Shown: in pieces, positions 1 to 64,000 of the stretch
Layout: each line of letters opens with the position of its first letter
Position numbering within the stretch: the stretch's first letter is position 1
Made by a program: the position numbers and the translations under genes
Source of the DNA: Podarcis bocagei
Lineage: Eukaryota
Direction: 5' to 3' (one strand)
NCBI GenBank assembly: GCA_964188305.1
Contig: OZ076885.1
DNA length: 64,000 nt
The notes under the pieces: generated by a model
Databases searched by the model: none
The model's input: only the letters and a program-made list of their open reading frames with translations
What the model was told of the DNA's origin: nothing

Positions 1-114
1 ACAGCCCAAAGGCATTAGCTTCTCACCAAGCAGATGTTTTGTGAGAAATACAGAGTAGTAAGTTGTAGTTAATGATCTTCTAACATTGTCTTGGATGAAT
101 ATTTTTTTACTTAC

Positions 115-26349
<26,235 letters not shown>

Positions 26350-28419
26350 GGCAATGGGGAGAGGGACCTTCGCTTGGGGAACCTTCGTCGGTGCGCGCAC
26401 CCAGCCGATGCCGTTTCCTCCTGGTCCTGGGCGCAGGTTAGGACGCAGGACTCCGGCCGAGCGCTAGAGGGCGCAGCGCAGCCCTGCGGGAAGGGCCGGC
26501 CTGCGCAGCAGACGGGTTGTCCGAGGAAGAATGTTATTGGCAAGGAAGGCGCTTACCAGGTCGCCTCGCGCTGCCTCGACATTTTCTTGATGATCTCCTG
26601 CAGCCTCCCATGAATTTCAGTGAAAGGGGGACAACTCAGATCAGCTTCCATTGCATATTATTTCTCGCAAATCTTATCTTTCTGCTATATACTACACTAG
26701 GGTTCGTCCAGGTGAAATTACGCACAATGAAACACTTTTTTACAGTCCCATTGATTTCGATAGAAGAGAGTTGCGCAACTGCTAATTAATTCTTCCAGTG
26801 AAATGAGACTTCAAGGCGGTAAGCCTATTTATCTGGCAGTAAGTTCCAATGATATCAATAGGACTTTCTTTTGGATAGGATTGCACTATTGCTTAACTTT
26901 CACACACAGTGTCTCATGACTTTGGGCACTTGGAAGTCTCCCTTATAAGCGTTCTGTGCTGCAACTTAGGGTAGGATCCCAAAGATCCACATCAGGAACT
27001 GCAGCTGGAAGGGGAAATTCTTACCCCAGAGCACACAAGTGGACTCTTTGGATCCAAGATGGTCAAAATTTCACTTCCTTATAGACCCTCTGAATGCAGG
27101 CAGATGTAATACATTTTGTAGAGGATTATGGTTTGAACACAATCTTGCCATTCTCAACTTTGCAACTTTGTCAGTAGCAGAATGATCTTGCATAGAAACA
27201 GTTTTTCAAGTTATTCACCTGAAAATGAATCAGCCACAGTTTTGAACACCCCACTCACTCCCAAAGGTTCCCATCAAGCTACAGAACCTTCCTTTTCCTT
27301 CTCCTCTTCCAGCCCATCCAGGAAAAGTCTATGTAGCAGGTGCATTCCATAACTCCACCTTCTCCTACACTTTCCATTCTTCATTCTTTCCGTCTAGGTC
27401 ATAGGCACAGTCTGTAGCATTCACTAGCTTCATTCCATGCACAGAAACTGTGACAATGGTACTGCTGTACTTTCAAACCAAGAGAGTGAATAACATGCTG
27501 CCATTAGAAATTATTCTAAATCCTTCCAGGTTGCGATGCCAATTCTGTTTCCTTATTCAGAATGAGGTGATGCCCTCGGAGCCTTGTCAAGTGAAATGAA
27601 ACCACCTCATGGTGAAAGCTATGAGAAAAGCAAATACAAATAAGACAAAAACCTGCAAAGAACTCAAAATATTTAGTCCAATTATCCTTGATTTGTTTTT
27701 ATTTTTAAGTACAATCTAAATTAAAATATCCTTGCAAGGTTTTTTATACTTGTCATCTGTAGAAGGTGATATGAGCCAAAGCAAAAACAAAAAGTACTTT
27801 GTGATGTCTTAGAAATCCAGACATTTTTTAAAATCCTGCAGAGAGGTACCTAATAAACGCAAAAGTAATGTTTCTGGACAATTCAGCTAAACACCTGTGT
27901 GAGCAGAAGCCAGCATAGTCAGTCCCACTAGTGCAATGGGCTTTTACATCTCTCACCTGGTGCCCCTGTGCCCTCCAAATCATATTGGGGGAATTAGGAG
28001 AACCCCCAGAACAGTACATGGAGGGAGGAGAGGGGAAATAATACCATCTGGAAAGCAGATTGTAGTATCACAATGTTGACTTTCCCTCTCTAAGTATAAT
28101 GCCAAGGTTGGAAGGGGAGAAAATGAAGAAGACCAGTTACTTGTTGGAAGTGTTGGGAATGGGATGCAACTCACCTTGTGTTGAAGGCTGGTAGGTTTGC
28201 AGGAAGAGGAAGTAGGCATAGGATGTAGGGCAGATCCCAGTGCTTGAACTAAGTTTTGCAAATTGCAGAAAGGCTGTCTGAGGAACTGAGGTGGATAGTG
28301 GTCATGAGATATGAAGTTCTAAACCTAACAGACAAAATAGAAAGTGACAAATCACTGGTTTTGGGTGGCATCCACCACAGTGACTCAAAAGTGCAATTGC
28401 TGATTTTCTAACAAAAATA

Positions 28420-28835
28420 TGTAACTTGTCCCTCAGATCAGCTTCCATACCTGAGGACTGGAAAATAGCAAGTGTAACAAAATTTGTTTTTTAAAGATTA
28501 AGGGGAAACCGTGGACATTTCAAGCCTGTTAGCTTAATATCTATTCTGAAAAAACTGGTAGACAGTATTGTTAAAAGATAAAATAAACCAGCATATAGAA
28601 GAGTAAGCCTTGCTACTGCAGATCCAGCATGGCTTTGGCAAGGGCAAGTCCTATGAACAAGCAAATAGATAAAAGTGATCTGGTTGCCATAGTGTACTTG
28701 AACTTTGACAAAGTACCTCACCCAAGACTCCTGAGTAAGCTTAACAGTAATGGAATAAGAAAAGAGGTCTGTTTGTGTACCAGGAATTGGTTAAGAAGGA
28801 GGAATCAGATAGAAGGAATAAATGGACACTTCTCT
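28420..28835 (+). mobile_element. Degraded CR1 reverse transcriptase fragment
   Basis: PEDWK..., AIVYLNFDKVPHPRLLSKL motifs. Confidence 0.75.
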
Positions 28836-29296
28836 GAATTTATACTTAGAAATGTGGTGCAATCAGTGTATACCCAAATAGATAACATACTTCCAGGCCA
28901 TTCAGAAAGTTAACTTTGCTATATATAATCTCTGAGACACACTGATAACTAGAAAAGCCAGAAAATTGGGTACATTTGAAAACAGAGGCCATCAAAGCAA
29001 GTTTACATGGAACTGAATGTTTATTTGTGGAAGTTCTGCTGTCACTTGAAGCTTATATTTGTGGGTGTTTTCTAGTCTAGGTTTCCCCCGTCTAAGTTAG
29101 GAGAAGCAAGCTTTATATTTCAGTTTTATTCATTACTTGCATGAGTGATTCCTGCAAAATATTAAGTTTGGAAATACAGTATTCCCTTTAAGGAAAAGTC
29201 ATATATTGTATTTTGATGTGTGTGTGTATGTGTGTAAATTAGCAGCTTATTAATTGTACCAAGTAGTCCTATATGGGGTGCTATTAAAGTACAATA

Positions 29297-29499
29297 TACA
29301 ATGGTACCTCGGGTTAAGTACTTAATTCGTTCCAGAGGTCTGTTCTTAACCTGAAGCACCACTTTAGCTGATGGTGCCTCCTGCTGCTGCTGCACCGCTG
29401 GAGCACGATTTCTGTTCTCATCCTGAAGCAAACCGAGGTACTATTTCTGGGTTAGTGGAGTCTGTAACTGAAGCATATGTAACCCGAGGTACCACTGTA
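29297..29499. mobile_element. Tc1/mariner MITE, same family
   Basis: TIRs and TA TSD; internal GCACGATTTCTGTTCTCATCCTG shared. Confidence 0.85.
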
Positions 29500-31279
29500 A
29501 TAGCAGAAGAATGGTACTGGCATTTAAATCTCAGTGTACATAATATTGAAGACAGACTTGGAGTAATTGTCATAGTCTGCCATGGTAATATATTTCCCTG
29601 TACTTCAGGAACACAAATAACCTTGCCCAGCAAGAGGCAATTTGTGCACAAAAGCAGATCTCAGTGTGCAGATTTGATTTATTTGTATAGATCTTGCCTA
29701 TTTTCCCCCTCCCCTGATGTTTTCATTATTGTGCAAGGAAGTGAAATAATCTGTGTTCTTGTCTCAGACAAGCAGCATCTTCATATGTAATTTCTCAGCC
29801 AGAAGATCAGTTGAAGGAAAATGTAAGTCTCTACTCTCCAGACAGAAACCTGGTTGCAGGAAAATAGATTTTTCCTAGTTGTCAATCCATGACATATTGT
29901 TGCTGGGAAAGTGCAATCCACACAGTGCCTGCTAGCTGCTCTAAATGTATTGGCATTTGTCTTCCCTCTGCATTCACTCTGAGAGGTTAGATGCTAACTC
30001 AATAGGCATGTAAATGTCAACTGTTGGTGAGAATTTGGTCACCCAGGTTTGAAAATCAGGAGTTCTGCTGTGTATCTGCTATGTTTCTGTTTTGGTGCAA
30101 ATGCAGCATAAGAAGCTAAATGTTTCAGGGTGCTGAAATAAACAGAGGGGGGAAATTAGAAGGCACCCTTTTTTCATTTTGTGCTTACAGAAGGACCGAG
30201 TTTTGGTGAAGACGTCATTGTGGTTTCATCATTCCTACTGAAATGAATCACTTGTTACAGCTGGAAATACAATACTTGGGGACTAATTACAAAGACGGGA
30301 ATGAGATCTTTTTAATTACTTGCTGTTAACAGACTTCCTAAAGCAGTCAGAAAAGGGACTCTTTTCATCTGAGACAATTTCTCACCTGGCAATGGAAGCT
30401 TTTAAAGCTTCTGTTATGAGATAGCTGAAGGATGAAGGAAGGGAGACAGGGGTGAGAGAAAGTATGGCAGATGGCAGAGGGAGGAGGCAGGGAGGAAGGG
30501 AAGAAGATAATACTACAAAGGAATGAAAGAGGAGAAAGTGCACACACAGAATGGCAAAAAGCTAGAAATAAAAGGAGTACCTTAATTTAAATAATGTGAG
30601 GAAGTAAAAAGCACAGAAATATTTAATGATTATACTTTGTAATAAAAATGAGCTGTATCAGGGGCTATCCAAACTGACATTTACAAAGTCTGGAGATTAA
30701 GAGGCTTGCATATTTCATTTTGAAAATATGGGAAGGAAATCTGTTATCGTGGCACACCTTAAACAGGACTATGCCTTCTTGGCTCATGCTCAGGCTGGTG
30801 CTTGGAATTCTCAATTTGCCACCAAACACTTTTTAGTTAAAATGCATCTAGCTATGAGAGATATGTTTCATGCACACTGTGCATGTCATTACAACCTAAT
30901 TAAACCAACAAATTTACATGTATCCAGTTTGCCAATGTGTGTTGCATATGGAGAAATGGTCATCGGCCTTTGTGGCTATATATATTTTAGGTTATAACCA
31001 TTTTAAGTTGCCTATTTTATGTATGGAATAGATTTGTATCACATTTACAGGCTCCCATGACTCCTTTGTTCCCATTCTGCAATACCACTGCCCTCTGCAT
31101 TTACATGTGGCACATGTGAATTGCCCTGAGACCTCTGGGTATAGGGTGGTATATAAATTCAATAAAAAATAAAATAAATAACACAAGAGAGGCTCTGAGG
31201 TCCACTCAGCAGCTTGATCATACTCAGACGTAAGATGCATCAACATAAATACACTTTTTAATGTTTTTTTTTATACATA

Positions 31280-31710
31280 AAGGTAATTTATGTATGCGCT
31301 ACTGTGGCCTGTTTTTTGCTAGCCCAAAATGGAAAACAAGCAAGGTCCCAACTCAAGAAGAATGGCAACTGATGGAATATGTGTAGCTTGTGGACCTAAA
31401 AATAGAATAAGAGAACAAGAAGAACATATGTTTTTGTTTTTGTAAATAATTTTTAGAAGAACGTATGTTAAAAGAAGATTGGAAAATGTTTATTGAATAT
31501 ATGGGGGGAACTGTGTACCCTTGAAAACGTTGGCAGCAGTGTAAATAAGTTTTGAGGGATGTAATAATGGAATACTGACTGGTTTAGTTCATGTAAAATA
31601 TGCAGGGATTTATGTTATGCAAAATGAATCATGGAAAGAGAAGGAAAGTTGTTGGTATTTAAGGTTGTTTAAATGAATATCCTAAATTGTAAAACTATAT
31701 ATATGTGAAG
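31280..31710 (+). mobile_element. Probable degraded L1-type 3' fragment upstream of the OTOG promoter
   Basis: A-rich strand with remnants like LAQ.WK...P.QEEW and EDWKMFIEY; boundaries approximate. Confidence 0.4.
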
Positions 31711-32271
31711 CAAGATCCATCAACAAAGCATCTATATAGGCTGTCATCCAATGCATATTTCCTTTGAGTAGGTCTCAGAATAAAGAGTCTGCAGGATTAG
31801 CCCAAAAGGTGCGTGCCTGTATCCCCTCCCTAGATTCACACGCGCCCAACGGGGTGTTGTGTGGCCTCCTCTTTCTGAGCGCGCCACGGGCGAATCAACC
31901 CGAGCGAGGGCATTTCCGAGTCCCCAGCCGAGCTTCCCACCGCGGGTCGTCGCCTCGCTCCCATTTCTTCCTGGAGGCCTGAGCTGCGCTCCCTATGGAA
32001 GGGGCAGGGGAACGGCGCCTCCTCCTGAGGGGCCGACATTATGCTAATCAGTGAGGGGAGGCGTCCCCCCAGCGCCGAGCGGCGGCGCTTGGAACGAGAA
32101 CAAGGCGAAGCGAGCCGGCCGGTGCGGGTCCACCCCTTGCCGTCCACACTTGCCCAGCGGCGGGGCGCGGAGATGCTGGCCACCAGGCGCGGCGGGTAAG
32201 GGGAGCGCTCGCCTTCCCTCAGCCTCGGCTCCCGCGGCCACCTCAGAGAGCTCGTCGCTCGCTGCGTCCCG

Positions 32272-32329
32272 ATGGAGCCGCGCTTCAGGCGCGCGAAAGG
32301 GATGCTGGTGTACGTCTGGGTGCCTCAGG
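32272..32329 (+). CDS. OTOG: OTOG exon 1 ([19 protein letters not shown]), signal peptide N-part
   Basis: ATG in CpG island, donor G|GTGAGT, VWVPQG resembles human VWLPWG as recalled. Confidence 0.75.
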
Positions 32330-35300
32330 GTGAGTGTCGGAAAGCGCGCGGTTTCTGTGAGGCGGGAGGTGTCGTCGTCGTCGGTTCCTTTCAAACGCGT
32401 GGGTGGGGGAGGGGATTATTATCAGTATTATTATTATTATTACTATTACCTAGGCGCCGAGAAGGGGCTCCAGGCGCCGCGTTGGTTTGTGGGCGCCAAG
32501 GGCACTCTGGGCAGCCTCGCGCCTTCCCAGCCTCCTCTCAGCTCGCCTCCTCTTTTGCAGCGCTGTTCGCGTGGAGCGTGGCTGCGCAGCTGTCTCCGAG
32601 GAGCGCGGCCCCCGGCCAGGCGAGGTAAGTAAGGGGCGTGAGGGGCGCGCGGCGTGTTCCACTTGCCCTTCTCCCTGCGCGCGGCCCGGAGCGAGCTTGG
32701 GAAAGCGGGCTCGCCGTTCCGTACCTTCCCAGCTCCAAAGCAGGCAGAAAAGCGGGGCGCTCGTCAGGGAAGCTTACCTTAACTGGCATCTCAACTTCAG
32801 ACTCGGGACGGTTCCTGTCTCTTTAATAGAACGAGAGGAAAATTCCACCAGTGCTTTGCTCACCTCAGGGTGATGGGAAAAGCTGCACCTGGGGGGGATC
32901 TGCCCCTCCTGGGCTTTGATTTGACTCTTAAAGGGCCAGGGGCTCTTTCGGAGCCGACTCTGGGCGACCTGGAGGTGTTTGGGCTGAGAAAGGAATGGTG
33001 GTTTAAACTGGGAAAGCTTTGCTGAAATGTGCTGTGCGTTTTGACAAGGTGTGAGAGTGAGCGGTGGGAGAACCAAAATCTGCCTCCAGGGGCAGATCTT
33101 TGTTAGTTCCCTGCAGCAAAAGTAACAAAGAGTGATGTTGTTACCTTTAGAAACTAACAGATTTATTGCGGTCTAAGATTTCATGGGCTAAAGCCGCTCA
33201 ATCATTTAATGAAGCGGTCCCTCGTTAACAGAACATGCTATGCTACAAAAAATAAAATAAAAACGTCTTTAAGGTGACACAAGACTCATAATTGTAATCA
33301 GAATCTGGTAATATATGAAATTTAATTGTGCTTCTGGCACAGAGCTTGGTTGCCTCTTCAGTTAATCACCTGGGGGAGCAGATTTTCTTATATTCCTGTG
33401 TCAAATATCTTAGGCAGGTTATGGAATTCTTTCCTCTATTTCCCCTTGCCTGCAGAAGAATTATGGAGATATAATTAAATGGGCATAAACATAAATAAAT
33501 GGAAGCATTTCTGCATGAAAGGCTTCTGGATTACACTGTTTATTTCCCTTACTGAGTAAGAAATGAGTTTAGTTGCTGGAAGTACATATGAGGCCACAGA
33601 GAATGGGGAATAACTCTTCATGGCTATATTCACACCAGCATTTTTATTGATACAATTTAAAATGTACTAAGTGCTCGCAATTTGCAACCTGTTGATTCTT
33701 AATGTTTTACAGACTCACGAGGGATGGATTAATTTATCTGAGGAGAAATTAAGGATTTGTGGCTTTCATTTCAAGGTGGAGGGGAGTAATTAGGGAAAGG
33801 AGACTTGCATATAAGAGAGGAGCTGGTGTGTTTTTGTTGTTCAGGAGCTAATCAAAGCAACCAGAGACAGAGTAGAAACACACCCTTTTGGAAAAACCAA
33901 GAGTCAAACCCCTTAAGCCCACTTTGCCTGATATTCGCTCCAAAGGAAACTCGCAGTTCAACCTGGGGCCCTCAGTCTGAGAAGAGGTGCAGCTTCCCTG
34001 AGTTCTGCATGAGTAAGAAAGGTGCAGATTACCTCTGCTAAACAAACCCAGCCTTGTTCTTTTTCCGCCTAGGAACGGCAGCAGTGCAGTACTTCGGAAA
34101 GGAGATCCTAGTGCCCTGGGAGAGCTGGTAAGGCAAGGGCACCCACTCGCCTGATGGGAGCTGTTTTTTTCCTGTGTTCGAAAGGTTGGAGTGCTGGGAG
34201 GAGACGTTCACAGGATGGCTCAACCATGCATCCAACAAATTATAGTGTGTGGGGTAGGGGATGGGGATGGGTGTTCCAGTTACTGTGAATGTTTTCTTTC
34301 AGCCATTTGGCACTGTGTTGTCCAGCTGCTGAACGGAATACATTTCCTTCCATTTTCTAGCAGTATTGAGAAAATGACTTGGTTTGCAAACAGTTTTAAT
34401 GAAAGGGTTTGCTTTCAGCAATAGCTGTGTTTGCTCTGAGAGTGTTTTGCCTTGGTTCTTTTACTGAAATAACATGCAAGAATAGTCAGACAATTATACT
34501 CTTGGCTTTAAGTAGAATGTTCCCTCGCTATACATATTATAATTGAAGAAGGGTATTGAAACGGTTTGATGAGCTTTTGATATTAATGACTCCGGCTGAT
34601 GGATTCTTGACTATGGTTGTAATATGAGTCAGTAAAGCTGAGATTTGCTACTTTGGTCACTGAAAGTGACCTGTTAGTATGTAAAAACGTATATAGAAAC
34701 TTGCCCATTTTTATTTAGTAGAGGAACTTCAGCTATCCAACTCTAGAAGTAGAGGGGAAACCCCACTCAAATTTCCAAATGCATTCTAATAGTTGTTTTT
34801 CTTTGAATTCTATCTTGGCAGAAATCCATGAAAACATTGGAATGAATAAATGATATGCTTGGATTTGTAAAGAAAAATGCTTATTTTATAACATTACCTT
34901 TATAACAACAATTTTGTCAGGCTTTATATGATTATTTTATAACAATGTGCAATGTTACATTTATAACAATGTAACAATGAATCAAAATAGGTATATAATT
35001 TTGTTTATAAGCATATTGATCTGGATACCTTTCAGTAAGTTTTAAGTGATTCTAACTGTTGTACCTGGATTATGAAAGTTATTATAATAGACAGGGATAA
35101 TATCGTTTTATTTCTGTAGGTAAAATAAGCTGAAACAAAACCAAAATAAATCACGAGGCTAAATTATCAGAAACAATTATTACATTAACACATTATGTTG
35201 CTGATAAGATGTATTGTAATTTAAATTAAATACTTTCATTTAAATTAATGTTTATTTTTGTTGACAAAAACAAGCTTATTCAACATTTAAGCCTGATTCC

Positions 35301-38300
35301 TATTAATAATTCTTAGGGATCTGATACTGTTAAATGCAAGTTGTTCTTAGTTCTGTCAAAGTCGAGTGCTTATGAACTGCTTACTTTTTGTAATGTTCAG
35401 TCTTCTGTCTGAGTGCTATAAAATCAATATTTTTGTTCTTCATTTTTTCAAAAAAGATTTTGAAGTTTAATAATGACAAATGTTATAGAAAATATAAATG
35501 AAAGAAAAAATATTTTTAAAAACAATAAAGTTGTTACAATTGCTAAGGAATAGGATGCAGTTCTACAATTTACTGAGTCAATAATAAAACACACCAAGTA
35601 GAAAAGGATGCATGTCTATAATTAGGTTTTATTTAGTACAGTACAAAGTTACTTTTTATCTTCTTTTTTTAAGTAAAATTTTGTAATGATTTTGCTTTGG
35701 GCTGTCAAACCATTTGTAATTATTTCATTTGTAATTTAATTTCTTTATAATTAAATTATACACCAGAACTTTATCAACTGCCATGTCTTTTAAAGTATAT
35801 TTTCCCTTCATTCTTCTTTCTGGTTCTTATTTTCTGAATGGGGAAAGAAGTTAGTCACTTTGTACAGCTTAATTGGGCTCCTCAATATGAGTCTGTTTCT
35901 TGATCTTGTTTTTCTCCACTTTTTGTTTCTGGAGAGGTTTTGCAGAGAGAAAAATATTCTGCACAATCACAATAATTAAATCAACTGCTGATAAGGCCAA
36001 AAATTTGCTTTTATGAAAAGCATCCAAGGAATGATAACAACCATTCAGTTGCCGCTTTTCAAGCTGTTGATCCTTAATCCCTCACTCCAAACAATTCTAA
36101 CTTGAAAATAAATATTTGGCAGATGTAACTGAAATGGGAACATCATCAGTTTGGGTAATTTAAGACCATATTAATGGAACTGAAGTAGTTAAACTAAGGA
36201 GAGGAGGGTAGACCAAGAGTGGATAATCTCAAAACTATGGGGAAATGGCAGACAGTTCATCAGCACCCATTGAAAAACTGCTGATGCTCACCAGTTGAGT
36301 TGAGCCAGTGACAACACCCACATGTGACTCAGACACAGAATGTGTCAGTGAACTCAGATCATTGGGGACACACCCCAGTCTACTTCTCTGCATCAAACAC
36401 ACTCCGCAGTGCTAAAGTGCCCTCACTCCATCAGCTCTAGTGCCTCAGCCAGCAATGATCCTCCATTGCAAGTCTTCAGATATCCCTTCAGGCAGGTGCT
36501 ATTGTTTTGGAGTGCAACACACAGACTGAAAAAGGAAGGGCACCCAACATAGTACCCACAGAGAGCACATGCATCCTTTTTGGGACAAGAATTCAAGACA
36601 TATCCCAGGACAGAAAGATTCTTGCCAAGCAGCCAAGGGGAGAGGCCATAGAGCAGGCATCCCCAACCTTCAGCCCTCCAGATGTTTTGGACTACAACTC
36701 CTATCATCCCTGACCACTGGTCCTGTTAGCTAGGGATCATGGGAGTTGTAAACCAAAACATCTGGAGGGCTGCAGGTTGGGGGTGCCTGCCATAGAGGCA
36801 CACCGACAGCAGCAACCTCCCGTGGTTCACTGCATATAGCATGGGAATAGAAAGCAAGAAACAGGAGTTCAAGACTCATCAGGGAAAAGGGATGAGGAAT
36901 GACCCCATTCAGCTTTTGTTTATGAGCACATACACAATCATGGAAGGGGGGAAATAAAGGGAACTCATTGCATTCAATCCATAGTACAACATCACTGAGC
37001 AGTTCTTAACCAATTAGACCAAAGCAATGGATAGGAATTGGACACAACATGGGTCATTGGGTCTTTCCCCATCCCCATGTGGTTAAATTACATTGATGGT
37101 TGTTACTTTGTTCCCCCCCCCTTGCTGTTTTAATGTTTTCTGACTGGTTTATTGCATTTAATTTTGCTGTTGGTTAAATTGTTATGTTGATGTTTTGACT
37201 TAGTTTATTGGGATTCACTGAGGAGAGATGGATATAAATATTTTAAATAAACAAGTAAATATTCACAGCACTTGTTGCAATACTATTTGCTCCCTTCCCC
37301 TGGTGGCTCCAGCATTTCAAGTCGGGTTTTGCCAACTGGGTCCTAGATTTTAGTTCATTTGCTTTGTGTCAGATCCATCTCCTTGGAAGTAGGGAGAGGG
37401 GATTAATGGTAAAGTTGAGGCAAGGCATTTGGTTATTAGTCTTTGTGCAAACAACTGCATGGAATATTTATTTACACATTTATTTGTAAAACCTATACCC
37501 TGGTCTTCCAATGCATTTACTACTTGCCTTGTGCAGTTTAGTTTAAAACCGTTGCAAAAGAAACATTTACATAAAACAAATAGCAGCATAAAATCAGAAC
37601 GGGTTTAGCAGATAAAAACATTCTAAAAGGGTGTATATGGGCTAATATTTTTTAAAGTCCATGTTATTTGAGATTGTTGGCCTCATCACTTGAAGGTTGT
37701 GAGCTGATGATACTGAAAATGTGTGTACTGTTGAATATTGCTGGTGTCCTGTGCAGTCAGAGCCCTAGCAGCAACATGTAGGTGTGCTAGGAAGCAGAAC
37801 AGTGTGGTGTCTGGCTTAATCTCTGAAATTTTCACCCTAGATAAAGAGTGAGTGCAAGCTCACCCTATCAGCCACCATTCGGGGGTGGTGAGGGCAGTAC
37901 AGCAGTGAGAAGGTGGGCCAGGGGACTTGGTCCAACCTCTTATTGCTTCAGGGCCTTATTGGCTGTGAGCCCCCAAAGCTAGAACTAATTGGCTGAACTT
38001 GCTGCTGCTCTTGTCCTGTTGTGGAAATGATTTAAACTAAAATGGTGGGCAGATGGAGGCTTGGTACACGTTTTGGTACTCAGCTATAGTGGCCTTCTCA
38101 GCCATCTGGGGAAGAAGGAAGAAGAGTACTGTTGCTGTTTCTGCCCAGCTGGGCTGATGGTAGGGTTGCCATATTGCCCAGTTGGTTGGGTTTTATCCAG
38201 ATGGCTTTGCCACCCAATGCCTATTTGCATGATTAGTTCCTCCTCCTGAAAGTTATTTAGCATAGACCTTACAGATTCCCTCATTTGAGAGAAAATGTGC

Positions 38301-41300
38301 AGGCACTATTTTATCCAAACATTTTGTGAGAAATGCATCTCGTTTCTCTTTCGATGCTCTTAGCCGATGAGTGAAGTTACAGCTATGATTGACACTTGGG
38401 AGATAACTGCAAACCATAGAGATAACAGACTATAGAGTCACGACCTTGTGTCTGCAAAAGGAATATCTACATGATAAAAAGATTCCTTTTGGTAACTACA
38501 TGGCCTTGGCCTCAAATGCATTATGGGTTATCTTATGTTTTAAACTTGAATCCTTTTTTGAAATTTGATTTAAAGCTTGATGGCAAACATGAGCATGTGT
38601 TACAGCATCTTTTAAAACTATGTTTCTAAAGAGTTATAAGCCCTTCACAGTGCCATGCTTTTTTAGATTAATTTTTTTATCCTTTCTGTACAGGAATTTG
38701 GAACATCAGTTTATAACTCTTCATCTACTACAGTATCTTCCAGGCAAAGAAAATTTCACAACACAATTTGTGAATCATCCAGTAAGCTCCCTCTTTGTTC
38801 TGTTTTAAATCTGTTGGGAGCCGTCCAGAGTGGCTGGGGAAACCCAGATGGATGGGCGGGGTATATAATAATGATGATGATGATGATGTGATTATGGTTA
38901 TTTTTAAAAATCACTGACCACAGTAACATGTGTCCCCACTTCACACTTCTCATTATTGACTATGTACATGCAAACAAGATGCCTGCTTGCTAAGTATTAA
39001 AATGTTTGCAGTTTTAGAGTGTATATAGTCTGGATGAAGTATCTAAACAAAGTTTGATAAAGTAGCATGAAAGGGGAAGTAAGGGAGAGGTGATAGCTGT
39101 GTCTAGAATACATTAGGAAATACAACAAAATCTGTGAGTGATATTCACACCTCCTTCACTCAGAGTTGACCCATTGAAAGCAATAGATCTCACATAGTCA
39201 TGATCATTAATTTCATTGGCTTTACTCTGAGTAACTCCTAGTTGAATACCACCCCATATGTTGTAAAAGAAGAATTTATGACAAACTTCCCTTAGACATG
39301 AAATTGACTAGGTTGGAATTTTTCACTATGCCAAGTGATTTGTATGGGACATGTGGAAGCTCCCCCAAGGAGGAAAAGGAATGAAAATACATTTGCTTTA
39401 TGGGGAGGTTCACCTTCATTTATATTCACACACTTAATAACCTACTGATGTAGGATAATGGTTAGTTCCAAAATAGTGGAAGGGAAGAATTTAGTTCTTC
39501 TGTTCCATAGAAATAATAAACTTTGTATAGCCAGAGGCAAAGGGCAAGACAAAGTAAAAGACAAGAATCCAGAAGAGTAAATGGAGCCAGAGAGTGGAAC
39601 ATGTCATGTGTGAAAGCCCCAGATATAAGAGGGAAATTTATAAGGTCTTCTAGCAGGAGGAATTCTATGGATCACTAGCTCCATTAATAGCATTTCTATT
39701 AAAATTATCCAGTGCTGGCATCACAAACTGGGCAAATGTAGAAGCAGGCACTGGGGCAAAATTGGTAATGAAAATATTAATAAAATGAACCTAGAACAGG
39801 ACATCAGATGGAAAATTGCCTTTGAAATTTAATTGGCTTTTGAATTGCCATTTTCAAAGTCTGTCTGCAGCTCTCTTGCCAGCTGGTTAATGATGGATTA
39901 CAGGATGAATACAATGAATATTATTATTTCTGGCTTATCTGGCAATGTCAAAAGCTATTTACCTGGTATTTAAGCATTGGCTTACAGTATTTTTCAGGAT
40001 CCTAAATTAATGGGAGCTGATCCTTCTCAACAACACAGAATATGAGCCTAGAGCTTATTAAATTTAACTCTTATTACACTGAGTCTACATCTTCATATTC
40101 CTTATGAAACTGGGTCACTTGAAAGTATTACTGGTGATTTTCTTAAAAAATAGTTTGTAATTGATTGTTATTTGTCACACATTATTTATGTGGTATGTAG
40201 AAATATGATTCAGAAGTTTTCCAGTGATATTAGATCACTTGTAAATGTCAATGTGTATGCTTAAATAGTTAATTTATTTTATAAACTAAATATTGGGAGG
40301 GGGGGGAAGATGATTTTTGCAAACTATTACAGATACTGGGCTGGATCAACAGGTTCCTTCTGTGAATGAAAGGGGTGCTTCTGTGAATATTAGGCTACTT
40401 CCATGAGTGGAAGGTAATCTTTGGATCCTGTTACTTCTGCTATTTAATACTGCGCTGTGCATTTTATAGAAGATGGAATGTTTCTTTGCCTAGAGGATGG
40501 GAATCATTACATGCTGCAGAAGGAGCAGGTCTATGGTGTTCCTTTAACATGTGAGAATGATACCCATCTATTTTTGAGGTGTCATTGCCCTTGGATTAGG
40601 AGCCTTTTATCTGGAAGGGAAACTTTGGATGCAGCCCATCCCATGCAAAAAACTGCAACAAGTAGTAATAGCTCTGAGTCCAAACAAAGTCTATGGTTTT
40701 ATATGTTAGGGGAAATTGCAGGTCTACATGGTACCCACTAATTGCAGGGAGGTACGCACTAAAATCTGTAATGTATGATGTACCTATAAGTAGGACGATT
40801 TATAAATGCTTAGCAGTAGCCAACACTCTATCACATGTTGGTAACAAAAACATTTTTCTCAGTTAAGAGATGTGTGATTTTCAGTCCACAAATGAAATGC
40901 AAACAATTGTTTTCTGAGAAAACCCTTGCAGTCCATTATCTGAAACATGTGTTGCTATTATCTACTTTCATGTGTCCATATATTTACCCCTTAACATGTA
41001 TATGACTTGCAAATAAAGGATTATGCATTCTGTCTTAATTAGATTCATTCACATGCTTTAATGGAGGTGAGTGCGTGCATTGGCAACTGTGTGACTGTAG
41101 TCGATATAATGCAACTGGATCAAGATGTCAGAAAAGTGAGTAGAAAGTAGTTTGCATGTTACATATTGTGTCTAGCATAACATAAGACCCACACTTATAG
41201 CTTTACTGGCAAACTTCTTTTCAGAAGAAGGCTCAATTGTATTCTTGGGCCTTTTTGAAGAGGTGATGGATATAGTAATTGATGGGTATAGTAAATAAAC

Positions 41301-44300
41301 TACATGTTTTGTTTATTGATTTTAATTGATAATTTGTGTCCCACCTTTCCTCCAAATGATGATCAAAGCAGTTAATCACAATGATACGAATGCAATAAGA
41401 TACAGTGGATGCTTGGGTGGCGAACGTGATCTGTGCAGGAAGCATGTTCGCAACCTGCAGCGTCCACAACCTGCAGCGCCGTATCTGTGCATGAGCGGGT
41501 CGCGATTTGGCACTTCTGTGCATGCACAAAGCACGATTTAGTGCTTCTGCAGATGTGAAAGCGCCAAAACCCGGAAGTAACCTGTTCCGGTACTTCCGGG
41601 TTCGGTGCGGTGCGCAACCCAAAATCGTGCAACACGAAGCATCTGTAACCCGAGGTATGACTGTATTACAAAATAACCCTGCTTATGTATATTATTATGT
41701 GTATTAACACACCTGTGTATTATCAATAATTGTTTTATGTACACTGCTTTTTAAAATTAAGTATATGTTTTGCTAAATAAATAAATATTTAAACATTCCT
41801 CCTTTTTGGGAGCTCACCCCCAGAAGAGGAGTAGGCATTAGTGAGAGATCCTGTTTCAAAAATTGATTTCCCCACATCTCTTTTCATTTTTCTGCCATAG
41901 TATACAACACAGGTGCAGAACGAGACCACATTTGCCGAACATGGGGACAATACCATTATGAAACCTTTGATGGGCTCTACTACTTTTTCTCTGGAAAATC
42001 TACATACACTCTCTTAAGGCAGAATGAATTGGACGAACAGAGCTTCTCTATACAAGTGAGAAATGACAGTGTAAAGTTCATTCCAAATCATTTAAAATAA
42101 ATATGATTTGCAATAAATATGAGCATTTCATGCGTTATTATCATTATTGTTTTTAGTAGTAGTATTAAAAAAAAACCCACTGTGAGAATTGTTTGATTCT
42201 GATGCTTCCTGCTAGTTCTTGAACTGATAGTTCCAGTGGGTTGGGCTGCTTGTACGGTTTGACTTGCGAGCAATCCTTCAGCATGCATGGTGCTATGGAG
42301 CATATGGGTATCATTTCCCAGAGCTGATCAAGATTGTGAGTGACAACTATACCTACTGCTGCCTAGCCTAGCTCATTGGAAACTGAAAGGAGTTGAGTGA
42401 GAAGAGCCTGGAGGGCTTGGAAGAAGTTGTTATGGTCATTGCCAAGACTCAGGCTATCCTGGAGGCCTTCCTCCAATAGAGAGCCAGTATGGTGTAGTGG
42501 TCAAAGTATCAGACTAGGATCTTGGAGGCCAGTGTTCAAATCTCCACTCGGCCATGAAATTGAATGGGGTGAACTCAGGGGCCAGTCACTGCCTCTCAAC
42601 CTAACCTACTTCATAGGGTTGTTGAGGGGATTAAACGAGGAGGGGGAAAGCCATGTGCGCCACCTTGTGCCCCTTGAAGAAAAAGGTGGATATAAATGCA
42701 ATAAAAATGAATGAATGTGGCTCAAGTAATATAGGAGGGAGGGAGGGAGGGAACTACAACTTACCATGGCTGTAATCATACACACAAATGGGAGCAAGGC
42801 CCATTGAATTCAACAGGACTTGCTGCTGAGTAGACATGCATAGTGTATGCTGCTTTCCCCTAAGATCACAAGTAAAGTGCTTCTGTGTACATGAGGGGTG
42901 AAGAATGCTGATCTTTCTTATCGGTAGCAGTCTATGTCTCATGAAATGTCATGGTGGGTTTCCCAAAGCTATTGGAGTGGTTTGGGAGGGCCTGCAGTAG
43001 GGGAATAACTAAAAAGCCCATGTGCACTCTTTGGTTGTTGTAAGATCCATGTGTTATCCATAGTCTGAGGCTATAAAGAATGTGGATGAATAATCTCACT
43101 ATGCCAAGATAATCCAAGTTTCCAGTTTTCCAAATGCTTTCTGCTTTTGTTTGTGCCATCAAATTATACTCTTTGATGGTGCACAAAAATCTGGGTCAGT
43201 TTCTGCTTTATTTGATTGAGAAGAGCTCTGTTGGATGAGACCACAGTCCTTTCTAGATGAGCATTTTGTTCTGGCAGTGGCCAAGCAGATGCCTTTAGGA
43301 TGCTGACAGCCAGGATATGAGCACAATAGCACTATCCTGCTTGTGTTCCCCAGTAATTGGTATTCAGAGGCGTGAAAATGCTGGTATTCAAAAGGAGTAC
43401 TCCTTCACACATGCAGTCAAGTCCCACAAGATGTAGTGATGGTCACTAACTAGGATAGCTTTAAAAGGGGGTTGATTAGCCAAATGAAAATGGGATAAAA
43501 CTGTCAATGGCTACTAGGCATGACGGCTATGTACTACTTCCAGTGTCAGAGGCAGTATCTGAGAACCTGATGCTGGGGAGCACAAGTGAGAAGAGGATTG
43601 TTGCACTCCTATTCTGGTTGCTGGCTTCCCATCGGCATCTGGTTGTCCACTGTGAGAAAAAGATACTGGACTGGGGTCTTTTATTTGCATCATGGCTCCT
43701 CTTGTACTGACTCTGACACTGGAGGTAATATAGCCTTTGACTGAATGGATTTATATTCTACCTTTCCTCCAGTGGTTTCCAGGAGGCTGAATATGGTTCT
43801 CCAGTTTATCTTGAAGTGAATAAATATGAGATATGGAATGCTACTGTATTTAAAGGAATATATAAGAGATGCTCACAGAGGCTGCAATTTCAAAGTCATT
43901 TTGGGGCCACATTCCTAAAGCAGTATGTGAAATGCCAAAAATATAGTTGTTGCTAAAATACTTATTTCTCCCATTTTTGGCAGGTCCATAATGATCCCGA
44001 TTGCAAGTCTTCTCCATATTCCTGTAAACGATCAATTAGCCTATACTTTTCTGGAGACGGGGAAATCAGATTAAGTAGTGAGGTCACCTACAAAGGGATT
44101 GGGTAAATTCAATGTATACTCTCATGATCTGTGGTGTTTTTATTTGCCATGTTCTTTTGATATGCAGAGATGTAGGCCCCTTAATTGATTCGTAACTATA
44201 TGCTATCTTCATTCCTACAAATTAGTCATGTTTGTGGGTGAAACGAACTCAGTAATGTTCATATTAATAATACAGTAATTCAGTTGGCAAGTCATTTTAA

Positions 44301-47300
44301 GTTTATAATTTGTAACCCTAAGTCATAAAAAAATAGTGTGTGTACATTTCTTCAGATATGGGGGCATAATCTAAGAGTGATATAAGTGACTGGAAACAAA
44401 AATAGCATCGTTGACTGATAGCGGAATGCAGTAATTACTATAATTGGAAAGAGATTATTTATTTATTTCCCCATGAGGCGTCCAAAAAAATTTGCAATAT
44501 AATTAAAATATTAAACGGTTTAAAAAACTGCATAAATGCAAACAATTACACACACACACACAAAACAAACAAACAAACAAACAAACAAACACAAACATTT
44601 TAAAACAGCACATATATAAAATCAATTCTGACCCAATATCAATGCCAACTGGGTATTCAAGAGGTCTGTTGAAAGAGGAACATCTTTAGCAGGCACTGAA
44701 AAGACCATAGATAAGGTGCCTGTTTGATAGGAAAGGTAAAGGTGAAGGTGAAGTAAAGGTAAAGGTAAAAGACCCTGGATGGATAAGCCCAGTCAAATGT
44801 GACTATGGGGTGCGGCACTCATCTTACTTCATGTGGTCAGCGTGACTAAACCGCTTCCAGCGCTACTGAACACCCTGACAGAAGCCAGAGTGCATGGAAA
44901 TACTGTTTACCTTCGTGCCACAGCAGTACCTATTTATCTACTTGCACTGGTGTGCTTTTGAACTGCTAGGTTGGCAGAAGCTGGGACAGAGCAACTGGAG
45001 CTCACCCCATTGCGGGGATTTGAACCGCTGACCTTCCAATAGGCAACCCCACGAGGCTCAGTGGTTTAGACCATAGTGCCACCCGCGTTCCTGCCTGTTT
45101 GATATATAATGGGTATAAAGGATGACAATGAGTTTGTTTGTTTATCATGGTATTTGTTTGGCTTCCCAGGATACAATTACCATATACCATAGGGAACTTG
45201 TACATCCAAGCATTAGCTGGTTATGTCATTGTTAGACACCAGTATGCATTCTCTCTGGCTTGGGATGGTACCTCTGCTGTTTATATTAAGATGGCTCCTG
45301 ACTACTTGGGCAGAACTCATGGACTGTGTGGTAACAACAATGCCATTCTGCAAGATGAACTTGCCACTAGTTATGGTGAGTATTTCATCTAATTTATTAA
45401 GATGTTATTTGTGTTCCTCAGCAGTTACAGGCCTTACTTAGAAAGAGCAAGACTGCTATAGTCCTCTTTTTGTCTTGTTTGGCTTGCCTAAATGCCATAA
45501 TTGCTATGACTTCATCCATTGGCTAAAAACACTGAAAGGTGAGAGCAGGTTAGTTATCACAAGACAAATGGGCAAAATTTGCTTCATATCTCAGATTCTA
45601 CATGGCTTGCTTTTTAAAATGAAAGCTGGGAATCTGGCACATTATGGCCAGTGGGATGGTGGTGGCACTGCCTATTAAATAGCTTCTGTCCATGAGCAGA
45701 AAAGGACCAGAATTTCTTCTTGTGTTGTTTTAAAATGATTTCTCTGTGATTTCTATATATACTTTGCTCTTCAATATTGATGGGCTTCATGTGCATTTTG
45801 TGTGCCATTGTCTTTATACCATTTTCCCCCCGAGGACAAAATGTAATATAAGAAGTGGCCTTAGATGAGCTGTTGATTAGAATTTAGCATTAACAGGAGC
45901 AGTCACACTTCTATCCAACTATCTATCTGACAGAGATGCTTTGCATTTCTTTCATAGCTTCCATTTAAACCCGATCAATAAAAATGTTAATTTCCTGCAT
46001 TTGTGCACTTTCCCCTAGGAAAACTTACTGAAGACATTGAAGAGTTTGTAGAAAGCTGGAGAGAAAATCCTCCACAGGAGAACATCTTCTCCTGGGATAC
46101 CTCATTTAACTATGAGCCACCCTGTATGACTCAAAGTCAAACATTTTTACAGGTAGGCATGATAATTAATGTAAGGCAGGCACACTGGCTTGTTCCTGCG
46201 ATTGAGGGGGCTAGTGCTCCACGACATGCTCACACTTTGTGCACATGCTGTGCAATATGCTGATGTGTCGCATGCACATTATGTGGCATACATGAGTGAT
46301 ATGAGTGTGGCATGAGCACATGGCATGAGCACATCACTGCAAAATATTGATGAGGCCCAGCCCCCTCCTTGAAAATTGTGGGGGCCCTCGGCCCCTTCTA
46401 GGTGACACCCCTTATGTAAGACATAAACTTGTATGAGACTGAATTCTGAAACTTCTTATTTAAAAAATGACATAAATGACTTCCTAATTGCAAAAAGAAA
46501 CCGCTGCCCATAGTTATGGGATTGAGACTCCTAGTTAAATAACTGTGATGCATTGCTTACATAATAAACATAGTTTTTGGATGGCTCACATGGCTTTATA
46601 CTGGCTGAAACTGACATGACAGCAATTGAGCTAGCTGGGGTATAAATGGAAGATGATTTCAGGTTCTATCTACCTCCTGCTTTCAAGTTCATTTCTGATT
46701 TTACTCTGTACCTCAAACTATGTGGAAAATGTTATTTCCTAGAGGAGTGCTTAAGGTTCATAGATTAAGTAGATTTCTTATCATGCTTGAGTTATTTTTA
46801 ATTCCTCCTTTTATTTCATTCTTTGATATTATTATTCAGAGTTTCCTATTTTAGCATTCAAAGCCTGTAGCCAGCCAGTGGATTCCTGTGTTATCTAGTG
46901 CCAGAATTTAATCAGATAATTCTTCCTTACTTGTATTAAAATCTGTGAAATAGCTTTTGTCTCCATAGACAGCTGTCCATAATGACAAAGAAAAAGTTCA
47001 TCATAATTTTGGCTACCATATTTCAGTTTCATCAGAAAACTTATCCCATACCAAGTCTGCTTTAGATTTCCTGCATAGGGATGAGGAAAAAAAATACCAC
47101 CAGTTTGCTACTGGCCCTGGAGGGGGAAAAATTATTAGTGTTTATTCAAATAAAATCTGTCAACATACATACAGTATAGTGCATGTATTATGGAAATGTA
47201 ATATGAGTATGTTTAATTACAAATTATACATCTGTGTTGAATCTGATAGACCTCATTTGAAACCTAAAATATAAACAATTCACATGCTAGATGAAATATG

Positions 47301-50300
47301 AATTCACAATGCTGCCTCTTCAACTAAAACCTGTAGATGGAATGGTACTCCATTCATGGATCGTGGCATTCCTGTCTTCTCTATATAACAACCTGCACCT
47401 CCCTGGAAATCCACTCTTAAGGACTGGCTAGGCCAGGCACCGCCAAACTCGGCCCTCTAGATGTTTTGGGCCTACAACTCCCATGGTCCCTAGCTAGCAG
47501 GACCAGTGGTCAGGTATGATGGGAATTGTAGTCCCAAAGCATCTGGAGGGCCGAGTTTGGGGGTGCCTGGTAGGCTCTCTGGCGCAGAGTGAGATGTGAC
47601 ATAGGAACCTGCAACATGACATAGAAAAAATAAAAAACCCAATCCCCCTTGTGCAAACCTCCTACTCAGCAACATCTTTGCAGCCTTGCCAATCTTTGTA
47701 GGACCATTGCTGTCAGACTTTGGATTCAAAATCGAAGGCCGGATACTTATCAGATGATCTAGTTTCTAGACTATTTTTTGTTTTTTTAAAGCATTTTTTT
47801 AAAAAAGCTTCTTCCTTCACGCTAATTCTTTGTGTGTTTTCAGAGGACGTATGCATTCTGCAGCATTCTGCTCTGGAGCCCTTTCAAAGAGTGCCATGAA
47901 TTTGTGAGCCCATTTCCTTTCATGGCCAGCTGCACAAATGATCTATGCATGTAAGTGTCTTGGTTTGCGAAGTCCCGAATTAGCTGTCAGTGGTTGGGAT
48001 TCAGAGAGGTCCACTTAAAACATTTCTTGGTATGGCTGGGACTGTGCTGATTTTCAGCTTCTAGTTGCAGAACTTCATACTGATGAATGCCATTCCAAGC
48101 AGTATCTTTAGGAGTAGCTTTTTAATGTGCATAAGGTACCATGGTAGCTGTGGGAATGGGGTTCTTTGGGTTCTGGCCATTAAGTTTCTGCATATATTAA
48201 ATACATCTTTTTTGGCGGGCCTGCTTCTCTTCTCACTGTTTTTGACTGTCCTTTGTGGTACCACTTCTAGTTATAATAGAATGAGTGGCAGTAGAGTTAA
48301 AGCCAAATATTTATTGATTTAAACATTATATGCATTTTGAATGTTCACCATTGGTATAATTTAGCAGTAAACCATGGCTTAGCGCTATGGAAACAAGACT
48401 CAGCATGACTTGTACTCAAATGCAATCACTGTCTCTACTCTTTGTTTAGCTGCAAGGAAGGGATTGGCAGCTTCCATTTCTGTTTTAGCTTAACAGCAGT
48501 TTTATGTGTTGTGCCAGTCCTAAACTGTGGTTAATTAGAACAGTGAAAATAAGGCTGTGTCAATTTAAATTTTTTTTGTGTTAAGGTCAGGAGCTGATAA
48601 TGCAACTTTGTGTCGAGCATTAACTGAGTATGCAAGGACTTGTGCTCAAGCAGGAAAACCTCTCCACAACTGGCGGGCACAATTTAAGGAATGTGGTATG
48701 CAATGACAAGGTTTTAGAATGCTGTCTTCTGGCAAAATATTCTGCATATCGTTTATTCCCCTTTCTGCAGGTTTTCTCATTTTTAAATATAGGTTCATCT
48801 GGCCTTGCTATGGACTCCGTTGGTTGCGTGTTTTGTAATGGGGGCCTGGTAGGAATTTTTCCATCTGGCAAATTGGCAGGGCCATTTGGTTTTCAGCTAC
48901 CACCGTAGCAATCGTCACAACTTTGTAAGGTTTGGCCATTAGGCATTGGATCAGCAATCATGGGGAGGGGAGGTGGGGGCCATCACCTGCCCCTCCAAGC
49001 TCAAGGGTATTCAGTTAAAGAAATCTAGGGATTGGCCTGGGTCTTGTCCAAAACCCCTGCGGGGGGGGGGGGGAGCTAGGGCCATACCAGGACCCCACAG
49101 GGACACCGGGGGGGGGGGGTAAGCGCCAGTCAGGACCCGCTGGCAGTGCTCCCTCTGGTGTTGTTCATCCTTTAAGGGATTCCCCATGATGATGCCAATG
49201 CCTAAGTCAATACCACTCACATTCTGTATTCAATAAAGTTGTGGCCTAAATTTTGCCCAATTACTTAAACTAAAATCCCATGTCACTGTTTCATTTTTTT
49301 GGGAACTGGGGGTCTTGAATCGCAACTGAGTATGCAAGGACTTGTGCTCAAGCAGGAAAACCTCTCCACAACTGGCGGGCACAATTTAAGGAATGTGGTA
49401 TGCAGTGACAAGGTTTTAGAATGCTATTTTCTGGCAAAATATTCTGCATATCGTTTATTCCCCTTTCTGCAGGTTTTCCTCATTTTTAAATATTGAACCT
49501 TAATTGGTTATTGTATGCAAGTTCAGACTTTAAGACTAACCAGTATATGCTTTTGCATGGAGACCACTTCACTAGATGCTTAAATTAAAATTAAAGTAGC
49601 ATCAATTTTCCACCCCAGGAAGGAGAAGCATAAATCATTTAACATTTCTTCATTTCTTCTGTTTTTCAGTCATTAAATGTGAGGAGCATCTTGTCTACAA
49701 TGAATGCATTGACTGCTGCCCAGTTTCATGTCAGCAAAAAACTCATTGTGTTGACAGTGAACTGCCCTGTGTTGATGGATGCTATTGTCCAGATGGTAAT
49801 GCAGTTTTTGGTGTGGAATTTTGTTAGAAGTTGTGGCCTTTCAGGAGCTTATGGCCTTTCTGCAACCTACAAGACACAGTAATTAAGTCACACTCCAGAT
49901 ATTTGTCAACACAACCAGATGGGTTCATTCTAGAGGCAATGGGTGGTATTCAACTAACATTTCCTGTCAATACAAGGATTTCCTCTTGTGCAATAGAACT
50001 TTCCTCTCTTCTCTTGTTCCTATGCACATTCTCTGCCTTTTCTAAGTCTGCTACAGAGAGTTGGAGGAGCCCCCAGAGCAGATTCTATGAACGAGCTAGA
50101 CTATAAGGGTTCAGGCGATCCCTGAGGTATCCTGGACCCAAGTTGTTCAGGGCTTTGTAAATCAATGCAAGAATTTTGAACCTGGCTCAGTAGCAGATGG
50201 GCAGACAGTGCAGCTGTTTTAACAATGGTGTCACATGTTCTTGACCAGAAGCTCCCCTCAGCAATCTGGCTGCAGCATTCTGCACCAGCTGGAGTTTCCA

Positions 50301-51726
50301 AACCAGACCCAAGTGCAGCCCCACATAGAGCTCATTATAGTAATGCAGCCTTGCTCCAAAACTCCTTATGACAGCACCCAATGGCTATATTAAATAGCAC
50401 TGGGAACAGACTTATTGGGAGTAAGCCTTACAAAAATTGTTCTGACATTTTAGAAAACAGGCTTAGGCTGAGAGGCTAAGTGATAGCATGCCCTATATTG
50501 ACTTGATAGTATGTTAGGAAATCAAATGGACTTCTGTGAAAATATTTTTGGTATTGGGCTGCAACTATTTATAATTCAAGTTGTTTTTTCTTTATGACAA
50601 AAGCAGCTTTTAACTGTTTCATAATACCTCTTAACCTTCTGTTTTGCTTTTGTTTTTTATTATACCATTAAACTTTGCAGTATAAGATGCAATGAGGAAA
50701 CATACACAAGGATTTTAATTATAATTTATCACATCTTCATTTTCTAGCTAGAAGTACTAGGCAGTTTTTTAATGATCCTTTTCAAAGCATATGGCTCTAA
50801 TTTTGTTCTTATTGTCAAATGTTCATTTTAGGACTTATTTATGAAAACAAATTATGTGTAAGATCATCAGAATGCCCTTGTGATTATCACGGATCTGTCT
50901 ACAGAACTGGTGCTGTGGTTCATGAAGAATGCAACAACTGGTTAGTAACATTCCATATATTTATTCCCTTTAATATAGCACGAATTCCCTAAACAATGTC
51001 CAATATATAAGCCTTAGCATATATACCAGTCCTTACTTTTATAAAGCATACACCCTCATAGAAAGGTGCTTTCTCTTTCCTTTCGCCATTTGTAGTTTTG
51101 TGGAATAATCTTAATTTTAATGGTTTTGCGTACTAAATATGGTGACCAGTTCTTTTGCATGCCTTTGGTGCATGAAGGTTTCAAGCTGCAAATTCCCAGA
51201 CTCTTCTCCTTATCATACAATCTATGCTTGAGTTTTTAAATAAGTGCTGACAGGACGGTGAGGAAGATGCTGTACTTGCAGTCAGCTGGTTGTGATAGGC
51301 TTGCTGAACCTCACAACATAGGGAGGATGTTTCCATCATTTCTTTGAGAGATTTACTTAGCTTTGAGAGATTTACTTAGATCTGAAGGAGCGTCTCCACC
51401 CCCATCGTTCTACCCGGACACTGGGGTCCAGCGCTGAGGGCCTTCTGGCGGTTCCCTCACTGCGAGAAGCCAAGTTACAGGGAAACAGGCAGAGGGCCTT
51501 CTCGGTAGTGGCGCCCTCCCTGTGGAACGCCCTCCCACCAGATGTCAAAGAGAACAACAACTACCAGACTTTTAGAAGACATCTGAAGGCAGCCCGGTTT
51601 AGGGAGGCTTTTAATGTTTGATGTATTGCAGTATTTTAGTATTTTTTTTTGGAAGCTGCCCAGAGTGGCTGGGGAGGCCCGGCCAGATGGGCGGGGTATA
51701 AATAAATAAATAAATAAATAAATAAA

Positions 51727-51785
<59 letters not shown>

Positions 51786-54700
51786 GTTTTTGGCTGAGCA
51801 TTCTGTGACATGGCCTGTTCAAAACTTTAACCTAAACACACTTTATGGGTCTGCAATTATGCAACCTTTAAGACCTGTATCAAACCTCCATTAACATCGA
51901 AATGCCCATTCATTTTCCTTAGTGTTCCCCAGGTGTATCTTGCATTCTGAGACTTGTGGCATAATTTCAATCAGAGTGCTGGGCTCTGCCCCTACTTCTG
52001 CCTTCACATGGTTTCATGACTTGGTATCAATTGAAGCATTCACTATAAGGTTTCCTTTGCATTCCTACAACTGTTACTTCCAATTGCCACATAAGGACAA
52101 TGCCAACAGCCTTAAAACATCAAATAATTCTTTCTGTTTTCAGTACATGTGCTGGAGGAAAATGGATTTGCACAAACCTTACCTGTCCAGGTATGTCTGT
52201 TCTCAGATATTTCATTCAAATATTTTATACTGGGTATATTGCATGTGATCCAAGTGTTAATATTGATGTCTGATTATTTTTCCAATCTTTCCTAGTTATT
52301 TACACCTGGAAAGCAGCATATAAATGCTTAAAAGGATTATCAGCTCCCAGAATGCAAACTGTAATCACTAATTCCTTCAGGCTTTTCCCCCACTATTGCG
52401 ACTTTAATATCATACATTACTAGCAGCACAGAATATTTTGGTAACATATTGAAACACTTTATCCCCCCCCCCTTTTAGCTGAATGTTCAGTCTCAGGAGA
52501 TATTCACTTCATGACATTTGATGGGCGCAAGTATACTTTTCAAGCCACTTGCCAGTATATTCTGGCAAAAAGCCTCACCTCTGGAAAATTTGTTGTGACT
52601 CTGCAAAATGCTCGTTGTGGACAGGTAAGACTGTAAGAGCAAATGTTTGGGCTGCATCAAGTGTGGGTACTTAACTGGCATTGTCAAAAAGATTAAACTA
52701 AACTTTCAATTTATAAGTCTCCCTTTGGTGAATGGAAGGAACTTTTCATTCACTGAAAGATTCCTCCCATTCATGGAAGGTTACCTTTGGATCCAGTTCT
52801 AATTTCCTTGGGGAAGGACCATAGCTCAGTGGATGTAGAAGGTCCTAGGTTAGGCCCCTTCAGTTTATGTGTTTCTGTGTCGTGATAAATTACTGTGCAG
52901 ATATTTCTCAAGAACTTAAAAAGCTAAGTGTCTCTGAATATCCAGTGCCAAAAGGTGGATAGCAAATAGCACATGTGCTTTATTATGACTTTATTTTAAT
53001 AATAATAATAATAATTTAATTAATTAATTTATACCCGGCCCATCTGACTGGGTTTCCCCAGCCACTCTGGGCAGCTAATGGTGCCTGTGGCGTTGTAACA
53101 GGAGGTTATGCAAAGAAATAGTCAACAGTACAGTGTTGAAACCTTTTGCCAAGGGAGGTGTAGAATATTTCACCTGATATATATGTAAAAAAGAAATATT
53201 TGCTCTTTTTATCTCTATTTATAGGTTCTGAAAATATTGACTTTTATCTAGTTCCTCTAAGGTTTATAGTTTTCAACTTAAGTCATGGATAGCTGCTGTA
53301 GTGCTCTCCACATGTTGGTGGACTACAATTCCCATCAGTCACACCTAGCATGGTCAAGGATGATGAGAGTTGTGTTCCACCTGGAGGGCACTGTATTAGC
53401 TACTCCTGACTTCAGTAAAATGTTTTAATAATATGGTAATATAATAATATGCTTTCTACGTTCAGCTCGTCTTGCAGATGGCAAGTCCAACAAAGGATAC
53501 ACTGTTCATTGTTAAGATCTAGATTGCCTTAGAAAGGCAGTTTTAGAATGGCATATAATCTCCCAAGCGCCTTAGTCCATACCTGTACACATACCACTTT
53601 AATAACCTGTTAGTGTCTCTGTGAGGATATACAATAAAGCACTTTTTCTTCCAACAAAGCCACTTTGCAAGCATTTTCTTTTCTAAGTTGTTGCTCAAAT
53701 ACAGTCTAACGAAAACTTGAAGCGACAAAATCTCAAGGCACAAGGCGCAAACTCACAAGGATTGAATCAGTTAAACTGTGCTTTTAACAACAACCACGAT
53801 GCATTGATTTGTGAATAATCTAATAAACTATAATATTGAATGCTTGGTTTCTAGTTGTCATCTTTGAAAACGGTTGCTTAAAATATCTTATGTAGAAACA
53901 CCAAATTATGAGATAAGGAAATGTTGCATTTTTTTATTAGACATTAGCATAAATTACTCTATTTCAGTGTCTTGATTTTTTTCCCTGAGCTTTGAATTTC
54001 TGTAGAGTTACTGAGAAATGTTCATTAAAATGCTAGAGCTCTATCGCAATAAAGCAAATTACTGTATTGAAAAAGAAAAACACCTCCAGCAACAGCCAGA
54101 TAACACCTGAACAGGTTTTCGACTCATTGAATCACAAAGAGTACAGTCACTTAGAGCCTCAGGTTTGGTGACAAAAGCAATCATCATGCAGCAAGTGAGT
54201 TTGGAATGATGTAAAATTTAGCTTTAAACACTTTTTGAAAGAGGATCAGTCAAGTGATCAGCATAGCTTAGCCTTATCTGAGTCTCAAATGACAGTATCA
54301 CTAGGTTTTGTGGTTAGTTATGATGAGAAGGATATTTTAATATAGGAATTTCTATTAAGTGTCTGGTGATGAGTGAGGTACAGTTCATGAGAAGGCAGCT
54401 GCTGATAGCGGAGTCATTGTTATGAAAGAAACATTTCATTGGATCAGAGAATTATTGCCAGGATTTTAGAGCCTATTTGAGACAATATGCATATGCACAC
54501 ACAGATATATGTAGCCAATATATACTCCCACATTCATCTACTGGTCTTAACATTTAAGGGCTTGCTTTTATATTTGATTGGACATCTTGAAAATGGCATA
54601 GGAAGCTGCCGTATGTGGCCAGACGATTGGTCCACCTAGTTCCAGTATTGTCTGACCAGTACAGGGTCTCAGGCAGAAGTCTTTCTCTCACTTGCTACCT

Positions 54701-57700
54701 GGCCATTTTTTAGCAGTAGCTGCCAAGAATTAACCATGGGATCTTTAGTGTACAGTCATACCTCGGGTTGCAATCACTGCGGGTTGCGCGTTTTCGGGTT
54801 ATGGACGCACCAAACCCAGAAGTACTGGAATGGGTTACCTCCGGGTTTTGGCACTCACGCATGTGCACTAAATTGTGCTTTGCGGATGTGCAGAAGCGCC
54901 AAATCGCATTGTGTGCTTGCGCAGACGCGGCGCTGCGGGTTGCAAACGCTGCGGGTTCATAAATCACATTTGCAACCTGAGGTTCCACTGTACAAGGCAT
55001 GTGCTTTACCTTTCAGATATGGGCATTTCTACCTTATCTAGGGTATATATCTCAGCTCATGTCTATCCGAGTCTTGAAACTTGCTTTGCCACTATAGAAG
55101 TTGGAAGCAGTATGCTTCTGAATACCAGTTACTGGAAACCACAGGAGGGGAGTGTGTTCTGGTGCTCATGAGCTGCCTGCGGGTCTCCCATGGGATCTGG
55201 GTGGCCACTATGAGAACAGGATGCTGGACTAGATGGCCATTGGCCTGATCCAGCAGGCTCTTCTTATCTTCTTAAATTATAAATTTCATCTTACTGGGTG
55301 TTCTCATTTTCATAGCACTGCATTTTGTGGTATGTAAAATCTCCAAGCAAATTATTACACTGATTTTTGTGTACCAGTGACTTTCCCAGGAGATACTTTC
55401 CTGCTCTACACCTGTCAAATTCTACCAAAAGGCAAATAGGTCTTAATCCCAATCTTATTTTACAATGCTACTCTTCAATTTATTTCCAGAATCAAGATGG
55501 AGCATGTATCCAGTCAGTCAGTCTTATTCTCAATCAAGATTCCAAGAGGCAAGTGACTCTGACCCATTCAGGAGATGTTTTGGTATATGATCAGTACAAA
55601 GTAAATCTGCCTTATATTGATGGTAAGTAAAATAAATAACACTTAGCCACAGTGAAAATGCTATGATTTAAATTATGTCTACATATCATGCTCTAATTCC
55701 ATCATGTCAATCATTCTGGTTTTATTTCTTCTCCTATAGCTTCACTTAACCCTCTGTTTCCTTCCTCTAATATCTACATCATCTCATGGTACCCCTGGAA
55801 CCAGATGTTAGTTGTATATTCACTCCCTTTCATCTCACCATGTAGATCAGATGTGGTCCTCCAGATGCTGCTGAACTAAAACTCCTATCATCCATGGCCA
55901 TTGGCCATGCTTGCTGGGCCTGATGGGGGTTACAGTCCATCCACATCTGGAAGGCCAAAGGTTTCCCACACTTGATATAGATAGGTGAACTAAGCGATAT
56001 ACACAAAGGAAGCCTTTTTACTGATGGACAAGCTATCTTCAGCCTGAATCAGCTTGAGCAACAAATTATTTTTAGGAGGCTTCAATGAACAACAAATTAT
56101 CCAAAGCAATTATTTTAGCTTGATTCTTTCCAGATCTTATCTTGCTGTCAGTTCCATCATTGAGAGTTTAACAGTCAACCCTTCATCAGCACCCCCACTG
56201 CTGCTACCCACAAGGATACATTGTGGTGTTGAAAAGTGCTCATAGTATCTGGACTTCCTTGAGAACCTCCTGTCACCACTTGTCACCTGGGTAGGCTTGC
56301 AAAAGGTGGTGGTGATGAGGGCTCATGGTATGCGTAAAATAGAGTATATTTTGATCTCCGCAAAACAATTTTATTTGGGCTAAATTCAAGTAGAGATTAG
56401 GAGGTTAATTTGCAACTAACATTAAACACATTGTGAAGAATAAAAGCAACTCCTGATCTCTTGATAATATTGTAGATTACTATTAATACATTTTTTCTGC
56501 AATGTTTATTTACTAGACGCTTTTGAAATACGGAAACTTTCCTCTGTATTTTTGCAAATAAAGTCATATATTGGATTGCAAATACTGTATGACTGGAAGG
56601 GTTTGAGGCTCTATCTCAAAGCTGATGCTCAATGGAAAGATGATACCATAGGACTTTGTGGGACCTTCAACGGAAATATGCAAGATGATTTTTTGTATGT
56701 ATCCTTAACATTTTAAAAAAATACATCTGTCTTCATGAATATTGATTTCCACCCCCAAACAGTATAGGAAAACATAGTAGCTATTTATTAGAATAATAAA
56801 ATATAAAATTTGATTAGCAAACCTAGTATTAATTAAATAATAATAATGTTGAAGAAATTCAACCCAGAAGAGAGATCTTGTATTAATATATCTTGTTACT
56901 TTCAAGGGTCTGATTCTTGGGAGCAAGAACGCTCCACTTAAATGTCCTTTCAGATTATTTTAATCCACAAATATTTAATTTAATAAGTATTTTCCTATAG
57001 AGAAGTACAAAATATAGAACGCATAAGAGGAAGACTTATCCTAGTGTGTTTTAATTTGTTGGAAGCAGCCCAGAGTGGCTGGGGTAACCCAGTCAGATGG
57101 GCAGGATATAAATAAAATAAATAAAAGAAAATAAACCACAATGAATCCAGTACATAGTCTCTTGAAATTAATGAGACAACACCATGATTTTGAATTACTG
57201 TTGTTTGTACTTGATATTTGAAGTATATCATTTTTGTGACATTGTTTTTTTGTTTTTTTTTTTAAATGGGGGAAAGATCTCCAGTAGGAGTGCCAGAAAG
57301 TACGCCACAGCTTTTTGGAAATTCCTGGAAAACTTCATCTGCCTGTGGTCTTGAGCATGATTATTCACCAGTGGATCCATGTGATATTCATCTACAATCA
57401 GGTAAGTGTGACGATATTATAGACAGATATTGATGATGGGGTTGGAAGCATTATAAGAAGCTGTTGCAGGAGAGGAATTGTGAGCAACATCACGGGAGGA
57501 ATGTTTCTAGTACCAAAATGAAACTTTCAAGCTCCCTTGTAGTTTCTGCTATTGCCAGCAGCAAAATGTTGTTGCTTTTATAGGGTCATATTCAATTAAC
57601 TTTTACTCAGTGGTGATCCATTAAATTTCTGATCCTGAATAACCCACAGTATTGAAATTTTTTTGGTGTGTATGTTGGTACATTAGCTACCATGATGTTG

Positions 57701-60700
57701 TTTTATTACTCTGGTTATGAAATTGATTTTGATATTGTTGACTTTGAGAGGTATTGCTGTTCTCTTTCTTGTAAGCCACTTTGAGCATGATGTTGTGTGT
57801 GTGTCGAAGGGAGTGTGGAAAGGCATTCTTATTAGTATTCCTAATTAAACATATCTGTGTTTTAAGTCATTTTAGCCAGCTGGTTATATTTTGTTTGAGT
57901 TTTCATCGATCAGTTGTGCAGCTGACAAAAAATGCATTTCATGATTTATTATTGTCAAGGATTGTGTAGAAAAAGTAATATAAAACAACGATAATATATG
58001 TAATCAATATCATGACCCTGACTGAGCCTTATTTACTGAAAATATAGTAATAAAATTTATATCTGATGGACTGAAGAGAAATATTAATAGTGATTGCTAT
58101 TTGGAAAATTCCCATAAAAATGACTGTAGTCAGTTGTAGAGTTGTGCAGTTGGCTGTGGCTTATCTATGGCTGAATCAGATAATCTGTAAAAAGTAATGT
58201 TTGTTCCACAGAAGAAAGCCTTTGCTATTAAATTTGGAGACTCTAACATGGTTATTTTATTATCATTTACTTTAACAGCCACTTATGCAACAGAAGCTTG
58301 CGGCATCATTACAAAAGAACTCTTTGCCCCATGCTTCTCCTACTTGAGTCCTCTCCCCTATTTTGAACAGTGCAGAAGAGATACCTGTAAATGTGGGCAG
58401 ATCTGCATGTGCTCCACTCTGTCCCATTATGCCCATCTGTGCCACAGATATGGAGTGGTGATAGACTTTCGGAGTTACGTCCCAGAATGTGGTAAGTTAT
58501 TGTTCAGCATGTAATTAATTTAATGGCTGTCTGACATCTTGTGTACATTTCAAGACTAATCTAAATTGGATAAATCATTTGCTGGATATCCAAATTGAAT
58601 GCACATGGTTAGATTGAAATAACCGTGCGCTACAGTAGATCAAAGTGGTACATGACTAGATGAGAAACATGGTAATGAAGAAAGCCCAAACTGTGAAGCT
58701 GGGTTGGGAACCAAGCACTGCATTCTCCTGTGAACAATGTTCTGGGGCACACATGCAGGTCCACAGGCAAAAATGGGCAGAGCAATGAATAGGACTCTTA
58801 CTGTTTTACAGTATGCTACATTCCAGCCATGCAAAAACCAGTTTTTTCTACACCCTCCTCAACAACTTGTCTCATCTAGGCAAGCAAGGGGCATGATCAC
58901 AGCTAAGTGACATATTCAAGCTAGGTAAAAACACATAGATATGGTGCAAAGCAGAACCAGGGATACGGTCATACAGTCTAGTATATAAATTATAGTATGC
59001 TATAAAAATATCTCAGAAAAGATGCTGTACAAGTCTTGCACAAATGGAAGAACTTCTCTATATTTGGGGTGATTTTGTCATGCTAGGGTGGAAACAGCCC
59101 TTCCATTTGTGGATGATTTGTTCCACTAATAGTGGAAGGGTACCTTTGGTCCAAGCCATTCCTATTTAAATATATTAAGGAAAATTTCTGTTTGGTTCCC
59201 TCCTCCAAACTAAGCTCACTTTCCCCCGTTAATTTTTTTATTTTTCTTGTTTAAATGACACAGTTATAGTTAGTCATTTAAGTGGGATCCAGTGTGATTT
59301 GCAAGTCTAGTTTACAGTACTTGGTGGCTGTGTAAAGTAACCTAAGGGGGTCTTAGTGGGGGGGGGGGAATCAGGCCTACACTAAATGTTGTATAATAAA
59401 TAAATAAATAATTTTCTTTGTGTAGTAAAAGTGTAAACATATTCACAGCCAGCAATACACGGGGATATGATTTGGGGCTAACTAAACTTGGGTTTAGGTT
59501 GTAGTTCTGTGCACATTTTCCAGAGAGTGAGTCCCCTGAACACAATGAGACTTATTTCCAAGTAAGCATGCAAGAAGCCATCCCAGTGTGTGGGATGAAA
59601 TGTGTTACAGGCCTTTGAGAGTGGATTGCCTTTTATGCGTTTGGCTTGTAATATGAGAAGTCTGTTTCATTTGCTTAGCTCTTTCATGTGAAGATACAAA
59701 GGAGTACAGTACCTGTGTATCTACTTGTGGCAGATCCTGCCAAGCTTTCTCTGTGCCAGAGACGTGCAGTGATGATTGTGTTGAAGGCTGCACCTGTCCT
59801 CTTGGAATGTATCTGAACATCAAAACTGACAGATGTGTGCAACAGTAGGTATAATTTGTAGTGCTGACACCAACCACTTTGTAAAAGTATATTTTCAGAT
59901 TTAAGGGACCAGCTGAGAAATTGGTTTAACTTTCAGACATGAAATGAACTGCAGAACTAAAGAGGCGGTGGCAGTGGGGGGACGGGACATGCTGCATTTA
60001 GCCAGCAGTGGGAATAGTAGGGTTTGTTGATGCTTATATGAGATGGTTGTAAACTTGGGGTGGCCAAACTTTTCTGTCAGTTTTGCCTCAAAGTAAGAGA
60101 GAGTGCACTAGAATGGCCCCTCCAAGACTGTCTGCTTTTGCTTCACGTTTACCAAGTGAAGAAACAGGCAATAGTGCTGAGCAAGATATGTATATATAGG
60201 AACCCACACACAATTCTGTGATAGAGCTAAGCATTTCTGGACCCTCACCTGGGAATGGATGAGCAGATTAAGTCCATTTTTGTCTCATGCTCCAAAGAGC
60301 CTGTAGTGCCATGTTTCCATGTGAATTTTTTAGTGTTCAGAGTTTACTGAAGATTACCAAATTTGCACCATCCTGCAGTTCCATTATCTTGAGAATATGT
60401 GAGGTAATTTATTGAGGTTTCTGATTGTCACAGCCCTATTCATTTTGTTTTCCTTAGAAAATATATTTTGTGACCAGCATGGATTACTGCTGAAGGGGAA
60501 ACATAAATGCTTGTCCATAGGCTCTGCCATTTGTTATTTATTATTGGCTGTGGATAGTACAGGGATAGGAATGCATTCCAATATGCAGTGTTTGACAAGA
60601 ATACTTGTTAATATGTTAATAACTATTTATAAAGTGAATGCATCTTTATAACAGGGGGAGTCTGTGTTGTTTCCATGGAAACAAATTTTCTATTTTTTCC

Positions 60701-62719
60701 CTCTTTATAGAAATGAATGTCCCTGCTATTTTCAGGGTATTGACTATTCACCTGGAGAAAACATAATCACGTCTTTGGGAAAATGGTAAGCTATTCCCAC
60801 AGAAAGGGCAGTTTCTAATGTTCTGTGGGTTTTGCCACGCATACCATCTGGCGGAATTTTATGCTGCTGTGTTTAGCAGACACTGGGTTTGCCCCATCCC
60901 TTCTGACTTTGGAACAGAGATCAGCCACAGGGAGAGAGCATTGGTGTTGCTTTAAAAGATGGCGCTGTCCCTTTCCACTGCATTCCTCCCTTCTGCTCCT
61001 GCAGCTGGCCTGTCTCACAGTCTGTATGGGCCTTCACTAGCTATGCTTCTGGAGGGCTAAGAATGAATTTTTAAGATGGCTTCCCTTGTGGCCCCATCTT
61101 TTTTCACCTGCTCAATACTGTATGTATTGAGGTCTGAAATATTAATTTGATTTGTGACTTGGGTCATATCCACACCATAGATTTAAAGCACCTTTAATAA
61201 TCAATTCTGTGTGCTGCTCTGGTTCACCAGAAGTGGCTTAGTCATGCTGGCCACATGACCCGGAAGCTGTATGCCGGCTTCCTCAGCCAATAAAGCGAGA
61301 TGAGCATCGCAACCCCAGACTCGGCCACGACTGGACCTAATGGTCAGGGGTCCCTTTACCTTTTAATACTCAATTTAAAGCACATAGCCTCCCCCAAAGA
61401 ATCCTGGGAAATCTGGTGCAAGAGTTTCTTAAAAGGGAAATCAGAGGGAAAATAGCATGTATGTACAGTACTGCCACCATTCTTTTCTTTGAAGAACTCT
61501 GACCAGATTCCTTAAGTTTATACAAAAAGATTCTGATGGTCCTGACTTCTTGCATTTTTGTTTCAGCCACTGCAGAGATGGAATGATGAACTGTGAGGAA
61601 AACAACATTGGTATGTAACATAAAGATGCTATTTAACCCAGAGTTCCCTCGTAGAGTCCTAGCCGTGCCAAAGTTAGAGCTCCCTGTTATACCCATCAAA
61701 CATGGGCAGGAATTTTCTAAGGGGAGGCCTGAGTCAGACCGGGACCCAATGGATCTCAAGCTGAGCTCAGTGCTATTCAGGCTGGCACAGCGCTTTGTCT
61801 GCCTTTGCTTTCTTTCCTGTGAGTGATGGGACTGTGGATGCTGGCTATTGGCTCAGCCTCTCTGTCATGACTTGCCACTTCTCGACTGTGGTTTGGATTA
61901 TAGAATCATAGAATCATAGAGTTGGAATAGACCACAAGGGCCATCGAGTTCAACCCCCTGCCAAGCAGGAAACACCATCAGAGCACTCCTGACATATGGT
62001 TGTCAAGCCTCTGCTTAAAGACCTCCAAAGAAGGAGACTCCACCACACTCCTTGGCAGCAAATTCCACTGTCGAACAACAAGAATTATCTTGCTCATTTT
62101 TAGTGTGCTGTTTTGGTTTGTTCCCCAGTAACTGGTAGTCAGAGGTATACTGACTCTAAACCTTGAGGTTCTACGCAGCAGTTAGGATTAGTAGTCCCTG
62201 ATAGATTTCTCCTCCATGTATTTGTCTAAACCTCTTTTAAAATCATATGAACTACTGGCCTGCCCACGACCACAACCCATAACAGAAAATTCCATAAATT
62301 AATGATGAAATGTGTGAGGAAGTAGTTTCAGTTGTCCATTGTGAGTCATGATTCTCCTCCAGTCAGTTTCATCAGATGGCCTGGAGTTCTTGGTGTGATG
62401 AGAGAGGGACAAAAACTCTCTAAAGAATTAGATGTGTAGGACTTAAGACCAAATGTATAAATACAAAATGGAGGAATCTGGCTAGGCTTTAGCTTTAAAG
62501 AGGGTGCTTTGGATTTTATGGTAAAGAGCAAACTAAATATGATGTATGTGTGTCTTCTATTGTTGTAGTTCATGACTGTCCAGATGACCAGATCTATGTA
62601 AACTGCAGTAACCCACAAACTATGGAGCTTGGCAGGGAGAGAACATGTGAAAACCAACTGCTAAACCTCACTATATCGGCACATCTTCCTTGTTTTTCAG
62701 GATGCATGTGTCCTCAGGG
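32272..62719 (+). CDS. OTOG: Otogelin, coding exons 1-23 as a spliced span; gene continues beyond the right edge
   Basis: 23 GT-AG exons give 2702 nt of open frame with EGF-like, VWD, C8 and TIL modules (e.g. [37 protein letters not shown]); head-to-head adjacency to USH1C favours OTOG over OTOGL. Confidence 0.96.
32561..32624 (+). CDS. OTOG: OTOG exon 2 ([21 protein letters not shown])
   Basis: Polypyrimidine tract + CAG, donor AG|GTAAGT, completes a plausible signal peptide. Confidence 0.8.
33128..33287. mobile_element. Old Penelope-like remnant, inverted pair
   Basis: GAGTGATGTTGTTACCTTTAGAAAC at left and GTCTTTAAGGTGACACAAGACTC at right are imperfect inverted copies related to the 16430 fragment. 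Confidence 0.55.
34073..34127 (+). CDS. OTOG: OTOG exon 3 ([18 protein letters not shown])
   Basis: 55 nt, TAG/GTAAGG, phase 2->0 fits neighbours. Confidence 0.7.
36654..36789. mobile_element. hAT-type MITE
   Basis: Long TIRs CAGGCA...TGCCTG, exact 8-bp TSD CCATAGAG (36646-36653, 36790-36797). Confidence 0.9.
38694..38781 (+). CDS. OTOG: OTOG exon 4 ([29 protein letters not shown])
   Basis: 88 nt, CAG/GTAAG, phase 0->1, resembles human SSWERRLHRAKCAPS as recalled. Confidence 0.8.
41043..41135 (+). CDS. OTOG: OTOG exon 5, EGF-like ([30 protein letters not shown])
   Basis: 93 nt, TAG/GTGAGT. Confidence 0.95.
41401..41665. mobile_element. Tc1/mariner MITE, second CpG-rich subfamily
   Basis: TA|CAGTGGA...GAGGTATGACTG|TA; inverse copy at 54751. 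Confidence 0.8.
41901..42055 (+). CDS. OTOG: OTOG exon 6, VWD1 start ([15 protein letters not shown]...)
   Basis: 155 nt, TAG/GTGAG. Confidence 0.96.
42481..42715 (+). mobile_element. tRNA-derived SINE (MIR/Squam-like)
   Basis: A box TGGTGTAGTGG, B box GTTCAAATC, core ...CCTAACCTAC..., A-rich tail. Confidence 0.75.
43984..44102 (+). CDS. OTOG: OTOG exon 7 ([22 protein letters not shown]...)
   Basis: 119 nt, CAG/GT. Confidence 0.96.
44730..45091 (-). mobile_element. Full-length Sauria SINE
   Basis: (ACCTTT)n tail, tRNA-like head with A/B boxes, exact 13-bp TSD TGCCTGTTTGATA at 44717-44729 and 45092-45104. Confidence 0.9.
45170..45375 (+). CDS. OTOG: OTOG exon 8 (IQLPYTIG...THGLCGNNN...)
   Basis: 206 nt, CAG/GTGAGT, visible in ORF 45138..45392. 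Confidence 0.97.
46019..46152 (+). CDS. OTOG: OTOG exon 9 ([13 protein letters not shown]...)
   Basis: 134 nt, TAG/GTAGG. Confidence 0.96.
47434..47569. mobile_element. hAT-type MITE, same family
   Basis: Same TIRs and body; degenerate copies at ~53300-53408, ~55850-55970, ~63088-63125. Confidence 0.85.
47844..47950 (+). CDS. OTOG: OTOG exon 10, C8 ([35 protein letters not shown])
   Basis: 107 nt, CAG/GTAAGT. Confidence 0.96.
48586..48695 (+). CDS. OTOG: OTOG exon 11 ([36 protein letters not shown])
   Basis: 110 nt, AAG/GTATGC, phase 2->1. Confidence 0.95.
48791..49323 (+). mobile_element. Unclassified 533-bp insert, possibly a DIRS/Ngaro-like terminal repeat
   Basis: GC-richer than the host intron, bounded exactly by a ~170-bp direct duplication, has G13/G12 runs and AATAAAGTTGTGGCC; family assignment is recollection only. 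Confidence 0.55.
49324..49493 (+). repeat. Direct duplicate of 48622..48790 (3' 74 nt of OTOG exon 11, donor, 95 nt of intron)
   Basis: Base-by-base comparison shows 3 substitutions and 1 indel. Confidence 0.97.
49670..49795 (+). CDS. OTOG: OTOG exon 12, TIL ([20 protein letters not shown]...CYCPD)
   Basis: 126 nt, CAG/GT. Confidence 0.96.
50104..50385 (-). mobile_element. Degraded L2-type ORF2 fragment
   Basis: [13 protein letters not shown]...[15 protein letters not shown] is an L2 signature. Confidence 0.8.
50832..50940 (+). CDS. OTOG: OTOG exon 13 ([20 protein letters not shown]...)
   Basis: 109 nt, TAG/GTTAGT. Confidence 0.96.
51379..51785 (+). mobile_element. 5'-truncated L2-type LINE 3' end with (TAAA)n(TTA)n tail
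   Basis: Highly similar to 2301..2646; short tail-only copies at ~38812-38889 (+), ~57058-57125 (+), ~52998-53074 (-). Confidence 0.85.
52144..52190 (+). CDS. OTOG: OTOG exon 14 ([15 protein letters not shown])
   Basis: 47 nt, CAG/GTATGT. Confidence 0.96.
52479..52624 (+). CDS. OTOG: OTOG exon 15, VWD2 start ([20 protein letters not shown]...)
   Basis: 146 nt, TAG/GTAAGA. Confidence 0.97.
54751..54992. mobile_element. Tc1/mariner MITE nested in an older minus-strand SINE (~54597-55015)
   Basis: TA|CAGTCATACCTC...GAGGTTCCACTG|TA; SINE sequence continues on both sides. Confidence 0.8.
55490..55622 (+). CDS. OTOG: OTOG exon 16 ([14 protein letters not shown]...)
   Basis: 133 nt, CAG/GTAAGT. 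Confidence 0.97.
56517..56694 (+). CDS. OTOG: OTOG exon 17 ([11 protein letters not shown]...[14 protein letters not shown])
   Basis: 178 nt, TAG/GTATGT. Confidence 0.96.
57277..57401 (+). CDS. OTOG: OTOG exon 18 ([18 protein letters not shown]...DPCDIHLQS)
   Basis: 125 nt, AAG/GTAAGT. Confidence 0.96.
58279..58491 (+). CDS. OTOG: OTOG exon 19, C8 ([10 protein letters not shown]...YFEQCRRD...)
   Basis: 213 nt, CAG/GTAAGT. Confidence 0.97.
59679..59844 (+). CDS. OTOG: OTOG exon 20, TIL ([20 protein letters not shown]...)
   Basis: 166 nt, TAG/GTAGG. Confidence 0.95.
60711..60785 (+). CDS. OTOG: OTOG exon 21 ([24 protein letters not shown])
   Basis: 75 nt, TAG/GTAAG. Confidence 0.96.
61213..61364 (+). 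mobile_element. Sauria SINE 3' half
   Basis: Similar to the reverse complement of 44730-44890; ends CCCTTTACCTTT. Confidence 0.8.
61567..61610 (+). CDS. OTOG: OTOG exon 22 ([14 protein letters not shown])
   Basis: 44 nt, CAG/GTATGT. Confidence 0.95.
61901..62076 (-). mobile_element. CR1 LINE 3' end
   Basis: (ATTCTATG)n octamer tail on the minus strand plus CR1 3' sequence. Confidence 0.85.
62569..62719 (+). CDS. OTOG: OTOG exon 23 ([13 protein letters not shown]...[12 protein letters not shown]...CMCPQ)
   Basis: 151 nt, TAG/GTAAGT. Confidence 0.96.
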
Positions 62720-63487
62720 GTAAGTAAAGACAAACACAAGTTCAATTTTATCCTACTAGTATAAAACCTATGGCCACTTCAGCACCTAGTGTACATTTGG
62801 TAGTATGGCCTTCTGCCTTTTAAGAAGTCAAAGACATTTGATGACTATGGCTAGCTCAAGTTATTTTGGCAGCAGAGGCAAGGGGATGCTTCACCCTCCT
62901 CCCATCTTGTCATATGCTGGACATCAAAAAGCAAGCATCATGCAACGAAGCAGTGTTAAAAAGCCTCCGTTGATCAAACAACCTTCAGTCCATTCTTATT
63001 CCTGTGGAGTTGTGTAGCTTTGTTATCTTTTCCATGGGGTGTTTGTACCCGTTGTAGAACTCACTCAATATCTTCAGGGATGAATCTGGTGCCCTCTGGA
63101 TGTTTGGGACTACAACTCCCAACAGTTCCTCCCAAACAGGAACTGTTTTAACTATGGAAACAGTTGCACATCTTTATTAAGAAGGCATCATGGTTTAGGT
63201 TTGGAGGGCACCAGTTTGGTTAAGGCTGGTATAGAGACATCCAGATTGGGTATCTTTTCCACAGAGAGTCTGTTTTATTAAAAGCAGTATCTCTGTATGA
63301 AGAATTTGGGTGGGATTCACATAACCAACCTTGTCAGCAGCAGCTCCGCTCAAGGACTTCCACTTGTGCAGTGGGGTTTCCTCTTCCCTCATGTGTGTCC
63401 GCCTCCCAAATTGGCTTTCAGGGGGAGAAGAATGGGGGTTGTTCCATTTGGCAAGCTGAAATGCTTGTGCAGATGGAGCAACTGGAA

Positions 63488-63511
63488 GTGTGTGTGTGTG
63501 TGTGTGTGTGT
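63488..63511. repeat. (TG)n microsatellite
   Basis: Direct reading. Confidence 0.95.
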
Positions 63512-64000
63512 CTTCCATCTGAGCTATGTATTATAGTGCCACTATACAGCTTTTGCCAGCAGGTCAAGATGCACCTTTTTATCCAGGTATTGGGAGGGAT
63601 AGGGTGAGATATTTACTAATGCCGCCACCTCTGCTGCTTTTACTATGAATGCATGCATTTCATCTTTTTATATAACCTGTCAGGGTCTTTGGGTGAAGAG
63701 CAGGTAACAAATCTAACAGATCAATCAAAATTTCCAGGGTGCCTTACTAAGTTCTTAAAATTGTCTGTCAGGTGTCCTGAGAAATTACATTTCCAGGATC
63801 CTTGGTACTTGGATGACTGCCGTTCCAGATGCCAGCCATAGTGTAATGAAGATATTGTCAGTTAAAAGAGGGAATGAAAAGAGGCATTTGCAGTGATGGG
63901 AAGTGATGGCACTGGGGAAATCTCCTGTAGAGCTTGTGTTCAGCTCAAAAGAAGCTGAGTGCACCTAGGTTCACAATTATGGACCTCCCTCCTCCAGTTC

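Follow-up and report, generated by a model that had tools for sequence, protein, structure and literature searches.

How does a piece of unrelated DNA come to lie between two nearly identical copies of a stretch that contains most of a coding exon, while the gene that carries it keeps its reading frame? This question is raised by a locus of the lizard Podarcis bocagei (GCA_964188305.1, contig OZ076885.1), located in a stretch of 64,000 nucleotides whose full length was analysed and which is called the window hereafter. The original prediction on this DNA had interpreted the structure as an insert flanked by a very long target duplication and had proposed two origins for it: an element family that regularly makes such duplications, or an insertion coupled to repair or to the integration of a circle. 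The parts of the locus, in their order along the DNA, are the following.

48586..48695, plus strand: coding exon of 110 nt, predicted to encode the C-terminal half of a C8 domain, with its acceptor AG at 48584-48585 and its donor GT at 48696
48622..48790, plus strand: left copy, running from the last 74 nt of the exon through the working donor to 95 nt into the intron
48791..49323, strand not assigned: middle piece of 533 nt, anonymous nuclear-like DNA
49324..49493, plus strand: right copy, in which a dead partial exon (49324-49397) is followed by a decoy GT donor (49398) and 95 intronic nucleotides
49494..49669, plus strand: remainder of the intron (176 nt), after the right copy
49670..49797, plus strand: next coding exon, predicted to encode the start of a TIL domain

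The alignment of the left copy (169 nt) with the right copy (170 nt) by blastn gives 166 identical positions out of 170 (E 3e-83), the differences being three substitutions, all of them transitions, and one indel of a single nucleotide located in a short C run. The homology between the copies ends sharply on each side, the preceding bases being t and c and the following bases a and t. Both repeats abut the middle piece without any spacer, with edges that are exact to the base, and the right copy runs on without break into the rest of the intron. All four differences are found within the 95 intronic nucleotides and the 74 exonic nucleotides are identical, a skew which is non-significant (P ~0.27, assuming that the right exonic copy alone was free to change). 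In the self-comparison of the 64-kb window, this pair is the sole near-identical local direct repeat, and the remaining repeats are dispersed copies with 76-93% identity. The description from which we started is confirmed by these results on several points: the stretch of 169 nt does recur as 170 nt with three substitutions and one indel; the DNA lying between the copies is, as claimed, foreign to the sequence around it, and matches neither its flanks nor the rest of the window; and the copied stretch does begin in a coding exon and end 95 nt into the intron, the left copy supplying the last 74 of the 110 nt of the exon (67%).

The order of the C8 and TIL domains identifies the host gene, taken for OTOG (with the exon as its number 11) in the original prediction, as a gene of the VWF/mucin/otogelin-type D-assembly class transcribed from the plus strand. 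The preceding exon, near 47.9 kb, corresponds to positions 1-31 of the Pfam C8 profile; the translation of exon 48586-48695 corresponds to positions 36-67 of the 68 positions of the same profile (E 2.2e-08), and that of exon 49670-49797 to positions 1-40 of the 55 positions of the TIL profile (E 1.2e-04). A further C8 and TIL are found by Pfam downstream, at 58.2-59.8 kb. The exons 48586-48695 and 49670-49797 are in phase through the split codon G|TC, the acceptor having been checked. Since the first of these exons ends the C8 domain and the second opens the TIL domain at profile position 1, the predicted reading frame is unbroken across the whole structure formed by the duplication and the insert. 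It had been argued that one of the breakpoints lies inside a coding exon and that the completion of this exon by the left copy keeps the gene intact. Both statements hold: the left edge of the duplication, 48621|48622, falls within exon 48586-48695, and the exon series C8 1-31, C8 36-67 and TIL 1 continues through it.

As the left copy keeps the exon together with its donor, the splicing to the next exon is predicted to be unchanged. If the middle piece was inserted, the length of the intron would have risen from 272 nt to 974 nt. The decoy donor (49398) is identical to the real donor (48696) through position +7, and two ways in which it might be used were considered. The extension of the exon to the decoy donor is rejected, since the read-through from the real exon meets a stop after two intronic codons. 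The use of a pseudo-exon ending at 49398 appears unlikely, because a stop codon already closes the coding frame three codons before the right copy and because the candidate acceptors found upstream of this copy have poor pyrimidine tracts (0.44-0.48).

The nature of the middle piece is central to the question of its origin. Its GC content is 52%, versus ~39% in the flanks, with a peak of ~60% near its centre. The sharpest GC step is located at the left junction, 48790|48791; on the other side, the AT-rich right end of the middle piece passes gradually into the intron that follows it, and the right copy grades smoothly into AT-rich intronic sequence. Runs of 13 G (49061-49073) and 12 G (49108-49119) are present within three degenerate G-run motifs. 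The observed/expected ratio of CpG is 0.26, versus 0.24 for the whole window; because this depletion is the same as that of the window, the middle piece has the appearance of vertebrate nuclear DNA that has long been resident, and not that of recent foreign or organellar DNA. The open reading frames of the locus and the resident repeats of the window with which the middle piece was compared are listed below.

48630-48905, plus strand: open reading frame across the left junction
49014-49220, minus strand: open reading frame within the middle piece
44732-44769: Sauria-SINE-type (AAAGGT)n tail
61899-61922: CR1-type (ATTCTATG)n tail
2302-2647 and 51413-51785: (ATT)n-tailed family, with the (ATT)n tail of the second copy at 51727-51785
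3465-3606, 36654-36795 and 47427-47569: palindromic MITE-like family

The middle piece shows no likeness to the Sauria-type, CR1-type, (ATT)n-tailed or palindromic MITE families of the window, and the searches by blastn and nhmmer, relaxed settings included, detected neither a second copy nor a distant relative of it in the 64 kb. These results reject its membership of a resident repeat family and, by the relaxed search of the window, its origin as an older and diverged copy of a local sequence. No tRNA was found in it by ARAGORN and no match by Rfam at E values up to 1, which leads to the rejection of a SINE or tRNA-derived element, on both counts, and of a hammerhead/Penelope mini-insert, on the second. 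The short open reading frames of the middle piece have no match in Pfam, and a coding fragment is rejected on this ground. A foldback or MITE is rejected as well: the predicted folding of the middle piece is not significant (z-score -0.71), and the lone inverted match found in it lies away from its ends, 48939-48966 pairing with 49181-49205, and is marginal (E 0.02-0.05). The lack of terminal inverted repeats on the middle piece, together with a duplication of 169 bp versus the fixed 2-10 bp of such elements, argues against a cut-and-paste DNA transposon. Neither a poly(A) nor a microsatellite tail is present at either end, on either strand. Finally, a mitochondrial or foreign origin is rejected by a CpG depletion equal to that of the nuclear background and by a base composition that is non-mitochondrial.

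A short inverted match was also observed at the edges of the structure: the middle piece begins with the reverse complement (aggttca) of the first seven nucleotides of the intron remainder (tgaacct, from 49494). No mechanism accounts for this match, which may be due to chance. Snap-back priming does not fit it, since the end of the primer would be unpaired, and neither does a terminal-repeat reading, which would come with no target duplication.

The history that we propose, and that we hold to be probable with moderate confidence, is that of one old insertion, made at a break with its two nicks 169 nt apart and with both overhangs filled in. The first nick would have occurred inside the coding exon, at the TT|AA sequence of 48621|48622, and the second one 95 nt into the intron, at 48790|48791 in present coordinates. 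The single-stranded stretches of 169 nt left at both ends would then have been filled in, and the unrelated, nuclear-type piece of 533 nt would have been joined between the filled ends, thereby giving the order exon start, copy, insert, copy and rest of the intron. A filled-in staggered break yields by construction a piece that is bracketed exactly and without spacer, and this accounts for the edges of the middle piece. The earlier interpretation of the structure as a form of insertion with a target duplication of 169 bp is upheld in this respect, the copies abutting the middle piece exactly. Furthermore, the presence of unrelated DNA between the copies and the lack of element hallmarks fit a staggered-break fill-in with filler, a fit which is descriptive and does not test the pathway.

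Two sub-routes would lead to such a product. On the one that we put forward tentatively, the first nick would be made by an endonuclease of LINE type and would be followed by an aberrant, tail-less, target-primed synthesis on a template that belongs to no element family, the second nick occurring far downstream of the first. The other one, a possibility to which we give scarcely less credit, would start from a staggered break of another kind, which would be resolved by fill-in and end joining with the capture of a stray DNA fragment. The LINE-type and the plain repair-capture sub-routes appear about equally likely, and in either of them the enzymes at work are those that we infer. The left edge of the duplication is a TT|AA sequence (48620-48623, context gagcatt|aactgag) with TTT 13-15 nt upstream. 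The target signature of the squamate Bov-B element is 'Tn-TA' (PMC13295347), and the left edge fits both this signature and the L1-type core (TT|AAAA). It hints weakly at a candidate first-nick site of LINE-endonuclease type, the weight of this hint being that of four to seven bases: TTAA occurs by chance at 0.7-0.9% of positions, and T|A with TTT 8-17 nt upstream at 1.4%. Because the middle piece has no tail and no LINE or SINE similarity within the window, what speaks for the retrotransposition-type sub-route is a set of four bases at one boundary. On either sub-route, the event would more probably have been a one-off accident than the habit of an element family. Indeed, between the two origins offered in the original prediction, the repair-coupled, aberrant one-off event is the better fit, and the family of elements making long duplications is without support in the 64-kb window.

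A rival history was absent from the earlier reading. The 533 nt could be native intron, and the right copy (49324-49493) a 170-nt duplicate of the sequence lying 702 nt upstream, placed before the last 176 nt of the intron through template switching in the course of replication or repair, or through the end joining of a free fragment. The local-copy and insertion histories are equally economical, each of them requiring two new junctions, and the former dispenses with foreign DNA and finds its template within 1 kb, like the templated insertions already known (PMC8421209). The junctions themselves are less favourable to it: those at 49323|49324 and 49493|49494 show no microhomology (0 nt), while some is normally involved in template switching (PMC8421209), which argues against the replicative version of the local copy, and the blunt, loss-free insertion of a free 170-bp copy would add a further unexplained step. 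The composition of the middle piece speaks on both sides, since its CpG depletion is like that of resident DNA and its AT-rich right end merges with the next part of the intron, but the sharp GC step at 48790|48791 would have to fall within native sequence. As for this step, found at one junction, it is weak evidence for an insertion; old insertions in introns look alike. The presence of TT|AA at the start of the copy would, moreover, be a coincidence. The internal evidence leans to the insertion over the local copy without settling the choice, and we judge the local copy rather unlikely. A related scheme, in which the entire 702-nt unit would have been duplicated in tandem before a deletion took place, is rejected, since what follows the right copy bears no relation to the beginning of the middle piece.

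The other explanations seem to us more distant. An artefact of assembly, in which merged haplotypes, a false join or a chimeric read would have created the duplication or the insert, is highly improbable: the G12-G13 homopolymers of the middle piece are error-prone sequence and would favour it, but the window contains no N or gap, one sequence placed twice would show zero differences, and two alleles would be unlikely to show four differences over 170 nt (P 0.0004 to 0.09 at heterozygosity 0.2-1%). A haplotype merge also fails to explain how 533 unique nt are joined to the repeat on both sides. Least probable of all would be an element family or an integration route dedicated to such events, with duplications of at least 100 bp as its regular product, since the middle piece bears no element hallmark and has no second copy in the 64 kb. 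The integration of a circle, which belongs here and which had been put forward in the original prediction, explains nothing extra, because the duplicated stretch would already need to be attached to the insert in the circle.

To return to the insertion at a staggered break, the divergence of the copies gives an estimate of when it would have taken place. The K2P distance between the copies is 0.018 (Poisson range 0.4-5.2%), and the event, as dated by its two copies, is old. Assuming ~1e-9 substitutions per site per year, its age would be roughly 9 million years (about 2 to 26), a value which could be an underestimate in the case of gene conversion between the copies.

The locus provides a clean natural example of a harmless insertion with a breakpoint in a coding exon, in which the filled-in stagger would have rebuilt both the exon and its donor. 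It also leaves in the intron a spare partial exon with an intact donor, i.e. raw material for exon duplication or for decoy splice sites. The principle is already present in the L1 literature (PMC5223499), and the value of the locus lies in the example and in its possible use as a phylogenetic marker. Could there be in the lizard genome a recurrent tendency of retroelement-type insertions to be resolved with second-strand breaks 40 to 170 bp away? We consider this very doubtful. If so, a property of the Bov-B/RTE machinery, of that of another LINE or of host repair could underlie it, parts of exons and splice sites would be regularly duplicated, and exonic insertions would be tolerated without loss of the gene. 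Should long duplications prove to be common genome-wide in the lizard, a question would arise about LINE second-strand cleavage or host repair.

The premise of the original prediction that long target duplications need a special explanation was too strong, since duplications >100 bp are a documented minority outcome for L1, L2 and HERV-K. The RTE-1 element of C. elegans may make very long duplications as well, a case on which our argument does not rely. Long target-site duplications of L1 were described by Gilbert (2002, 2005) and Symer (2002), according to the summary given in PMC5223499. In HeLa cells, up to 10% of the recovered L1 events have duplications >100 bp; in NER-deficient cells most L1 events have them and tail-less inserts occur too, and the authors point out that the long duplications are able to copy exons (PMC5223499). 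With the zebrafish L2 element ZfL2-2 in wild-type DT40 cells, one of 25 insertions was accompanied by a duplication of 1228 bp (PMC2666801). The present locus resembles these LINE events in that a direct duplication >100 bp exactly brackets the insert, with a TT|AA-type site at its 5' edge, and tail-less inserts and the copying of exons are reported among them as well. It differs from them by its insert, in which no LINE, SINE or retrocopy can be recognised and which lacks both a poly(A) and a family tail, so that reverse transcription is a step that we infer. HERV-K (HML-2) insertions with flanking duplications of 111-450 bp are also known (PMC5488345). They share with our locus the character of natural insertions, fixed or polymorphic, with an unconventionally long flanking duplication, as well as the doubt between true target duplications and a later rearrangement; unlike the present insert, which has no LTR features, they are LTR elements placed by an integrase.

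The local-copy history has its counterpart in MMBIR/FoSTeS (PMC8421209), where a nearby stretch is copied and re-inserted near its origin. The catalogued cases of this process are short, inverted, located within 100 bp and marked by microhomology at the switches (PMC8421209), whereas the present copy, of 170 nt, lies in direct orientation 702 nt from its template and is blunt at both junctions. The insertion at a staggered break finds its own counterpart in the tandem duplications generated from staggered double-strand breaks by NHEJ or polymerase-theta end joining, for which the fill-in of the break is an experimentally shown source of duplications (PMC8355091). In these, as proposed here, the interval between offset nicks is duplicated by fill-in, and a variant with additional junction sequence, 'TD+', has been described (PMC8355091); the scale differs, the experiments involving overhangs of ~43-50 nt and small junction inserts, and our locus a stagger of 169 nt and a piece of 533 nt. 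In conclusion, set beside these systems, the locus would be a further case of an outcome that is rare but already known, and would not represent a new type of element.

The middle piece, which separates the left and right copies of the duplicated stretch, begins with seven nucleotides (aggttca, 48791-48797) whose reverse complement is exactly the heptamer directly following the right copy (tgaacct, 49494-49500), so that the pair encloses the middle piece and the right copy. Since neither snap-back priming nor a terminal-repeat reading fits this arrangement, the inverted match may be due to chance.

The middle piece also contains:
49061-49073, G13 homopolymer run
49108-49119, G12 homopolymer run
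48963-48993, 49065-49095 and 49108-49138, three degenerate copies of a motif (G-run plus GGCCAT..GGACCC)

The two homopolymers, 47 nt apart, sit in these motif copies. The region is error-prone in sequencing and potentially G-quadruplex-forming.

Other features lie elsewhere in the window:
2302-2647 and 51413-51785, two copies of a retroposon-like family
3465-3606, 36654-36795 and 47427-47569, a GC-rich element (~140 nt) present three times
41039-41140, strand of the studied gene, short cysteine-rich open frame (C..C.....C.C......C)
44732-44769, (AAAGGT)6.5 array
61899-61922, minus strand, (ATTCTATG)-type octamer repeat

The cysteine-rich frame looks like an EGF-like exon, but comparison with Pfam at E up to 0.1 gave no hit. 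The retroposon-like copies share 86% identity over 354 nt, and they terminate in ATAA and (ATT)n microsatellite tails. Within the window, the GC-rich copies align to one another in both orientations (80-93% identity), which indicates a family that is palindromic and MITE-like; the studied exon has one of these copies 1 kb upstream of it. The (AAAGGT)6.5 array is the reverse complement of (ACCTTT)n, the tail reported for Sauria SINEs, and this correspondence suggests a minus-strand Sauria SINE immediately to its right. The octamer repeat is the classic 3' tail of CR1 LINEs.
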